From Acholeplasmataceae bacterium (GTDB lineage: Bacteria; Bacillota_I; Bacilli_A; Acholeplasmatales; Acholeplasmataceae): DNA of 64,000 nt. Positions 1 through 64,000 of the stretch are shown here, piece after piece; positions within the stretch are counted from its first letter, which is position 1; the number at the start of each line of letters is the position of its first letter. The notes beneath the pieces are model-generated. The model did no database searches. It had not been told where the DNA came from and saw only the letters and a program-made list of their open reading frames with translations. The DNA is taken from contig OY782823.1 in the NCBI GenBank assembly GCA_963678355.1, forward strand, positions 1,056,800 through 1,120,799. The letters are read 5' to 3'. The position numbers and the translations under genes are program-made.

Positions 1-1120
1 TTGTTTCAATTCTCATGATTTTAGCCATAAAATCAGTTAAATCATATTTTGACATATATTCACCAGCAGTGATAATTGTTTCATTTAATAATGCTTCAAT
101 TGATTGACTATATGTGTCTAATTTTAATTGAAGTGCTTGGTTTGCACTTTGTAATAAAGACTCTGTTGAAGCTGTTAAATTTCTTGCAGATACATTTGTA
201 ACTTCTTTGTTGTTAATATCAAACTTAACATGTCCAACATATTCACCATTTGCCCCAGATTGAACAATGTAACAAGTTTGTGAATTACGATAAACCGAAT
301 CAATATAATTTTGATGTGAATGTCCATTGAAAATGACATCAACATAATAATCACCCGTTAAGTTTGCAACTTCGTTATTATAACCGTTTGAGTCACCATG
401 TGAGATAGCAATTACAATATCAACATCTTCTTCAGTTCTTAAATAATGTGCATAGTATGATGTCCAATATCCTGGATCATCAAAATAATATGGATCAACC
501 ATAGCAGTTGCTATGCTATTTTCTAATCCTTCACCGACAACTCCGATAACGCCGACTTTTACGTCACCTTTTTCGATAACTGTATAAGCATCGACACCCT
601 CTGGTCGATCTGTAGTGCCATCATAGAAAACATTCGCACCTAAAAGTGGAAAATCTGCTTTAACATCCGATGCCACATCATCTCTAAAATATTTAGTAAC
701 AGTTTCTAATCCCCAATCAAACTCATGATTACCTAAAACAAACGCATCTAATTGCATATCGTTTAAAAGATCAATTGTAGATGCACCATCATAATAATTC
801 GATAATATATTGCCTTGCAGTATATCTCCACCAGTTAAAAATAAAGTTTCATCTGGATTTTCTTCTTTTTTAGTAAGCACTAGATTACCAATATTTGGTA
901 ATCCAATTTGATTGCCTGATGCACTTAATGCACCATGTGTATCATTTAAATAGTAAATATCCAAGTTATCTATTGTTGAGATTGGATTTGGATCATCAGG
1001 ATTTTCATTATTGTCAATTGGGTCATCATGACCATCAACTGGTAAAAGTCCTGTTTGGTTACATGCTACTAGTGAAAAGACTAATAATAAAGTTAAAAGA
1101 ATTGTTGCTATTTTTTTCAT
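1..1120 (-). CDS. Bifunctional metallophosphatase/5'-nucleotidase family lipoprotein, partial (C-terminus lies beyond window start)
   Basis: Minus-strand frame open from position 1 to ATG at 1120. N-terminus MKKIATILLTLLLVFSLVACNQ is a signal peptide plus lipobox. Calcineurin-like motifs are present (GNHEFD, GDxxxG). Confidence 0.7.
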   Translation of the reverse strand, partial: MKKIATILLTLLLVFSLVACNQTGLLPVDGHDDPIDNNENPDDPNPISTIDNLDIYYLNDTHGALSASGNQIGLPNIGNLVLTKKEENPDETLFLTGGDILQGNILSNYYDGASTIDLLNDMQLDAFVLGNHEFDWGLETVTKYFRDDVASDVKADFPLLGANVFYDGTTDRPEGVDAYTVIEKGDVKVGVIGVVGEGLENSIATAMVDPYYFDDPGYWTSYYAHYLRTEEDVDIVIAISHGDSNGYNNEVANLTGDYYVDVIFNGHSHQNYIDSVYRNSQTCYIVQSGANGEYVGHVKFDINNKEVTNVSARNLTASTESLLQSANQALQLKLDTYSQSIEALLNETIITAGEYMSKYDLTDFMAKIMRIET

Positions 1121-1212
1121 TGTTACATACCTACTTTCGCATTGATTATTATAACATATAGATGTTATAAAAGATATATCTATGCTATAATATCAAATGA
1201 TGAGGTGAACCC

Positions 1213-1782
1213 ATGAAAAAGAAACATTTATTATGGGAATTATTTATAACATTCTTTAAGATTGGCGCTGTTACTTTTGGTGGCGGTTATGCCATGATGC
1301 CTATTATGCATCGCGAAGTTGTTGATAAAAAACATTGGGTTGAAGATGATGACGTATTAAAAATGCTCGTGATATCAGAATCAACACCTGGTGTATTCGC
1401 AATTAACGCTGCAACTTTTATCGGTTATAAAATCGGTAAATTTAAAGGTGCATTGGTTGCTACTTTAGGCGTAATAATTCCTTCCTTTATAACCATTTCA
1501 ATCATTACTTTAGTCTTAGAGTGGTTTGAAAATTACGAACCTGTTCAATATGCTTTAAGAGGCATTCAAGTTGGTGCTGCAATAATAATCTTTAGCGCAG
1601 CCATAAGACTTTCAAGAAAAATTAAATTTAATCTACTAGCAATCATTGTTTTAATCATAGCTTTCGCACTTGCGATATTTACAAGTTTTAGTGTGATCTA
1701 TATTATCATATGTGCTGCGCTTTTAGGTATTATCATAGGTTTTATTGGAAGTTATAGAAAAGCAGGTGAATTAAATGATTAA
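1213..1782 (+). CDS. Chromate transporter ChrA-family protein, N-terminal-half homologue of a split pair
   Basis: FGGGYAMMPIM motif typical of the ChrA/CHR family. Multi-TM, 189 aa. Overlaps the next gene by 8 nt. Confidence 0.75.
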   Translation: MKKKHLLWELFITFFKIGAVTFGGGYAMMPIMHREVVDKKHWVEDDDVLKMLVISESTPGVFAINAATFIGYKIGKFKGALVATLGVIIPSFITISIITLVLEWFENYEPVQYALRGIQVGAAIIIFSAAIRLSRKIKFNLLAIIVLIIAFALAIFTSFSVIYIIICAALLGIIIGFIGSYRKAGELND

Positions 1783-2350
1783 TTTACTTAGACTTTTATG
1801 GATGTTCTTTAAAATAGGCTTATTCACCTTTGGTGGTGGTGCAGCAATGATTCCTTTAATCAGAGAATCATTGTTAAACGGTGGTTATGATATATCAACA
1901 GATCTTCTAGATCAATTAGTTGGACTTGCACAATCGACACCTGGACCTATCGCTGTTAATCTTGCAACATATATCGGCATGAGTCAATACGGCATCTTAG
2001 GTGCTATTTTCGCAACTTTCGGTGTTGTGCTTCCATCTTTTATCATTATTTTGATTATCGCAAAATTTGGTAGTAACGTTATTGAATCCAAGTGGGCGAA
2101 GCATGCGTTTACAACTCTAAAACCAGCAGTTATCGGCCTTATCTTAAGTGTTGCATTAACCATGACGTTAAGAAATATATTTCCGGCAATGAATTTATCC
2201 GTTTTACATTTTGATTTTTTAATTAATTACCAATCACTTAGCATCTTTTTACTATTGATTGGTACAATGCTTATATTTAGAAAGATATCGCCTATACAAT
2301 TGATTCTCTTATCAGCTGTTTATGGCGTTGTTGTCTACTATATTTTCTAG
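1775..2350 (+). CDS. Chromate transporter ChrA-family protein, second half of the split pair
   Basis: FGGGAAMIPLI motif. Paralogous to the upstream ORF, as in the B. subtilis ywrA/ywrB arrangement. Confidence 0.75.
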   Translation: MINLLRLLWMFFKIGLFTFGGGAAMIPLIRESLLNGGYDISTDLLDQLVGLAQSTPGPIAVNLATYIGMSQYGILGAIFATFGVVLPSFIIILIIAKFGSNVIESKWAKHAFTTLKPAVIGLILSVALTMTLRNIFPAMNLSVLHFDFLINYQSLSIFLLLIGTMLIFRKISPIQLILLSAVYGVVVYYIF

Positions 2351-2359
2351 GGAGAAACT

Positions 2360-3115
2360 ATGAAAGATTTAACATGGATTAAAGAGAATGATATTGCGCA
2401 TCGTGGCTTACACACCAAAGATCTCAGTGTGCCCGAAAATTCACTTTTAGCGTTTGAAAAAGCCATTGAAAAAGGATATAGCATAGAGCTTGATCTCAAT
2501 ATGCTAAAAGATGGTACTATTGTTGTAGTTCACGATTTTAATTTAAAACGCCTAACTGGTCTTAATAAAAAAGTAAATGAACTTAACTATGAAGATATTA
2601 AGGATTTACGTTTACATAACACAGCAGAAAAAATTCCCACTTTAAAAGAAGTTTTAAACCTCGTTAATGGCCGTGTACCACTCCTTATAGAGCTTAAACC
2701 TTTTGGTCATATTCCAAACTTTTGTTATAACTTCTACCAAGAAATGCTTGAATATGAAGGCAAATGGGCTGTGTTCTCGTTTAATCCAGCTGTTGTCAGA
2801 TGGTTTAAAAAACATCAACCACAAATCATTAGAGGTCAAATATCAAAGTTTTTTGTCAAAGATGATCATATTATTTGGCCAGTTTCACATATATTAAAAG
2901 CTATGTATTTAAATCATTTCACTAAACCAGATTTCATTAGTTATCATGTTCACGATATGCCGAATAAATATATAGATAAATATAAGAAAAAAGGGCTCGC
3001 TATTATAAGTTTTGCAGCCCGTAATCAAGATGAGTTAGATTTTGTTAGAACCCATTATGATAATGTTGTATTTGAATATTTCATACCAAAAAATAAGGAT
3101 TCAGTCTCAGACTGA
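2360..3115 (+). CDS. Glycerophosphodiester phosphodiesterase (GDPD) family protein
   Basis: N-terminal HRG...ENS...AF motifs and E..DL..MLKDGTIVVVHD, characteristic of GDPD. TGA stop. Confidence 0.8.
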   Translation: MKDLTWIKENDIAHRGLHTKDLSVPENSLLAFEKAIEKGYSIELDLNMLKDGTIVVVHDFNLKRLTGLNKKVNELNYEDIKDLRLHNTAEKIPTLKEVLNLVNGRVPLLIELKPFGHIPNFCYNFYQEMLEYEGKWAVFSFNPAVVRWFKKHQPQIIRGQISKFFVKDDHIIWPVSHILKAMYLNHFTKPDFISYHVHDMPNKYIDKYKKKGLAIISFAARNQDELDFVRTHYDNVVFEYFIPKNKDSVSD

Positions 3116-3126
3116 ACCCTTTTTTA

Positions 3127-4746
3127 TTAATCCATATCAACATCAAAACTTTCAAGAATACTCTTATTTTCCAAATGTACTGGATCACCATGCTTCGTAA
3201 AGAACATTGTGATAAAGCTTGCTGCAACAAATAGCGCTGCATAAGGGAATAATACCAATCTTGTTCTAAATACATAGTCCATAAATACACCTGATAAAAT
3301 TGGTGTTAAAATTTGTGCCCCCATAGAAAATGCATAATAATAACCTGTATATTTACCAACATTTGAACCCTTAGCAAGTTCTACAACCATTGGATATGAG
3401 TTAACGTTAATTGTTGCCCAACCTACACCTGTTAATCCGAAGATAATATACATGATCCAACCCGTTTGTTCGTTTACAAATGATGCTGAACCAAAACATA
3501 AAGTAAGTAATACAATACCAATTAATATTGATTTTTTACGACCAATTTTAGTTGATAATATACCTATTGGAATAAACGCTATAATTGCTGTTACGTTTGC
3601 AACCAACAGTGGCATCGTAAATGATTCAAGTTGAAGTACATGTGGTACATAATCAGATACTTTTGAAATGACTGCATTGTAGCCCATAAACCATAAGAAT
3701 ACAGAAGATAGAATAAGAATTAACGATAATCTCTTATCTTTAGAAAGTTTGCCCATATCATGAGTACCTTCTTCATCTTCATCTTCTTCTAAGTTTAACT
3801 CTCTTTCTAATAGGACTTTTTCATGAACGAGTTTAGGTTCATTAACAGTAAGTAAGAATATACCTAATACAATAAGCATAATGACACCGACAATGATAAA
3901 TGCTAATGTATAGTGTACATATGATCTACCTGATAATCTTAATACAGTAAGTAAAATGAGTGAGGTTGTCCCAGCAGCTGCCCCCATAAGATTTATGACT
4001 GCATTTGCCTTACTTCTTAGTGGTTTAATAGTCACATCAGGCATTAATGATACTGCAGGTGATCTAAAAACAGACATTGCAACTAATGCAATTAATAAAA
4101 CAACAACAAATATAATAAAGTTTGCTGGGTTAGAAACAGTTTCTTCCCACGCAAGTGTAGATAGATATGTTTGATAGTAATCGTTTAAATATGCTAAATT
4201 ACCAACAGTAAGCTCACTTGAACCATTTTCATCTAAGACTTGGTTAATTTGATCATATGTATTTTCTAAAAATCTATCATATGAGGCTTGACTGATAAGT
4301 TCTTGTTCAAGTTTATCAGTTCTCTCGGTATCCATTTGATCAAGCAATCCATACCAGTAAGCTTCACTTAATTTTTCTTCACTGTCTCTATTATTATCAT
4401 AGAGTTCTACGATATTGGATGATGAATTGTTTACTAGATTTGTTTGATAACTATCCATGTAAGATAGCCCCATGAAAGCAAATGCAGCGATCACAGTACC
4501 TACGATAATAAATGGTGTTCTTCGTCCTTTTTTCGCATTAGAACGATCGGATAAGGCTCCAAATAATGGAAGCATAAATAAGGCTAGAATATTATCAAGT
4601 GCCATCACAACACCGGATGCTGTTTGATTTAACCCAAATTTATCAATCATAATTTTGGCAATAATATTATCATAAGTTTGCCAAAAAATGGTAATAATGA
4701 AAAAAGCTAAACCAACAAAAAATATCTTTTTGTAATTTAATTTCAT
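3127..4746 (-). CDS. MFS transporter (GPH/sugar-cation symporter-like) with a large central hydrophilic loop
   Basis: 12-TM-like hydrophobic profile. Start chosen at MKLNYKK, which is preceded by a GGAG RBS. The longer ORF start at 4818 lacks an RBS. Confidence 0.65.
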   Translation of the reverse strand: MKLNYKKIFFVGLAFFIITIFWQTYDNIIAKIMIDKFGLNQTASGVVMALDNILALFMLPLFGALSDRSNAKKGRRTPFIIVGTVIAAFAFMGLSYMDSYQTNLVNNSSSNIVELYDNNRDSEEKLSEAYWYGLLDQMDTERTDKLEQELISQASYDRFLENTYDQINQVLDENGSSELTVGNLAYLNDYYQTYLSTLAWEETVSNPANFIIFVVVLLIALVAMSVFRSPAVSLMPDVTIKPLRSKANAVINLMGAAAGTTSLILLTVLRLSGRSYVHYTLAFIIVGVIMLIVLGIFLLTVNEPKLVHEKVLLERELNLEEDEDEEGTHDMGKLSKDKRLSLILILSSVFLWFMGYNAVISKVSDYVPHVLQLESFTMPLLVANVTAIIAFIPIGILSTKIGRKKSILIGIVLLTLCFGSASFVNEQTGWIMYIIFGLTGVGWATINVNSYPMVVELAKGSNVGKYTGYYYAFSMGAQILTPILSGVFMDYVFRTRLVLFPYAALFVAASFITMFFTKHGDPVHLENKSILESFDVDMD

Positions 4747-4851
4747 ACGATCTCCTATAAAGTTATTATTTAAAAATAGTATAACATGAATATTTTTAAT
4801 TATTGGTTTGATTTTCAAAAAGATTACAAAAAAAAGGAAGAAATCTTCCTT

Positions 4852-5277
4852 TTAGTCTTTAAATAGTTCTAGATACTTCTCATATCCTTCTTTTTTTAAA
4901 TTTTCTTTAGGTATAAAGCGTAATGCAGCAGAATTAATACAATATCTATAGCCCCCTAATTCTAGTGGTCCATCAGTAAATAAATGTCCTAAATGGCTAT
5001 CGGCTTTTTTACTTCTAACTTCTGTTCTAACCATAAAGTGACTTTTATCCATTTTGGTTTCTACAGGTTCTAAAGATTTTGCAAAACTCGGCCAGCCACA
5101 ACTGCTATCAAATTTATCTTTACTAGAAAATAATGGTTCACCAGACACAATATCGACATAGATACCTTCTCTATGGTCATCCCAAAACTCATTTTGAAAA
5201 GGTCGTTCAGTACCATTTTCTTGAGTGACGTGATATTGAATTGGTGTTAATTTATTTTTTAATTCTTTTTTATCCAT
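4852..5277 (-). CDS. msrB: Peptide-methionine (R)-S-oxide reductase MsrB
   Basis: CGWPSF and RYCINSAAL motifs of the SelR/MsrB family. 141 aa. Confidence 0.9.
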
Positions 5278-5326
5278 GATATCCTCACCTCAATATGAGC
5301 ATATCACATTCCAAAATTTTAGACAC

Positions 5327-5827
5327 TTATTTTGCAAATCGATGTGCAAGTGAACTTGCAGCTGCTGCAGCGATTGCACCAACGATATCATCAATAAACG
5401 TATAACACTTATTAGGTTTTTTACCTTCTTCATCTAACTTTTTAATGATGCCATGTTTTACTTTATCAACATATCCAAAGTTAGTAAATCCAATAGAACC
5501 ATAGACATTAACAATGGATAACGCCATAATTTCATCAATACCATATAATCCATAATCGTTTAGCAACATAGATTGTAGAGGTTCTTGAAGAAGACCTTCT
5601 TCTGCCAACCTATCAAGTTCTAATCCAGTTAATGCAGCATGTTGAACTTCTCTTTTCATCATCACTTTATCGACATGTTCAATACACAATTCAAGTGTTA
5701 ACTCAGGAATGTATTTCTTTTGTAAATCTAATGTGATTTCTGCGATGTCTTTTAAAGTAACACCACGTTCTCTAAATCTATCAATAATAATTTGATAATG
5801 CTCGCTTTTATCTATTTTATTTTTCAT
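5327..5827 (-). CDS. Phosphatidylglycerophosphatase A-like (PgpA/YutG family) protein
   Basis: 166 aa. C-terminal TFIDDIVGAIAAAAASSL resembles the PgpA signature. Confidence 0.55.
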   Translation of the reverse strand: MKNKIDKSEHYQIIIDRFRERGVTLKDIAEITLDLQKKYIPELTLELCIEHVDKVMMKREVQHAALTGLELDRLAEEGLLQEPLQSMLLNDYGLYGIDEIMALSIVNVYGSIGFTNFGYVDKVKHGIIKKLDEEGKKPNKCYTFIDDIVGAIAAAAASSLAHRFAK

Positions 5828-5967
5828 TTTTGATCATCTCCTAAAAATGAGTGTATTTCAATTATACAACTTTTCATTCAAAAGTAAAATAAATACTCAT
5901 ATCACTTTTTGCCTACCAACCGATATATCTTTGATATATGTTATAATATCAATATTGGGAGGTTCTT

Positions 5968-7182
5968 ATGACAAACATTAAAGTATATTCAGAAATAGGA
6001 AAGTTGAACAAAGTTTTAGTTCATAAACCTGGAAATGAATTATTACATCTTACACCAGAATGGTTATCAGATTTATTATTTGATGATATTCCTTGGTTAG
6101 AAAAAGCTCAAGAAGAACATGATACATTTAAAGCAATCATGGAACAACACAACATTGAAGTGGTTGAACTCATTGATCTAGTTGTTGAGAGTTTACAAAC
6201 TAAAGAAGCCTTATCTTCTTTTATCAATCAATTTTTGGATGAATCCTTAATTGAAAATACGCTGACAAGAAAAAAAATTATAACTTATTTCAAACAATTA
6301 AGTATAAAAGAAATTGTTGAGAAAACAATGTCAGGAATTCTTAAAGCAGATTTAAAACCTTATAAAAAAACGCAGTTAAAAGATTATATTGAAGATTATC
6401 CATTTATCACTGATCCAATGCCTAATCTATACTTTACTAGAGATCCTTTTACAATCATGGGAGAACACATGAGTCTTCATCACATGGAAAAAAAGGCTCG
6501 CAAGAGAGAATCAATTTATGGTGAATATATCTATTATTACCATAAAGATTTTAAAGATTTAACATTATCTTACAGAAGAAATGATTCTTTTTCAATTGAA
6601 GGCGGAGACATCTTAAACATCAATGAAAAATTATTAATGATCGGACTGAGTGAACGTACAGAACCAGAAGCTATTGAAAAGATTGCTAAGTATATGCTAA
6701 CTCATTCATCATATAAAATGGTGCTTGCAGTACTTCTTCCAAAGAAACGCACTTTTATGCATTTAGATACAGTTTTTACTCAGTTAGATACAGATAAATT
6801 CATAATTCACCCTGAATTTCTAAATATTTTAAGTATTTATGAAATATTTTTGTCAGAATCTGATAAAAACAAAGTAAATATTAAAGAAACAAAAACAACT
6901 ATAAAACGCAGTTTAAGAAAACATTTAAACCAAGATGTTACACTAATTCCTTGTGGAGGACATAATCTTTTATCTGCTGATCGTGAGCAATGGAACGATG
7001 GTGCAAATGTATTTGCTATTGCACCTGGAACTGTTATTGCATATGAGCGAAACGCTTTAACAAATAAAAAACTTGAAGCTCATGGTATTAAAGTAATTAC
7101 CATTCCTTCAAGCGAGTTATCTAGAGGCCGAGGTGGTCCTAGATGTATGACAATGCCCCTTAATAGAGACTTATTAAAATAA
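5968..7182 (+). CDS. arcA: Arginine deiminase
   Basis: 404 aa. N-terminus KVYSEIGKL..LVHKPG and C-terminus GGPRCMTMP (catalytic Cys) are typical ArcA. No arcB/arcC/arcD adjacent. Confidence 0.9.
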   Translation: MTNIKVYSEIGKLNKVLVHKPGNELLHLTPEWLSDLLFDDIPWLEKAQEEHDTFKAIMEQHNIEVVELIDLVVESLQTKEALSSFINQFLDESLIENTLTRKKIITYFKQLSIKEIVEKTMSGILKADLKPYKKTQLKDYIEDYPFITDPMPNLYFTRDPFTIMGEHMSLHHMEKKARKRESIYGEYIYYYHKDFKDLTLSYRRNDSFSIEGGDILNINEKLLMIGLSERTEPEAIEKIAKYMLTHSSYKMVLAVLLPKKRTFMHLDTVFTQLDTDKFIIHPEFLNILSIYEIFLSESDKNKVNIKETKTTIKRSLRKHLNQDVTLIPCGGHNLLSADREQWNDGANVFAIAPGTVIAYERNALTNKKLEAHGIKVITIPSSELSRGRGGPRCMTMPLNRDLLK

Positions 7183-7187
7183 AAAAA

Positions 7188-7226
7188 GAGCTCTCACGCC
7201 TTGGGGGGGAATGAAGCGTGAGAGCG
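7188..7226 (-). terminator. GC-rich hairpin (gctctcacgc...gcgtgagagc) whose U-tract lies on the minus strand
   Basis: 10-bp perfect stem. A7 run precedes it on plus, which gives a U7 tract after the hairpin on minus. It terminates minus-strand transcription efficiently and plus-strand (arcA) transcription poorly. Confidence 0.5.
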
Positions 7227-7451
7227 AAGGAAAGTTGCTATTCGAAAAAAGTGAGTAGCAACATAATGTATTATACATTAGGTATTTCATATAGTCAATT
7301 CATTTAACTATCATTATAACCTTTTGTATTAAAATACACATATATGTATACTAAATATACTATAATTAATTATATCCCTTAAGTCTTCATATTATTTTTC
7401 ATTTTTTTAACCAAGATTTAGCAATATTTTATATAAACACACGGAGGGTTC

Positions 7452-10127
7452 ATGGAAACAAAACAAACATATCAACTAGATATTGATGAAGTTGTAAATT
7501 CACTCTCATCAGATATCGAAAATGGTCTTAGCGAAAGTAAAGCTACAAAATTATTAGAAGAAAATGGATTAAACGAATTAGTTGCAGCAAAGAAGCGACC
7601 TTGGATTTTAAAATTCTTTGACCAAATCAATGACTTTATGATCTACGTTTTATTCTTTGCGTCTATCATTTCATTTGTGACTCACGAAACTGCTGAAGGT
7701 TTTTTGATTCTTGCAATTATTATCATTAATGCATTACTCGGATTATTCCAAGAAGCTAGAGCAGAGAAGGCGCTTGAATCCATTAAAGCGATGAGTTCAC
7801 CACAAACAAAAGTATTACGAGATGGTGTTGAAAAAATTGTTGACGCAAAACAGATTTGTGTTGGTGACATTATTATTTTGGATGCTGGTGACTATATACC
7901 TGCTGATGTGAGATTAGTTGAAGCAATCAATTTAAAAGTTGATGAATCAGCACTTACAGGTGAAGCTGTACCAGTTTTAAAAAACACTGATGTTATATCA
8001 TCAGATCACGTTGCATTAGGTGATCGTAAAAACTTAGGTTACATGGGTACAGTGGTTACTTATGGTAGAGGAAAAGCGATTGTTACTTCTACTGGTATGA
8101 AAACAGAACTTGGTAAGATTGCTACGATGCTCGATGAAACATCAAATGAGGCTACACCGCTTCAAAAGAGTATGGGTCAACTTGGTAAAACACTAGCCAT
8201 TATTGCTTTAGGTATTACATTTGTTATTTTCCTAATTTCAATTGTAGAAGCTCTAATTGTTGATGGTACTGTTACTTTTAATATATTTACAGAAGCTCTA
8301 TTAACTTCTATTGCATTAGCAGTTGCTGCAATCCCTGAAGGTCTACCAGCAATTATTACCATCGTCTTAGCACTTGGTATGCAAAACCTTGTTAGACAAC
8401 AAGCAATTATTAGAACATTACCTGCTGTAGAAACACTTGGTTCTACAAGTATTATCTGTTCAGATAAAACAGGTACTTTAACACAAAATCTAATGACTGT
8501 AACACATGTTTATACTGCTTCTGGTGATTATTTGCTTGAAAATAAGAAAAAACCAAATCAAGAAATATTAGATTTAATGACTTATGGTGTCTTATGTAAT
8601 GATACAAAAGTTAATATGCAAGATGATACTTATGTTAAAATTGGTGATCCAACAGAAATAGCATTTGTTGATTTAGCCATTGCACTTGATCATAATCCTA
8701 TAAAGATTTTTGATGATAATACGCGTATTTATGAATTACCTTTTGATTCAGATAGAAAACTTATGACGACTGTTCATGATTTTAAAGACGGACGTTATGC
8801 AGTGATCAAAGGTGCCCCTGATGTCGTATTCAAAAAATCAACTGATATTCACTTTGGTGATATTAAAGAAATTGGTAAGTTTAGTGATGCTAATCAAAAC
8901 ATGGCGAATCAAGCACTACGTGTTCTTGCTGTAGCATTTAAGAAAATCGATGCTTCTATCCCATTAGAAGACCTTGATAATAACATTTTAGAAAATGATC
9001 TCACCCTTGTCGGTTTAGTTGGTATGATTGACCCTGCAAGAGATGAAGTTAAAGATTCCATCGCGCTATGTAAATCTGCTGGTATTAAAACAATTATGAT
9101 CACGGGTGATCATATTAATACAGCGGTTGCGATTGCTAAAAAACTTCACATACTATCAGAAGGTGAACTTGCAATCACCGGTCATGATCTCGATCAATTA
9201 GATGATCAAGCATTTAGTGATCAATTAGAATCAATTAGCGTATATGCCCGTGTCTCACCTGAACATAAAGTAAGAATTGTTGAAGCATGGAAAGCCCATG
9301 ATAAAGTAGTTGCAATGACTGGTGATGGTGTTAATGATGCGCCTTCTATCAAAAAAGCTGATATTGGTATCGCCATGGGTATTACAGGCACTGAAGTTGC
9401 CAAAGGTGCAGCTGATATGATTTTAACTGATGATAATTTTTCTACCATTGTTAATGCTGTTAGTGAAGGCAGAAGAATTTTTGCTAATATTAAAAAATCA
9501 ATTCACTTCTTATTAAGTTGTAATATCGGTGAAATTCTAACGATATTCCTTGGTACTTCACTTGGTATATTATTGTTTGGTGGACGAGTAACAACACTTA
9601 CTGCAGTCCAAATATTATGGGTAAATCTTGTTACTGATTCACTGATTGCGATTGCGTTGGGTCTTGAACATAGAGAACCTGATATTATGAATCATCCCCC
9701 AAGGGATGTCAAAAAATCAATCTTTGCTGATGGTTTTGGTAGACTTATTGCACTTCAAGGTTTAATGATTGGTCTTATTTCATTTGCCGCATATTTTATC
9801 GGATGGCATACTGCTGAAGCTGGTTATGAAGAAATTACAGCAGAGACACTTACTTTCATCGTCTTAGCACTTTCTCAACTTATCCATGGTTTTAATGTGC
9901 GCTCTAAAGATAAATCTACATTTAGTTTAAAACCAAACAAATTTATGATTTACGCATTTATAGCAAGTGCAACATTACAGTTACTTGTTGTGTTCATTCC
10001 ATTTGCTAGAAATATCTTTGGTATCATATTACCTTCATTAAATCAATGGATGATCATGATTGGTCTAATCTTACTACCTCTCATTATTGTAGAAATAACA
10101 AAATTATTCAAAATAAAAAGAGCCTAA
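7452..10127 (+). CDS. Calcium-translocating P-type ATPase (PMCA/SERCA-like, P2 type)
   Basis: 891 aa. CSDKTGTLT phosphorylation motif, TGDGVNDAPS hinge motif, PEGLP. Confidence 0.85.
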   Translation: METKQTYQLDIDEVVNSLSSDIENGLSESKATKLLEENGLNELVAAKKRPWILKFFDQINDFMIYVLFFASIISFVTHETAEGFLILAIIIINALLGLFQEARAEKALESIKAMSSPQTKVLRDGVEKIVDAKQICVGDIIILDAGDYIPADVRLVEAINLKVDESALTGEAVPVLKNTDVISSDHVALGDRKNLGYMGTVVTYGRGKAIVTSTGMKTELGKIATMLDETSNEATPLQKSMGQLGKTLAIIALGITFVIFLISIVEALIVDGTVTFNIFTEALLTSIALAVAAIPEGLPAIITIVLALGMQNLVRQQAIIRTLPAVETLGSTSIICSDKTGTLTQNLMTVTHVYTASGDYLLENKKKPNQEILDLMTYGVLCNDTKVNMQDDTYVKIGDPTEIAFVDLAIALDHNPIKIFDDNTRIYELPFDSDRKLMTTVHDFKDGRYAVIKGAPDVVFKKSTDIHFGDIKEIGKFSDANQNMANQALRVLAVAFKKIDASIPLEDLDNNILENDLTLVGLVGMIDPARDEVKDSIALCKSAGIKTIMITGDHINTAVAIAKKLHILSEGELAITGHDLDQLDDQAFSDQLESISVYARVSPEHKVRIVEAWKAHDKVVAMTGDGVNDAPSIKKADIGIAMGITGTEVAKGAADMILTDDNFSTIVNAVSEGRRIFANIKKSIHFLLSCNIGEILTIFLGTSLGILLFGGRVTTLTAVQILWVNLVTDSLIAIALGLEHREPDIMNHPPRDVKKSIFADGFGRLIALQGLMIGLISFAAYFIGWHTAEAGYEEITAETLTFIVLALSQLIHGFNVRSKDKSTFSLKPNKFMIYAFIASATLQLLVVFIPFARNIFGIILPSLNQWMIMIGLILLPLIIVEITKLFKIKRA

Positions 10128-10137
10128 GGCTCTTTTT

Positions 10138-10845
10138 TTATGTCGTTAAATAAGCTTCAATAAGTTTTGGATCATTTAATAATTGTTCAGATTCTCCTTC
10201 TGCTACAATTAATCCTGTTTCCAAAACATAACCATAATCAGATATTTCTAGTGCACGCTTTGCATTTTGTTCAACAAGTAAAATAGTTGTGCCTTCTTCT
10301 TTATTAATCTTTTGAATAATATTGAAAATCTGATCAACTAACAGTGGTGCAAGTCCCATTGAGGGTTCATCAAGTAACATAATCTTAGGTCTGCTCATTA
10401 ATGCTCTTCCCATCGCGAGCATTTGTTGCTCACCTCCAGAAAGTGTGCCGGCTACTTGATTTTTTCTCTCTTCAAGTCTTGGAAAATAATCAAAAACCAT
10501 TCGAATGTCTTTCTTAATTTCTCTTCGACCTTTTCTAACAAAAGCACCCATCATAAGATTATCCATTACTGTTAAATCAGGAAAAACTCTTCTGCCTTCA
10601 GGAACTTGAGATATACCTTCTTTCACCACATGATGAGCATGTAGTTTATCTGTCGGCTGTCCATTAAAATAAATGGCTTCCTTACTATGGTCTATAAGAT
10701 TTGAAATGGATTTTAAAATGGATGATTTCCCAGCGCCATTAGCGCCTATCAAGGTAACTATAGATCCTTCTTCAACATCAAATGATACACCTTTGACTGC
10801 ATGGATTGAGTCATAATATACATGTAAATCTTCTACTTTTAACAT
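10138..10845 (-). CDS. livF: Branched-chain amino acid ABC transporter ATP-binding protein LivF
   Basis: Walker A GANGAGKSS, LSGGEQQ signature. Last gene of the liv operon. Confidence 0.8.
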   Translation of the reverse strand: MLKVEDLHVYYDSIHAVKGVSFDVEEGSIVTLIGANGAGKSSILKSISNLIDHSKEAIYFNGQPTDKLHAHHVVKEGISQVPEGRRVFPDLTVMDNLMMGAFVRKGRREIKKDIRMVFDYFPRLEERKNQVAGTLSGGEQQMLAMGRALMSRPKIMLLDEPSMGLAPLLVDQIFNIIQKINKEEGTTILLVEQNAKRALEISDYGYVLETGLIVAEGESEQLLNDPKLIEAYLTT

Positions 10846-10846
10846 A

Positions 10847-11605
10847 TCATTCTCCTAAATAAGCTTTTATCACAGCTGGATCTTTTCTAATCATCTCAGG
10901 ATAGCCATGCGCAATCGTTTTACCATAATCAACAACAACTATGCGTTCACAAATCCCCATGACTAATTTCATATCATGTTCAATTAACAGGATAGATACA
11001 TTATATTGATCTTTAATAAACTCAATTGTATGCATTAATTCATGCGTCTCTTGATCATTCATCCCAGCTGCTGGTTCATCTAATAGTAATAGATTAGGAT
11101 TGGTCGCCAATGCTCTTAGAATTTCTAATTTTCTCTGTTTACCATACGGTAGATTTTTAGATAAATTGTAAGCTTCATTTTCCATATCAAATACTTTTAA
11201 CAAATCCATGGCTGTTTGCTGTGCTTTTGCTTCTTCGCTGCGAAATTTTTTTGTCTTAAATATCGCTTGAAAGAAATTATAGTTGAGTTGATTATGATAA
11301 GCAACTTTTATATTGTCAATGACTGACATCTCTTTAAACAATCTGATATTTTGAAAAGTTCTTGCACTACCAAGATTTACGATATCACTTGGTTTTTTAT
11401 TTCGTGTATTCACACCGTTAATTGCAATATAACCACTCGTTGGCTTATAAACACCAGTAAGCAGATTGAATATCGTAGTTTTACCAGCACCATTGGGTCC
11501 AATAAGACCAACCAATTCGCCCTTTTCAATTTTCAAATTGAAATTATCAACAGCGGTTAGTCCACCAAACATGATTTTCAAGTCTTTAGCTTCTAATACT
11601 GTCAT
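10847..11605 (-). CDS. livG: Branched-chain amino acid ABC transporter ATP-binding protein LivG
   Basis: Walker A GPNGAGKTT. Characteristic LivG C-terminal extension. Confidence 0.8.
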   Translation of the reverse strand: MTVLEAKDLKIMFGGLTAVDNFNLKIEKGELVGLIGPNGAGKTTIFNLLTGVYKPTSGYIAINGVNTRNKKPSDIVNLGSARTFQNIRLFKEMSVIDNIKVAYHNQLNYNFFQAIFKTKKFRSEEAKAQQTAMDLLKVFDMENEAYNLSKNLPYGKQRKLEILRALATNPNLLLLDEPAAGMNDQETHELMHTIEFIKDQYNVSILLIEHDMKLVMGICERIVVVDYGKTIAHGYPEMIRKDPAVIKAYLGE

Positions 11606-12663
11606 GTCTGATCACCTTGCTTTCCATACTTTGAATCAAACCGTTTAAATAAATCATTTATTTGTGATAAATGGAATTCTTTTGTACCAAGTAAACCTTG
11701 AGGTCTAAAAAGCATTACAACGATGAGTAATAAACTATAAATTAACATTCTAAATGATTCAAAATCTAATAATAATTGTGGTAATGCTGTTAAGAAAATT
11801 GCAGAAAGCACCGATCCTGTAACACTACCAATACCACCTAATACGACGATAACAAAAATATTTACAGATTGCATAAAGTTAATGCTTTGTGGCGAAATAT
11901 AGCCTTTAAACGCAAATAATGCACCACCTACACCACCAAAACCCGCAGCAAGTACGAATCCTAAAATTTTAAACTTGAATTGGTTGATACCAACAGATTC
12001 ACTTGCAATGTCATTTTCACGAATGGAAATCATAGCACGTCCATACTTAGAATTCATCATCAGTACAACAATTAATATCACGATTACAACAGTAAAATAT
12101 GCCGTATTAAATGTTGAAAGTTGAGGAATATTTCTAAGTCCACCTGGCCCACCTGTGATTGCTGGAAGATTATTTGCAGAAACCCTAACTATTTCACCGA
12201 AACCCAATGTGAGTATACCTAGGTAATCACCTTTAAGTCTCAGTGCAGGTGTCCCAATAATAAACCCAACTGCTGCTGCTGAAATAAATGCCACAAGTAC
12301 AGATATGATATAAAGTAGAACATCACTTGAAATATATGCTTGCATATGAATAGCAAAAATACCTGCGGTATAGCCACCAATACCCATAAATGCTGCATGT
12401 CCTAATATCAATTGTCCTAAAAACCCAGTCGCAATATTTAAGCTTACAGCTAATACAATAAATGCCATAATAGATAATAAGACGCCAATATAATAGTTAT
12501 TTAATACACCAACTAAAATTAAGAATTGAATTACAGCCCAAATAGATACAATCAAGATCAACGCAGGCATCATTGATAAAATTAATTTTGCAACTTTCCC
12601 GTGTTTTCCTTCGTTCACTTGTTTATAATATTTTCTAATTTTCTCTCTAATTTTTTCAGCCAT
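11602..12663 (-). CDS. livM: Branched-chain amino acid ABC transporter permease LivM
   Basis: Multi-TM permease overlapping livG by 4 nt. LivH/LivM-family architecture. Confidence 0.75.
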   Translation of the reverse strand: MAEKIREKIRKYYKQVNEGKHGKVAKLILSMMPALILIVSIWAVIQFLILVGVLNNYYIGVLLSIMAFIVLAVSLNIATGFLGQLILGHAAFMGIGGYTAGIFAIHMQAYISSDVLLYIISVLVAFISAAAVGFIIGTPALRLKGDYLGILTLGFGEIVRVSANNLPAITGGPGGLRNIPQLSTFNTAYFTVVIVILIVVLMMNSKYGRAMISIRENDIASESVGINQFKFKILGFVLAAGFGGVGGALFAFKGYISPQSINFMQSVNIFVIVVLGGIGSVTGSVLSAIFLTALPQLLLDFESFRMLIYSLLLIVVMLFRPQGLLGTKEFHLSQINDLFKRFDSKYGKQGDQT

Positions 12664-12664
12664 A

Positions 12665-13549
12665 TTATACCTTCTCCTTCACATTTTTACCTAAAATACC
12701 TGAAGGTTTTAAAAGTAGTACAATAATCAAGATAGCAAAAACTAATGCATCCGCCCAATATGTTGAAATATAAGTCTTTGTTAAACCTTCTGCTATCCCA
12801 ATAATATAGCCTCCAATAACAGCACCCCCGATGTTTCCAATACCACCAAGTACTGCTGCAATAAATGCTTTTAATCCAGGTAGCATCCCCATGTATGGTT
12901 CAATATTGACATATGCTATAGAATAAAATACACCAGCTAATGCACCTAAGGCACTTCCTAAAGCAAATGTTAGTGAGATGACTCTATCAACGTTAATACC
13001 CATAAGTCTTGCTGCATCTTGATCTTGTGATACAGCACGCATCGCTTTTCCTGGTTTTGTTCTATGAACAAAAACCGTTAATAATATCATCATAACAACT
13101 GATACAATGATTGTATAAAATGTAATTGGTGATATTTCAAAACCTAGAACATGAAAAGCTTCAGAACTAAAAATATTTATTCTTACTAAAGGTGTTGCAG
13201 TAAAAATAAATTGGGCTAAAGCTTCTAAAAACAAACTTACTCCAATCGCTGTAATCAGTGCTGATATTCTAGGTGCCTTTCTTAGTTTTCGATATGCGAC
13301 ACGTTCAATTACAATACCAAATAATGCCCCGACAAACATCGTAATAATAATAGATATTATTGGTGGAAAATATCCACCAAAATTACTAAATAATATAAAA
13401 CTTGTATAAGCACCGATCATCATGATATCGCCATGTGCAAAGTTGATTAATTTGATAATCCCATAAACCATCGTATAACCAATCGCAATCAGTGCCAATA
13501 TACTGCCATATCTAATTGCATTAAGCAATTGTTGAATAAAAAAATCCAT
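12665..13549 (-). CDS. livH: Branched-chain amino acid ABC transporter permease LivH
   Basis: Multi-TM protein directly adjacent to livM. Confidence 0.75.
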   Translation of the reverse strand: MDFFIQQLLNAIRYGSILALIAIGYTMVYGIIKLINFAHGDIMMIGAYTSFILFSNFGGYFPPIISIIITMFVGALFGIVIERVAYRKLRKAPRISALITAIGVSLFLEALAQFIFTATPLVRINIFSSEAFHVLGFEISPITFYTIIVSVVMMILLTVFVHRTKPGKAMRAVSQDQDAARLMGINVDRVISLTFALGSALGALAGVFYSIAYVNIEPYMGMLPGLKAFIAAVLGGIGNIGGAVIGGYIIGIAEGLTKTYISTYWADALVFAILIIVLLLKPSGILGKNVKEKV

Positions 13550-13627
13550 ATAAGTTAATCCCTTCTAAGTAAATAGAGGAGTATATTGGATATACCCCTC
13601 TTAAAGCTTCATTTTATAGAACTTAAA

Positions 13628-14749
13628 TTATGCGGCAGATACTTTCTTAACAAGTACTTGTTCACCATCTTCTGCTTTAATAATTGAAACTGATTTATTT
13701 TGAGCATCTCCACCAGCATCAAATGATATTGATCCTGTAACAGCATCTTCAAATGTAATTGCATTTAATGCTGCAATTACTGCATCATATTCAACAGAAC
13801 CTGCATCTTCCATAGCTTGAGCCATTAATTTAACTGCATCATATGCTAATGCTGCTAATGCATTTGGTGCTTCACCAAATTCATCTGTAAATGCTGATAC
13901 AAAGCCTTGAACTAATGGTGATTCATCAGATTTAGTATAGTGATTTCCAAAATACATACCATCTGCTGCTTCCGCATAAGTTGATTCAATACTGTCCCAA
14001 CCATCTCCGCCTAAGAATGGAATATCTAACCCTTGATCTTTAGCTTCTGATAAAATTGGTCCTACTGTATCTGTATATGTAGGTACAAATACTACATCAT
14101 AACCACCATTTTTAATAGTTGTGATATCTGTACTAAAATCTACTGTATCAGCAGAAAATCCCATTTCTTTTACTTCTAAACCAGCACTTACATATTCTGC
14201 TACAAAAGCATCTTTTAACCCAACTGAGTAATCATCACCTGAATCAAATAACACAGCTGCTTTAACTGAATTTAAATCATTCATTGCAAATGATGCCATG
14301 ACTGCACCTTGATATGAATCAAGATAACATGCTCTAAATATATTGGCTGCATTTTCTGTAATACTTACTGCAGTTCCTGTCGGTGTAAGTACAGGAATGC
14401 CATCTTCTACTGCATATGGTTTAAACGCATTTGTGAAACCTGAGAATGTACCACCAATGATTGCATCAACACCTTCAAGATCAACTGCACGGTTGTAGTT
14501 ATTGATTGCATCATCTGAATTTCCACGGTTATCTAAAATAACCAATTCTAATTCTTTCCCTAAAACGCCACCTGCGGCATTCAATTCTTCAGCAGCTAAT
14601 AGTGCCCCATTTTGCACTGCTTCTCCATAAACTGAATACGAACCTGATATTGGTCCAAATACAGCAAATTTGACAGTATCTCCTCCGCCACAAGCAACTA
14701 GTGCTAATGATAATACTAAAGCCGATACTAACGCAAATAATTTTCTCAT
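13628..14749 (-). CDS. Branched-chain amino acid ABC transporter substrate-binding lipoprotein (LivJ/LivK-like)
   Basis: Signal peptide plus lipobox LALVACGGG. Periplasmic-binding-protein type I fold features. Start set at MRKLFA, which is preceded by a GAGGG RBS. Confidence 0.8.
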   Translation of the reverse strand: MRKLFALVSALVLSLALVACGGGDTVKFAVFGPISGSYSVYGEAVQNGALLAAEELNAAGGVLGKELELVILDNRGNSDDAINNYNRAVDLEGVDAIIGGTFSGFTNAFKPYAVEDGIPVLTPTGTAVSITENAANIFRACYLDSYQGAVMASFAMNDLNSVKAAVLFDSGDDYSVGLKDAFVAEYVSAGLEVKEMGFSADTVDFSTDITTIKNGGYDVVFVPTYTDTVGPILSEAKDQGLDIPFLGGDGWDSIESTYAEAADGMYFGNHYTKSDESPLVQGFVSAFTDEFGEAPNALAALAYDAVKLMAQAMEDAGSVEYDAVIAALNAITFEDAVTGSISFDAGGDAQNKSVSIIKAEDGEQVLVKKVSAA

Positions 14750-14835
14750 TTTATACCCTCGCTCTTTCTCTCTCATAAAATTGTATTGCTCGTATTCTAC
14801 AATATTTTTTTTGTTAGTGTCAACATTATTTATGA

Positions 14836-14880
14836 AGTTTTCATGAAAAACACGTCATGAAAATGTTTTCATAAATAAAT
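14836..14880. promoter_or_regulatory. Three TTTTCATGAAAA-type palindromic boxes (CodY-like) in the liv promoter region
   Basis: TTTTCATGAAAAA at 14838-14850, GTCATGAAAATG at 14854-14865, TTTTCATGAAAT at 14867-14878. Resembles the CodY consensus AATTTTCWGAAAATT. Confidence 0.4.
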
Positions 14881-14901
14881 TATCGATTTAGGATAACAAA
14901 A

Positions 14902-14935
14902 AAAGCGGAAATTTATAAAAATTCCGCTTTTATTT
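14902..14935 (-). terminator. Intrinsic terminator of the lysine/DAP operon (bidirectional T-runs)
   Basis: agcggaa...ttccgct hairpin with T-tracts on both strands. Confidence 0.6.
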
Positions 14936-14946
14936 ATGATTTATTT

Positions 14947-16074
14947 TTAATCTATAATTTTTAAAGCTTTTGCCATTTTTATATAATAGTTTAAGCCAAC
15001 CTCTAAGATGCTTTCATCAAAATTGAATAGATTGCTATGCAATGGATGAATATATCCTTTATCTTCATTCTTAGTGCCGACAAATGCAAACATGCCAGGT
15101 ACTTTTTTAAGATAGAACGCAAAATCTTCAGCAATCATCAAAGGTTCAACAACCTCATATGCATCAGGTTCATACTGTTCAATCGCTAAATCAAAAAACT
15201 CAGGCGTATTAATGACAGCGGGATAATAATCTCTTACGATGCCTTCCACTTCGCAATCAAACATCATCGCAACCCCTTGATTAATTTCTTTCATACGTTT
15301 TTTAATCAAGTCATACACATCTTGATCATAGACTCTCATTGTACCCGATAACTTAACTTCTCCAGCGATGATATTTCTAGCTTCTCCACCTTGAATTGTT
15401 CCTATAGTAATTACTGCAGGTTTTAAAGGATTGATATTTCTGCTTATTATACTTTGGTAAGCTTGTACTAAATGGGCTTGTGCCAAAATAGCGTCCTTAC
15501 CTAAATGTGGCTGTGCACCATGAGCAGATTTGGCTTTGATAACAATATCAAATTCTCCATTTTGTGCTGTCATCGGTCCACGAGCAAATCCCATTTTACC
15601 CTGAGTAACACCTGGAAATACATGAAGACCAAAAATTTTAGTTATTTCATACTTTTCGAAAATCCCTTCATCAATAATGATTTGAGCGCCTCCCGGCCCC
15701 TCTTCTGCCGGTTGAAAAATAAATACAACGGTTTGATTAACGTGATCAAGTGTAGATATATATTTAGCAAAACCTAAGAGCATGGTCATATGGCCATCAT
15801 GTCCACATGCATGCATCTTACCTTCATGTAAAGATTTAAAAACAATTTGATTAATCTCTGTAACAGGTAGTGCATCCATATCAGCACGAAAAGCAACAGC
15901 TTCTTTAATCTTGCCTTTTCTTACAGCAATCAATCCTGTCTTTGCCACAACTTCTGTTTCATAGCCAAATGATTCTAGTTGTTCTTTAACATATTGATGC
16001 GTTTTGAAAAGATCAAATCCCAACTCAGGTATTTGATGTAGATCTCTTCTAAATTTTACTAACATCTCTTTCAT
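14947..16074 (-). CDS. N-acetyldiaminopimelate deacetylase (M20 family amidohydrolase, YkuR/DapL-like)
   Basis: M20 peptidase motifs (HACGHDGH, metal-binding E/D). Located in the DAP operon next to dapH. Confidence 0.7.
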   Translation of the reverse strand: MKEMLVKFRRDLHQIPELGFDLFKTHQYVKEQLESFGYETEVVAKTGLIAVRKGKIKEAVAFRADMDALPVTEINQIVFKSLHEGKMHACGHDGHMTMLLGFAKYISTLDHVNQTVVFIFQPAEEGPGGAQIIIDEGIFEKYEITKIFGLHVFPGVTQGKMGFARGPMTAQNGEFDIVIKAKSAHGAQPHLGKDAILAQAHLVQAYQSIISRNINPLKPAVITIGTIQGGEARNIIAGEVKLSGTMRVYDQDVYDLIKKRMKEINQGVAMMFDCEVEGIVRDYYPAVINTPEFFDLAIEQYEPDAYEVVEPLMIAEDFAFYLKKVPGMFAFVGTKNEDKGYIHPLHSNLFNFDESILEVGLNYYIKMAKALKIID

Positions 16075-16119
16075 GTCATCACCCTAATTATTTTTAATTT
16101 ATTATATCATTAAAATGAT

Positions 16120-16824
16120 TTATCTTAAATCTTCTAAAATTTGCGTTTTTTCAGAAGTTTTTTCATCTTTTTGTTTAATCACTTTTGCAGGTGAACCCGC
16201 TACAACTGCATTTTTAGGTACATCTTGAGTCACAATTGCTCCAGCTGCAACCACAGCGCCTTCACCAATTCTAACACCTTCTAAAATCACAGCATTTGCA
16301 CCGACTAACACATTATCTTCAATAATCACTGGAGTTGCTGAAGGTGGTTCTAAAACGCCTGCAACCACTGCACCTGCACCAATATGACAGTTTTTACCAA
16401 TTGTCGCGCGAGCACCTAATACAGCATTCATATCAATCATTGTCTTTTCCCCAACAACTGAGCCGATATTGATTACCGCACCCATCATAATTACAGCTTG
16501 TTTACCAATAGTCACGTGTGTTCTAATAATTGCACCCGGTTCTATTCTAGCTTCTATATCTTTGGTTTCTAACATAGGTAGTGCAGAATTTCTTCTATCA
16601 TACTCTAAGTGTGATGATGTGATTTTATCTTTATATGTGTTTAGTACATTTTCTAATGCGCTCACTTCACCGATTAAAAACCGATAATTGCCTTCTCCAA
16701 AAACTTCAACGTTTTCAAATGTAACACCTTCAAAATCACCTTGTATATGTAATTTACCCGGTGTTTTTTTTGTTACTTCTTTAATATATTTTGCAATTGC
16801 ATATGCATCTTGTAATTGTTCCAT
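16120..16824 (-). CDS. dapH: 2,3,4,5-tetrahydropyridine-2,6-dicarboxylate N-acetyltransferase DapH
   Basis: Left-handed beta-helix hexapeptide repeats (IGxxxxIG pattern). 234 aa, DapH/YkuQ size. Operon context. Confidence 0.8.
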
Positions 16825-16832
16825 GTTTACTC

Positions 16833-17531
16833 CTATACTAAATCGGACATATGATAGAGTCCGTTTTCTTTATTTTTTAAAAACTTAGCTGCACGAAGTG
16901 CACCTTGTGAGAATATGCCTCTTGATAAAGCTTCATGTTTAATTGTGATCATTTCATCCTCTGAAGCAAGTAATATCTCATGTTCACCAACAATTGTTCC
17001 ACCACGGACCGCATGAACACCAATTTGATTTTTTTCACGCTTTTTGGTGTATTGATTTACAAACTCAGCATCTGGTCTAACCGTTTTAATTTCTTCTAAA
17101 ATTGTTTTAGCGGTTCCACTAGGTGCATCTTGTTTGTATCTATGATGCTTTTCAGTTAATTCGATATCATAATCGCCTACCATAGGTAAAACCGATTTTA
17201 AGGCTTTTAAGAGCACTTGAATACCATATGAGAAGTTATTACTATGGAAAATAGCGATTTCTTTTGATGCTTCTTCGATATATTCGAAATCATCTTCTGA
17301 TAATCCTGTAGTCGCAATCACTAAAGGTTTATGATTTCTTATAGAAAAATCAACAACTTTTCGGATTTGGCTCACGTGAGAAAAATCAATTAAACAGTCA
17401 TAAGATACATCTTCGCTTAACTCTTCTACTGTATCAAATCCAGCAACATATTCAAAGTCATTTGAACTTTGGACATCAGATTTGACTAATTTACCCATTT
17501 TCCCACTGATACCACTAATTAATATTTTCAT
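16833..17531 (-). CDS. dapB: 4-hydroxy-tetrahydrodipicolinate reductase DapB
   Basis: N-terminal GxxGxMG NAD(P)-binding motif and E.HHR.K.DAPSGTA signature. Confidence 0.85.
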
Positions 17532-18393
17532 ATAATCCCTCCGTTAAATCAAATTGATTAAGTACTTCAATAAGTTTTTCATGATGCTCACGTGTTAACT
17601 CAACTAAAGGTAGTCGAGTCGCTCCTACATTAAAACCTAAGTAACACAAGGCTTCTTTAACAGGCACGGGATTACTTTCAATGAACATGATATCATGTAA
17701 ATCTTTAAGATACTTTCCTTCTCTTTGATGTGTAGCAACTTCATGAATCACTGTAGGTAGAATGTTGGCAGTCACCGAAATGACACCACTACCACCCATT
17801 TTTAATATATCTTCTGTTTGATCATCATTACCTGAATAAACATCAAAGTCTAACGGTACTTTTTTGATTATTTCACTGATTTGTTCTAAGTTCCCACTCG
17901 CTTCTTTAAGTGCTACAATTTGAGGAACTTTTGCTAATTCAACAACCGAATCGACTTCTAAATTGACACCAGTTCTGCCTGGAACATTATATAAAACAAT
18001 TGGTAGATCACATGCTTTTGCAATCGCTTTATAATGAGCGATAAGCCCTCTTTGAGTCGGTTTATTATAATATGGTGTGACCACTAAAAGTCCATCAGCA
18101 CCAATTGATTTAGCATATAGTGATAATTCGATGCTTTGATCTGTATTATTTGATCCTGTGCCAGCAATAATTGGAATTTTATGATCTGCAACTTTTATAG
18201 AAAATGATAAAACTTCTTTTTTTTCTTCCATGGATAGCGTTGCTGATTCAGCAGTCGTTCCACAGATGATTAATGCATCTGTTTTCATTTCTATATGCCA
18301 TAATATTAATTTTTCTAACATATCATAATTTACTTCTAAATTGTCATTAAATGGTGTAATTAGTGCGACACCAGAACCTTTGAATAAACTCAT
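17515..18393 (-). CDS. dapA: 4-hydroxy-tetrahydrodipicolinate synthase DapA
   Basis: 292 aa. TPF......D and GTTGES motifs of the DapA/NAL family. Confidence 0.9.
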   Translation of the reverse strand: MSLFKGSGVALITPFNDNLEVNYDMLEKLILWHIEMKTDALIICGTTAESATLSMEEKKEVLSFSIKVADHKIPIIAGTGSNNTDQSIELSLYAKSIGADGLLVVTPYYNKPTQRGLIAHYKAIAKACDLPIVLYNVPGRTGVNLEVDSVVELAKVPQIVALKEASGNLEQISEIIKKVPLDFDVYSGNDDQTEDILKMGGSGVISVTANILPTVIHEVATHQREGKYLKDLHDIMFIESNPVPVKEALCYLGFNVGATRLPLVELTREHHEKLIEVLNQFDLTEGLYENIN

Positions 18394-19373
18394 CTAAGTC
18401 CCTCCTTAATCATATACTCTGCAATTTGTATTGTGTTTGTTGCAGCGCCTTTTCTGATGTTATCTGCAACCACCCACATATTTAATCCATTTTCCACTGA
18501 TGGATCTAATCTTAGTCTTCCTACGTGAACTTCATCAGTATGACGAATATCACTTACTGTTGGATAATCATTTTCATGATAAATTAGTCCCTCATAGTTT
18601 TTAAACGCTTTGACAAGTTTATCTTTATCAATTGGAAGTTCTGTTTCAACATTGATTGACATACTGTGTCCATATGAGACAGGAACTCTAACACAAGTTG
18701 CTGTCACTTTGACATTTTGTTCTAATATCTTTTGTGTTTCTTTAATCATTTTTTGTTCTTCTTTAGTATAACCATCACTTAAAAATACATCGATGTGTGG
18801 CAGACAGTTATCAAAAATAGTTTTTGGATAAAACTCTGGATCTTGACCTTTACTACCTCGTTCTAAATCTTCTAACCCTTTATATCCAGAACCTGATACT
18901 GCTTGATAAGATGAATAAACCACTCTTTTAATTTTAAATAATTGATCAATTGCTTTTAAAGGTACTACACTTTGAATGGTACTACAATTCGGATTAGCAA
19001 TTAAATAATTTTCACTTGTTAAAACATGCCCGTTTACTTCAGGTACAATTAATGGAATATCATCATGCATTCTAAACGCACTTGAATTATCGATGACAGT
19101 CACGCCCTTTGCTGCTGCGATTGGGCTGAATTCAAGACTAGCGCCAGCGCCTGCTGAAAAAAGCGCAAAATCAAAGTGTTCATCAAATGAATGTTGATCT
19201 AATAACTGTACTTCATAAGATTTACCCATAAATTCAATTTTTGTTCCTGCAGATCTAGAAGATGCAAAAAATACTATTTTATTTATAGGAAATGATCTTT
19301 TCTCTAAAACTTTTCTAAATGTTTGTCCAACCAAACCGGTTGCACCAACAACTGCAACATCATATGTTTTCAT
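18390..19373 (-). CDS. asd: Aspartate-semialdehyde dehydrogenase
   Basis: VAVVGATGLVGQ Rossmann motif. Catalytic NCST region (IANPNCSTIQ). Confidence 0.9.
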   Translation of the reverse strand: MKTYDVAVVGATGLVGQTFRKVLEKRSFPINKIVFFASSRSAGTKIEFMGKSYEVQLLDQHSFDEHFDFALFSAGAGASLEFSPIAAAKGVTVIDNSSAFRMHDDIPLIVPEVNGHVLTSENYLIANPNCSTIQSVVPLKAIDQLFKIKRVVYSSYQAVSGSGYKGLEDLERGSKGQDPEFYPKTIFDNCLPHIDVFLSDGYTKEEQKMIKETQKILEQNVKVTATCVRVPVSYGHSMSINVETELPIDKDKLVKAFKNYEGLIYHENDYPTVSDIRHTDEVHVGRLRLDPSVENGLNMWVVADNIRKGAATNTIQIAEYMIKEGLR

Positions 19374-19375
19374 GA

Positions 19376-20185
19376 TTATAACTCCATTTCAATTTGTGCA
19401 ATAAATTTAGCAGGTCCCTTTAAATATACATCATCATTAGTAACAGTTATATTTAGTTTACCGCCCGGTACACTTACCTCTATACAATTTTTTGTTTTCC
19501 CTAGTTGATAAGCTAGATAACCCGATGCAGAACTACCTGTACCACATGAAAGTGTCCACCCTACACCACGTTCATATGTTTTAATATCTAAGTGCGTCTC
19601 ATCAATGACTTTAACAAAATTAATATTACTTCTTTTAGGGAAATAACTATGATGGCATAATGCATCTGCAATATCATCATAAGCATTTAAATTATCCGTA
19701 AAAACTACAGTGTGTAATGTGCCAAGATTAAAGACATACGCTTCAACTGACTGATTACCTACTTCTAAATAAATTGGTTTGATCTCTTCTTGTATATCAT
19801 TGATATCTGGTTTTGATAATTTAACAACTGGTTTACCAAGATTCACTTCAAATAAATCTTCTTGTTTTGAAACAGCCATGATACCAGCTAAGGTTTCAAT
19901 ATTTAATTGATCTTTTTCAAATATGTTTTGGTCATATAAAAACTTAGCAAAAGATCTAATACCATTGCCACACATTGGAGCAATCGTACCATCGCTGTTA
20001 TAATAATTCATTTTAATATCTGCAACATTAGAAGATGATGGATACATGATGCCATCAGCACCTATGCCAAAATGTCTATCGCATACTTTTAATGCTAACG
20101 CACTAGGATCACTAGGCACAAAATTAAATAGTATGAAATCATTTCCTGTCGCTTGATATTTATATAGACTAGGCATTTTGATCAC
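19376..20185 (-). CDS. dapF: Diaminopimelate epimerase DapF
   Basis: Catalytic cysteine motifs MCGNGIR and SCGTGSSA typical of DapF. Confidence 0.85.
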   Translation of the reverse strand: MIKMPSLYKYQATGNDFILFNFVPSDPSALALKVCDRHFGIGADGIMYPSSSNVADIKMNYYNSDGTIAPMCGNGIRSFAKFLYDQNIFEKDQLNIETLAGIMAVSKQEDLFEVNLGKPVVKLSKPDINDIQEEIKPIYLEVGNQSVEAYVFNLGTLHTVVFTDNLNAYDDIADALCHHSYFPKRSNINFVKVIDETHLDIKTYERGVGWTLSCGTGSSASGYLAYQLGKTKNCIEVSVPGGKLNITVTNDDVYLKGPAKFIAQIEMEL

Positions 20186-21386
20186 CTAGATTAAAAGCAT
20201 TTGCAATTGCTAATATAGCTTGATCTTTTAAATCTTTTGAAATTGTGTAAGAAATACTAATTTCTGAAGTTGTAACTAATTTAAATTCAATATTGTTTTG
20301 AGATAAGACTTTAAACAATTCCGCAGCAACCCCAGATTGATGTCTCATTGCTTGTCCTACAACAGATACTTTTACGACTTGGTCATCTAAAATAACTTCT
20401 ATTGAAGGATGGTTTTTAATAAGTTTATCTAAGACCTCATTAATTTGATTAAAATCATTAGCCCCAGCTGTAAATGACACATTAATATAATCATTGATAG
20501 ATGGTGATTGTGTAATCATATCGACATTAACTTCATTTTGAGCAAGGCTCATAAATAAGTCAGCAACGATATGTAATTGATTAGGTACTTTTCTTAATGT
20601 GACCATCATCACTTTATCGCTGACTGATAGTCCAGTTATTGTTTGTTTTTCTAGCATGGTTTCCTCCATAATATATGTGCCCTTCTCAGTAGTTAGTGAA
20701 GATGCAACATAGATTTTTACATGATTTTGATGTGCTATTTCAATCGATCTTGGCTCCATCACTTTAGCACCTAAAAAAGCCATTTCTTTCATTTCTTCAT
20801 AGCTGATTGCCTCAAGTTTTTTCGCATTTGGAAAAATTCTTGGATCAGCTGTATAAATGCCATCAACATCCGTATAAATTTCACAGTCACACTCAAGTTT
20901 TGCAGCAAGTGCTACTGCAGAAGTGTCAGATCCACCTCGGCCAAGTGTTGTGATATCTCCTTGATCGTTAACACCTTGGAATCCTGCGATGACAGCAATT
21001 TGCCCTAACTCAAGATGTTGTTCGATAAGTGTTGTATCAATATCATTAATCTTGTTGTTCATGTGTTCACCAAATGTTTTGATACCCGCTTGTAATCCGG
21101 TTAAGGCTACAGCATCAATATCTCTAGCTTTTAAAATCATTGTAAACAGTGAAATAGATACTTGTTCACCTGTTGATATTAACATGTCAGTTTCTCTTTT
21201 AGATGGGTATTTTGTGACTTGCTTCGCTAAGTCTAGAAGTTGATTGGTTGTTTTACCCATCGCTGATAAAACGACGACAACCTCATATCCTTCTTCTTTT
21301 TTAGCAATCACTCTATCAGCAACATTTTGCATGTGCAAAATGGATTGAACTGAACTACCTCCAAATTTCATAACTATTTTTTTCAT
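20169..21386 (-). CDS. lysC: Aspartate kinase (lysine-sensitive type, with ACT domains)
   Basis: KFGGSS N-terminal kinase motif, C-terminal ACT domains. 405 aa. Confidence 0.85.
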   Translation of the reverse strand: MKKIVMKFGGSSVQSILHMQNVADRVIAKKEEGYEVVVVLSAMGKTTNQLLDLAKQVTKYPSKRETDMLISTGEQVSISLFTMILKARDIDAVALTGLQAGIKTFGEHMNNKINDIDTTLIEQHLELGQIAVIAGFQGVNDQGDITTLGRGGSDTSAVALAAKLECDCEIYTDVDGIYTADPRIFPNAKKLEAISYEEMKEMAFLGAKVMEPRSIEIAHQNHVKIYVASSLTTEKGTYIMEETMLEKQTITGLSVSDKVMMVTLRKVPNQLHIVADLFMSLAQNEVNVDMITQSPSINDYINVSFTAGANDFNQINEVLDKLIKNHPSIEVILDDQVVKVSVVGQAMRHQSGVAAELFKVLSQNNIEFKLVTTSEISISYTISKDLKDQAILAIANAFNLGDQNA

Positions 21387-21396
21387 TATCTATTTC

Positions 21397-22680
21397 CTAT
21401 ATATCATTTCTAATTAAATCTTCTAAAGTTTCTCTTTTTACGACAACTCTTGACTCATTTTCATTAACAAATACAACTGCTGGTTTTAATAATCTGTTAT
21501 AGTTTGATGCCATTGAGTAATGGTATGCTCCAGTTGTAAAAACTGCAATGATATCATCTTTCTTTATTTCAGAAAGCAAAATATCATGAATGATCATATC
21601 ACCTGATTCACATGCTTTTCCAGCAATCGTGTAGACTTTAGGATTGTCTCCTTCAACACGATTGGCAATCACTGCTTCATATTTCGCTTGATAAAGTGCA
21701 GTGCGCATATGATCAGCCATTGAACCATCAATAAATGCATAATTTTTCTTACCAAAAGTTGTTTTAACGCTACCTACTGTGTAAAGTGTCATACCAGCAT
21801 CAGCAACAATTGAACGACCAGGTTCAATCATTAATTTTTCAATATTCAAACCCTGTTTTTTTATCTCATCATATGCTGTATCAACAACATCTTTTAACAT
21901 CTCTTCAATTGAAGGCACGTGATCATCTTTTGTATATTTAATACCAAAACCCCCGCCTAAGTTGATATATTTTATATCAACATCGATCATATCTTTAACT
22001 TTTTTTGCAAAATCAATCATTTCTATTGCATGATCTCTAAAACTCTTGATCTCAAAAATTTGTGATCCAATGTGTGCATGAATACCCATGAAATGAAATG
22101 CTGATGCATTTATCTCTTTAATGAGTGCAATTGTTTGATCATCAAACGCTGAAACCCCAAATTTAGAGTTATGATGTGTTGTTTTTATATATTCATGCGT
22201 ATGTGCCTCAACACCTGTGTTTACACGCAATAATAAATTGGGTTTATATTCAGTATTTAACTCGCTTAATAAAGCAAATTCATCGGCATGATCAACAACG
22301 ATTGTACCTACTTTATGCTCTAATGCAAAAACTAATTCTTCTCTTGTTTTATTATTGCCATGAAAATAGATTCTACTAGGATCAAAACCTGCAGCAATCG
22401 CAGTATAAAATTCTCCAATAGAAACTACATCTAAAGATAAGTCTTGTCGTTGTACTAGGCGCACCATTTCTTTAGCTAGAAAAGCTTTCCCAGCAAAGAT
22501 AACTTCAGTTTTAATGCCATCGTGTTTAAAGTACTTTTTCATCGTTTGCATATTATGAATCATTTTTGCCTCATCCATAACATACAATGGCGTTTGATAC
22601 TTATCAACAAGTGCTTTTGCAGTATGCGTTCCAATTAATAATTGATTGTTATTTACTTCAAATTCATGTACTTTTTTCAT
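21397..22680 (-). CDS. lysA: Diaminopimelate decarboxylase LysA
   Basis: Fold-III PLP decarboxylase motifs (FAGKAF, GGG.G, ESGD). Start placed at MKKVHEF, which has an AAGGA RBS. The longer ORF start at 22716 would overlap the riboswitch terminator. Confidence 0.85.
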   Translation of the reverse strand: MKKVHEFEVNNNQLLIGTHTAKALVDKYQTPLYVMDEAKMIHNMQTMKKYFKHDGIKTEVIFAGKAFLAKEMVRLVQRQDLSLDVVSIGEFYTAIAAGFDPSRIYFHGNNKTREELVFALEHKVGTIVVDHADEFALLSELNTEYKPNLLLRVNTGVEAHTHEYIKTTHHNSKFGVSAFDDQTIALIKEINASAFHFMGIHAHIGSQIFEIKSFRDHAIEMIDFAKKVKDMIDVDIKYINLGGGFGIKYTKDDHVPSIEEMLKDVVDTAYDEIKKQGLNIEKLMIEPGRSIVADAGMTLYTVGSVKTTFGKKNYAFIDGSMADHMRTALYQAKYEAVIANRVEGDNPKVYTIAGKACESGDMIIHDILLSEIKKDDIIAVFTTGAYHYSMASNYNRLLKPAVVFVNENESRVVVKRETLEDLIRNDI

Positions 22681-22695
22681 ATAATCATCCTTTAC

Positions 22696-22895
22696 AAAAA
22701 ATAAAAACCATGGCAAAAGACATGGTTTTAATAACGAACGCTTCTGCCCCTCCGTAAATCAGCGCAATCTTCAATCATTGGGCAATGATTGAGAACAGTC
22801 ATATGTCTATTAAACATATGCCCAGTATCAAATAGATACTTCGGCACACATTCCTTTCCTTGGAAGTACTCTTAATGTATGCAGCCTCTTAATTT
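22696..22895 (-). ncRNA. Lysine riboswitch (L-box) with intrinsic terminator in the leader of the lysA-dapL operon
   Basis: Minus-strand leader reads AAGAGGCTGCATACATTAAGAGTA...GGAAAGG...GTGTGCCGAAG...GACTGTTC...TTGAAG..GCGCTGATT. Compare the B. subtilis lysC L-box elements AGAGGTGC, AAGAGTA, GTCGCCGAAG, CTGTCA, TTGGAGGGCTATC. It ends in hairpin AAACCATGTCTTTTGCCATGGTTT plus TTTTATTTTTT, directly before the lysA RBS. Confidence 0.65.
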
Positions 22896-22950
22896 ACAGT
22901 GATTTAATTTTCAAGTTATTTTAACATAAGTATAGTTAATTGTCTACCTT

Positions 22951-23580
22951 TTAGTTTTCTAGTAGTATTTTTTCCAAAATATCAACATGATCTGCGATGA
23001 ATTCAGGTTTTTCATTAATGAGCATATCTTTATCATCAAATCCCCAAGAAACACTCACAATTCTCATATTCATTCTATGACAAGATACAATATCTCTTGT
23101 CTCATCACCTATATATAAAACATCATCCGTTGTTAAATCATAGGTTCTTAATAGTTTTTTAAGAATTTTTTCTTTTTTTAAGTATTTAGCTCTACCATAT
23201 ATTTTATCAAACACATTGACATCATATTGATCTGTAAATACCCTGATATTGTTTTCGCTGTTTGATGAAACAATAAACAGTTGATAGCCCTTTGATTTTA
23301 AGCTTTTAAGAAGTTCAATCATACCATCAAATGGTTCAATCTCATGCATGACGTGTGAAATTGCAGAACGTGTACGTCTAGCAATTTTTGGTAATTTAAA
23401 TAAAGAAACATCATGTGCTCTAAATTTATCCATAAGTGATAAAGTTTTTAAATGATCAAACTCTTCTTCTGTTAGTTGTTTGATATTATGTTGTTCAGTG
23501 ACTTTAGTATAAACATGATAAGCAAACGCTCTTGTGTTTGCAATTGTGCCATCAAAGTCAAATATTAATGTTTTGACCAT
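22951..23580 (-). CDS. HAD-superfamily hydrolase (subfamily IA, PpaX/phosphoglycolate-phosphatase-like)
   Basis: N-terminal FDFDGT motif I, S/T motif II and GDxxxD motif IV. 209 aa. Confidence 0.7.
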   Translation of the reverse strand: MVKTLIFDFDGTIANTRAFAYHVYTKVTEQHNIKQLTEEEFDHLKTLSLMDKFRAHDVSLFKLPKIARRTRSAISHVMHEIEPFDGMIELLKSLKSKGYQLFIVSSNSENNIRVFTDQYDVNVFDKIYGRAKYLKKEKILKKLLRTYDLTTDDVLYIGDETRDIVSCHRMNMRIVSVSWGFDDKDMLINEKPEFIADHVDILEKILLEN

Positions 23581-23817
23581 AAGTATTCCCTCTTTCGCAT
23601 TAATATTGTATCATATTTGCATGTGATGTTTATCATTTTTCCATTATTTACCTATTATTTTCCATTTTTAGATCATTCATTTGTTTAATACATATGCTGA
23701 TTGATAATATCTAAAATTATAGATATTTATTACCATTAAGTTTACGACCATCTCTAAAGTAACTCATTTAAAGATGTCTTATAAAAATGTTATAATAAAA
23801 CAAAAAGGGGAAATTAT

Positions 23818-24063
23818 ATGAATTTACTTATATGGATTATTTTTGGAGCTTTAGTTGGTATGTTTGCAGGATGGATTACCAAAGATAAACGTAGTTTACT
23901 TGGAAATATTCTCGTTGGTGTTATCGGTTCATTTTTTGCCGGTTGGGCAGGATCCGGATTTCAATCTTTTCAAACAACTACAATTACTTGGAGTGGATTT
24001 TTCACATCAATTATAGGTGCAATCGTATTTGTTGCTCTACTTAAATTATTCACTAGAAAATAA
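23818..24063 (+). CDS. GlsB/YeaQ/YmgE-family stress-response membrane protein (transglycosylase-associated)
   Basis: 81 aa. Glycine-zipper TM helices (GALVGMFAGW, GVIGSFFAGW). Confidence 0.7.
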   Translation: MNLLIWIIFGALVGMFAGWITKDKRSLLGNILVGVIGSFFAGWAGSGFQSFQTTTITWSGFFTSIIGAIVFVALLKLFTRK

Positions 24064-24202
24064 AATGTTTTGTTTTACAATTTGATACATTATAATTATT
24101 AAGTCACTTCGTTTAAGAAAGTGACTTTTTTATTTATAAAAAAAATTACCATTTAGGTAATTTCATTTATGTTGGTAAATTCATACCAAAATCAAATTTA
24201 AT

Positions 24203-24276
24203 TGGAGGCCTCAAACGGATTTGAACCGATGATCAGGCAGTTGCAGTGCCTTGCCTTACCACTTGGCTATGAGGCC
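24203..24276 (-). tRNA. tRNA-Cys (anticodon GCA)
   Basis: Reverse complement GGCCTCA-TA-GCC-AAGTGGTAA-GGC-A-AGGCA-CTGCAAC-TGCCT-GATC-ATCGG-TTCAAAT-CCGTT-TGAGGCC-TCCA. Cloverleaf with 7-bp acceptor stem and GCA anticodon in a 7-nt loop. One T-T mismatch in the T-stem. Encoded CCA. Confidence 0.8.
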
Positions 24277-24321
24277 TTATTGCGCTATATCATTATACAT
24301 GTATATTGCATCAATTGTCAA

Positions 24322-24792
24322 TTAGTTTTTAGTATCGTTTTTTATCTTTTCAATCCATTTATCCATACTCTTTGAAATGAAGTCATATGTTTCATTAAAA
24401 TTATTCGAATAATATGGATCAGGAATAGATTTCCCTTTGTGTTTTTCATCAATATCTAAGTATAGAAACACTTTATCTGCATATCGTGGATTCATTCTTT
24501 TAAGATCGTTAACATTATTTTGATCCATACCGATGATGTAATCAAAGGTCTCAAAATCAACAAGTGAAATTCTTTCTGCAAACATGCCTTCAGTACTTAT
24601 AGATAAATTAGATAAAATTTTTCTTGTGCCTGGATGCACAGGATTACCAACTTCCCAGCTTGACGTCGCTCTAGATTCTACATATATATCATTATCTAAA
24701 TTCAACTTTTTAATATGATCTTTGAATAAGGCTTCTGCCATCGGTGAACGACATATGTTGCCTAAACATACAAATAATACTTTTTTCATCAT
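24322..24792 (-). CDS. Low-molecular-weight protein-tyrosine phosphatase
   Basis: CLGNICRSP P-loop with general acid DP. Start set at MMKKVLF after an AGGAG RBS. Confidence 0.8.
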   Translation of the reverse strand: MMKKVLFVCLGNICRSPMAEALFKDHIKKLNLDNDIYVESRATSSWEVGNPVHPGTRKILSNLSISTEGMFAERISLVDFETFDYIIGMDQNNVNDLKRMNPRYADKVFLYLDIDEKHKGKSIPDPYYSNNFNETYDFISKSMDKWIEKIKNDTKN

Positions 24793-24927
24793 GATCACTC
24801 CTTGTGATATTATAACATAATTCATCACTTTTATATATTTTTAGCACTTAAATATTGACAGTGCCAAAACATTGATTTATAATAATATTGGCAATTGATA
24901 TAGGAGACTGCCAAAGGAGGAATGTTT

Positions 24928-27057
24928 ATGAATTTTACACAAATGGAAGATTACAATAATGACCCTAATATTTTAGAAAAATTTGGTCGTAATATTGTTG
25001 AAGAAGTTCGTAAAGGTAAAATAGATCCTGTCATCGGTCGTGAAGACGAGATTCGTAGAGTCATCAAAATCTTATCAAGAAAAACTAAAAATAATCCAGT
25101 ACTTATTGGTGAACCAGGCGTTGGTAAAACTGCTATCGTCGAGGGTTTAGCAAGACGTATCGTAGATAAAGATGTTCCACTAGGATTACAAAACAAAATC
25201 ATTTACGAACTTGATTTAGCATCACTTGTCGCAGGTGCTAAGTTCAGAGGTGAATTTGAAGAGCGCCTAAAAGCTGTATTAAATAAAATAAAAGCATCAG
25301 ACGGTGAAATTATCATGTTTATTGATGAAATTCACGCGATTGTCGGTGCCGGTAGAGTTGATGGGGCTATGGATGCATCTAACATGTTAAAGCCAATGCT
25401 AGCACGTGGTGAATTACATTGTGTTGGTGCGACTACACTTAATGAATACCGTAAATATATAGAAAAAGATAGTGCACTTGAACGTAGATTCCAAAAGGTT
25501 TTAATTAATGAACCTACACTTGAAGATACCATCAGTATACTAAGAGGATTAAAATCTAGGTTTGAAGCACATCACGGTGTTCATATTTCAGATCCTTCAA
25601 TTATCGCAGCAGCAACACTATCTAATAGATACATCTCAGATCGCTTCTTGCCTGATAAAGCAATTGACCTTATCGATGAAGCTTGTGCTTCTATTCGTAT
25701 GGAAATAGATTCAATGCCTGTCGAACTTGATGATGTAACAAGAAAAATCATGCAATTAGAAATTGAAAAGACGGCATTAGACAAGGAAACCGACCCGATT
25801 TCTAAAGATCGTCTATCAAAGATTAAAGATGAAATCAAGGTCTTAAAAGTTAAAGATAAAGATTTGAGAAAACGTTGGGAAGAAGAAAAATCTCAAATCA
25901 ATAAAATTAAACAAAAGAAAAATGAACTTGAAACATTAAGAAACGACTTGCAAAATGCACTTAATGATAATAACTATTCAAAAGCTGCGGAACTTCAATA
26001 TTCAAAAATTCCAGCGCTAGAGACTGAAATTAATCAAATGTCTGAAACTAACAGCGGTGATGACAAATTATTAACTGAAGTCGTTACCGAAGAAAGCATT
26101 GCAGAAATCGTATCTAAGTGGACACAAATACCAGTATCAAAACTCATGTCTGGAGATAAAGAAAAACTCCTTCATTTAGAAGAGAGTCTACGTCAACGTG
26201 TCATCGGGCAAGACCATGCACTAAAACTTATCAGTGATGCAATCATTAGACAACGTGCAGGTATTAAAGATGAAAATAGACCAATTGGATCATTTCTATT
26301 TCTAGGACCAACTGGTGTTGGTAAAACTGAAGTCGCTAGAGCTTTAGCTGAAAATCTATTTGATAGTGAACATCAAATCATAAGAATTGATATGAGTGAA
26401 TACATGGAGTCTCATAGTGTCTCAAGACTTATAGGTTCACCTCCTGGATATGTTGGATATGATGAAGGTGGACAATTAACAGAAGCCGTGAGACGCAAAC
26501 CTTATTCTATTGTCTTATTTGATGAAATAGAAAAGGCACATCCTGAAATATTTAACATCTTACTTCAAATATTAGATGATGGTAGACTAACTGACAATCA
26601 AGGACGTACCGTTGATTTCAAAAATACAATTATTATCATGACATCTAATTTAGGTAGTCAATTACTGCTTTCAAATGAAACTGATGCAAAAACGAAAGTA
26701 TCTGATTTAATCAAACGTACATTTAAGCCTGAATTCTTAAATAGAATTGATGAACAAATCATATTTAACCCACTAGGATTAACTGTTCAAGTCAAAATTG
26801 CAGAAAAACTTCTTAGAGAGTTATCATTAAGATTACAAGAAAAAAATATTGATTTACAATTTGATGAATCCGTTGAAAAATATGTAATTAAGCATGCGTT
26901 TAACGATGAATACGGTGCAAGACCACTTAAACGATTTATTCAAAGAATGATTGAAACATTTATCGCAAATAAAATGATTGACGGTAATCTTTTACCACAC
27001 CATAGTTATCAAGTAACGATAATTGATGATGATATCAAACTAAATGAAAAAAAGTAG
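24928..27057 (+). CDS. clpB: ATP-dependent chaperone ClpB, short form lacking the N-terminal domain
   Basis: Two AAA+ modules (Walker [10 protein letters not shown] and GPTGVGKTE) separated by a coiled-coil M-domain, no N-domain. About 709 aa, like Mollicutes ClpB. Start at the second ATG (RBS spacing). Confidence 0.85.
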
Positions 27058-27140
27058 AACGAAACTTAGACTGAACCCCTTTTAGTAGACACTAATAAAA
27101 AAAAGGGGTTAATAACAAAATAAGAAACACTTCTATATAA

Positions 27141-27446
27141 TTGATATATGGAGGTGTTTTTATTATGGCAAAAAAAGGACAAAGATTTAAGAAGTATGAT
27201 TTAGATTTTAAGTTAAAGGTAGTCAAGGAGAAACAAGCAGGGGCTAGTTATCAATTCTTAGAAAAAAAGTATAAAATACCATGGGCAACCATCGCAACTT
27301 GGATGAGAATGATCAAAGATGATGGTGGACTCGAAGTTAAACCAAGAGGACAAGGCAACAAGAAAGATATCGACTATAAGGAGCGTTATGAAATACTAAA
27401 AAAATTCCAGGACTTCTTGGATACCAAAGAACCAAAGAAAAAATAA
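27141..27446 (+). CDS. IS3-family transposase OrfA (HTH)
   Basis: 101 aa, helix-turn-helix plus leucine-zipper-like. Immediately upstream of the DDE orfB. Confidence 0.85.
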   Translation: MIYGGVFIMAKKGQRFKKYDLDFKLKVVKEKQAGASYQFLEKKYKIPWATIATWMRMIKDDGGLEVKPRGQGNKKDIDYKERYEILKKFQDFLDTKEPKKK

Positions 27447-28222
27447 ACTTCATCCATAAATACCGAGGAGTCCACAAGATAACACTGATGTGTGAAGTAT
27501 TAAGGATAAGCCCTAAGACATATTATAAATATAGATATGTCAAAGACAGAGATTATGAGACATATAAATTGATTAGACGCATATTTAAGCAAAGTTTAAA
27601 TACATATGGTTATCGTAGAATCACTGATGAACTACAAGATAGAGGTTATGATATCAATCATAAGAAGGTAGCAAGAATCATGCATAAGTATGGATTAAAG
27701 CCAACTTATGTGAAAAAACCACGATCAAATAATCAATATGTCAAAGAAAATATTAAACCAGACTTATTACAAAGAGATTTTAATCAAAAAGGATGGGTCA
27801 CTGATATAACATATTTAATTTATCGCAATAAAAGAGCTTATTTATCAACCATACTTAATCTAGAGACAAGAAAGATAGTCGCTTATCAAATCAGCATGAA
27901 AAATGATAATCAGGTAGTGATTGATACGCTTAATAAAGCCATCAAGAAAACAAAAGATCTAAATGGATTAATCATCCATTCAGATCAAGGTAGTCAGTAT
28001 GTATCCTATGCATATAAAGAAGTCTGTGCATCAAATGGTATCCTTATTTCTATGTCCAGAAAAGGCACACCACTTGATAACGCAGTCATTGAGAGTTTCC
28101 ATTCACTTCTAAAGAAAGAGACTCTGTACAATAATGATATCAAATCTTTAAAAGAATATATAGCATTCGTGCATAAATGGCTTAAGTTTTATAACACGAA
28201 GCGAAGAAAAAATAAAAAGTAG
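27392..28222 (+). CDS. IS3-family transposase OrfB (DDE integrase core), expressed by -1 frameshift
   Basis: Frame open from 27392. A_AAA_AAA slippery heptamer at 27397-27403. HSDQGSQY and DDE catalytic core motifs. Confidence 0.8.
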   Translation, partial: NTKKIPGLLGYQRTKEKINFIHKYRGVHKITLMCEVLRISPKTYYKYRYVKDRDYETYKLIRRIFKQSLNTYGYRRITDELQDRGYDINHKKVARIMHKYGLKPTYVKKPRSNNQYVKENIKPDLLQRDFNQKGWVTDITYLIYRNKRAYLSTILNLETRKIVAYQISMKNDNQVVIDTLNKAIKKTKDLNGLIIHSDQGSQYVSYAYKEVCASNGILISMSRKGTPLDNAVIESFHSLLKKETLYNNDIKSLKEYIAFVHKWLKFYNTKRRKNKK

Positions 28223-28284
28223 ACCTTTTTTTTATCAGTGTCTACTTTTTGGGGTTCACTTCAACTTAGTTCTACTTTTTATTT

Positions 28285-29289
28285 TTATAATACACCTAAA
28301 CTTCTTAAACTTACAATAATCACAAATATAGTCACGACCGAACCAAGCGAAGTCCATACCACAAGTTGTCCTGCTAATTGATCATCGTTATCCATTTCCG
28401 ATGCCATAATAACAGAAGATACAGCTACTGGTGTTGCAAATAAAGCGATGAGCGCAGGAAATACACCATCAAAAGCACTATATCTAAGTGATAATATATA
28501 AGCACCTGTTAGACCTATTAGTGGCGCAATAACAATTCTAAAAACTGTACCAAACGCAATTTGATTCTTTAATTTATTAACCATCGAAACTTCAAATTGT
28601 CCACCCAGTGCAAGAAGTGCTAATGGCGATGCAGTTTGAGCAATCCATTGAATCACTTGATATAAAAATGGAAGTTGGTGCTTAATCGTAAATACTGGTA
28701 CTAAATCTCCATCAACTGGTAATAATGATCTAACATATACAAAAATAATACCTAGGATCACACCAATAATTAATGGATTTTTAATGACATTTAATAAGAT
28801 TGCTTTTGGATCAATTTTCCCAAGTTCATTTCTTTGAAACATCGATAGGCTTACCACTGCTAAAACATTGGTTAGTGGAATAACAAAAGCAAATAAAATT
28901 GAAATCACTGCAAGTGCATTAGCACTTCCCATTGCTTGAGCAAGCGGAAAACCAATAAGTGCAAAATTAGATCTAAATGCACCTTGTAAAATAACCCCTT
29001 TTTGTTTAGGGTCTTTGACAAATATCACAACAGCAATAAAACCTAAAATAAATATGAAGAATACACATGCTACAGCATAACCTATGACCATCCAGTTGAT
29101 ATTCTCTAAGTTTTCAATATTGTATATATTATAAAAGAGCAATACCGGTAAAGCAATTCTAAATATAAACTTATTTAGTTGTAAAAAAAACAATTTATCT
29201 AAAAATTTTATATGTTTTAATATGTAGCCCAAAATAAATAGTAATATAATTGGTAAAATTGCGTTTAACGCAAATAATAGAACATCCAT
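28285..29289 (-). CDS. AEC-family transporter (auxin-efflux-carrier / malate-permease-like)
   Basis: 334 aa, about 10 TM, two-repeat topology typical of the AEC family. Bracketed by two IS elements. Confidence 0.75.
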   Translation of the reverse strand: MDVLLFALNAILPIILLFILGYILKHIKFLDKLFFLQLNKFIFRIALPVLLFYNIYNIENLENINWMVIGYAVACVFFIFILGFIAVVIFVKDPKQKGVILQGAFRSNFALIGFPLAQAMGSANALAVISILFAFVIPLTNVLAVVSLSMFQRNELGKIDPKAILLNVIKNPLIIGVILGIIFVYVRSLLPVDGDLVPVFTIKHQLPFLYQVIQWIAQTASPLALLALGGQFEVSMVNKLKNQIAFGTVFRIVIAPLIGLTGAYILSLRYSAFDGVFPALIALFATPVAVSSVIMASEMDNDDQLAGQLVVWTSLGSVVTIFVIIVSLRSLGVL

Positions 29290-29465
29290 AATAATCCTTC
29301 TTCATCAATAATCTTCTACAATTGTAACACAAATGGAGTACAAAAAAAAGAAGCACGCGCGGAATCCGTTACATTAAAACGGACACGATAAAAAAAGAGA
29401 CATATTAGAAATAAATCTAGTATGTCTTTTTTGATATACTAATAACAATATAAAGGAGCATACAA

Positions 29466-29798
29466 ATGAGAAAGAATGAGAAACATAAAAGCTATAGTAT
29501 CGAAGAGAAAAATAAAATCGTTTTATTATATCTAGATCAACATATGAAAATGATGGATATAGTGAGAAGATATAATATTGGAAGCAGATCACAAGTCTAT
29601 AAATGGGTCAAACAATATCAAACATATGGCACTGTTATAGATAACAGAGGGAAAGCAACCAAACAAGATAACCCAAGAAAAGGAAGACCAAGAAAATATG
29701 AAGAAGATTTAACATCATTAAGTAAAGAAGCGTTGATAGAAAAAGTGAGGCTGTATGAAGATATAAAAAAATGCCTAGCCTACCTAAAGAAAAGTTAA
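29466..29798 (+). CDS. IS3-family transposase OrfA
   Basis: 110 aa HTH protein. Unrelated in sequence to the first IS orfA. Confidence 0.8.
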   Translation: MRKNEKHKSYSIEEKNKIVLLYLDQHMKMMDIVRRYNIGSRSQVYKWVKQYQTYGTVIDNRGKATKQDNPRKGRPRKYEEDLTSLSKEALIEKVRLYEDIKKCLAYLKKS

Positions 29799-30673
29799 CC
29801 AAAGCATATTATCAAGTGATTGATATGTTAAGGAAGAAATATCCAGTTAAGCTCTTATGTAAGACATTAGGGTGCTCTAAAAGTGGATATTATGATTGGA
29901 TAAAATTAGGTAGGCCAAAACATAAGGCATTTAATGAAGCAATTAATCAAATGGTTAAAGAAATGTATGAAGCAGATGATCGTCGAGGGATTCGAACTGT
30001 AAGAATGCAAATAAAAGCGGCATACGGACTCATTTTAACCAATAGAACCGTACACCGCTATATGAGAATCAATGACTTTATAGCCACTGTTCGCGTAAAG
30101 CATAGGTCATATCCAAAGGCTAGCAACCATAATATATCCAATGTTTTACAAAGAGATTTTACCACAAATAAACCCAACGAGAAATGGTCGATTGATATAT
30201 CTTATATCTTTTTAAGAGATGGACTTAGTTATCTATGTGCGATCAAAGATTTATACGATAAATCCATCATCGCATGGCAACTATCAGAAAGCATAGATTT
30301 AAGGTTAGTTCTAGATACATTAGATAAGGCATTCACAAATATACCTTACAATCAAAGAACATCATTGATTATGCATTCGGATCAAGGATGGCATTTTACC
30401 CATCAATTTTATCGATAGAAATTATTATCTGAAGGCGTGATCCAATCTATATCAGCTAAAGGTAGTAGTGTTGATAACGCTCCAATTGAATCATTTTTCG
30501 CAATTTTAAAGACAGAATGCATTTATAGAGAAAAACATCTATATAAATCAAATGTCTATACTGTGATTGAAAATTATATGTGTTATTATAACAACGAGCG
30601 TTTACAAGAAAAAATAAAAGAGCTCGCTCCTATAGAGTATAGGACTCAAGCTCTTCAGTCTCTTTTTTATTAG
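29771..30673 (+). pseudogene. IS3-family transposase OrfB interrupted by an in-frame TAG stop at 30419-30421
   Basis: ORFs 29771-30418 and 30437-30673 are in the same frame, separated by a single amber codon. DDE motif HSDQGW before the stop, SAKGSSVDNAPIESFF after it. Confidence 0.7.
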
Positions 30674-30706
30674 TGTCCGTTTTTAAGGAACTAATTCGCG
30701 TGCTTC

Positions 30707-31165
30707 TTACTTTTTAGAATAGTCTTGTTTTCTAACTGTACCATCAAGTTTATGGATAACGATAGATGAGTCTTGATTTTCTGCTAAATCCTTTGCATAT
30801 TCAATAGCTTCGGCTTGTGTTTTGAAAAATTTAATTGTCTTTGTAGACCCTTCTTTTCTGACACGCCATTCTTTATAATGAGGGGTATTTTCCTTCTTAT
30901 TTTGTGAGATGTGATATTTTGCTGGCTTCTTAGGTGCATCTTCTTTTTCTTTATCACTCTTCTTTGGAGCCTCTTCTTTTTTTACAGCAGGTTTAGGTGC
31001 TTGTTTTTCTTCTTCTTTTTCTACGACAGGTTTAGGCGCTTGTTTTACCTCTGCAGGCTTTACTTGTTCCTGCTCAACTGGCTTTGTAACCTTTTGTTCC
31101 TGTTCTACTTTTTTTAAATCTTTTTCAGCTTCTTTTCTAGCTTTGCGTTTTTTAAAAAACCACAT
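30707..31165 (-). CDS. DUF2188-like protein with lysine/glutamate/proline-rich repetitive N-terminus
   Basis: C-terminal ~65 aa (HISQNKKENTPHYKEWRVRKEGS...AEAIEYAKDLA) resembles DUF2188/YjdC. N-terminus has KQAPKPxVxKEEE repeats. Confidence 0.45.
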   Translation of the reverse strand: MWFFKKRKARKEAEKDLKKVEQEQKVTKPVEQEQVKPAEVKQAPKPVVEKEEEKQAPKPAVKKEEAPKKSDKEKEDAPKKPAKYHISQNKKENTPHYKEWRVRKEGSTKTIKFFKTQAEAIEYAKDLAENQDSSIVIHKLDGTVRKQDYSKK

Positions 31166-31243
31166 ATGAAATAATCCCCTTTTCTTTTTTATTTGTCTTC
31201 ATTATAATATTGCTATTTAAAAATTACAAGATTAGTGTACACA

Positions 31244-31278
31244 AAGTAAAAAAAACACCTACAAAACAGGTGTTTTTA
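31244..31278 (-). terminator. Intrinsic terminator after floT
   Basis: aaaaacacctacaaaacaggtgttttt hairpin with flanking A/T runs. Confidence 0.6.
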
Positions 31279-31295
31279 ATCATTATTTACTTTAT

Positions 31296-32705
31296 TTATG
31301 CTTTTGGTTCTTCTTTTTCGGGTTCAACCACTTCAGGTTCAACTTCTTTAACTTCTCCTTTATTTGCACCTAAGAACTTAGGTAATTCCATACCAGCCAT
31401 GTTAAATAATTCATTCATTGGTGGAATTGATTTCATTAAATTTTGTGCAAAATTAGCTGTAGATGATTGACCATCTTTAGAACCAGAGTCCCAAACAGTA
31501 ATCTTATCAAATTTAAGATTTTGAATTGCTTTAACTTGAATTTCAACAAGTTGTTCTAATTTATCTGCAATAAGTAATTGAACAGCCTTATCTGGGTTAT
31601 TACCAGCAGCTTCAACCAATTGTTTGAAACCTTCTGCTTGTTTAGATAAAAGTTCGAAGTTACCACGCGCTTCTGCATCCAATTTAGCAAAGATTGCATC
31701 GGCTTCACCTTTAGCTTCTCTTCTTAAAACTTCAGCAGCAGCTTCAGCTTCAATTTCTCTTCTTTGTTTATCAATTTGAGATTTAACAATAACGTCTGCT
31801 TCCAAAGTAGCTTTTTCTCTACTAGCACGTGCAAGTTCGGCAGACTTTTGAGCTTCATAAGCTTCTTCTTTGGCTTTGGCTTCTGCAGTTCTTTCAGCAG
31901 CTGTAGCTCTTCTTAAGGATTCAGCTTCAATTTCTCTACGATCGGCATTAGTTTTAGAAATATCAGCAAGCGATTTATTTTCCCCTTCAACGGCAATCGC
32001 ATTGGCAGATGCCACTTGAACTCTTTGATCTCTAACGGCTTGTGCTTCCCCAATAGACCCATCACGAGTCTTTTCAGCAACGCTCTTCTTAGCATCATTA
32101 ATCGCTTTAGCAGCAGCTTCCTTACCTAAGGCTTCAATATAGCCTGATTCATCACTAATGTCTGTAACGTTAACGTTAATTAATCTTAAACCAATTTTCT
32201 TTAATTCAGATTCAACGTTACCACTAACAGCTTCCAAGAATTTATCTCTATCGGTATTAATTTCTTCGATATCCATAGTTGCAACAACTAATCTTAATTG
32301 ACCAAAGATGATATCTTTAGCAAGTTCTTGAATTTCACCTAATCTAAGACCTAATAAACGTTCTGCAGCATTTTGCATAACACCTTGTTCAGTAGAGATT
32401 GCTACTGTAAATCTAGATGGAACATCAATACGAATATTTTGTCTAGATAATGCATTTACTAAATCAACTTGAATTGACATTGGTGTCAAATCAAGAAATT
32501 GATATGCTTGAATAAATGGCCAAATGAATTTAACCCCACCATGGATACAATTCGCTGATTGATTAACACCATCTTTATTTTTAACACTACCATAGACAAC
32601 TAAAATTTTGTCTGATGGACATTTTCTAACTCTTGATACTATTAACACAAGTATCATGACTAATATAACCACTACGGTTACAATAATTGCAATAACTTCT
32701 TCCAT
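31296..32705 (-). CDS. floT: Flotillin-like SPFH/band-7 protein (FloT/YuaG homologue)
   Basis: 469 aa. N-terminal TM, SPFH domain, then a long EA-rich coiled-coil flotillin domain. Confidence 0.8.
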   Translation of the reverse strand: MEEVIAIIVTVVVILVMILVLIVSRVRKCPSDKILVVYGSVKNKDGVNQSANCIHGGVKFIWPFIQAYQFLDLTPMSIQVDLVNALSRQNIRIDVPSRFTVAISTEQGVMQNAAERLLGLRLGEIQELAKDIIFGQLRLVVATMDIEEINTDRDKFLEAVSGNVESELKKIGLRLINVNVTDISDESGYIEALGKEAAAKAINDAKKSVAEKTRDGSIGEAQAVRDQRVQVASANAIAVEGENKSLADISKTNADRREIEAESLRRATAAERTAEAKAKEEAYEAQKSAELARASREKATLEADVIVKSQIDKQRREIEAEAAAEVLRREAKGEADAIFAKLDAEARGNFELLSKQAEGFKQLVEAAGNNPDKAVQLLIADKLEQLVEIQVKAIQNLKFDKITVWDSGSKDGQSSTANFAQNLMKSIPPMNELFNMAGMELPKFLGANKGEVKEVEPEVVEPEKEEPKA

Positions 32706-32733
32706 TACTATTCTCCTTCGTTATTCTCTTTTT

Positions 32734-33369
32734 TTATTTTTTGATTTTTGATACGATGACTGTTGTCAAGTCATATAGACCAACAATTGTCACTTCTTGA
32801 TTGACAAGAATGTCTTCATCACCTTTTGTAATAGCATCCACTTCTATAAAGCGATCTTCTAAAACAAGATTTACTTTACCATGGCCACTGTTTTGTTTAG
32901 GCACACGTAAATAAACTATAGCAGGTTTTCCTATAGCTTTTCTGTAATCAATATTTCCTGACGATTCTAATTTCATTGCTTGACGTAGCGCAAGTGCTAG
33001 TAAATATGCAGAAATCAATCCCACAATCATACCAATAACAGTTGCTATCCAAGGCGATAGTATATCTAAAAATAGCATCGTCGTCCATGAGCCCATACTT
33101 AAAAACGCTAGAATCCCACGAATTGTAAATATCTTTAATCCCCCAATAGATGATAATGGTTCATCATTAATGGAATCAATGTCAAAATCAGCATCGACAT
33201 CAACATCAAAGTCAACATCCATACTTAAGTCATCAATACCATCAAATTCACTATTATCAAATCCAATTAGCATTAAGATGATAAAAACAATCATGATCAA
33301 AGTAGCTGCAAATGCTATAACAAATAAGACTTGTCCATAATTTGTTAACGATTCAAACCACGCACTCAT
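32734..33369 (-). CDS. NfeD-family membrane protein (YuaF-like), partner of flotillin
   Basis: 211 aa with TM helices, acidic linker and C-terminal OB-fold-like region. Immediately upstream of floT, as in B. subtilis yuaF-yuaG. Confidence 0.6.
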   Translation of the reverse strand: MSAWFESLTNYGQVLFVIAFAATLIMIVFIILMLIGFDNSEFDGIDDLSMDVDFDVDVDADFDIDSINDEPLSSIGGLKIFTIRGILAFLSMGSWTTMLFLDILSPWIATVIGMIVGLISAYLLALALRQAMKLESSGNIDYRKAIGKPAIVYLRVPKQNSGHGKVNLVLEDRFIEVDAITKGDEDILVNQEVTIVGLYDLTTVIVSKIKK

Positions 33370-33424
33370 AATGTTTCCCCCTTTTTATAATATAGATATA
33401 TTATACCATATTTATAAATCAAGA

Positions 33425-35389
33425 TTAATGATTTTCAAACCATTCAGTAATTTCACGTAATCGCTTAATTCTAGCTTGTGGCTTACCGCCTCTAGATAAT
33501 TCGTGTGTTTCACCCTTAAACCAAACAAATTTTGTATCTACACCTTTATATTTTAATAAACTATATAATTGCATAGCTTGTTCAATAGGACAACGATAAT
33601 CTTCATCAGAATGTATGAATAACGTTGGCGTTTCCATATCTTTTGCATATTTTATTGGTGATTGTTGCCAAATCAAATCGTAATTATCAATCGGCGTCGC
33701 ACCTGTTTGATCTTTTGCAAAATAGAATCCAATATCTGAAGTTCCAAAAAATGAAATCCAGTTAGAAATACTTCTTTGTGTAACTGCAGCTCTAAATCTA
33801 TTTGTATGTCCAATAATCCAATTCGTCATAAATCCGCCATATGATCCACCAGTTACATATTGTCTGTTTGTATCAATTTGAGGAATACGTTTGATGATAT
33901 AGTCTAGATAATCCATAATATCCTCATAATCTATGGTTCCATATTTTCCTCTGATATCAGCAAATGCATCACCTTTACCATCAGACCCTCTAGGATTGCA
34001 GTAGACAACAATATATCCTTGATTTGCCCAATATTGCATTTCATGATAATAGATAGCACCATATACTGTCTTTGGACCCCCATGAATATCTAAAATCATC
34101 GGATACTTCTTATCTTTATCAAACTCATAAGGGAATAAAACATGCCCTGAGACTTCATGTGTCTTTTTATTAATGCTATATTTTTTAGGTTTCGCAATAT
34201 AGTAATCTTTAATTGTTCGATAGTTTAATCTAGTTAATTGTTGGTCACGCCCAAAATTAAATGCATAAATTTCTTGAAGTCTTTGTTTAAGTTGACCCAC
34301 AAAATAGATCTTGTCTTCAACAATTGTTAATCCTTCAATAGAGCCTTTTGCACTAAATAAATGTTCAGTTGTACCATCAATGTTTAAAGCATGTAGTTCA
34401 CAGTGATCATCTCTTGTCGAAATAAAGACAATGCGATCATCTTGTTTAACCACTTGGCTTTGTCCTCCAAGTCTAACATCTGAACCAATACTATTCCCTA
34501 TTGAATAACTATAATATGAGAATAATTTCAAATCATTATTAACAATTTCATAGAAATGATCATTTTCATTAAGCCCGTAAGCTTTATAATCTGTTGCCGC
34601 ACATACGACTTTATCACCTAAAAATTGAATAAATGAAATGCTGTATTTATCTCCATTATAGATTGCTTTTGTCTCTTTTGATTCCATGTCATAATAATAA
34701 ACGTGATTATATAGAGCTACTAAATCAGTTACAGGTTCAGCAGTGTAATAAATACGTTTCTTATCATCAGATAATAAAATTTGTCCTACTTTTAATTTTG
34801 GATCAGAAATCAATTCAAAGCTGTTCGCCTTTATATCATAGATGTAAATCAGTGATCTTAGTCCATTGATAAATCCTTGTCCGTTAAAATAGAAAGGCAC
34901 TTCATTGATATCTTCATATAATTTGTTTTGTTTTCTTGCTTTTAAATATTTGTTTCTTGCTTTTTCATCAGTAGTCATGAGTGCTTCATCAGCTTCACTT
35001 ATGTTAGATGATAAAATTATTTTATCTTTTAATACTTTAACAATGGATACTGGAAATGGAAAATCATAGGCTAATTCAATTTTGCTGTCTTCTAAGTAAT
35101 ATCTATAATAGAGACTATGAAATTCTTTTCTTAATTTTTCTTCTGACTTATTTTTTGCATATGGAAATAAAATGGTATCGTTTGATTCCCAAATAAAAGA
35201 TCCGTTATCTTTTATTTGAATCAGTTTTGCCATCTTATAGTTTTCAATTTTATATAAATCATAAATATACTTGTTATTTTCAACATCTGCTTTCGCACTT
35301 AAAAACGCAACTTTATCCTGTGCGGGACTCGCTTGCATTTGTGATATAAATTTAAATTTAGTAAATAGTTCAATATCTACTTTTTCCAT
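33425..35389 (-). CDS. S9-family serine peptidase (prolyl oligopeptidase/acylaminoacyl-peptidase-like) with N-terminal beta-propeller
   Basis: GGSYGG nucleophile elbow, a downstream Asp and a His (GETHEL) triad. 654 aa. Confidence 0.8.
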   Translation of the reverse strand: MEKVDIELFTKFKFISQMQASPAQDKVAFLSAKADVENNKYIYDLYKIENYKMAKLIQIKDNGSFIWESNDTILFPYAKNKSEEKLRKEFHSLYYRYYLEDSKIELAYDFPFPVSIVKVLKDKIILSSNISEADEALMTTDEKARNKYLKARKQNKLYEDINEVPFYFNGQGFINGLRSLIYIYDIKANSFELISDPKLKVGQILLSDDKKRIYYTAEPVTDLVALYNHVYYYDMESKETKAIYNGDKYSISFIQFLGDKVVCAATDYKAYGLNENDHFYEIVNNDLKLFSYYSYSIGNSIGSDVRLGGQSQVVKQDDRIVFISTRDDHCELHALNIDGTTEHLFSAKGSIEGLTIVEDKIYFVGQLKQRLQEIYAFNFGRDQQLTRLNYRTIKDYYIAKPKKYSINKKTHEVSGHVLFPYEFDKDKKYPMILDIHGGPKTVYGAIYYHEMQYWANQGYIVVYCNPRGSDGKGDAFADIRGKYGTIDYEDIMDYLDYIIKRIPQIDTNRQYVTGGSYGGFMTNWIIGHTNRFRAAVTQRSISNWISFFGTSDIGFYFAKDQTGATPIDNYDLIWQQSPIKYAKDMETPTLFIHSDEDYRCPIEQAMQLYSLLKYKGVDTKFVWFKGETHELSRGGKPQARIKRLREITEWFENH

Positions 35390-35489
35390 GCTAATTCACC
35401 CTCTCATAATGTATCTATTATAATACATTATATATATAATTTCCATAAAAAAAAGGTCATATTGTGCAATATGACCCACTTTTTAACCT

Positions 35490-36725
35490 TTAAATTACAA
35501 AATTACCTTTTTCGAAGACTTTTACTTCTTTTCCATCTTGAGTTACACCAACGATTTCCATATCACTGTTACCAAACATAAAATCAACATGGTTCATTGA
35601 GTTATTGTATCCTCGTTTTTCAAGAGATTCTACAGATGCGCCAATACCATCCTTGATATTCATTGGATATGCACGACCTAAAGCCATATGGCATGATGCA
35701 TTTTCATCAAATAATGTATTTAAGAATAAGATACCTGTATTAGAAATAGGAGAATCATCTGAAATTAGGGCAATTTCACCAATATATCTACTACCTTCAT
35801 CAGTATCTAATAAAGCTTTTAGTGTTGCTTCTTCTTTTTCCGCACCAAAATCAACAACTTTACCTTCTTTAAATTCTAACCAGAAGTTTTCAATTAACTT
35901 ACCTTGATAGTTTAATGGTTTAGTTGCTACAACCTTACCTTCAGTGCCAAATTTAGAAGGCATTGTAAAGTTTTCTTCTGTTGGAATATTTGGATTGAAA
36001 TAAACGCCATTAGCAGCATTTTCGCCACCACCAGCCCAAATGTGATCTTTAACTAAAGTCACTTTTAAATCTGTTCCAAGACTATTTTTAAATGTTAAAT
36101 AATCGAAATTAAAGTCATTTAAAATCTTATTGTGTTTTAATAGTGATTCATTATGTGCATCCCATTCAGCAATTGGATCGTTATCTTCTAGAACACGGCT
36201 TGCATCAAAGATTTTTTGCCATAATGTTTCTACAGCTTCTTCTTCACTTAATTCAGGGAACACTTGTTTAGCCCAAACTGGATTTGGTGCGGCAATAATT
36301 GTCCATTGAGACTGGTTACCCATCATGTGTTCTCTCCAGAATTTTAATGCTTTACTACCAGCAACCATCGCTTTTGATGATTTTTCAGGATCAACATCTT
36401 TATTTAATCCAGGAATCGGTGAAGATACTGAAATAAAACAAGCATTTGTATCTACGAAATATTTATATTGTTCAATTTGATATTGTGGAATTTCAGTGAT
36501 CGTATCATCACTAGCAAATGTTAGGAAATCTTTTCCTACGTATTCATCGCCCCATAGCATAAATACACGTTTTGCACCTGCAAGATATGCTTGATGTGCA
36601 ACTTCTCTTGCAATGTCAACAGTTTCAGTTGATGCGCGAACAACAACATTTTGATCTTTTTGTACATTAGCACCTACAACAACTGCAAGTTTAGCTAATT
36701 TAGTTAATAAATTTTTACTAGGCAT
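35490..36725 (-). CDS. Aminopeptidase, M29 family (AmpS/PepS-like)
   Basis: 411 aa. Typical M29 length and conserved C-terminal HxDF/E metal-binding region (HVDFMFG). Confidence 0.75.
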   Translation of the reverse strand: MPSKNLLTKLAKLAVVVGANVQKDQNVVVRASTETVDIAREVAHQAYLAGAKRVFMLWGDEYVGKDFLTFASDDTITEIPQYQIEQYKYFVDTNACFISVSSPIPGLNKDVDPEKSSKAMVAGSKALKFWREHMMGNQSQWTIIAAPNPVWAKQVFPELSEEEAVETLWQKIFDASRVLEDNDPIAEWDAHNESLLKHNKILNDFNFDYLTFKNSLGTDLKVTLVKDHIWAGGGENAANGVYFNPNIPTEENFTMPSKFGTEGKVVATKPLNYQGKLIENFWLEFKEGKVVDFGAEKEEATLKALLDTDEGSRYIGEIALISDDSPISNTGILFLNTLFDENASCHMALGRAYPMNIKDGIGASVESLEKRGYNNSMNHVDFMFGNSDMEIVGVTQDGKEVKVFEKGNFVI

Positions 36726-36839
36726 AAAAACATCCTTCTTTCTTTTAATGATTAAATATATTTTATCATATATTGATTTACAAAAAAGATGTTAATAGAC
36801 ATTTTGTCCACTAACATCTGTATTTTTTGTTTAAACTTC

Positions 36840-38261
36840 TTATTCAGGAATTGTAATAATTCTTAATGAATTTGTAGTTCCGTGTTGTTGAGCCCAACCA
36901 GAAGTAATAATGATTTGTTGACCAGCAACAAAACCATTAGCTTTAGCAACTTCAACAGCTACACTATCATACTTAGTATAATCTGTAACGTCTTCTCTAT
37001 AAGCAGGGAATACGCCATTATAATAAGCCAAATGATAGCAAGTGTCTTGATGGTCAGTAATCGCTAGAATAGGTACTGAAGGTCTAAATTTACAAATACG
37101 TCTTGCAGTACCACCAGTTTCAGTAAATGCAACAACAGCAACAACGTTATCTAATGCTAATGCAGTTTGAGCAACTGCAATACCGATAGCATCGTTAACA
37201 GTACCTTGTTGAGTTTCGATTGAACGATCTAAAATTTTGTCATATGGAATATTATTTTCAATTGCTTTTGCAATTGTATCCATAGTTTGAACAGCTTCGA
37301 TTGGATAATCACCAGCAGCTGATTCTCCTGATAGCATAATACCATCTGTACCATCTAAGATTGCATTTGCAACGTCTGATGCTTCAGCGCGAGTAGGTCT
37401 TGGAGAATGAGTCATTGATTCTAACATATGTGTAGCAGTGATGACTGGTTTACCTTTTTCATTAGCTAATTTAATAATTTTCTTTTGGTATAGTGGTACT
37501 AATTGAGTTGAAACTTCAACACCTAAGTCACCACGAGCAACCATAACACCGTCAGATACTTCTAAAATTGATTCTAAGTTGTCTACACCTTCTTGGTTTT
37601 CAATCTTAGCGATTAATTCGATATATGGTTTACCAGCTTTTTTCATGATTTCGCGAACTTCTAAAACGTCTTCTTTACGTCTTACAAAAGATAAAGCGAT
37701 CATGTCAACACCTTGTTCAGCAACGAATACTAAATCTGAGTAATCTTTTTCTGAAATAAATGGCATTGATAATTTAACATTAGGTACATTAACACCTTTA
37801 CGTGTTTTAATGATACCTGGGTTGTTGATTTCACAAGTAATGACACCAGGTGCAACTGCAACAACATTTAATCTCATTTTACCATCGTCGATTAAAAGGT
37901 AATCGCCAATAGAAATATCATCATATAATTCATCGCAATCAATGTGGAATTTTTCGTGTGTACCTAAGATGTCTTCTTTATGAACTTCTACGATATCACC
38001 TTTTTTGAATTCAACGCCACCGTTTTCAAATTGTCCACAACGAATTTCTGGACCTTTAGTGTCAGCTAAGACACCAATAAATTTACCCTTTTCTTTTGCT
38101 ACTTTTCTGATCATAGCGATTCTATCGCCATGTTCTTGATGATTAGCATGTGAAAAGTTTAATCTTGTAACGTTCATACCAGCATCGATCATTTTGCCAA
38201 TCATTACTTCATTATCGATAGCAGGACCAACTGTACAAACAATTTTTGTCTTTCTAATCAT
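36840..38261 (-). CDS. pyk: Pyruvate kinase
   Basis: KIVCTVGPA N-terminal motif, MVARGDLGVE active-site motif. Start at MIRKTKIV after a GGAG RBS. Confidence 0.9.
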   Translation of the reverse strand: MIRKTKIVCTVGPAIDNEVMIGKMIDAGMNVTRLNFSHANHQEHGDRIAMIRKVAKEKGKFIGVLADTKGPEIRCGQFENGGVEFKKGDIVEVHKEDILGTHEKFHIDCDELYDDISIGDYLLIDDGKMRLNVVAVAPGVITCEINNPGIIKTRKGVNVPNVKLSMPFISEKDYSDLVFVAEQGVDMIALSFVRRKEDVLEVREIMKKAGKPYIELIAKIENQEGVDNLESILEVSDGVMVARGDLGVEVSTQLVPLYQKKIIKLANEKGKPVITATHMLESMTHSPRPTRAEASDVANAILDGTDGIMLSGESAAGDYPIEAVQTMDTIAKAIENNIPYDKILDRSIETQQGTVNDAIGIAVAQTALALDNVVAVVAFTETGGTARRICKFRPSVPILAITDHQDTCYHLAYYNGVFPAYREDVTDYTKYDSVAVEVAKANGFVAGQQIIITSGWAQQHGTTNSLRIITIPE

Positions 38262-38380
38262 ATTTATAAAACTCCTATTCTTTTTTTCCACACCTATTAT
38301 ACCATTATCAAAATAATTTAAAAGAAAAAGCCATTAAATGAAAACATTTACATTTTCAAAACGGCTTTTTTTATATCTAT

Positions 38381-39256
38381 TTAACGATAATTTCCCATAA
38401 AGAATACAGCAATTGTACCAGGTCCTGAATGAGCACCAATCACGGGACCAATCACACCATACACAATTTCTTTAACACCAATTTCATTTTGAATAAGTTC
38501 AGCTGTATACTTAGCATCTTCTATATCATCACCATGTGAGATGAAAATAGTTTGTTCTTCTGGTTTTTCAATACGTTCTTTCATAAGTTCAACAAGTGTT
38601 GCAAGTGATGTTTTTCGCCCTCTAGCTTTCTTAATTGGCACCAATTTACCTTCATCTGATACGTGAAGTACTGGTTTAACCTTTAATAGTGATCCAACAA
38701 AAGCTTGAGCACCCGATAGACGACCACCACGTTTAAGTGTACCTAAATCGTCAACTGTAAATAAATGGATTAAGTTAAGTTTATGTGCTTCAACCCAATC
38801 CCTAACATCTTCAATAGATTTACCTTCTTTCATCTTTAGGTAAGTATAATAGACAAGTAACCCTTCACCCATTGATGCTGATAATGAATCAATGACAACA
38901 ATCTTACGATCAGGGAAATCATCTTTTAATGTATCAGCTGCAAGTCTTGCTGACTGAACAGTTCCTGATAATGCAGAAGAAAACCCAACATATAATATAT
39001 CTTTCCCATCTTCTAAAAACGGTGTAAAAAACTCAATAAATTTTCCAACATTAATTAAAGATGTCATTGCCACTTCTTTATTTCTTAAATCTTCATAAAA
39101 CGATTTTATGCTTAAATTTCTTTCATCAGGATAATGATCAAACGTTTCTCCCTTGATTTCTACCGATAAAGGAGCGACCTTAATATCCATGTCAATAACT
39201 TGTTGATTTGTCAAATCACTACAAGAATCTGTAGCTAAAATGTATGTCGAACTCAT
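38381..39256 (-). CDS. DegV-family fatty-acid-binding protein
   Basis: DegV/EDD fold signature (ILTDSCSDL-like ILATDSCSDL). About 290 aa. Start at MSST after a GGAGG RBS. Confidence 0.85.
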   Translation of the reverse strand: MSSTYILATDSCSDLTNQQVIDMDIKVAPLSVEIKGETFDHYPDERNLSIKSFYEDLRNKEVAMTSLINVGKFIEFFTPFLEDGKDILYVGFSSALSGTVQSARLAADTLKDDFPDRKIVVIDSLSASMGEGLLVYYTYLKMKEGKSIEDVRDWVEAHKLNLIHLFTVDDLGTLKRGGRLSGAQAFVGSLLKVKPVLHVSDEGKLVPIKKARGRKTSLATLVELMKERIEKPEEQTIFISHGDDIEDAKYTAELIQNEIGVKEIVYGVIGPVIGAHSGPGTIAVFFMGNYR

Positions 39257-39475
39257 GTATATTCCTCCAAATAAGTTATATATATTCATATTTTAACACG
39301 TTACGCAATTATATTTAAACTTTTTGTTATTTTTTTATATCATATATGATATACCAAATATTATATAACGTTTTCAAATAAATTATATAAAAAAAGGTTG
39401 CAATTGTTTTTTATACATGATAGTATTGATTTAATCAAAGCAAAACAGCTTTGGAAATTCCAAGATAGGCTATGA

Positions 39476-39667
39476 ATATAGACCTTGAGTATATGTAATT
39501 ATTATGTATACTCTAACGTTCTAGTCCTTGAGTATACGTTAGATGTTATCTTCGTTACTTGATGATTCTTAGTCCTTGAGTATAGAAGATATTTTTTTTA
39601 TTTTCTTTTTCAAGGATGAGAAATTATCCTTGTAAACTTCAAAGTCTGTGGATCAGACTTTTTTTAT
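39476..39667 (+). promoter_or_regulatory. Structured leader of the amino-acid ABC operon
   Basis: Three direct repeats (A/C/T)TAG(A/T)CCTTGAGTATA at 39476-39491, 39521-39536 and 39569-39584. Perfect palindrome GAGTATATGTAATTATTATGTATACTC at 39487-39513. Hairpin caaggat...atccttg at 39611-39632. Terminator-like hairpin agtctg...cagac plus T7 at 39643-39667, just before the RBS. Confidence 0.45.
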
Positions 39668-39689
39668 TCATTAAAGGAGAAGAGAGAAA

Positions 39690-40514
39690 ATGAAAAAAAT
39701 ATTATTAGGTTTATTAACTTTAGTGGCTGTAATTTCACTTGCCGCATGTAATGAAGGTGGCGCATCAAATGTGTTCGATTTCATATTAGATGAAAGTTTT
39801 GACGAATTTATCGTTATGGAAACTTCAGCTGATTATCCACCATTTGAAAATATTGAAGAAGATGCAGATGGCAATATGACAGTTGTTGGTGTCGATATCG
39901 AAATCGCTAAAGCCATCGCGATGAAAGCTGGTAAAAACTTACGTGTTGTTCATAAAGGTTTTGATTTCTTAATCACTGATATTCAAAACGGTGTTGCTGA
40001 TTTTTCAATTGCTGCAATTACACCTACACCTGAACGTATGGAACAAGTTGATTTTTCTAACATTTATCTACCAAGTGAAAACGATCAAGTTGTAGTCATT
40101 AACAAAACTGATGCTGATTTATATAAAACAATTGAAGATATCAATTTAGCAACTATTAAAGTCGGTGCTCAATTAGGATCACTTCAACAATACTTATTGC
40201 AAGACTTAACACCAGATGCTGTTAATAGTGCACAAATTATCCAAGATTTAAATACTTTATATACAAACCTTGCAAATGGCCAAATTGATGCACTATATTC
40301 TGAAATCACAGTAGCTGAAACACATATTGCACAAGATGCTTATAAAGATTTAATGATCGCATTTGAAGTAGATTCTCCATATGCAGGTAATGCTGTCGCA
40401 GTACAAAAAGGTGATACTGAATTATTAGCTATTATCAATAGTGCAATTGCTGAATTAATCGCAGATGGTCAAATTGAAACATGGGTTGATGAATATTCAG
40501 CTTTATATGAATAA
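39690..40514 (+). CDS. Polar amino-acid ABC transporter substrate-binding lipoprotein
   Basis: Signal peptide plus lipobox LAACNEG. Type-II periplasmic binding-protein family 3 features. Confidence 0.8.
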   Translation: MKKILLGLLTLVAVISLAACNEGGASNVFDFILDESFDEFIVMETSADYPPFENIEEDADGNMTVVGVDIEIAKAIAMKAGKNLRVVHKGFDFLITDIQNGVADFSIAAITPTPERMEQVDFSNIYLPSENDQVVVINKTDADLYKTIEDINLATIKVGAQLGSLQQYLLQDLTPDAVNSAQIIQDLNTLYTNLANGQIDALYSEITVAETHIAQDAYKDLMIAFEVDSPYAGNAVAVQKGDTELLAIINSAIAELIADGQIETWVDEYSALYE

Positions 40515-40519
40515 GATCA

Positions 40520-41200
40520 ATGCTTAATTTTGATTTCTTACTAAACGGTACGAATATAAGGTTACTATTTCAAGGTCTATTGATGACCTTGATTTTAGCC
40601 TTTCTAGCGGTATTTATTGGCGCGATATTAGCAACCCTTCCTGCTTTTATGCGCATGAGCAAAAATAAAGTCTTAAAAGCGATTGCCACAACTTATGTAG
40701 AAGTCATCAGAGGTACGCCTATGCTTGTCCAAGTACTTCTTATCTATCAATTGATGCGTTTGCCATTAATTCTTTTTATGGGATTAGATATGGGATCATT
40801 TATCCCTGGATTAGTTGCACTTGTGATTAATTCTAGTGCTTATATCAGTGAAGTCATCCGTGCTGGTATTTTAGCTGTAGATAAAGGACAGACAGAAGCT
40901 TCAAGATCTTTAGGCATGTCACAGACACAAACAATGATTAAAATTATATTACCTCAAGCAATCAACAATATTATTCCAGCATTAGGTAATGAATTTGTTA
41001 CGATTATAAAGGAAACTTCAATCTTTATGTATTTAGGTATTGCTGAACTTATGTTCCAAGTCAATATCATTAAATCAAATACATTTAGAGTTACTGAAGT
41101 CTATATAGTTGCAGGCGTATTATATATGATTTTAACGATACCGTTATCTAAACTTATGAATATGCTTGAAAGGAGATTACGTTATGCCTACGGTAAATAA
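40520..41200 (+). CDS. Polar amino-acid ABC transporter permease
   Basis: HisM/GlnP-type permease with EAA-like motif ([11 protein letters not shown]...). Confidence 0.8.
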
Positions 41201-41933
41201 TATCATTGAAATCAATCATTTAACCAAGACATTTAACGAAACACTTCATGCAGTAAATGATGTGAATTTAACCATTAGTAAAGGTGAAGTTGTATCTATT
41301 ATAGGCCCAAGTGGTAGTGGTAAATCAACTTTACTTAGATGTATTAATTTTATGGAAGTTCCTACTTCGGGTGATGTTATATTTGAAGGTACATCCCTCT
41401 CAATTAAAGATAAAAGTATCAATACCTTACGACAAAAAATTGGTATGGTATTTCAATCATTTAATTTATTCCCTCACTTAAATGTACTCGATAATATAAC
41501 AATCGCCTTAACAACCGTTTTAAAAAAGAGTAAGGCTGAATCCATTGAAACAGCCAAAGCTTTATTGAATAAGGTTGGCTTAATAGATAAAATAAATAGT
41601 TTCCCTGCTCAGCTTTCGGGCGGTCAGAAACAAAGAATAGCGATTGCTAGAGCACTTGCTATGAATCCTGATGTCATGCTTTTTGATGAACCTACTTCTG
41701 CACTTGATCCTGAAATGGTTGGTGAAGTATTATCAGTTATGAAAGATTTAGCTAAAGCTGGTATGACCATGGTAATCGTTACTCATGAAATGGGTTTTGC
41801 TAAAGAGGTCTCTGATCGTGTGATTTTTATGGCCGATGGTAAAATCGTGGAAGAAGGCACACCTTCACAAATATTTAATAAACCTAAAAAAGATAGAACA
41901 ATTGATTTCTTAAAAAGAGTGAATCAAAAATAA
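41184..41933 (+). CDS. Polar amino-acid ABC transporter ATP-binding protein
   Basis: Walker [18 protein letters not shown] signature, Walker [12 protein letters not shown]. Start at MPTV after an AAGGAG RBS. Confidence 0.85.
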
Positions 41934-41935
41934 AG

Positions 41936-41964
41936 ACTGGAAATTTCCAGTCTTTTTTTAACGA
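41936..41964. terminator. Bidirectional intrinsic terminator
   Basis: aaagactggaaatttccagtcttttttt perfect hairpin with A/T runs on both sides, between convergent genes. Confidence 0.7.
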
Positions 41965-41965
41965 T

Positions 41966-43237
41966 TTACTTATTTAAAACTTCTTCTATGATCATAAGAC
42001 TATCTAGATTGTCTACTTCATCTTCAAATATGTCATATAGTGCATCAGATCTTTGTTCAAATTGATCAACGGTATACGAAACATCCAATCCAATGATGTG
42101 AAGCGAGATGATCTCATCTGAAATTTTATCTTCACCTTCTTTGGTATATGTGAAAACTGGATACTCTGAATTTCTCCAAGTATCAGAAATGCTTGCACCA
42201 TTAAGTCCACCTGAAAATAACTCGACATCACCATGATATAATGCGTAGCGATTTGAATCTAATTTGTGAAGTTCATCCCAGCCATATACTTCGTATAAGT
42301 TCACCATATAATAGTCAGGTGTGTAAACAAACTTTAACTTATGTTTTACAAAACTACCATACATGACCATTGACGTCGGTTCATTATCTAAAGTTCGATA
42401 ACTAGCAACTTCTTTTGTAGATGCAAGATAAATATGAGTAAAATATTCTGTACCTGAATTTCGATAATAGAAAATATCCATATCTTCTTTAACTTGATCT
42501 ATATTCGTTTTAAGATATTCGACGTCTATCTGATTTGTATTTAGGTTTACGTAATAAGATGTTTCACCAATACCTTCAATAAATCTACTAAAGGATTTTA
42601 ATGCCATTTCATTATTCTCTATAAATCTTCTTGTAATAGTTAATTCTAAAACTTTTTTTGATTGATCACTGATATAGCCATAAATTTCTATCGAGTGCTC
42701 AAATAAACTATCTTCATATGAAAAGCTCAGCCATAAAAACTGATCTTCTCTATAAAAATTAAAATCTTTAATGCGATTATTCGAATAAAACCTTTCGCCT
42801 TCATCTAATTCTAAATCTTTAATGGCACCTATTGCCATATTAAAGTAAAAATCTTTAAACAGATAAAACTGGGATAAATGAGCAGGAATAGTCAAATCAC
42901 TATTTAAAAGCCATAAATTATCACTTAAAACTCTATCATCAGATAGGTTGTAATTAACATAATCACTACGCTTTATGACGTCTTTATCATCTAAATCATT
43001 ATCAATATATCCTTCTTTTTCTGACATATTGATAAACGTATCAAGATTTTCAGGATAGTATGTATCAACTGCATCATTAACCATTTTTAAATAATCTTCA
43101 AATACATATTGGGATGTTTCCCAATCATCATTACTTTCATTTTCAAAATAAGGATTTGATAGATGATTATTTCCACATGCATAAAGTACGACTAACAACA
43201 GACTCATTAATATTAAATTTAAAACTCTTTTCCTCAT
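41966..43237 (-). CDS. Uncharacterised lipoprotein (423 aa), last gene of the unknown-function cluster
   Basis: Signal peptide plus lipobox LLVVLYACGNN. Acidic, Y/D/N-rich, no recognisable catalytic motif. Confidence 0.55.
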   Translation of the reverse strand: MRKRVLNLILMSLLLVVLYACGNNHLSNPYFENESNDDWETSQYVFEDYLKMVNDAVDTYYPENLDTFINMSEKEGYIDNDLDDKDVIKRSDYVNYNLSDDRVLSDNLWLLNSDLTIPAHLSQFYLFKDFYFNMAIGAIKDLELDEGERFYSNNRIKDFNFYREDQFLWLSFSYEDSLFEHSIEIYGYISDQSKKVLELTITRRFIENNEMALKSFSRFIEGIGETSYYVNLNTNQIDVEYLKTNIDQVKEDMDIFYYRNSGTEYFTHIYLASTKEVASYRTLDNEPTSMVMYGSFVKHKLKFVYTPDYYMVNLYEVYGWDELHKLDSNRYALYHGDVELFSGGLNGASISDTWRNSEYPVFTYTKEGEDKISDEIISLHIIGLDVSYTVDQFEQRSDALYDIFEDEVDNLDSLMIIEEVLNK

Positions 43238-43253
43238 AACCCCTCCAATTTAT

Positions 43254-44051
43254 TTAAATCAAAAATATACTGATAACAAGCGTGCCTAAGAAAAGTATGA
43301 TTTCAAATACATTTACTAGAGTATATCTTATGTTTAATGAATCCTTATCAAAACTTAGATCATGCCATATAATATCATTAAGAACTTGATTTTTAATCAC
43401 CGTTCTAAATGCAAATCGATTAACTATTGCATATACAACATATGAAATAGCTACAGACCCCAAAATCAATAATGCAGTTAAATTATCTCTTAATAAAATG
43501 AATATCATCAATGTGATAAGTCCAGACAATAGCGTCATATGATGTAGAAATAAAAAATGTTTATGATTCATTTTGAATTGTTCATCATAGTAAGAGACTT
43601 TATAAAATTGATTTAACTTTACTTCGTTATATTTATCATCTCTACCAATGGCTTCAAGTTTCATCTTTAATGCTTTAATCAGTTCCCAAGAACCTATTAC
43701 TTCTTTCGATATGATGATAGGATCTTGATGTCTAGATGATATGATGATAGAACTTCCTGTAAATTTATCCTTTGACGATTCTATATAGATGATATCTTCA
43801 TATAAAACCGTATATTCAATTTTATGATTTTCAAAAGAAATACCATCATCTGTAATTATATATTTAGTTTGTCTTCTTTGTTTCATATATCGAATAGAAA
43901 CAAAACATAAAAATAACAGTACACCAGAAATAATTTCTTCAAATGAATGATCATGAATGCCTATAATAATGATCGTAGCTGATATTATAATGTAAAAATA
44001 GGAAGCGATTGCTGTGCCGTTTTCCTTTTTTAACTGATATGTTTGGTTCAT
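43254..44051 (-). CDS. Membrane protein with bacterial PH-like (bPH) central domain, paralogue 2
   Basis: 265 aa. Two TM, then YIITDDGISFENHKIEYTVLYEDIIYIE..., then KLEAIGRDDKYNEVKLNQFYKVSYYDEQF, then two TM. Clear paralogue of the upstream gene. Confidence 0.5.
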   Translation of the reverse strand: MNQTYQLKKENGTAIASYFYIIISATIIIIGIHDHSFEEIISGVLLFLCFVSIRYMKQRRQTKYIITDDGISFENHKIEYTVLYEDIIYIESSKDKFTGSSIIISSRHQDPIIISKEVIGSWELIKALKMKLEAIGRDDKYNEVKLNQFYKVSYYDEQFKMNHKHFLFLHHMTLLSGLITLMIFILLRDNLTALLILGSVAISYVVYAIVNRFAFRTVIKNQVLNDIIWHDLSFDKDSLNIRYTLVNVFEIILFLGTLVISIFLI

Positions 44052-44073
44052 CGTCGTCTCCTGTGTTAATTAA

Positions 44074-44889
44074 TTATGCAAAAATTTGAATTACAGCACC
44101 TAATATAACTGCCAATACTAATAAACCTATTTGAATATAAAATACATTTCTAAGTCTTTTTCTAGCAAGGTCTTTATCATATGGAACAACTTCCCATGAG
44201 ATTCCATGATTAGACTCTTTTTTAATTGCTTTTGTATATTTGTATAACTCTACATAAATATATGGAACTAAACCTAAAAGTAGAGAGCCTATAACCGTCA
44301 TTGAGATGATTTGAAAATCAAAAGCAGAAAACAGTATACCAACAACAATATGCGACACCAAAACTATAGAATATCTTGGAAAATAATATCTATTTCTTTC
44401 AAATGATTGATCTGAAAAATAAGATGTTTTAAAAAAGTTATTTAATTTTTTTTCGTTATAAATATCATTTTTTTCCATCTCATCAAGTTTTGTTTTTAAG
44501 TTTTCTACAAACTCACCGATACCATTAACAACCACTGTAAGTCTTAAAGGCTTATTTGTCGTTGAGTGAATGACTAACCATCCACCAGTGTATCTAATAC
44601 TTCTAGAATCTATGAATTTAATATCATCATATAAAATCGTAAACTGTTTTTTATAATCCTCATAATAAATCCCCTCATCAGTTAGCATATATTTTGTCGT
44701 TACTAGTTTTTTATAAAATCTATTCATAAGAAAAAAATAGAAAACAAAAAACAATGCTAAAATGAGCAATCCATAAGCCTCTGCTGCAATACTTGCAATA
44801 ATTAGTACAACAGCAAAAATGAGCATAGTTGGCAACAGAAATCTTTTTATATACTTTAAATGCTTTCTATATACGTACGCTTTATTCAT
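44074..44889 (-). CDS. Membrane protein with bacterial PH-like (bPH) central domain, paralogue 1
   Basis: 271 aa. Same TM-bPH-TM architecture (YMLTDEGIYYEDYKKQFTILYDDIKFID... KLDEMEKNDIYNEKKLNNFFKTSYFSDQSF). Confidence 0.5.
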   Translation of the reverse strand: MNKAYVYRKHLKYIKRFLLPTMLIFAVVLIIASIAAEAYGLLILALFFVFYFFLMNRFYKKLVTTKYMLTDEGIYYEDYKKQFTILYDDIKFIDSRSIRYTGGWLVIHSTTNKPLRLTVVVNGIGEFVENLKTKLDEMEKNDIYNEKKLNNFFKTSYFSDQSFERNRYYFPRYSIVLVSHIVVGILFSAFDFQIISMTVIGSLLLGLVPYIYVELYKYTKAIKKESNHGISWEVVPYDKDLARKRLRNVFYIQIGLLVLAVILGAVIQIFA

Positions 44890-44890
44890 T

Positions 44891-45382
44891 TTATTCCCCC
44901 TCGAATTCTAAAATAATTTTATTTAATAAACCTTTTGAAAGTGGTCCTCTCATCGGTTTAATTTCACTTAATTGATTCATAGGTACAAAAATCACTTGAT
45001 CGACTTCATCATTTTCGATAAATTGACCACTATCAACTTTCGCTTTAAAGACAATCCACACCAATCGATTCGCATCCATGGTTGTTACATGGTAAACTTC
45101 TAAATCCTTAATCTTATAGCCAGATTCTTCATAACACTCTCTTTTGGCAGCATCTTCCAAGGATTCACCTAAATCTCTATAACCCCCAGGAAATGTGTAT
45201 AAACCTGTTCTTCTCATACGAACCATAAGCACTTCGTTCTCTTCATTGGTTGCAAACACTACAGTAGATACATTGACCCAGTTATCCCAATCAATATACC
45301 CACAAGAACACTGTTTATAAGGCTTATTTTCGACTTTTATGTATTTCTCTAGTCTTAACCCACAATTTGGACAATATTTCAT
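44891..45382 (-). CDS. Nudix hydrolase with N-terminal zinc-ribbon (NudC-like minimal architecture)
   Basis: CPNCG...CSCG zinc ribbon, then Nudix box GGYRDLGESLEDAAKRECYEESG (GX5EX7REUXEEXGU). Confidence 0.8.
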   Translation of the reverse strand: MKYCPNCGLRLEKYIKVENKPYKQCSCGYIDWDNWVNVSTVVFATNEENEVLMVRMRRTGLYTFPGGYRDLGESLEDAAKRECYEESGYKIKDLEVYHVTTMDANRLVWIVFKAKVDSGQFIENDEVDQVIFVPMNQLSEIKPMRGPLSKGLLNKIILEFEGE

Positions 45383-45400
45383 AGATGAGCCTCTCTTTGT

Positions 45401-45589
45401 TTATGCTTTACTATCTAATATCCAACCAATATAGCTTGCTATAAAAATTGCGCCTAAACCAATCATCACGACAACACCACTCAACATATCAGTTGCCATA
45501 TGATCAATTATCGCATTGATCGCCAAAATAACGATTAAGATAAACGATATGATTGCAAGACCCAAATTTATTTGTTTTCTATATTTCAT
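45401..45589 (-). CDS. Small two-TM membrane protein (62 aa)
   Basis: Two hydrophobic helices. Tightly spaced between the GNAT and Nudix genes (18-19 nt gaps). Confidence 0.4.
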   Translation of the reverse strand: MKYRKQINLGLAIISFILIVILAINAIIDHMATDMLSGVVVMIGLGAIFIASYIGWILDSKA

Positions 45590-45608
45590 AAAATCCCCCG
45601 ATATATAT

Positions 45609-46115
45609 TTATTGTTTTTTTATTCTAGTATAATAATTTTCACGATCTTCATGATCAATATATGCACCATTATTTTTTTGTGCTCTAAGTGATCCTAGAT
45701 TTGTTTTTTTACAACTCATGTAGATCATATCTTCTTCAATTAAATCTTTCGTAGCTTCTAAGACTAACTTTAAGCCCTCTGTAGCAAACCCCTGTTGACG
45801 ATACTTTGGATGAATACCAAATCCAATATGTCCAGCACTATCCCTTAAGACATCATTTAAATAATGTCTGACTTTAAAAAGACCAACGATCAATTCATCT
45901 TGCCACAAGAAAAAATATGTATCTGGTACATGACCTACAGGTATATCAATACCATTTGCATGATTGATAATCTCTTTAGCAAACTTATTTGCGAAATCAT
46001 TGTAACTACATCCTGCATATTTGTTGATAAATCCATTTTCATCAAATGGTATTTCTTGTAAATATTGATATTCTTTTTTTAAATCACCCAAATTAAATTT
46101 CTTAACATATAACAT
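45609..46115 (-). CDS. GNAT-family N-acetyltransferase
   Basis: 168 aa. Motif A-like HIGFGIHPKYRQQGFATEGLKLVLE. Preceded by a TATAAT -10 box and a GAGGTG RBS. Confidence 0.6.
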   Translation of the reverse strand: MLYVKKFNLGDLKKEYQYLQEIPFDENGFINKYAGCSYNDFANKFAKEIINHANGIDIPVGHVPDTYFFLWQDELIVGLFKVRHYLNDVLRDSAGHIGFGIHPKYRQQGFATEGLKLVLEATKDLIEEDMIYMSCKKTNLGSLRAQKNNGAYIDHEDRENYYTRIKKQ

Positions 46116-46180
46116 GATTTGAGCACCTCATTAATTTATCTAAATTATAACATAAAAAAAACTTCCTACAAAGGAAGTCT
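46116..46180 (-). terminator. Internal terminator plus promoter between the LRR-protein gene and the GNAT gene
   Basis: Minus-strand hairpin AAAGACTTCCTTTGTAGGAAGT plus a T8 run, followed by TATAAT and an RBS. Confidence 0.55.
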
Positions 46181-48241
46181 TTAATTTTGTATTGCGTCAA
46201 TAAGACTTTGATTACCTTCTGCCTCAATGACTAAATTGTTGATATCACCTAAATAGGTCACAGTGACTAAAGTTGTGCTCTTAAACGCATTCGCTTCAAT
46301 ATATGTAACACTTCCAGGTATAATAAGTGTTTCGATACCACTTTGTTCAAATGCATACGATGGAATAATCTCTATACCTGATGGTAACTCAAAATCTTTT
46401 AAAGCGAATGTTTGATAGAAACTTCTAATCCCAATTTGACTAAGTTCATCTGGTAAAATAATGTGTTCTAAATCCCATGCTCGATAAAATGTAACATGAT
46501 GAATCATTTCAATATCGTAGATTTCTACAGTCTTTAATGTATTTGGAATCAGCTCATTACTTGTATAAGTAGCACTACCAAAAATATAGGCTAGCACATC
46601 AGTACTATTTCTAAGTTCATCACCTGATTCTCTTTTCTCACCTAGGAAAGGCACAGTTAGAGAAGTTAAATGATCTGCGCCTTCTAAAACACCGATACCC
46701 ATGTGTTGTACTGATATTGGGAAGGATATTTCAATAAGATTTTGTGCATTTGCAAATGCTCTTTTTCCAATAGACTCTAAATGACTATTAGGCTCAAAAA
46801 TAATCTCTTCTAAAGCAATTGCATTTTCGAAAGCTTCATCTTTAATCACTTCAACATGTGATCCAATGGTTAATGTCTTTAAATTATATAAATCTCTAAA
46901 TGTATGACTTTCAATCACTTGATCATTTACAGTTAAATGCTCAATAACGATTGGTACTAATTTAATATCACCATTTGTTTTATATAAAATATTGTTTTCA
47001 ACATAAAAATTTGGGTTATCATCATTGACGGTAACAACTTCTAAATCTTCAAGTACTGATGTTGAATATATATATAGATCATTAAGTGATGCATTAATAT
47101 TTAATGTCGTAATATCATAATTGAAATTTCTATCAAAAGTAATTGTAGAAACATCAATGCCATTAATTTTTTCAGGTACATCATATATCAATTCACTTGT
47201 TTCTACTGTTAAATTTAATCCACTGTGATTCACAACTAAACGATATGAACCAAAACGTATCCAAGAAACCGAAATCAAAAGTATAGAAATGACTAAGAAA
47301 ATCATTTTAGATGATTGGAAAACTACTTGATATCGTTTAAAATTTTGATACTTAACAAAATTATATATCATTAAAATATCTAGTAAGTATACAAATACTA
47401 AATTATAAGCAGTACCTACAAATACGATAATCATTACAATGTTTAGATACAAAATAATTGCATGTCTGATCACATCTAATATAATATGAAGCACTTTTTT
47501 ATAATAGAGTTTAGCAAAAATCAATCCGACAATCGATAGGATTAACAAAACCGGTAGAATAAATCGGTTGAGTATACCAAAAGCCTCATTTTTAATATTA
47601 TTTAGAAATAAGAAATCTCCCATAAAGCCTTGAATAAACAATTGAAATAATAAAGCTAAAGATAGTAATACAGAAGTGTATTTTAGTTGATTGACTTCTT
47701 TATCCGTATGTCTAGATATTTCATATAAATGATTATCATAGCTAAATAATTTTTTACGATCATTACCACAATATGCACAAACATCTTCTGATGATCCATG
47801 GATATGTCCACATGTACATATCCAATAATCGCTATAGTTTTCAGCGATATATTCGATACGCTCTTTTGTTTGATCTGTAAGTTTTGAAATCTCGTTTTTA
47901 TATAAAAATCTCTCAAACCCTAATTGATGTACTGACTTTGGTTGAGTAACATGTATTAATTTATACTGTTCAGCTATATAAGTCTTATCATTCGTATTGA
48001 ACTTAGATATGATAACAGAATCAGAAAAAGTGATATCGCTATGCTTTACTTCTAAAGAAAGAATTTGCTCACTAGATGAGACATCTACTAATATATTTGT
48101 GTTGCCAACTTGAAAAGAGATAACCTTTATATATAAACTTCTATCATTAAAAACCACCAAGTTGACTTGATGATTTTCTATTGAAAATGATTGAAGATAT
48201 AGAGGATAGTCTACATAATAGCTATTATTTTTTTTATCCAT
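46181..48241 (-). CDS. Multi-domain membrane protein: N-terminal domain with zinc ribbon, ~5 TM helices, C-terminal BspA-type leucine-rich repeat region
   Basis: 686 aa. WICTCGHIHGSSEDVCAYCG zinc ribbon. Hydrophobic block at about residues 190-330. Then LRR_5-like repeats (EAFENAIALEEIIFEPNSHLESIGKRAFANAQNLIEISFP, IPSYAFEQSGIETLIIPGSVTYIEANAFKSTTL). Confidence 0.6.
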   Translation of the reverse strand: MDKKNNSYYVDYPLYLQSFSIENHQVNLVVFNDRSLYIKVISFQVGNTNILVDVSSSEQILSLEVKHSDITFSDSVIISKFNTNDKTYIAEQYKLIHVTQPKSVHQLGFERFLYKNEISKLTDQTKERIEYIAENYSDYWICTCGHIHGSSEDVCAYCGNDRKKLFSYDNHLYEISRHTDKEVNQLKYTSVLLSLALLFQLFIQGFMGDFLFLNNIKNEAFGILNRFILPVLLILSIVGLIFAKLYYKKVLHIILDVIRHAIILYLNIVMIIVFVGTAYNLVFVYLLDILMIYNFVKYQNFKRYQVVFQSSKMIFLVISILLISVSWIRFGSYRLVVNHSGLNLTVETSELIYDVPEKINGIDVSTITFDRNFNYDITTLNINASLNDLYIYSTSVLEDLEVVTVNDDNPNFYVENNILYKTNGDIKLVPIVIEHLTVNDQVIESHTFRDLYNLKTLTIGSHVEVIKDEAFENAIALEEIIFEPNSHLESIGKRAFANAQNLIEISFPISVQHMGIGVLEGADHLTSLTVPFLGEKRESGDELRNSTDVLAYIFGSATYTSNELIPNTLKTVEIYDIEMIHHVTFYRAWDLEHIILPDELSQIGIRSFYQTFALKDFELPSGIEIIPSYAFEQSGIETLIIPGSVTYIEANAFKSTTLVTVTYLGDINNLVIEAEGNQSLIDAIQN

Positions 48242-48245
48242 TTTA

Positions 48246-48557
48246 TCAACCTAATAAATTAAATACGACAATCGATAATACAATATTAATTAAGCAAGAA
48301 ATTAATAATGTATTTTGATCCATTCGGTATTTTTTATATTTTTCAGATGTTTTATCTCTCTTAATTGTACCATTTTCTTTATAGTTATCTCTGTCATAAT
48401 GTGAAACACGACCAAAATAAAATGCTAATTCAAGTAACGCAAAAACAACCAATACAATTTCAAATAAGACCTCTCTTTGTGAGGTGAAATAAATGATACC
48501 ACCAATCACTAAAGGGATGCATATTAAAATTATTAGGTTCTTTACATTTATTTTCAT
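48246..48557 (-). CDS. Small three-TM membrane protein (103 aa), first gene of the cluster
   Basis: Three hydrophobic helices. Stop is 4 nt from the start of the LRR-protein gene. GGAG RBS. Confidence 0.45.
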   Translation of the reverse strand: MKINVKNLIILICIPLVIGGIIYFTSQREVLFEIVLVVFALLELAFYFGRVSHYDRDNYKENGTIKRDKTSEKYKKYRMDQNTLLISCLINIVLSIVVFNLLG

Positions 48558-48570
48558 TTCTCCAACTTCT

Positions 48571-48600
48571 TTCTACGGCAAAAAAGTACTCATCATGAGT
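48571..48600 (-). terminator. Terminator after oppF
   Basis: aaagtactcat(ca)tgagtacttt hairpin followed by a T-run on the minus strand. Confidence 0.55.
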
Positions 48601-48603
48601 ACT

Positions 48604-49590
48604 TTAAGCTTTTTTCCATTCTTTTAATAATTCAGGTGTTGCAAGTACAAAGCGGTCAGTTGATATTTCAATAAACTCACATGCTTCATAATCAATGTCA
48701 CCTTTTTCATAAACAACCTTCACTCTATCATCTTTAGATTTAGGGTCTGGTTGTGGAATTGCAGTTAATAACGCTCTTGTATATGGGTGAATTGGATTTG
48801 AATAAATTTCTTTAGCATCTCCTAATTCAACAATATAACCTTGATGCATTACAGCGATTCTATCAGAAATATATTTAATAATAGAAAGGTCATGTGCAAT
48901 AAATAAATAAGTAAGGTTATGTTCTCTTTGTAACTTTTTAAGTAAGTTTAGAACTTGTGCACGAATCGATACGTCAAGTGCTGAAATAGGTTCATCTGCA
49001 AGCACTAATTCTGGTTCAATAACCAAAGCTCTAGCAATCCCAATACGTTGTCTTTGTCCACCTGAGAACTCATGTGGATATCTAGATAAATGTTCTGGTA
49101 ATAAGCTTACATCTTCTAATATTTTATAGACTTTTTTTAAGCGATCTTCTTCATTTTCAAATAATTTAAAGTTATATAGACCTTCTGAGATAATATAATC
49201 CACATTTGCTCTATCATTTAGAGAAGCTGCAGGATCTTGGAAAATCATTTGAATTTGTTTCTTAGTAGCTTTTCTCTCAGCACGACTTAATGGTCTTGAA
49301 ATATTTTGGCCTTTAAAGTAAATGGCACCTTTAGATAAGTGATTAATCCCAATGATTGCTCTTGAAATTGTTGTTTTACCACTACCGGATTCACCAACTA
49401 AACCAAATGTTTCACCTTCATAAATTTTGAAATTTAAATTATTACATGCTCTAACAACTTTATTTCTACCAACTTTAAATCTAATATCAGCATCTTTTAC
49501 TTCTAAAAGAATTTTTCTACCAGTTTTTTCATCTACAGTTGGTACTTCATTAGGATAGATTACTTTTTCTTTTTTATTTTTACTGTTCAT
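48604..49590 (-). CDS. oppF: Oligopeptide ABC transporter ATP-binding protein OppF
   Basis: Walker A GESGSGKTT, LSGGQRQR signature, C-terminal oligopeptide-ABC extension. Confidence 0.85.
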   Translation of the reverse strand: MNSKNKKEKVIYPNEVPTVDEKTGRKILLEVKDADIRFKVGRNKVVRACNNLNFKIYEGETFGLVGESGSGKTTISRAIIGINHLSKGAIYFKGQNISRPLSRAERKATKKQIQMIFQDPAASLNDRANVDYIISEGLYNFKLFENEEDRLKKVYKILEDVSLLPEHLSRYPHEFSGGQRQRIGIARALVIEPELVLADEPISALDVSIRAQVLNLLKKLQREHNLTYLFIAHDLSIIKYISDRIAVMHQGYIVELGDAKEIYSNPIHPYTRALLTAIPQPDPKSKDDRVKVVYEKGDIDYEACEFIEISTDRFVLATPELLKEWKKA

Positions 49591-50699
49591 TTTTCATCTC
49601 TCCCTGAATAAATTTCTGCCACACGTTTAGAAATCTCTGAAATAATTTTAGGTCTTTCTACTTTAGGTGCTCTCTTATCAAGCAACCAAGTTTTTGCATA
49701 ATGTGTATTAGAGACTTTAAACATCGGTGGTTCTTTTACAAAATCAATCTTCATAGCATATTTATTTCTAGGTGCAAATGCATCTCCAATCACTTCATTA
49801 AATAGTGATGGTGGTGTACCTTCAATTGAATATAGGTCTTCATCTTTAACACCTAATTGTGGTAAAGATGATAATAATGCCCATGTATATGGATGTTGTG
49901 GATCATAGAAGATATCATCTGCTGTACCTAATTCTAGAATTTGACCAGCATACATAACAGCAACTCTATCCGCAATTTCAGCGACCACACCTAAGTCATG
50001 TGTAATGAAGATAACTGTAAATCCATATTCATCTTTAAGTGATTTAATAAGATCTAGAATTTGTGCTTGAATCGTAACGTCAAGCGCTGTTGTTGGTTCG
50101 TCACAGATCAGAATGTCAGGTTGACATGCAAGTGCAATCGCGATAACAACTCTTTGTCTCATCCCACCTGAATATTGAAATGGATAATCCTCAAAACGCT
50201 CTTCAGCGTGAGGAATACCAACTCTTTGAAGTAATTTAATAGCTTCTACTTTTGCTTCTTCTTTTTCTAATCCACGATGAAGTCTAATAACTTCAGTAAT
50301 TTGAGACCCAATACGTCTTAGTGGGTTAAGTGATGTCATAGGATCTTGAAAAATTGTAGCAATTCTCTTTCCTCTAATTGATAACCAATCTTCATTCGAA
50401 TGAAAATCTGTTAAATCAACACCTGCATATTCTATAGATCCATTGCTGATTTTACCATTTTCATCAAGCATACCAATTAAACATTTAGTTAAAACTGATT
50501 TACCTGAACCTGATTCACCAACAATAGCTATTGTTTCTTGTTTAAATATATCAAGTGATACATTTCTAATTGCAGTTAAATAATTTTTACGAACTTGAAA
50601 TTTCACTTCAAGGTTTTTAATAGAGATAATTTTATCTCCTTTTTTCAAATCACTGTTGAAAGTTAAAATTTGTTCTACTTCTTTATTGTTTTTATTCAT
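49587..50699 (-). CDS. oppD: Oligopeptide ABC transporter ATP-binding protein OppD
   Basis: Walker A GESGSGKSV, YSGGMRQR signature. 4-nt overlap with oppF. Confidence 0.85.
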   Translation of the reverse strand: MNKNNKEVEQILTFNSDLKKGDKIISIKNLEVKFQVRKNYLTAIRNVSLDIFKQETIAIVGESGSGKSVLTKCLIGMLDENGKISNGSIEYAGVDLTDFHSNEDWLSIRGKRIATIFQDPMTSLNPLRRIGSQITEVIRLHRGLEKEEAKVEAIKLLQRVGIPHAEERFEDYPFQYSGGMRQRVVIAIALACQPDILICDEPTTALDVTIQAQILDLIKSLKDEYGFTVIFITHDLGVVAEIADRVAVMYAGQILELGTADDIFYDPQHPYTWALLSSLPQLGVKDEDLYSIEGTPPSLFNEVIGDAFAPRNKYAMKIDFVKEPPMFKVSNTHYAKTWLLDKRAPKVERPKIISEISKRVAEIYSGRDEK

Positions 50700-50711
50700 A
50701 AATTTTACCTC

Positions 50712-51698
50712 CTAACGGTGTTTCTTCGGATCAAGTGCATCAGAAATCGACATACCTAATAAGAAGAATACGAAAATGACAAATGCTAATAATATCGCCG
50801 GTGCTAATAATTGGAATGGATAGGTAACAAAGTTAGCACGTCCTAAATCCAATAACGCCCCAATTGATATAGAACTTGATGGTAATCCTAGACCGAAGTA
50901 TGATAATGTTACTTCACTTGAAATCATATTTGGAATCGTAAGTGATGCTTCAGTTACGATAACACCTAATAGATAAGGCAGTAAATTTCTAAACATAATT
51001 CTATGTGATGGTGTACCTAAAGTTCTAGATGCGGTATTATATTCTCTATTACTAATAATAAGTACTTGATTTCTAACAAATCTCGCAAGACCTACCCAAC
51101 CAACAAGGGTTAGAGAGATCATTAATTTAATTTCGTTGCTGACTTCTGGGAATCTATATGAGAATACGAATGATAATAACATATAAATTAATAAACTTGG
51201 AATATTAACAACTAAGTTATATAATTCAACGAAAATTGGATCTAATCTTCTGAAATAACCCCAAATAAGACCAAAGATTGTACCGACAACAATAACGATG
51301 ACACTATTGATTAAAGCTAATCTTAAAGATAGTCCTGCACCTGCCCAAACCATGAAGAATAAATCACGGCCAGTGGCATCAGTACCCCATAAGTGAACAC
51401 TGTTTGGTGCGATATTTCTATTTGCTACATTAAATTCTAAGAATCCATCTGGCGTAAATAAAGGAATAATAATTGTACCTAAAACCAAAATTGCCAAAGT
51501 AACTAATGCAATCCATGAACTTGGTTTTCTAATAAATACTCTAAATACAGATTTAATATATGAATAAGGTTCAGCTAAAATCTTTTCTGATTTTAATGCA
51601 TCCAACTCAACAGGAACAAATAAATCATCCTCATTAACTTCAGGCACTTCTTTATTTAAAGAAAGATTATCAATTTGATTTTTAACTTCTTTTGCCAT
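50712..51698 (-). CDS. oppC: Oligopeptide ABC transporter permease OppC
   Basis: BPD-transport permease with long N-terminal extension. Adjacent to oppB. Confidence 0.8.
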   Translation of the reverse strand: MAKEVKNQIDNLSLNKEVPEVNEDDLFVPVELDALKSEKILAEPYSYIKSVFRVFIRKPSSWIALVTLAILVLGTIIIPLFTPDGFLEFNVANRNIAPNSVHLWGTDATGRDLFFMVWAGAGLSLRLALINSVIVIVVGTIFGLIWGYFRRLDPIFVELYNLVVNIPSLLIYMLLSFVFSYRFPEVSNEIKLMISLTLVGWVGLARFVRNQVLIISNREYNTASRTLGTPSHRIMFRNLLPYLLGVIVTEASLTIPNMISSEVTLSYFGLGLPSSSISIGALLDLGRANFVTYPFQLLAPAILLAFVIFVFFLLGMSISDALDPKKHR

Positions 51699-51699
51699 A

Positions 51700-52860
51700 T
51701 TAGATATCTCCCTTCTTAGCAGTTAATTTAATACGTGGATCATAAAGTGCAGTGACAATATCACCAAGTAAGAATGCTGACATTGATAAAATACCATAAA
51801 TGATTGTTAAACCTTGAATAACTGCAACATCTGGTCTCGTTGCACGAAGTGCAGAGATCATAAGGTTACCTGTACCAGGTATCTTCCAAATCATTTCAAC
51901 AAAATATGAACCAATAATTGATGCGATAAATACCGCAGGAATGTTTCTAATTAATGGTACTAATGCATTTTTAAGCACGTGTGTATACATAATTCTATTT
52001 TCTGATAAACCTTTAGATCTAGCGAATTTAACATAATCAGATGATAACTCATCAACCATGAAACGTCTTACCCAAAGTGAAGTACCAGGAATAGACAAGA
52101 ATACAATAGAGAATATTGGTGGTACTAAGGTTATCGGATTATTAGGATTATAGAAATAACTAAAATTTGCCCATCCAAAAGGTCCATCAGGTCTACCTAA
52201 TATATTATTCATTAATAAGAAAAATACCAATGCTGGAATAGCGTAGTTTAAGACAATAAACGCACTACCAATCTTATCAACTGTTCCACCAACTTTTTTA
52301 GCCATCGCTACCCCTAACGGATAACCTAAGGCATAAATAAAGACAACAGATGTTAATGAAATAAGCATGGAAATACCCATACGTTCACCAACTAAAACGG
52401 TAACTTCTTTATTCGTATCCATTGAGATACCTAAAAAAGATGTACCTTCCCAATAAGCAATTGGAGTAGTCCAAGTTAAATCCCAAATGATTGGAATACG
52501 TTTTGGAAAAGGAAGCACATTATATACATATGTCCCAATCGTACTTAATACGGATACTGGTTCTCCTTCTAGTGTATATCTACCATAAAGAAATAATTGT
52601 CTTGCTTTATATGCTTCTGCTGCAACCTGACTTTGACCAGCTAATTTATTGTATGCGTTAATATCATATAACTGACTATCTGGAATAGCACGGATCAAAG
52701 TGATAACTACAGCGATTAATAGTATTAATGTGATTAAAGAACTCCCAATACGTCTTAATATGTAAAGGGTTGTTTCACTCGTAAAAAAACGCTTAATAGC
52801 ATTCCATACTTTAGCGAAAATTTCGATGATTCGATTCTTTTGTTCAATGTTTTGATTCAT
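51700..52860 (-). CDS. oppB: Oligopeptide ABC transporter permease OppB
   Basis: 386 aa permease with large extracytoplasmic loop, typical of Mollicutes/Firmicutes OppB. Confidence 0.8.
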   Translation of the reverse strand: MNQNIEQKNRIIEIFAKVWNAIKRFFTSETTLYILRRIGSSLITLILLIAVVITLIRAIPDSQLYDINAYNKLAGQSQVAAEAYKARQLFLYGRYTLEGEPVSVLSTIGTYVYNVLPFPKRIPIIWDLTWTTPIAYWEGTSFLGISMDTNKEVTVLVGERMGISMLISLTSVVFIYALGYPLGVAMAKKVGGTVDKIGSAFIVLNYAIPALVFFLLMNNILGRPDGPFGWANFSYFYNPNNPITLVPPIFSIVFLSIPGTSLWVRRFMVDELSSDYVKFARSKGLSENRIMYTHVLKNALVPLIRNIPAVFIASIIGSYFVEMIWKIPGTGNLMISALRATRPDVAVIQGLTIIYGILSMSAFLLGDIVTALYDPRIKLTAKKGDI

Positions 52861-52949
52861 TATTTATTAGCCTCTTTCTCATATAATATTTCATAAAATA
52901 AATTGCATGTTTAGTGAAGTTATATCTTATGAAATAACAAGATATAATA

Positions 52950-52971
52950 GGGAACAAGACAATTGTTCCCC
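52950..52971 (-). terminator. Intercistronic hairpin between oppA and oppB (partial terminator/attenuator)
   Basis: gggaacaagacaattgttcccc perfect 8-bp stem followed by a U-rich stretch on the minus strand. Confidence 0.5.
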
Positions 52972-53003
52972 ATTACTATCTTATTAATTGTATTTATTTA
53001 TTC

Positions 53004-55154
53004 TTATGCGTTAGCTTCGTAATCAGCTACAACAGCAGCTCTTAACTCTTGAGTCATTGGAGTTGCAGAAACAATAATGTTTTTGAACTTATCTGAAGTT
53101 AAACCATAAGCAGCTTTACCTTTTTGGTAAGGAATTACTTTAGAAACTACTGGACTAATTGAAGTTGTAGTTCTCCAAGGAATAATGATTGCAGATACGA
53201 AGATTGCATCATATTCTGCTAATGCTTCAGCAGCATATCTTTCATCAGTTCTTGTTGGGTCAGTAATTGCTACAGCAGCTTCGTATAAGTCACGGTAAGA
53301 ACCCATAACTTCTTCAGCGATTGCATCTTTAGCAGCTTGAGAAGCTTCGTCACCAACTAAACCATATTGTTCGTAGAAATCACCTTCGATAGTGATTGTA
53401 TGTAAGTAAGTTTTTGGATCGGCATAGTCAGGACCCCAACCACCACCAAATGATAAGTCATAGTTTGAAGTAACCCAAGTCCATTCAGATCTTAATGCAT
53501 CTGATGAAGCAACGTTAAATCTTACATCAACGATTGGATTATCACTATCTGGACCAACTGCGTCTAAGATAGCATCGAACATAGCTTTTTCATATGCTTC
53601 AACTGTAACACTTCTTGATGCTACATAGTCAATTGTAATAGGGAAATCTGATTCAGCAAGACCGTCAGCTAATAATGCAGCTTTTGCATCTTCAAAATAT
53701 TGAACAGCTTTAGCGATATCATAAACAGCATCTTCACCTTGGATTGAACCTGATAGAGATACACCTGAAGTACCTTGAGCAGCATTGTAAGCTTCATCAA
53801 CATAGTCAGCATAATCTTTACCATTATATGCAGTTAATTCACGGTTAGTATAACCTCTCATTAATAACATTGATGGATCTGGTGCAGAAGCCATTCTAGC
53901 AATGAAATCCATACCATAAGTGAAACCTAATCTGAAGTCAGCATTTAAGATTGCAGCTTTAGTAGCAGCTTGTTGTGCAGCTGTTTTAGCTGGAACATCA
54001 GCACCGTTCTTAGTAAAGTCTGAACCATAATCATAAGTATCACGATCAAAGTTCCATACACCAGCGTATACAACATCACCAATTGTTAATACACCGTTAG
54101 TTTCAACGTTTGCAGGGTTTGCAACTGTACCAGTACCATCAGCACCAGTAACATATTTTTCCCATCCAGCTTCATCATCTTGGCTTACTGTGAAACCATC
54201 GATTAAGTCAGCTTCATACCATTCACGTAATGTAGATGGTGTTGCAGCATTTGGAACATATGTTAAGTTAACATAGTCTACATATACATGATCGTAATCA
54301 TAATAGTAACCATTTTTAACCATTTCGAATTTGTTTTCAAATACGTGACTTGTAATTCTAAATGCACCGTTAACTAAGATATAGTTTTCAGTAACACCGA
54401 ATGCAGTACCAACTTGTGCTAAATAATCAGCGTTTGCTGGTAAGAATGGTGAATAAGTTAATGCTGATAAGAAGTAAGGTGCTGGTTCAGTTAAAGTATA
54501 TTCTACTTCATATTTAGAAACAGCCTTAATACCAACGTTAGCAAAATCAGCTTCTTCACCTGCAGCTAATGCATCAAAGTATTCTCCTGAACCTTTAATA
54601 AATCCAGTAACAATAGTAGATGTTTGAGAACCGTTAAGTGGATTTAGAACATATTCTAAACCAGTAACGAAGTCTTGTGCAGTAACTTCTGCAAATGGTT
54701 CACCAGTTAAGTTATCAACCCATTGAACACCTTCTTTTAATTGGAAAGTGTAAACTTGATCCCCGTCTGCATTTTCAGACACTTTATAACCTACTGCTAA
54801 AGCTCCAACAATGGCACCATATTTGTCGTTTTCTACTAAACCATCAACCATGTTAGTATAGAACATTGAATTCCATTGTGAGTTTGCTGTTAGGTAATTG
54901 AATTTTTCTTCAGTTACTTCTGATGTGTAATATGTATTGTAAGTATCAGCAACTTCGAATTCTTCATCTCCAACCTTATATACTCCGTCTTCCACAAGTG
55001 GATTAGAGTATTCATTAGCTAATGATGTATAACCATCAGCAAGCGCAGTTTCTTGATCATACATTTTTTCAATTGCTGATCCGCTACCGCCGCCACATGC
55101 CACTAGGACAAATGCTGCTAGTAATACAACTAAGATACTAAAAAATTTCTTCAT
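53004..55154 (-). CDS. oppA: Oligopeptide ABC transporter substrate-binding lipoprotein OppA (large, 716 aa)
   Basis: Signal peptide plus lipobox LVACGGGSGS. SBP family-5 features. First gene of the opp operon. Confidence 0.75.
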   Translation of the reverse strand: MKKFFSILVVLLAAFVLVACGGGSGSAIEKMYDQETALADGYTSLANEYSNPLVEDGVYKVGDEEFEVADTYNTYYTSEVTEEKFNYLTANSQWNSMFYTNMVDGLVENDKYGAIVGALAVGYKVSENADGDQVYTFQLKEGVQWVDNLTGEPFAEVTAQDFVTGLEYVLNPLNGSQTSTIVTGFIKGSGEYFDALAAGEEADFANVGIKAVSKYEVEYTLTEPAPYFLSALTYSPFLPANADYLAQVGTAFGVTENYILVNGAFRITSHVFENKFEMVKNGYYYDYDHVYVDYVNLTYVPNAATPSTLREWYEADLIDGFTVSQDDEAGWEKYVTGADGTGTVANPANVETNGVLTIGDVVYAGVWNFDRDTYDYGSDFTKNGADVPAKTAAQQAATKAAILNADFRLGFTYGMDFIARMASAPDPSMLLMRGYTNRELTAYNGKDYADYVDEAYNAAQGTSGVSLSGSIQGEDAVYDIAKAVQYFEDAKAALLADGLAESDFPITIDYVASRSVTVEAYEKAMFDAILDAVGPDSDNPIVDVRFNVASSDALRSEWTWVTSNYDLSFGGGWGPDYADPKTYLHTITIEGDFYEQYGLVGDEASQAAKDAIAEEVMGSYRDLYEAAVAITDPTRTDERYAAEALAEYDAIFVSAIIIPWRTTTSISPVVSKVIPYQKGKAAYGLTSDKFKNIIVSATPMTQELRAAVVADYEANA

Positions 55155-55603
55155 TCTCTTCCTCCTAAGATTTTAAATCCATTATCTCTCCAATAATGAT
55201 TTTAATTTATTATACTTAAGTAAAAATCACATGTCAATGAGAAAGTACAATTTAATGGTTAAAATTGCCAATGATAACGCTTTCTATACAGCAAAGTCAT
55301 TTTTTTGGTGTATTTTTTCCAAAAAATTATGTTTATTTTTAAAAAAAGTACAGTATCTCATCCATATTAAATCCGAATTATACGATGTTTTTAACAGAAA
55401 ATCAATTGTAAATATATTAATATATTTTCAATATAAGCTAATAAAGAGCTTCTTATATTGTAATATTCATCAGTATCTTCAAAGCAAATTCTTACATATC
55501 CCTATTTTTTACAAAACATATGTAAAAAAAAGTCTAATGCTTAAAGCACTAGACTTGGTCACTATTTTTTAAAGATGTATAAAATATTGTGTGGTAGAAG
55601 ATA

Positions 55604-57154
55604 GGCTTTAAAAAATAGTGTGGTATACCACCTAATTTTGGAAAGCTCTATTTTTTTGTATAAAAAAGAAACCCTGTCTTATACTATAGTTAACTGTCAT
55701 AACTTAAAGAAAGGAGGGTTTCATGGATTATGATACCATAAATATATTACATCTAGAAACAATTAGAGACAAGATTCAATTATTAGAAACGAGATTTGAA
55801 GAAAACCAATTAATCATAGAATTACGATTTTATAAACAAGAAATGATCTGCCCAGTATGTGGATCTGATCACATTAAATTTCATCGCTATTTATATAAAC
55901 ATATTATTCATTCAATCTCCACACATCAAAAAAATATGATTAGATTACATCAAAGAAGGTACCAATGCAAGGTATGTAAGAAAACATTTAGTGAATCAAA
56001 TCCATTATCGAATAGCAATGAAAATATTAGTTTGTATACTAAGATATCAATATTAAATTATTTAAAAGATTATAACCATACCTTCACATCAGCAGCAAAA
56101 CATTACTACATATCTATTCAGTCAGTTATTAATATATTTGATTCATATGTAGAATCGAAAAGACGAAAGTTACCTAAAGTCATCAATATTGATGAAGTCT
56201 TCACTTCTAGAACACATGATTATAAATACGCATGTGTGTTATATGATTTTATAGACAAGAAAATCATTGATGTCTTACCAACCAGACATAAAAACTACTT
56301 GATTAGATATTTCTCTAGAATACCTAAAAATGAGTTAGATCAAGTTGAAGTGGTGGTGATGGATATGTGGACTTCCTATAAGGAAGTCGTGAATCTATGT
56401 ATCCCAAAAGCAAAGATAGCTGTTGATTCATTTCATTTGATCAGAACGCTTAATGAAATCATTAAACGTCTTAGAATTGACATGATGCATAAATACAAGC
56501 AAGACAAAAGTAAACCTGTACATGAAGATATGTATTATTACATGTTAAAAAAATTTCATTACTTCTTCGTTAAAAACTATGAAGATATCTATGATGGTAA
56601 GATTAAGATTCATAAGACTGGCCAGTACTGGCATAAATCAGATATCCTTCATTATCTATTATCCATTGATGATGATTTAAAAGAAGCCTATATGTTAAAA
56701 GAACGGTATCGAGAATTTAATTTAACAGCCGCCTATGATACGTGTGATGATGAGTTAAACAACTTAATCCATCAATTTAGAAATCATAAAATCAAAGCAC
56801 TGCGATCATTTGGCAAGACACTCATTAATTGGAGAGATGAAATTAAGAATTCATTTTTAGTCTATGACAGTCGAAGAATATCAAATGGGCCTATAGAATC
56901 TGTTAACAATAAAATCAAAACTGTGATTAAGACATCTAATGGTATAAAGTCATTTAATAGACTCAGGAATAAGATTATGTATTCAATCAATAAAGACGTT
57001 CCAATTAAAAACAAATAAATAGAATAGTTATGGCAGATAAAAAGGCACTCGTCTGAGTGCCTTTACATTACCACATAATTTTAGAGAGGTCACATTGACC
57101 ACACTATTTTGGAAAGGTCTATTTGGTGTTTACCACACTATTTTTTAAAGACCC
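55604..57154 (+). mobile_element. ISL3-family insertion sequence (~1.55 kb)
   Basis: Left end GGCTTTAAAAAATAGTGTGGTATACC (55604-). Right end reverse complement GGGTCTTTAAAAAATAGTGTGGTAAACACC (ending 57154). About 24/26 identical inverted repeats. Single transposase ORF. Confidence 0.75.
55723..57018 (+). CDS. ISL3-family transposase
   Basis: 431 aa. N-terminal zinc-finger (CPVCGS...C..C) and DDE_Tnp_ISL3 core. GGAGGG RBS. Confidence 0.9.
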   Translation: MDYDTINILHLETIRDKIQLLETRFEENQLIIELRFYKQEMICPVCGSDHIKFHRYLYKHIIHSISTHQKNMIRLHQRRYQCKVCKKTFSESNPLSNSNENISLYTKISILNYLKDYNHTFTSAAKHYYISIQSVINIFDSYVESKRRKLPKVINIDEVFTSRTHDYKYACVLYDFIDKKIIDVLPTRHKNYLIRYFSRIPKNELDQVEVVVMDMWTSYKEVVNLCIPKAKIAVDSFHLIRTLNEIIKRLRIDMMHKYKQDKSKPVHEDMYYYMLKKFHYFFVKNYEDIYDGKIKIHKTGQYWHKSDILHYLLSIDDDLKEAYMLKERYREFNLTAAYDTCDDELNNLIHQFRNHKIKALRSFGKTLINWRDEIKNSFLVYDSRRISNGPIESVNNKIKTVIKTSNGIKSFNRLRNKIMYSINKDVPIKNK

Positions 57155-57205
57155 TTTTTTAATTGTTTTTTCATAACATTAATAAAATGCGACATACGCA
57201 TCTCT

Positions 57206-57550
57206 TTAATTTGAATTATTAATCATTTTATCTATGATTTCTTTCATGTATTCCCAATCCCTAATTTTGGTTTGAAGTAATGTTTTTCCTTTGGTGGTTA
57301 TCGCATAGTATTTTCTTTTCTTACTAGAATCACTTTCAACCCAATAAGATGTTAAATAACCATATTGAACTAATCTTTTGAAACTGGTGTAAAGCGTTGC
57401 TTCTGTAAGATTGAAATTTCCTTCAGTCAATGCTTCTATACGTTTATTTATTTCATATCCATATGAATCTTTTTCGTTAATTATACTTAATAAGATCATA
57501 TCAGTATGTCCCCTTAAAGCATCACCGTTTAAATTCATTCTCTTTTCCAA
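57206..57550 (-). CDS. PadR-family transcriptional regulator
   Basis: 114 aa. Winged-helix PadR signature (GYEI...I..L..GY). Confidence 0.8.
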   Translation of the reverse strand: MEKRMNLNGDALRGHTDMILLSIINEKDSYGYEINKRIEALTEGNFNLTEATLYTSFKRLVQYGYLTSYWVESDSSKKRKYYAITTKGKTLLQTKIRDWEYMKEIIDKMINNSN

Positions 57551-58659
57551 TCTCTAATGTAATCTATAAATAAAATAATTACAAACAATATACCCCATAT
57601 TAAGTAAAATGGTGCAATAATACTTTCTGTGACTTGGATATTATCCGCAATATAACATATTAACAATACTGCGATTGAAACAAAGATATTAAATATCGGT
57701 AATATCTTACGATACTTGATGATTTTAAATAAATTAAGTATAGTAACAGTCAAATAAAGAACTATCAATATGCCTTCTAATATAACTATAAACCTAACTA
57801 TATTTCTTTGATAGAAAACATAAGTACGTAACGTATGGGTCAAATCATAGATAAGGAAAATAATAGCTAAACCATTTAATACAGGATAAAAATATTTACT
57901 ATTAAAAATTCTTTTTCTCTCATATGACTTATTTGATAAAAAGTTTTTTGCCTTCATGCCTATTGATTCAACATCATCTTGACCTGATAATTCTCTATAT
58001 TTTCTCATTAACTTTCGATATATCAATATAAATATTGATCCAATGATAGCAAGTATGATAACGAAAACACCGGCTGAAAATAAATAGATTGCATACAGAT
58101 CATCAATATCTATACTACTTAAAGTATCAGCAATAGTGATTGTTATTAACATACTATAAATTATCGAAGTAATCATTAGAGATAAAGATAGTGCCCAAAA
58201 TGTGAAATTTGTTTTCATATAAGAAAATGTCTTATTTAAAAACAACTGATATTTATCAATATCATATTCTTCTCTTTCTGAAAATTTGCTTAATTGATAT
58301 AGGTATACTGCACCTACTGCATATAATGTAATACTTATACCAACTATAACGATACCGACAACGTTACTAATCATTGTAGCAATTAAACCAATCACTGATA
58401 AAATCGTAGCAGAAATAAGCATCATTTCCGCGATTTCTGGCTTATATGATGCTTCACTTGATTCTTCTTCTATGAAGTCGCCAATTGTCTTAATTGTTTC
58501 AATATAAGCAAACTCTTTATCACTAGTTTTTTGATAAAGTTCATCGTATCTCTCAGATAAATTCGAGATAATCTCTTCACTCTTTTCTAGATGATCTTTC
58601 GATCTATCATTTCTTAGTTTAAAATTTACATAATCTCTTATTTTATTATACATAGCCAT
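57535..58659 (-). CDS. Membrane protein with N-terminal HAAS/DUF1700-like domain (PadR-associated sensor)
   Basis: 374 aa. Soluble helical N-terminus (~75 aa) followed by about 6 TM helices. 16-nt overlap with the downstream padR, the typical PadR-HAAS pair arrangement. Confidence 0.5.
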   Translation of the reverse strand: MAMYNKIRDYVNFKLRNDRSKDHLEKSEEIISNLSERYDELYQKTSDKEFAYIETIKTIGDFIEEESSEASYKPEIAEMMLISATILSVIGLIATMISNVVGIVIVGISITLYAVGAVYLYQLSKFSEREEYDIDKYQLFLNKTFSYMKTNFTFWALSLSLMITSIIYSMLITITIADTLSSIDIDDLYAIYLFSAGVFVIILAIIGSIFILIYRKLMRKYRELSGQDDVESIGMKAKNFLSNKSYERKRIFNSKYFYPVLNGLAIIFLIYDLTHTLRTYVFYQRNIVRFIVILEGILIVLYLTVTILNLFKIIKYRKILPIFNIFVSIAVLLICYIADNIQVTESIIAPFYLIWGILFVIILFIDYIRDWKRE

Positions 58660-58795
58660 TCCCCTTACCTAATCTGTTTAGGTATATTATATATTTATAA
58701 ACAAAATCTGTCAATATAGTAAATATATTTATCCCATAGAAAAAAGTATCTTATTACTACCAGACTTCGAAATACACCGTATTATAAAAAGAAAA

Positions 58796-58832
58796 AAGGT
58801 TTGATACAATCGCATCAAACCTATGTTTTTAA
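58796..58832 (-). terminator. Terminator downstream of the abiE module (bidirectional T-runs)
   Basis: ggtttgatacaatcgcatcaaacc hairpin flanked by A6 and T5. Confidence 0.5.
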
Positions 58833-58980
58833 TTTGAGTTGTATGACCTATTTTGATACAAACTTGTTTTTTGCGATACGCCATCTCATATATTGTTGGC
58901 TTATCATTGTTGCAAAGGTAAATTTGCATTCAAACTTGGTACAAAATCGGTCCATCATCACCTATTATTTGATGCTTGTA

Positions 58981-59982
58981 TCAACCGTTGATTTGCTTTT
59001 CCAATTTCCTAAGAGAATCCATTATCTCATTAAATGAGGGTTTATCCCCAAACAACATATCTTGCATCGCTTTATAATCTTTTTCAAGTTCATCAATGCG
59101 ATACTTATCAGGAACAAGTTTTAATGTTCCTTTCTTAGCTAAATCATATCTTGCCCATCCTCTTGGATAGAATTTCTTTTTAAATTCAACTACTTTATCA
59201 AGGAGATCAATATCTTCTAGCAGACCATCTAACGGCTTGCCTTTATACATCATATACAAATCATAGTAATGCCTTGAATATCGGTCAGGAATCTTTGATG
59301 ACCTCGGACGATATGCCTCATGATGAAGTATAGTTGCTTTCTCCCAAAACGTTCTTGTTGGTTTCACTGTAAGCACTTCTGAAAATGATTGATTCATGAC
59401 ATTAGGATAATAATCATCGATGTATGGACTAACTCTAATAACCTCTGATGGTGTCCACGCTGCCAGTGGTCCAAACTCGAGTCTTATCGTATTCAAGATT
59501 GAATAATTATTATACAACCTTGGATACTTAAAGACAATTATGTTTTCCTCAGCTTTATCGCATTCCATATCCACATCAAATCCTAGCAAATCACTTAATC
59601 CTGATTTGATTTCATCGAGTAGAGTGTTTTTTATAAATGCTGCAGCTTTCTTATTAATCGCTTGATTGTACCTATTTTGTTGAGTATTACTTCTATTCTC
59701 ATAAGGTTCATTTTCAGGAATACTAAAAACAGTCCAATCTAGTATTAGGTCAATATCTTCTGAAAATCTTTTGATCAGAGAATATCCTTTTGATAAACTA
59801 GTTCCACCTTTGAATGTGAATGCTTTCTTAAATTTTGATTTATTGAATAGGTAATCTAGTACTAATACAACCCAAAAGTCCTTTTCAATAATTGCTTCAT
59901 TCACTTTCATTTTATTAGCTGTGTTTCTAAATATCAATTCGCGTTCTTTATCCTTCAATTTGGCTAATTCATACATGTTCAC
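58981..59982 (-). CDS. AbiEii/AbiGii-family nucleotidyltransferase toxin (type IV TA / abortive infection)
   Basis: 333 aa. FKGGTSLSKGY...RFSEDIDL motif of the DUF1814/AbiEii nucleotidyltransferase fold. Confidence 0.8.
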   Translation of the reverse strand: MNMYELAKLKDKERELIFRNTANKMKVNEAIIEKDFWVVLVLDYLFNKSKFKKAFTFKGGTSLSKGYSLIKRFSEDIDLILDWTVFSIPENEPYENRSNTQQNRYNQAINKKAAAFIKNTLLDEIKSGLSDLLGFDVDMECDKAEENIIVFKYPRLYNNYSILNTIRLEFGPLAAWTPSEVIRVSPYIDDYYPNVMNQSFSEVLTVKPTRTFWEKATILHHEAYRPRSSKIPDRYSRHYYDLYMMYKGKPLDGLLEDIDLLDKVVEFKKKFYPRGWARYDLAKKGTLKLVPDKYRIDELEKDYKAMQDMLFGDKPSFNEIMDSLRKLEKQING

Positions 59983-60587
59983 ACCTCGAATATCTCTCTT
60001 ATTGACTCATAGATCCACGCAGCAGAATGTTTTGACTCCTTTAAGATTCTTTTAATTGTGGACTCATCAAATTTCGCTTTTATTTGATCTTTGTGCATTT
60101 CTGTAATATTCCCTCTACCAAGAGCCTTGATGGCCTGAATCAATATTGCTGTATCTTCAGACGTATCATAAATCAGTCGATTATTACTATGTTTAAATAT
60201 AAGTTCAATATTCCCAATTGAATATGTCTTATATGGGCCAGAACTAACATATATGTACTGCGCTGGCACTTGTGTTGATAGTCCAAGATAATTTAATGCA
60301 CTTGTACCACTTGGACATATTTTCCAATTATGTGCTCTAGCTAATGCCTGAGCGACTTCATTAATAGACGGAGCTCCATATTCTTGTAAGATTGCACTAT
60401 TCTCGGGAATATCATAAACACCTGAAATAATACGCCTTATCTCGTTATTTTTCTCCATTCTTTCAAGATTTTTATTTATCGTCTTTATATTACCTAGTTC
60501 AATGAAGTCTTTCGCTGTGAAAGTACTGAGCGTTTTTTGTTCAATCTCTTTCTTTATCCTTTCAGCAAATGATTTATCATTATTCAT
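59979..60587 (-). CDS. AbiEi-family antitoxin/transcriptional regulator
   Basis: 202 aa. N-terminal wHTH with the RxISGVY motif. 4-nt overlap with the toxin gene. Palindrome TTGCAAATGTTTGCAC at 60634-60649 in its promoter. Confidence 0.65.
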   Translation of the reverse strand: MNNDKSFAERIKKEIEQKTLSTFTAKDFIELGNIKTINKNLERMEKNNEIRRIISGVYDIPENSAILQEYGAPSINEVAQALARAHNWKICPSGTSALNYLGLSTQVPAQYIYVSSGPYKTYSIGNIELIFKHSNNRLIYDTSEDTAILIQAIKALGRGNITEMHKDQIKAKFDESTIKRILKESKHSAAWIYESIREIFEV

Positions 60588-60689
60588 ATTGTCACCCCTA
60601 TGTCGTTATTATTATATACTTTTTGCGACATAATTGCAAATGTTTGCACAAAGTATATGATTACTTTGACTCAATTGATTTATCATATG

Positions 60690-61183
60690 AAAACAATCTA
60701 TTACGTGCATCTTTATTCTATACACTTCTTTTTACTGGAGGTCGAGCAACTGAAACTGTTGAACTCATGAAAAGTGATGTTGACATAGAAAATAGATTTG
60801 TCGTTTTTAGAGTTGTTAAAGGAAATAAAGAAAGAGCTGTACCTATTTCAGATACAGCTGCAAAGTATTTAAAACTTATGATGGATTCGCATCCATATGA
60901 TTACGTATTTCATAACTCACTTAAGCATAGAAAGGCTGTTTACAATGATGCTAGGTATTTAGCTAAGTTTCTAAGAAACACGCTAGAAACTCCATATTTT
61001 TCATGTCATATGTTACGTCATACATTCGCAACTACATTAGTGAATAATGGTGAAGATCTTGCTATTGTTCAAGACATATTAGGTCATGAAGATGAACGTA
61101 CTACAAGAATTTATGCAAAGATGAATTTTAAACATATTCAAAATGTTTATAATCTATCATTGAAAACTATTGATTTATTATGA
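60690..61183 (+). pseudogene. Tyrosine recombinase/integrase fragment (catalytic C-terminal domain only, 5'-truncated)
   Basis: Contains the R...K...HxLRHT...R...Y catalytic motifs (SCHMLRHTFATT, RTTRIYAKM). About 110-aa N-terminal core-binding domain missing. The abiEi start lies directly upstream on the opposite strand. Confidence 0.7.
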
Positions 61184-61219
61184 ATTTATTATTTTAATAA
61201 TGATTTTTATTACTAAACA

Positions 61220-61456
61220 TTATTTTTGAATAGATTCCAGTGCTTTTCTTGTTTTTATCATTTCTAATAAAATTATTGCTGCTACTAATACTAAAATTGT
61301 AAATCCGCCTTTTAAAGTGCTAATAACTAAAACTAGAAGTGTTTCAGTATTAACATGACTCACATTTCCTGATAGTAAAAGGACTACAGATATAAGTACA
61401 AGTATTCCTAATACAGTTTGAATAAAAGTTATTGTTTTCATATTTATTCCTTTCAA
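61220..61456 (-). CDS. Small two-TM membrane protein (78 aa)
   Basis: Two long hydrophobic helices. ATGA overlap with the upstream ORF. Confidence 0.4.
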   Translation of the reverse strand: MKGINMKTITFIQTVLGILVLISVVLLLSGNVSHVNTETLLVLVISTLKGGFTILVLVAAIILLEMIKTRKALESIQK

Positions 61457-62865
61457 TAATCAAAAAATATATTAATCGTGTTTATCCTATGTCCATCAGG
61501 TTTAATGGTTAATGTACCTGTAATATCAAGGTACCCTGCAACACCATTAGATGCTACAGCAGTAACAATAGTTACGACTAATGCAAATGAATCAAAACCA
61601 AGTCGCATATGTATATAATCCGCCCAAACTGTTATAGTATAATCACTATATACACCATTTGAGTCAAAGTTATTTACATCAGCTTCTAAAGTGATTTTAT
61701 AGCCTGTTACTTCTGCTTCTAATACTTTCATTCCATTATAATAAAAATAATCATTAATTGGTTTAGTATAATAAATAGAATCGGTTGTAAGTGGATCAAT
61801 TTCTTCTCCATAAGCATCTTTCATATCATATGAGCCATCAAGTGCTTGAGTATAAACTATAGTGTTATTAGATACTTTCAATGTCTCATCACTTGAATAA
61901 TTAGCATAATTACCTTGAACTATGTGAGTTTTGACCAATTCACTGTTTGGAGTTGTATAATAGATTTCTTTTGTAAATAATATTGAGTTATACACCAATG
62001 ATAAAGAATTACTATATCCGATTGCCATATAATCATTCCAATGATTGATTGGCTCATAGTGAAAAATAATTGTTGTAGATAAATGGGCACCACTGTCTGC
62101 TTCTGGGTCAAAATAAAATGTTGTTGTATGTGTAGATATTTCACCAATATACTGTGCAGAAGTTTCTATATAATTATATAATTCTGTTACAGTAAATTCT
62201 GTGATGTTTGATACTTGTTCTCCTTCAACATAATTTTCATTATAATCCACAATAAGTTCTCTATAAGGTACAGTATAAGTTATTGAAGAAGTAGGAATTG
62301 AAGTGTAAGTTCCATCTGTTGCATATACAGTAATTGTATACGTTTCATTTGGAGTTAAATTAATTGTAGATAAATCAAACATATTGTTACTGGTATTATA
62401 TATTACAGAACCAACTTTTACAATATAACTTGTAGCTTGAGAAACTATATCCCATGTAAGAATGTTATCGGTTATATTAACATTAGTAGGATTATAGATT
62501 CCGCTACCGCCACTTCCATCTCCTAAATTATCAAAATCGAATCCTATTGCTGAATAAATACTAATCTCAGATGCAGTATCAAGTATCTCATCGACTAAAG
62601 CATCATTATCAATTTCTTCCTTATTTTATTCTGATTTTTCTATTTCTTTTTTAGTTTCATCTAATAATTTATCAACCTTTTCTTTCAATTGAATTTTATA
62701 TTTTGCTTTTTTTTCATCTATCTCAGTATTTGTTTTGCCTTTATCATATGTTTCGTAATATGTTGTGGTAGTAATTTCTTGTAGTGCATTTGATGCACTA
62801 ACATTTAATGAAGCAGCACTAAAAGTACATAAAAAAATTAACGTAATAATAAAAATTCGTTTCAT
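61453..62865 (-). pseudogene. Secreted Y/T-rich surface-protein gene interrupted by an in-frame TAA stop
   Basis: The 79-aa signal-peptide ORF (62626-62865), its TAA at 62626-62628, 82 open codons, and the 309-aa ORF (61453-62382) are all in one frame. The region after the stop has FN3/Ig-like repeats (TSYIVKVGS / TYTITVYATDGTYTS). Confidence 0.5.
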
Positions 62866-62953
62866 AATATCCCCCCAATATTGTTTTTTTCTATTATCAC
62901 ATTAATTGCTTAAAATGTCAAATTTAATCAATTTTTTAATTTTTACCCTCATT

Positions 62954-63185
62954 GAAAAAGCTGTACCTATTTCAGATACAGCTGCAAAGTATTTAAAGTT
63001 TATGATGGATTCACATCCTTATGATTACGTATTTCATAATTCACTTAAGCATAGAAAGGCTGTTTACAATGATGCTAGATATTTAGCCAAGTTTCTTAGA
63101 AACACGCTAGAAACTCCATATTTTTCATGTCATATGTTGCGTCATACGTTTGCAACCACATTAGTCAATAATGGTGCAGATTTAT
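62954..63185 (+). pseudogene. Second, shorter integrase catalytic-domain fragment (near-identical copy)
   Basis: About 93% nucleotide identity to 60826-61056 over ~230 bp. Lacks both the start and the C-terminal Tyr region. Confidence 0.6.
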
Positions 63186-63849
63186 CTATATCAGGAAAAT
63201 TAATTATATCATCATTTCCGATTTCTCTTAACTCTGCTAGATTCGATATAATTTCACTGTATGCATCATCAAGTTTAAGTTTTTTTAGCATTTTATCTCC
63301 ATAATATAAACCTTTATCTTTTAAATAGGTAAAGTTCAAATTATTAAATCTTGTCTCATAATAATTCTTGTTTTTAACTACATTTTCATCAATAAACCAC
63401 ATATATCCATTAATTTTTTTTGTTGGATGTAATTCATGCAATACCTCAAGTTTTAATTCAAAGTTATCAAATTGCCCAGTTTTTTTTGTACTGTCATGAT
63501 TATCTCTAATTTTTTGTTCTATTAGATAGATCTCATTATTGTATTCAAAACGTTGATCAAAACTGAGTTTTTTTTCTTTACCCTTCACAATATGAGTGAT
63601 GTTTTTTTCTAAGTTGGTGTATCCATTTTTGCCTAGATAATCAGTAAACACTTCTTCTAAAATATCACCTAATTTGATTTCATTACTTTGTGTAAGATGT
63701 TGAATAATTTTGGTTCTAAAGCTTGTTAATCTAAAATCACTACAAAACATAGAGGGTTCATCAATCATTTTTTTTATTGCTTGTTGATACAATTTTCCCC
63801 CAACATTAATATGTTTTTCAACAATTTCTTTGAATTCTTCATATATCAC
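63142..63849 (-). CDS. Hypothetical protein (235 aa), possible PD-(D/E)xK-type nuclease
   Basis: No strong motif. SFDQRFEYNNEIYLIEQK gives a D...(E)xK pattern of weak significance. Located in the mobile/defence island next to the integrase fragment. Confidence 0.35.
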   Translation of the reverse strand: MIYEEFKEIVEKHINVGGKLYQQAIKKMIDEPSMFCSDFRLTSFRTKIIQHLTQSNEIKLGDILEEVFTDYLGKNGYTNLEKNITHIVKGKEKKLSFDQRFEYNNEIYLIEQKIRDNHDSTKKTGQFDNFELKLEVLHELHPTKKINGYMWFIDENVVKNKNYYETRFNNLNFTYLKDKGLYYGDKMLKKLKLDDAYSEIISNLAELREIGNDDIINFPDIDKSAPLLTNVVANV

Positions 63850-63867
63850 ACTAATCTCTCCTATTTC

Positions 63868-64000
63868 ATTTTGTATATTAAAGGTAATATTGCAATAGCA
63901 ACATCTATTCCTCTATCAAATAAACTATAGATAATGTTCTTTGCTTTATCCCATCTTTGATTTTTTGGATACTGTTCAATAATATTCTTCATTTGTTCTA
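63868..64000 (-). CDS. Partial ORF running off the window end (C-terminal 39+ aa)
   Basis: Minus-strand frame MKNIIEQYPKNQRWDKAKNIIYSLF... ends with TAA at 63868. Frame still open at 64000. Confidence 0.3.

What the first reader, a model, noticed from the sequence alone, without database searches (positions are those of the whole stretch)
41966..48557. Compact eight-gene minus-strand cluster of uncharacterised envelope proteins plus two small-molecule enzymes
Eight co-directional genes are separated by only 1-22 nt, apart from one terminator/promoter junction at 46116-46180.
- Unit 1: small 3-TM protein, then a 686-aa zinc-ribbon / multi-TM / BspA-type LRR protein.
- Unit 2: GNAT, a small 2-TM protein, a zinc-ribbon-Nudix protein, two paralogous TM-bPH-TM proteins, and a 423-aa lipoprotein.

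None belongs to a recognisable pathway, and the set fits no described operon I know. A Nudix pyrophosphohydrolase and a GNAT acetyltransferase sit alongside membrane-embedded PH-like proteins and a surface LRR protein. That combination could be a membrane-anchored sensing, defence or surface-modification module, but this is inference. It sits between the opp operon and an amino-acid ABC operon, so it is not in an obvious mobile context.
Basis: partly seen in the sequence, partly recalled or inferred. Interest (0 to 1): 0.7.

Follow-up and report, generated by a model that had tools for sequence, protein, structure and literature searches.

The report
Mosaic of unrelated accessory gene blocks
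The eight tightly packed genes are real and correctly described, but related genomes show they are three or more independently inherited blocks, not one envelope or defence system, so the cluster is largely ordinary.

Summary
Eight minus-strand genes (41966-48557) lie 1-22 nt apart, with one terminator/promoter junction, and every domain call was reproduced.

- **Block A:** g1 and g2 (zinc-ribbon / 5-TM / BspA-type LRR) follow oppF in two related metagenomic lineages, where a convergent gene comes next. They look like the tail of the opp operon.
- **Block B:** GNAT and Nudix are adjacent in the nearest complete genome and in two further relatives. The Nudix gene sits beside the same convergent amino-acid ABC operon.
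- **Block C:** g6 is a rare membrane protein with a predicted PH-like fold. It follows Nudix in only two other short contigs. No g6 relative lies near the GNAT-Nudix pair in the nearest complete genomes, and none above 38% identity was found anywhere. In 20 Clostridia loci it stands alone in unrelated neighbourhoods.
- **Window-only genes:** g7 (a degenerate tandem copy of g6), g4 and g8 (an orphan lipoprotein).

PADLOC gave only one weak generic Nudix match, and no phage or plasmid link was found. Tight same-strand spacing is normal in this genome. What remains of interest is a lineage-restricted GNAT-Nudix(-PH membrane protein) array and a new small PH-like membrane family.

The parts
48583..48605 (-). 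Weak hairpin between oppF and g1. It is probably at most a partial terminator.
   Evidence: dG -12, z -1.9, and 11 of 200 shuffles fold as well. The equivalent 40-nt spacers in L021 and L022 have no convincing hairpin.
48246..48557 (-). g1: 103-aa protein with three hydrophobic segments. It is conserved upstream of g2.
   Evidence: Hydrophobic segments at residues 8-26, 30-48 and 84-102. It is 36-38% identical to the 105-aa gene in the same position in L021 and L022. No Pfam hit.
46181..48241 (-). g2: 686-aa protein. It has an N-terminal domain with a zinc ribbon, five TM segments and a C-terminal BspA-type LRR domain that is inferred to be extracellular.
   Evidence: LRR_5 at 1.9e-30. C142, C144, C155 and C158 are invariant. 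TM segments lie between residues 190 and 331. PDB relatives are BspA-type surface LRR proteins: 4fs7 at 2.4e-35, PcpA, TpLRR. Only two full-length homologues were found in 5.8e9 proteins.
46157..46182 (-). Intrinsic terminator that ends the opp-g1-g2 transcription unit.
   Evidence: An 11-bp stem followed by eight T residues; dG -12.1, z -3.7. L021 and L022 also have hairpins after g2.
46144..46152 (-). Extended -10 promoter element TGTTATAAT for unit 2.
   Evidence: Read from the sequence. The -35 region is weak (3 of 6), so the consensus scan did not list it. Function is inferred.
45609..46115 (-). g3: 168-aa GNAT acetyltransferase. Its acceptor substrate is unknown.
   Evidence: Acetyltransf_3 scores 36 bits against a cut-off of 25.4. 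The R106-x-x-G109-x-A111 motif is invariant in four orthologues. The nearest solved structures are SpeG-type diamine acetyltransferases, but only at E about 1e-3. Orthologues sit directly upstream of Nudix in L023 (74%), L024 (51%) and L026 (46%).
45401..45589 (-). g4: 62-aa small membrane protein with two TM segments. It is found only in this window.
   Evidence: Two hydrophobic segments and a good GGGGGA ribosome-binding site. It is absent between GNAT and Nudix in L023, L024 and L026, where the gaps are 15, 2 and 23 nt.
44891..45382 (-). g5: 163-aa zinc-ribbon Nudix hydrolase with an intact catalytic box. It is the conserved anchor of the locus.
   Evidence: NUDIX at 2.8e-16. C4, C7, C25, C27 and G67, E73, R81, E82, E85, E86, G88 are invariant in 47 homologues. 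It is 78%, 75% and 58% identical in three complete related genomes. The nearest structure is 3cng, an uncharacterised zinc-ribbon Nudix, at 1.6e-14.
44074..44889 (-). g6: 271-aa polytopic membrane protein. It has a TM hairpin, a PH-like beta-sandwich and three more helices. It belongs to a rare family.
43254..44051 (-). g7: 265-aa divergent tandem paralogue of g6.
   Evidence: 31% identity, E 6e-36. It departs from the family consensus at 21 of 34 conserved columns, against 5 of 34 for g6. All 22 other loci hold a single copy.
41966..43237 (-). g8: 423-aa lipoprotein of a very rare family.
   Evidence: Signal peptide and Cys21. Only 8 relatives (about 24-29% identical in the alignment) in 1.84e9 representatives, and the full-length ones carry an N-terminal lipobox Cys. 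No Pfam, PDB or PHROG hit. The AF2 model is poor, with pLDDT 64.
41932..41955 (-). Terminator that ends unit 2. It is shared with the convergent amino-acid ABC operon.
   Evidence: 10-bp stem; dG -13.8, z -5.1, and 0 of 200 shuffles fold as well.

Best explanation
The region is an evolutionary mosaic carried on two transcripts, not one system.

**Unit 1.** g1-g2 is the distal end of the oligopeptide permease (opp) locus. The order oppD-oppF-g1-g2-terminator recurs in two other lineages. g2 most likely places a BspA-type leucine-rich-repeat domain on the cell surface, anchored by five membrane helices, with a zinc-ribbon domain in the cytoplasm. That suggests a surface binding or adhesion protein (inferred).

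**Unit 2.** It starts at an extended -10 promoter and encodes a lineage-conserved cytoplasmic pair, a GNAT acetyltransferase and a zinc-ribbon Nudix pyrophosphohydrolase. The pair's ancestral position is beside the convergent amino-acid ABC operon. Their substrates cannot be assigned from sequence.

**The variable slot.** The space between Nudix and the ABC operon holds different genes in different genomes. Here it holds g6, its degenerate duplicate g7, and the orphan lipoprotein g8. g6 is a rare membrane protein whose PH-like domain follows a TM hairpin, as in YdbS/YdbT-type proteins. g4 is a window-specific insertion between GNAT and Nudix.

**What is shown and what is inferred.** Shown: gene content, domain and fold assignments, and the synteny pattern. 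Inferred: co-transcription, membrane topology and all biochemical roles.
For: - **Block A synteny.** L021 and L022 have g2 at 42% and 41% identity, g1 at about 37% and OppF at 75%. The two contigs are only 71% identical to each other, so they are separate lineages. Both show oppF-g1-g2, then a hairpin, then a convergent unrelated gene.
- **oppF-g1 spacer.** The hairpin in this window is weak, and L021 and L022 have no convincing hairpin there.
- **Block B.** GNAT is directly upstream of Nudix in L023, L024 and L026. L023 shares the downstream order ABC operon-DegV-pyruvate kinase-M29-S9 with the window at 69-97% identity. L027 and L052 also have the convergent ABC ATPase right after the Nudix or g6 gene.
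- **Variable slot.** L023 has a 481-aa beta-lactamase/GNAT gene there, L027 has nothing, and L052 has one g6 homologue.
- **g6 is autonomous elsewhere.** Twenty Clostridia loci have one copy each. None has a relative of g1-g5 or g8 within 10 kb. Their neighbours are heterogeneous: cobalamin genes, a cellulase, a sigma factor, NfeD/Band7, and a two-component system with an ABC transporter.
- **No close relatives.** No g2, g6 or g8 relative above 42%, 38% and 31% identity exists in the protein collections, which do hold proteins of L023-L025.
- **No defence or mobile signal.** PADLOC gives nothing specific, PHROGs gives only generic hits, and there are no phage or plasmid matches.
- **Spacing is ordinary.** Tight same-strand spacing is the norm in this window.
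Against: - GNAT-Nudix-g6 does recur in order in L026, and Nudix-g6 recurs in L052. In this window the Nudix stop and the g6 start are 1 nt apart. A functional link among these three genes is therefore not excluded.
- The relatives available are few. Several are short contigs, so absence could be scored only within the sequence held.
- Transcript structure is predicted, not measured.
- Genes of different evolutionary origin can still act together once they are co-transcribed.
Confidence: 0.7

Rival explanations
1. GNAT, Nudix and the PH-like membrane protein g6 form a genuine three-gene functional operon in this lineage. In this reading the cytoplasmic PH-like domain of g6 recruits or regulates the enzyme pair at the membrane, or senses its nucleotide-derived product. 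g7 would be a diverged partner subunit.
For: - The same gene order, GNAT-Nudix-g6, is seen in L026, and Nudix-g6-ABC in L052.
- The Nudix stop and g6 start are 1 nt apart, with a Shine-Dalgarno sequence inside the Nudix 3' end.
- GNAT-Nudix are adjacent in four genomes.
- The g6 PH-like domain is predicted with confidence and lies on the cytoplasmic side by the positive-inside rule.
Against: - L023 and L024, the closest complete genomes, keep GNAT-Nudix without any g6 relative nearby. The protein search found no g6 relative above 38% identity anywhere.
- All 20 Clostridia members lack Nudix and g3-type GNAT neighbours.
- L027 has Nudix without GNAT or g6.
- 23 more distant Nudix loci have neither.
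- The g6 position is a slot that holds unrelated genes in other genomes.
Confidence: 0.17
2. g6 and g7 act like the YdbS/YdbT or DdE/DdF pairs of membrane PH-domain proteins. They would export, or protect against, a membrane-active peptide or other envelope stress. g4 would be an associated small membrane peptide.
For: - The TM hairpin followed by a PH-like domain is the YdbS-type arrangement. Such genes occur as adjacent co-oriented pairs, and DdE/DdF are required for export of the leaderless bacteriocin EntDD14 (PMC8657885; PHb domains, PMC2817789).
- Some Clostridia homologues sit next to a two-component system with an ABC-2 exporter (L001, L008, L009) or next to NfeD/Band7 genes (L002-L005). 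These contexts are compatible with envelope stress, but that link is a lead from general knowledge and was not tested.
Against: - No Pfam bPH_2 hit in any of the 24 members.
- The pair exists only in this window, and all other loci have a single copy.
- g7 has lost most family-conserved residues.
- g4 is a hydrophobic two-TM protein with little net charge, unlike leaderless bacteriocins (and sequence).
- There is no bacteriocin gene or dedicated exporter nearby. The adjacent ABC system is an SBP_bac_3 amino-acid importer.
- Neighbourhoods of the family are otherwise heterogeneous.
Confidence: 0.08
3. One reading: the eight genes form a single membrane-anchored sensing, defence or surface-modification module.
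For: Co-direction and tight spacing. Envelope proteins are mixed with two small-molecule enzymes. There is a weak Nudix hit to the PADLOC candidate PDC-S07. In L024 the GNAT-Nudix pair lies next to AbiH, RelA_SpoT and DUF4145 genes.
Against: - The blocks separate in every relative examined.
- A strong terminator splits the set.
- The PADLOC hit is generic Nudix similarity at 35 bits, and no other gene hits.
- Tight spacing is normal in this genome.
- There is no phage or plasmid association.
Confidence: 0.04

Closest known systems
YdbS/YdbT (Bacillus subtilis) and DdE/DdF (Enterococcus faecalis) membrane-bound bacterial PH (PHb2) proteins
   Same: g6 and g7 have a TM hairpin directly followed by a small PH-like beta-sandwich with a C-terminal helix, and they are encoded as two adjacent co-oriented genes (PMC8657885).
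   Different: - No sequence match to Pfam bPH_1 to bPH_6.
- One PH-like domain is followed by three further TM helices, rather than the 2 TM + 1 PH or 6 TM + 3 PH layouts.
- The pairing is unique to this window.
- There is no bacteriocin or exporter context.
BspA-type LRR (Pfam LRR_5) surface proteins, e.g. PcpA (4cp6), TpLRR (6mlx), 4fs7
   Same: The C-terminal 340 residues of g2 match LRR_5 strongly, and they match solved BspA-type surface LRR proteins.
   Different: g2 is anchored by five internal TM helices and carries a conserved cytoplasmic N-terminal domain with a CxC...CxxC zinc ribbon. Only two full-length homologues were found, and both follow an opp operon.
NudC-type NADH pyrophosphatases and the uncharacterised zinc-ribbon Nudix 3cng
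   Same: A zinc ribbon lies immediately N-terminal to a Nudix domain with an intact Nudix box. These are the best profile matches: 3cng at 1.6e-14 and NudC at 5e-10.
   Different: g5 lacks the NudC N-terminal domain and the SQPWPFPxS specificity motif. It scores 39 bits against the 158-bit NCBIfam cut-off. The substrate is unassigned.
SpeG / diamine N-acetyltransferase-like GNATs (Acetyltransf_3)
   Same: GNAT fold, acetyl-CoA motif and similar length.
   Different: Similarity is marginal (E about 1e-3 with a profile, and no hit with the single sequence). There is no NCBIfam hit.

Membership tests
Nudix hydrolase superfamily | Nudix box GX5EX7REUXEEXGU | tested here: met
   The box GYRDLGESLEDAAKRECYEESGY is present. 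G67, E73, R81, E82, E85, E86 and G88 are invariant in 47 homologues. Pfam NUDIX scores 60.2 bits against a cut-off of 21.1.
NudC (NAD(H) diphosphatase) | Zinc-binding motif N-terminal to the Nudix domain | tested here: met
   C4, C7, C25 and C27 are invariant. The alignment to NudC covers the zinc ribbon and the Nudix domain.
NudC (NAD(H) diphosphatase) | SQPWPFPxS motif downstream of the Nudix box, and the NCBIfam equivalog score | tested here: not met
   The sequence after the box is KIKDLEVYHVTTMDANRLVWIVF, which has no SQPWPFP motif. PRK00241 scores 39.2 bits against a cut-off of 158.
GNAT acetyltransferase superfamily | Pfam GNAT model above cut-off, and the acetyl-CoA-binding R/Q-x-x-G-x-G/A motif | tested here: met
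   Acetyltransf_3 scores 36.0 against 25.4, and Acetyltransf_1 scores 25.6 against 20.7. R106-Q-Q-G109-F-A111 is invariant in four orthologues.
GNAT-toxin toxin-antitoxin pairs (TacT/AtaT type) | An adjacent small RHH/DUF1778 antitoxin gene | tested here: not met
   The neighbours are a terminator/promoter and a 62-aa two-TM protein. No DUF1778 or RHH hit is seen in any of the eight proteins. In L023, L024 and L026 the partner is the Nudix gene.
BspA-type LRR (LRR_5) surface proteins | Multiple LRR_5 repeats above the Pfam cut-off | tested here: met
   105.8 bits against 27.7, over two stretches. PDB profile hits to 4fs7, 4gt6, 4h09 and PcpA.
Bacterial PH domain families (Pfam bPH_1 to bPH_6) | Sequence match to a bPH profile | tested here: not met
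   No hit for g6 or g7. Among 24 family members, only one matches bPH_6, at E 0.1.
PH-like superfold | Seven-stranded beta-sandwich capped by a C-terminal helix | tested here: met
YdbS/YdbT-type PHb2 membrane protein pair | A conserved adjacent pair of PH-domain membrane genes across genomes | tested here: not met
   All 22 other loci hold one copy, and only this window has two.
Bacterial lipoprotein (g8) | N-terminal signal peptide ending in a lipobox Cys | tested here: met
   The N-terminus reads MRKRVLNLILMSLLLVVLYAC21. The Cys aligns with the L-x-G/S-C lipobox of its relatives. Tyr at position -2 is atypical. Lipidation itself is not testable here.
Known anti-phage defence systems (PADLOC-DB 2.0) | Match of system components to defence HMMs | tested here: not met
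   The only hit is Nudix to PDC-S07 at 35 bits, which is generic. The other seven proteins give no significant hit.
Single conserved operon or gene cluster | Co-occurrence of the genes in related genomes | tested here: not met
   The blocks separate in L021, L022, L023, L024, L025, L027 and L052, and in 20 Clostridia loci.

The most novel reading that the evidence does not exclude
In an uncultured, wall-less-type low-GC lineage, GNAT-Nudix-g6 could be a real three-component unit. A previously undescribed family of polytopic PH-like membrane proteins would tether or gate a nucleotide-derivative-modifying enzyme pair at the membrane. That would be a new kind of membrane-coupled small-molecule signalling or envelope-precursor editing. 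g7 would be a specialised partner subunit.
Probability: 0.12. Interest if true: 0.5.

Novelty: new member of a known kind. Interest (0 to 1): 0.25.

Why it matters
The main value is negative. A cluster that looks like a novel envelope or defence module from sequence alone turns out to be adjacent, independently inherited accessory genes in a compact genome where tight same-strand packing is the rule.

Two small positives remain:
- **A new PH-like membrane family.** It is rare (about two dozen members found in 5.8 billion proteins). It has a confident PH-like fold after a TM hairpin, which extends the YdbS/YdbT-type theme beyond the existing Pfam bPH families.
- **A surface LRR protein tied to opp.** The zinc-ribbon / 5-TM / BspA-LRR protein, with its small membrane partner, is conserved as the tail of an opp locus in three lineages. 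It may be relevant to surface interactions of wall-less Bacillota.

Tried and rejected

- The window's own g6 protein could not be looked up in the contig index.
- The genome-contig scan did not return the source genome, so the organism could not be named. The nearest named relative of the Nudix gene is 'Tenericutes bacterium GWC2_34_14', at 51% identity.
- The afdb50 fold library was unavailable.
- The first bPH literature search was swamped by planthopper and prostate papers. A Nudix+GNAT operon search found nothing relevant.

**Ideas considered and rejected**
- Defence system.
- GNAT toxin-antitoxin pair: no antitoxin gene.
- NudC identity for g5: the specificity motif is absent and the score is far below cut-off.
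- Leaderless-bacteriocin locus: g4 is not bacteriocin-like and there is no exporter.
- Phage or plasmid origin.
- L025's 412-aa gene upstream of Nudix as a g8 relative: no similarity.

**A chance association**
Two of nine extra Clostridia loci have an unrelated Acetyltransf_1 GNAT next to the g6 homologue. I judged this to be chance, given how common GNATs are, but I did not test it statistically.

Full report
**1. The observation**

The ORF scan reproduces the eight minus-strand genes exactly at the stated coordinates. The gaps between them are 4, 65, 19, 18, 1, 22 and 16 nt. Every gene has a recognisable Shine-Dalgarno sequence.

The domain descriptions hold up:
- **g2 (686 aa):** matches Pfam LRR_5 at 1.9e-30. 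It has five hydrophobic segments between residues 190 and 331. Its CxC...CxxC motif is invariant in its two orthologues.
- **g3:** a GNAT (Acetyltransf_3, 36 bits against a cut-off of 25.4).
- **g5:** a Nudix protein (2.8e-16). Its four zinc-ribbon cysteines and its Nudix-box residues are invariant across 47 homologues.
- **g6 and g7:** paralogues (31% identity, E 6e-36).
- **g1 and g4:** three and two hydrophobic segments respectively.
- **g8:** a signal peptide ending in Cys21, which aligns with the lipobox Cys of its relatives.

The 46116-46180 junction holds a hairpin with a U-run (dG -12.1, z -3.7). It is followed by an extended -10 element, TGTTATAAT. A second strong terminator follows g8 (z -5.1).

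However, 45 of 60 genes in the window are on the minus strand, and 46% of other same-strand neighbours are 25 nt or less apart. Compact co-directional packing is the background state of this genome and says little about function.

**2. Is the set co-conserved?**

All eight proteins, and even OppF, are singletons at 90% identity in a 15-billion-protein collection. Comparison had to rely on more distant relatives, and these split the cluster into blocks.

*Block A (g1-g2).* g2 has only two full-length homologues among 5.8 billion clusters (42% and 41% identity). Both lie on contigs with the order oppB-C-D-F, a 105-aa g1 homologue, the g2 homologue, a hairpin, and then a convergent unrelated gene. 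The two contigs are 71% identical to each other in g2, so they are separate lineages. The oppF-g1 spacer is 40-46 nt. Its hairpin in the window is weak (z -1.9, and 11 of 200 shuffles fold as well). The relatives show no convincing hairpin there. g1-g2 therefore behave as the tail of the opp locus, not as part of what lies downstream.

*Block B (GNAT-Nudix).* The Nudix gene is well conserved, at 78%, 75% and 58% identity in three complete genomes of about 1.6-1.8 Mb.
- In L023 and L024 a g3 orthologue (74% and 51%) sits 15 and 2 nt upstream of Nudix, with no g4 between them.
- L023 is a close relative (pyruvate kinase 97%, M29 peptidase 85%, DegV 86%). It shares the downstream order amino-acid ABC operon-DegV-PK-M29-S9 with the window.
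- In L023, between Nudix and the ABC operon, there is a convergent 481-aa beta-lactamase/GNAT fusion instead of g6-g8.
- Upstream of GNAT, L023 and L024 carry unrelated variable genes, not opp-g1-g2. These include HTH/M78 and GIY-YIG genes in L023, and AbiH, RelA_SpoT and an IS200-type transposase in L024.
- A metagenome scan with the Nudix alignment gave 26 more loci. Only L026 has the GNAT. L027 has a CPBP-type gene upstream and the ABC ATPase immediately downstream. The rest have neither GNAT nor g6.

*Block C (g6, g7, g8, and also g4).* The g6 family is rare, with 23 hits in 5.8 billion clusters.
- Two members are syntenic with the window. L026 reads GNAT-Nudix-g6 homologue and is cut off after 74 residues. 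L052 reads Nudix C-terminus, a single g6 homologue (38%), and then the convergent ABC ATPase (80%).
- All other members are in Clostridia: Clostridium, Anaerosporobacter and Lachnoclostridium.
- In those 20 loci, tblastn finds no relative of g1-g5 or g8 within 10 kb. A family HMM finds exactly one copy per locus.
- Their neighbours are heterogeneous. They include a two-component system with an ABC transporter and a GH18-LRR protein, NfeD/Band7 with Amidase_6, MFS with a Cu-oxidase, a Macro domain protein, cobalamin genes, a GH9 cellulase, a sigma factor, TauE and RNase T.
- g7 departs from the family consensus at 21 of 34 conserved columns, against 5 of 34 for g6. It is a degenerate duplicate found only in this window.
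- g8 has only eight relatives (about 24-29% identical in the alignment) among 1.84 billion representatives read exhaustively by HMMER. The full-length ones carry an N-terminal lipobox Cys. None lies near a g6 relative in the loci held.

A smaller GNAT-Nudix(-g6) array does recur within a narrow clade.

**3. What the parts are**

*g2.* With five TM segments and the zinc-ribbon domain placed in the cytoplasm, the LRR_5 domain would face outward (inferred). Its solved relatives are BspA-type surface LRR proteins (4fs7, 4gt6, PcpA, TpLRR). A surface binding or adhesion role is the most economical reading. The N-terminal 140 residues have no known relative.

*g5.* It has an intact Nudix box and a zinc ribbon. 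It lacks the NudC SQPWPFPxS motif and scores 39 bits against the 158-bit NCBIfam cut-off. Its best structural relative by profile is the uncharacterised zinc-ribbon Nudix 3cng.

*g3.* It is a divergent Acetyltransf_3 GNAT. The nearest solved relatives are SpeG-type diamine acetyltransferases, at only E about 1e-3. Neither substrate can be assigned.

*g6.* The AlphaFold model built on the 24-sequence alignment is confident (pLDDT 82.9, pTM 0.74). It shows a short N-terminal strand, a TM hairpin (residues 10-63), a beta-sandwich (66-118) capped by a helix (124-137), and three long helices (146-270).
- Foldseek's top hits for the sandwich are almost all PH-superfold domains: Rtt106, DENND3, the bacterial PH protein 3dcx, FERM and FACT. 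E values are weak (about 0.03) but probabilities reach 1.0.
- No Pfam bPH model matches any of the 24 members.
- The 'TM-bPH-TM' call is therefore right at the fold level, but the family lies outside the described bPH families.

*g8.* Its model was too poor to interpret.

**4. Comparison with known systems**

The nearest analogue for g6/g7 is the YdbS/YdbT-type pair of membrane PHb2 proteins. That pair includes DdE/DdF, which are required for export of the leaderless bacteriocin EntDD14 (PMC8657885; PHb domains, PMC2817789).

Shared features are the TM hairpin followed by a PH domain, and two adjacent co-oriented genes. The differences are:
- no sequence membership in the bPH families;
- a different TM/PH layout;
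- the pairing is unique to this window;
- there is no bacteriocin or exporter nearby, and the adjacent ABC system is an SBP_bac_3 amino-acid importer.

PADLOC gives only a generic Nudix match. PHROGs hits are generic. g6 has no match in phage, plasmid or viral collections.

**5. Verdict**

The cluster is real and was accurately described, but it is a mosaic.
- It combines the tail of the opp locus, a lineage-conserved GNAT-Nudix pair anchored beside an ABC operon, and a variable slot filled here with rare, species-specific envelope proteins.
- I put about 0.7 on this reading. I put about 0.17 on a genuine GNAT-Nudix-g6 functional unit, below 0.1 on a YdbS/T-like peptide export or immunity role, and about 0.04 on the original eight-gene module.
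- Interest is low to moderate. The remaining curiosities are the new PH-like membrane family and the opp-linked zinc-ribbon / 5-TM / LRR protein.

Noticed in passing
window 55595-57161: An apparently intact ISL3-family insertion sequence. The transposase gene is at 55723-57018 (DDE_Tnp_ISL3, 1e-50) and is flanked by 34-nt imperfect inverted repeats at 55595-55628 and 57128-57161. It lies about 440 nt upstream of oppA. It may relate to the synteny break between this genome and L023 upstream of the GNAT gene.
   Followed up: partly
window 22752-22898 (-): A lysine riboswitch (RF00168, 70.6 bits) lies upstream of the 439-aa gene at 21397-22716.
   Followed up: no
window 24203-24276 (-): A single tRNA-Cys(GCA) gene, the only tRNA in the window.
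   Followed up: no
L024 1-9500; L023 500-9400: In two related genomes the GNAT-Nudix pair borders variable islands. L024 carries DUF4145, AbiH, RelA_SpoT, a radical SAM gene and an IS200-type Y1 transposase. L023 carries HTH_3/M78 peptidase, GIY-YIG, several HTH genes, and MarR with glutathione peroxidase. The position upstream of GNAT looks like a hotspot for accessory and defence-type genes.
   Followed up: no
L001, L008, L009 (and L017): In one Clostridia/Bacillota group, the g6-family gene sits in a conserved array: response regulator, ABC ATPase, ABC-2 permease, histidine kinase, g6 homologue, then a 648-aa GH18 + LRR protein. L017 holds an identical g6-homologue match, but its neighbours were not examined. 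In another group (L002-L005) the gene follows NfeD/Band7 genes. Both contexts hint at an envelope-stress role for the family.
   Followed up: partly
window 41966-43237 (g8) compared with P0098-P0104: Relatives of the g8 lipoprotein share conserved cysteine pairs (C...EGE.C and CNNC) that the window's copy lacks. This suggests loss of disulfide or metal sites in this lineage.
   Followed up: no
L021 8233-8662; L022 2991-3461: The convergent gene after g2 in both relatives ends in tandem acidic repeats (PEYVWVDFEDSGE-like). About 300 nt of conserved-looking intergenic sequence, containing 'AATGCGACATC' boxes, precedes it.
   Followed up: no
window 43001-45000 and 47001-48000: GC content drops to 26-28% over g6-g7 and over the g2 TM region, against about 32% for the window and 33.5% over GNAT-Nudix. 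This fits membrane-protein codon content, more recent acquisition, or both.
   Followed up: no

What the first reader, a model, noticed from the sequence alone, without database searches (positions are those of the whole stretch)
55155..64000. Mosaic accessory island downstream of opp
Within about 9 kb, in order:
- An ISL3 copy.
- A PadR-HAAS sensor pair.
- An AbiEi/AbiEii module.
- Two fragments of a tyrosine-recombinase gene.
- A small TM protein and a nonsense-interrupted secreted protein.
- A possible nuclease, and a further ORF running off the window.

This looks like the decayed remains of an integrative element carrying defence cargo. Uncharacterised cargo genes in such islands are common places for new defence functions.
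Basis: partly seen in the sequence, partly recalled or inferred. Interest (0 to 1): 0.55.

Follow-up and report, generated by a model that had tools for sequence, protein, structure and literature searches.

The report
Decayed defence island beside opp operon
The last 9 kb of the window are an ordinary, largely decayed patch of mobile DNA (an insertion sequence, an intact AbiE abortive-infection pair, a broken restriction enzyme and two dead recombinase copies) whose recombinase sits, in related Acholeplasma-type genomes, at the centre of variable anti-phage gene islands next to a tRNA-Gly gene.

Summary

- **Nuclease:** it is an HpyAIV-family type II restriction enzyme that has lost its C-terminus.
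- **Recombinase fragments:** they are overlapping pieces of two different gene copies (92% nt identity over 236 nt), not two halves of one gene.
- **HAAS label:** neither profile nor fold searches could confirm it.
- **Position:** the region lies 5' of oppA, not downstream of opp.

Full-length relatives of the recombinase (76-86% identity, about 290 aa) were seen in five independent loci. In each they sit in a variable island. The four loci that reach the right border abut a tRNA Glu-Arg-Pro-Gly cluster (L006 shows only tRNA-Gly at its contig end). The islands carry GmrSD/NsnA, HNH, AbiH, AriA-like ATPase, SieB, RnlA and R-M genes. One locus (L007) repeats the window's pattern of recombinase, cargo, recombinase fragment, cargo.

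The window therefore most likely holds the wreck of two successive arrivals of this island family, further rearranged by an ISL3 element that lacks a target duplication. AbiE and the membrane-protein/PadR pair look intact. Both recombinases, the REase and the secreted-protein gene are dead. No att repeats or cassette sites were found. The right end lies beyond the window, and no close relative exists to delimit the island. I rate this a new member of a known kind, of modest interest.

The parts
55155..55603 (.). Spacer between oppA and the IS. It holds the oppA promoter (55237-55209, -), a minus-strand terminator hairpin (55556-55530), and abutted IRR-like and IRL-like relics of ISL3 ends (about 55556-55600).
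   Evidence: Promoter and terminator scan, repeats, sequence.
55604..57153 (+). ISL3-family insertion sequence, 1550 bp. Its intact 431-aa transposase gene is at 55723-57018. It has no 8-bp target-site duplication.
   Evidence: NF033550 246 bits against cutoff 180, PF01610 E 1e-50. IRs and flanks.
57206..57550 (-). PadR-family winged-helix regulator of 114 aa. It is the second gene of a two-gene unit.
   Evidence: PF03551 E 4e-22. It is 65-74% identical to the PadR next to the membrane-protein homologues in L012-L014.
57535..58659 (-). 374-aa membrane protein with an N-terminal three-helix domain and about eight TM helices. It is the first gene of the unit and is joined to PadR by an ATGA overlap. 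It has a 12/12 sigma-70 promoter at 58714-58686.
   Evidence: Family of 78 representatives. The pair is conserved in L012-L014. AF2 model pLDDT 86.8. No Pfam or PDB match. Promoter.
58797..58822 (-). Terminator hairpin after AbiEii. It matches 30 of 34 nt of the hairpin directly 3' of tRNA-Gly in L007.
58981..59982 (-). AbiEii nucleotidyltransferase toxin, 333 aa, apparently intact.
   Evidence: PADLOC PDLC02289 E 4e-105 over the full length; PF08843 E 1e-36.
59979..60587 (-). AbiEi antitoxin/regulator, 202 aa, DUF6088 type. It overlaps AbiEii by 4 nt. A promoter-like site lies at 60640-60611, right at the junction with recombinase piece A.
   Evidence: PADLOC PDLC02226 E 2e-56; PF19570 E 1e-32. 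Promoter scan.
60632..61183 (+). Recombinase piece A. It is the 3' two-thirds of a tyrosine recombinase gene (catalytic domain, aa ~112 to the end). The N-terminal domain and the promoter/operator are missing.
   Evidence: PF00589 E 6e-31. Alignment to full-length P0123-P0128. tblastn. Operator absent.
61220..61456 (-). 78-aa two-TM protein with no family match.
61453..62865 (-). Pseudogene of a 470-aa secreted protein (signal peptide, charged linker, FN3-like segment, unknown C-terminal domain). A TAA at 62626-62628 interrupts it. A promoter lies at 62921-62893.
   Evidence: Translation, stop codon, promoter. No homologues in phage or viral collections.
62954..63189 (+). Recombinase piece B. 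It is an internal 236-nt fragment (aa ~167-256) of a second recombinase allele, 92% identical to 60830-61065.
63142..63849 (-). HpyAIV-family type II restriction endonuclease gene, truncated at its 3' end. The REase-derived part is about 63190-63849; the last ~13 codons are the antisense of recombinase piece B.
   Evidence: NF045832 200.7 bits against cutoff 160, profile positions 1-231 of 269. PADLOC REase_II E 1e-38, positions 1-212 of 290. Sequence.
63861..64000 (-). 3' end (46 codons) of an ORF that runs off the window, 12 nt upstream of the REase start. I infer it is the cognate methyltransferase; this is not shown.
   Evidence: Translation. No family hit on the fragment.

Best explanation
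The region is the wreck of a tyrosine-recombinase-borne defence island of a type found in Acholeplasma-like genomes. Shown steps and inferred steps are marked below.

**The intact form (shown in relatives)**
- A ~290-aa recombinase gene carries its own promoter and a palindromic operator.
- It sits between two slots of oppositely oriented cargo genes, mostly anti-phage systems.
- Where the borders are covered, a small serine resolvase lies at one end and an 89-91-aa HTH gene next to tRNA-Gly(TCC) at the other.

**What happened in the window (inferred)**
- Two such units arrived one after the other, by tandem integration or by recombination between recombinase alleles.
- One unit brought or later acquired AbiEi/AbiEii, plus the 78-aa TM and secreted-protein genes.
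- The other unit brought an HpyAIV-type restriction-modification pair.
- Later deletions and replacements did the following:
  - removed the 5' third and promoter of recombinase A, where the AbiE operon now abuts it;
  - reduced recombinase B to 236 nt;
  - fused recombinase B to the truncated 3' end of the REase gene.
- A nonsense mutation killed the secreted-protein gene (shown).
- An ISL3 element without a target duplication marks a further rearrangement on the oppA side (the missing duplication is shown; the rearrangement is inferred).

**Functional consequences (inferred)**
- The island can no longer move by its own recombinase.
- AbiE should still work as a type IV toxin-antitoxin abortive-infection module. 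AbiEi represses the operon and neutralises the AbiEii nucleotidyltransferase until infection.
- The membrane-protein to PadR pair is an autonomous, autoregulated membrane-signal switch. It may simply be a neighbour.
- The REase is probably inactive, which would leave at most an orphan methyltransferase.
For: **The recombinase family**
- Only 8 close members exist, 76-99% identical.
- Full-length members are ~290 aa.

**Context of intact members**
- Variable cargo on the opposite strand lies on both sides in L004, L005, L006, L007 and L008/L009.
- Cargo hits in PADLOC and Pfam (and the Pfam columns): PDC-M11A (E 2e-161), HNH, a TIR-like effector, type IV REase, NsnA/GmrSD, AriA-like AAA_15, DrmMII/MTase, AbiH, SieB, SocA/Panacea, RnlA, and MvaI/BcnI R-M.
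- L004 and L005 have flanks 98-99% identical but different cargo. Their recombinases are 77% identical and their resolvases 84%.
- In L004, L005, L006 and L007 the island abuts tRNA-Gly(TCC). Sequence similarity among these loci stops exactly at the tRNA 3' end.
- L007 shows the same layout as the window: recombinase, cargo, recombinase fragment, cargo.

**Decay in the window**
- document it.

**Not core genome**
- The nearest oppA relatives have unrelated neighbours.
- Composition is mildly atypical and mosaic.

**AbiE looks intact**
- It gives full-length matches to PADLOC models.
Against: - No att-type direct repeats, partial tRNA copies or cassette-border motifs were found in the window or in the relatives.
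- No resolvase, HTH or tRNA-Gly homologue lies within the window.
- None of the window's cargo genes occurs in the related islands.
- The right end is outside the window, so the link to a tRNA site is unproven here.
- The order of events is inferred only from breakpoints.
- The membrane-protein/PadR pair also occurs in one non-island-looking context (L014).
- GANTC is not depleted in the window: 169 observed against 151 expected. The R-M system has therefore left no compositional trace.
Confidence: 0.65

Rival explanations
1. The region is an unrelated patchwork. The genes are independent small insertions (IS, TA module, R-M, regulator pair) that accumulated in a permissive intergenic zone 5' of oppA. 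The recombinase fragments are just two more pieces of debris, not the backbone of an island.
For: - No att repeats were found.
- Composition differs between modules.
- The window's cargo is not shared with the related islands.
- The PadR pair occurs elsewhere on its own.
- The IS lacks a target duplication.
Against: - Two different alleles of the same rare recombinase lie 2.1 kb apart in the same orientation. Each has opposite-strand cargo on both sides, exactly as in L004-L008 and especially L007.
- Chance co-occurrence of two copies of an 8-member family is unlikely.
Confidence: 0.2
2. The region is a prophage remnant. The recombinase is a phage integrase, and the AbiE, R-M and surface-protein genes are lysogenic-conversion morons of a degraded temperate phage.
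For: - The recombinase hits phage integrase PHROGs (phrog_1 E 3e-32).
- SieB, a P4 cII-like gene and an HTH repressor-like gene occur in the related islands.
- The location at a tRNA gene is typical of prophages.
Against: - No structural, replication or lysis genes occur in the window or in any of the five related loci.
- There is no DNA or protein match in phage or viral collections.
- The islands are only ~7-11 kb.
Confidence: 0.1
3. The region is an active, integron-like or shufflon-like platform. The repeated recombinase segments and the conserved 25-nt inverted repeat inside the gene are recombination sites used to swap or delete cargo cassettes.
For: - Framework genes are conserved while cargo varies.
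- The inverted repeat AGCTGTACCTATTTCAGATACAGCT is kept in all alleles. The 5' breakpoint of recombinase piece B lies 5 nt from it.
- Synonymous divergence dips locally at this point.
Against: - Both window copies lack the N-terminal domain and the promoter, so no recombinase can be made here.
- Breakpoints of the extra fragments differ between the window and L007.
- No motif is shared at cargo borders.
- Synonymous divergence inside the repeated segment equals that outside it, 0.453 against 0.455.
Confidence: 0.04

Closest known systems
tRNA-adjacent integrative genomic islands / defence islands with a tyrosine integrase (compare E. coli integration hotspots and P4-like satellite hotspots)
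   Same: - A tyrosine recombinase is linked to variable anti-phage cargo.
- In relatives the island sits directly 3' of a tRNA gene.
- Strains with near-identical flanks carry different cargo.
- Copies occur in tandem or as remnants.
   Different: - No att direct repeats were detected.
- The recombinase lies in the middle of the island, between two cargo slots, rather than at an end.
- A serine resolvase and a short HTH gene form the other conserved parts.
- The host range appears limited to Acholeplasma-like genomes.
- In the window the recombinase is dead and no tRNA is in view.
AbiE (AbiEi/AbiEii) type IV toxin-antitoxin abortive-infection system
   Same: - It has the two-gene overlapping operon, with the antitoxin first.
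- AbiEii gives a full-length DUF1814/PF08843 nucleotidyltransferase match.
- AbiEi gives a full-length PADLOC match.
   Different: - The AbiEi is of the DUF6088 type and only weakly matches NCBIfam TAA_AbiEi (24.8 bits against a cutoff of 150).
- Its promoter sits at a junction with a recombinase remnant.
- Function was not tested.
HpyAIV (GANTC) type II restriction-modification system
   Same: - The REase scores above the NCBIfam equivalog cutoff.
- An upstream same-strand ORF lies 12 nt away, as expected for an M-R operon.
   Different: - The REase lacks about 38 C-terminal profile positions and ends in antisense recombinase sequence.
- The methyltransferase is not visible.
- Specificity was not tested, and GANTC is not depleted.
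HAAS-PadR two-component-like signalling dyad (10.1101/2020.09.24.301986)
   Same: - A standalone PadR wHTH is encoded next to a protein with an N-terminal three-helix domain fused to a multi-TM domain.
- The pair is conserved across genomes.
   Different: - No match to DUF1700, DUF1129 or DUF1048 was found by profile or fold search.
- The conserved motif is G-D-F rather than GxP.
- In this family the membrane protein comes first and PadR second.
ISL3-family insertion sequences
   Same: It has a full-length DDE_Tnp_ISL3 transposase with an N-terminal zinc ribbon, ~22-nt terminal inverted repeats and subterminal repeats.
   Different: - It has no 8-bp target-site duplication.
- Extra abutted end relics lie beside the left end.

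Membership tests
ISL3 insertion sequence | Full-length DDE_Tnp_ISL3 transposase | tested here: met
   NF033550 246 bits (cutoff 180), profile positions 2-369 of 370; PF01610 E 1e-50.
ISL3 insertion sequence | Terminal inverted repeats | tested here: met
   55604-55625 and 57132-57153. The 19-nt core has 0 mismatches, against 0.06 matches expected by chance.
ISL3 insertion sequence | 8-bp target-site duplication | tested here: not met
   The flanks read AGAAGATA and CTTTTTTA. This suggests a later rearrangement.
AbiE type IV TA / abortive infection | AbiEii (DUF1814) nucleotidyltransferase toxin | tested here: met
   PF08843 E 1e-36; PADLOC AbiEii E 4e-105, residues 1-332.
AbiE type IV TA / abortive infection | AbiEi antitoxin encoded immediately upstream in one operon | tested here: met
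   PADLOC AbiEi E 2e-56; DUF6088 E 1e-32; 4-nt overlap at 59979-59982.
AbiE type IV TA / abortive infection | Toxicity neutralised by AbiEi, and phage protection | not testable with these tools
   This needs expression and phage-challenge experiments.
HAAS-PadR dyad | Standalone PadR-like wHTH gene adjacent, with the pairing conserved | tested here: met
   PF03551 E 4e-22. The same pair occurs in L012, L013 and L014.
HAAS-PadR dyad | HAAS domain recognisable (DUF1700 / DUF1129 / DUF1048 profiles, or the 2O3L fold) | tested here: not met
   - 0 of 36 family members hit these Pfam models at E <= 0.01.
- The PDB profile searches found nothing.
- Foldseek against the PDB gave no match with E <= 0.001, for the full model or for the N-terminal domain.
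HAAS-PadR dyad | Three N-terminal helices with a GxP kink, fused to a multi-TM domain | tested here: inconclusive
   AF2 predicts helices 2-14, 23-45 and 48-61, followed by TM helices. G60 is invariant, but the motif is G-D-F, not GxP.
Functional tyrosine recombinase / integrase | Catalytic domain with the R..K..HxxR..H..Y residues | tested here: met
   Piece A matches PF00589 E 6e-31 and keeps GGRATE, KGNKER, HMLRHTFA, GHED and RIYA. Piece B lacks the Tyr region.
Functional tyrosine recombinase / integrase | N-terminal core-binding domain and its own promoter | tested here: not met
   The first ~112 aa are absent from piece A. The conserved operator TCCACAAnnnTTGTGGA is absent from the window.
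HpyAIV-family type II REase | Score above the NCBIfam equivalog cutoff | tested here: met
   NF045832 200.7 bits against a cutoff of 160.
HpyAIV-family type II REase | Full-length protein | tested here: not met
   It covers profile positions 1-231 of 269. The C-terminus is replaced by antisense recombinase sequence.
HpyAIV-family type II REase | Cognate methyltransferase | not testable with these tools
   Only 46 C-terminal codons of the upstream ORF lie in the window, and they match no family.
Integrative genomic island | Flanking att direct repeats / partial tRNA copy | tested here: not met
   None were found in the window or in L004-L007. The right end of the window's island is not available.
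Integrative genomic island | Location next to a tRNA/tmRNA gene | tested here: inconclusive
   This holds for relatives L004-L007, which abut tRNA-Gly(TCC). The only tRNA in the window is tRNA-Cys at 24203, and sequence beyond 64000 is unavailable.
Integrative genomic island | Absent from the same site in relatives, with variable content | tested here: met
   L001-L003 have unrelated genes 5' of oppA. L004 and L005 have near-identical flanks but different cargo.
Integron-like cassette platform | Repeated attC-like sites at cassette borders | tested here: not met
   No k-mer of 14 nt or longer is shared by three or more islands outside the framework genes.

The most novel reading that the evidence does not exclude
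The recombinase-resolvase-HTH framework next to tRNA-Gly in Acholeplasma-like genomes could be a previously undescribed, dedicated defence-gene platform. In this reading, cargo in its two slots turns over through the recombinase, possibly using the conserved inverted repeat inside its own gene. The window's uncharacterised occupants of those slots (the 78-aa TM protein with the secreted FN3-like protein, or the membrane-protein/PadR pair) would then be new exclusion or defence functions.
Probability: 0.08. Interest if true: 0.6.

Novelty: new member of a known kind. Interest (0 to 1): 0.3.

Why it matters
For the window itself, little: it documents how a small wall-less-lineage genome keeps an intact AbiE module while the vehicle that brought it decays.

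The comparison adds something more useful. A rare recombinase family marks a defence-gene hotspot at tRNA-Gly in Acholeplasma-like bacteria, a group whose anti-phage repertoire is hardly studied. Several cargo genes in the related loci have no defence-library hit:
- the L004 186-aa gene;
- the L005 302-aa and 198-aa genes;
- the L006 425-, 157-, 175- and 179-aa genes;
- the L007 574-aa gene;
- the L008 320-aa gene.

These are better candidates for new defence functions than anything in the window.

Tried and rejected
1. **Retrieving the source genome to read past 64000.**
   - The exact-match look-ups failed: OppA, the transposase, AbiEii, P0001 and P0122.
   - The genome exists as a 1.7-Mb contig, but its DNA is not retrievable.
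2. **Synteny with relatives.** The closest OppA is only 76% identical and there is no shared neighbourhood. Fine delimitation is therefore impossible.
3. **DNA similarity to plasmids and phages.** None was found.
4. **att sites.** There are no partial tRNA-Gly copies and no border repeats in L004, L005 or L007.
5. **Integron-like cassette sites.** No shared motif was found.
6. **An embedded functional element explaining the retained 236-nt recombinase fragment.**
   - Synonymous divergence inside the fragment equals that outside it.
   - Only a short dip occurs around a 25-nt inverted repeat, and only four alleles were available to test it.
7. **HAAS assignment.** Pfam on 36 family members, PDB profile searches, two AF2 models and two Foldseek searches all gave nothing.
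8. **GANTC avoidance as a trace of restriction.** None was seen.
9. **Identity of the off-window ORF.** The 46-aa fragment has no hit. No HpyAIV relatives were found in the plasmid, phage or viral collections to compare neighbours with.
10. **Homologues of the secreted protein in phage or viral collections.** None were found.
11. **Sub-threshold ncRNAs in the region.** The only hit was a chance pan-motif match inside a coding region.
12. **The afdb50 fold library.** It was unavailable.

Full report
**What is in the sequence**

The window has about 32% G+C and uses the standard bacterial code. The nearest relatives of its OppA are Acholeplasmatales, Mariniplasma and Izemoplasma MAGs at 69-76% identity. 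oppA (53004-55154) is on the minus strand, so the flagged region lies 5' of the opp operon, not downstream of it.

From left to right:

- **Spacer, about 450 nt.** It holds a perfect sigma-70 promoter for oppA and a minus-strand terminator.
- **ISL3 element, 55604-57153.**
  - Its transposase is full length.
  - Its terminal inverted repeats are about 22 nt long.
  - It has no 8-bp target duplication, and abutted relics of IS ends sit beside its left end.
- **Two-gene unit on the minus strand.** A 374-aa membrane protein (57535-58659) is followed through an ATGA overlap by a PadR regulator (57206-57550). A 12/12 promoter drives it.
- **AbiEi/AbiEii, 59979-60587 and 58981-59982.** The genes overlap by 4 nt, and both match PADLOC models over their full length (E 2e-56 and 4e-105).
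- **Recombinase piece A, 60632-61183.**
- **78-aa two-TM protein.**
- **470-codon secreted-protein frame** broken by one TAA at 62626-62628.
- **Recombinase piece B, 62954-63189.**
- **HpyAIV-family type II restriction enzyme gene.**
  - It scores 200.7 bits on NF045832 against a cutoff of 160.
  - It covers only profile positions 1-231 of 269.
  - It runs into the antisense of piece B.
- **Open frame leaving the window**.

The two recombinase pieces are not two halves of one gene. They overlap over 236 nt at 92% identity. They come from two different alleles.

**What the recombinase fragments are**

A search of 5.8 billion proteins found only 16 relatives. Eight of them are close (76-99% identity) and, where complete, about 290 aa long. 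Piece A lacks the first ~112 residues (the N-terminal domain). It also lacks the conserved promoter region with its palindrome TCCACAAnnnTTGTGGA, which all intact genes carry.

I fetched the genomic context of five intact or nearly intact members. In every case the recombinase is on one strand, and variable genes on the other strand flank it on both sides.

The variable genes are largely recognised anti-phage functions (and the Pfam columns):
- PDC-M11A (E 2e-161);
- HNH nucleases;
- a TIR-like effector;
- a type IV restriction enzyme;
- NsnA/GmrSD;
- an AriA-like AAA_15 ATPase with a partner gene;
- AbiH;
- SieB;
- SocA/Panacea;
- RnlA;
- a C5-methylase with a large HATPase protein;
- an MvaI/BcnI R-M pair.

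Three genes recur:
- the recombinase;
- a 182-185-aa serine resolvase at the far left (in L004-L007);
- an 89-91-aa HTH gene at the far right (in L004, L005, L006 and L008).

Further points about these loci:
- Directly after the right end lies a tRNA cluster Glu-Arg-Pro-Gly, of which L006 shows only tRNA-Gly before its contig ends.
- Similarity between L007 and the other loci begins exactly at the 3' end of tRNA-Gly(TCC).
- L004 and L005 come from two ~1.55-Mb genomes whose flanks are 98-99% identical.
- Between the resolvase start and the HTH gene, only the resolvase (84%) and the recombinase (77%) still align between L004 and L005. The cargo is different.

This is the signature of a horizontally exchanged island at a tRNA site.

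**Why the window looks the way it does**

L007 has the same peculiar layout as the window. It carries a frameshifted recombinase, three cargo genes, a second decayed recombinase fragment, and more cargo up to the tRNA cluster. Two recombinase alleles in tandem, each with its own cargo, are best explained by successive arrival of two islands of this family, followed by decay.

The extra fragments have different breakpoints in the window and in L007. They are therefore scars and not products of a precise site-specific reaction.

In the window:
- the AbiE operon and its promoter-like site (60640-60611) abut the truncated 5' end of piece A;
- the promoter of the secreted-protein gene (62921-62893) abuts the truncated 5' end of piece B;
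- the 3' breakpoint of piece B is fused to the truncated 3' end of the REase gene.

No resolvase, HTH gene, DJ-1 gene or tRNA-Gly is present in the 64 kb. Either the rest of the island lies to the right of the window, or the locus has been moved. The ISL3 copy without a target duplication is a plausible agent. None of the window's cargo recurs in the related islands.

Composition supports a foreign, mosaic origin only weakly. Most genes are 1.2-3.1 standard deviations below the window's gene G+C. AbiE has atypical codon use but normal G+C.

**The membrane-protein/PadR pair**

The 374-aa protein belongs to a small family of 78 representatives. Its homologues in Izimaplasma HR1 and in a metagenome contig are again followed, with overlap, by a PadR that is 65-74% identical to the window's. 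The pair is therefore a unit.

In Izimaplasma it lies beside a tmRNA gene and two tandem integrase units. In the other locus the neighbours look like housekeeping genes.

AlphaFold gives a confident model (pLDDT 86.8) with three N-terminal helices and about eight TM helices. This architecture, and the sequence pattern EEIIxNLxDRY...G..EE.AYIEAIK..GDF, resemble the HAAS domain as described in 10.1101/2020.09.24.301986.

The tests did not confirm that resemblance:
- None of the 36 members hits DUF1700, DUF1129 or DUF1048.
- The PDB profile searches found nothing.
- The Foldseek searches found nothing.
- The motif is GDF rather than GxP.

I therefore call it HAAS-like in architecture only. Most likely it is an autoregulated membrane-signal switch. 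It gave only marginal matches in the defence library (E 5e-4 and 3e-3).

**Other checks**

- No att repeats or partial tRNA copies were found.
- No motif is shared at cargo borders.
- A 25-nt inverted repeat inside the recombinase gene is conserved in all alleles, and the 5' breakpoint of piece B lies 5 nt from it.
- Synonymous divergence in the repeated segment is the same as elsewhere, 0.453 against 0.455, with only a short local dip from four alleles. I leave this as an unexplained detail.
- GANTC is the site of HpyAIV (from my own knowledge of that enzyme). It is not depleted in the window: 169 observed against 151 expected.
- The region has no DNA-level match in plasmids or phages.
- The REase and the secreted protein have no relatives in the phage or viral collections.
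- The REase also has no relative in the plasmid collection.
- The source genome is on record as a 1.7-Mb contig, but its DNA could not be fetched. The sequence beyond 64000 remains unknown.

**Verdict**

The region holds the decayed remains of an integrative defence island. It now links to a small, apparently undescribed family of tRNA-Gly-adjacent islands in Acholeplasma-like genomes.

- **Still likely functional here:** AbiE, the membrane-protein/PadR pair, the IS, and perhaps an orphan methyltransferase.
- **Dead:** the recombinases, the REase and the secreted-protein gene.

Nothing in the window points to a new kind of system. The more promising unknown genes are in the intact relatives. 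I rate it a new member of a known kind, interest about 0.3.

Noticed in passing
window 55556-55600: Abutted IRR-like and IRL-like relics of ISL3 ends lie just left of the intact IS. The IS itself lacks a target-site duplication. Together these suggest repeated IS activity or an IS-mediated rearrangement next to oppA.
   Followed up: partly
window 60835-60859 and 62959-62983; also L004 10537, L005 10537, L006 7038, L007 1962, L008 3588: A 25-nt inverted repeat AGCTGTACCTATTTCAGATACAGCT inside the recombinase coding region is kept in all alleles. Synonymous divergence dips locally there. The 5' breakpoint of recombinase piece B lies 5 nt upstream of it. Its meaning is unknown.
   Followed up: partly
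L005 2027-2181: A second, gene-less copy of the recombinase promoter/operator region (76% identical to the copy upstream of the L004 recombinase, L004 9846-9999) lies beside an ABC/FtsX transporter cluster. This hints that the cluster is former island cargo. L007 carries an ABC/FtsX fusion as cargo.
   Followed up: no
L004-L008, upstream of the recombinase start (e.g. L005 9894-9910): The recombinase leader is conserved. It has a palindrome TCCACAAnnnTTGTGGA at the -35 position, a TATAAT box and a hairpin before the RBS. The palindrome is probably an operator, perhaps for the island's HTH protein.
   Followed up: partly
L012 1483-7442 (Candidatus Izimaplasma HR1, CP009415.1): A tmRNA gene is followed by two tandem copies of an integrase plus 160-aa gene unit, and then by the membrane-protein/PadR pair. 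This is another tandem-integrase island.
   Followed up: no
window 58797-58822 and L007 11161-11194: The terminator hairpin after AbiEii matches 30 of 34 nt of the hairpin directly 3' of tRNA-Gly in L007. It could be a relic of an island border or a coincidence.
   Followed up: partly
L006 6011-6343: A fragment of a different tyrosine recombinase (about 29% identity) lies just upstream of the island recombinase.
   Followed up: no
L004 11860-12420; L005 7889-8797 and 10870-11466; L006 2143-3420, 7389-7862, 7852-8379 and 8480-9019; L007 4621-6345; L008 407-1846 and 1847-2809: These cargo genes in intact islands have no PADLOC hit, although Pfam labels three of them (SocA_Panacea, SieB, RnlA_toxin). 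Several sit next to known defence genes, for example the 198/206-aa partner of the AriA-like ATPase shared by L005 and L007. They are candidate new defence components.
   Followed up: no
window 22752-22898 (-) and 24203-24276 (-): A lysine riboswitch (70.6 bits) and a tRNA-Cys(GCA) gene. Both are ordinary features outside the finding.
   Followed up: no
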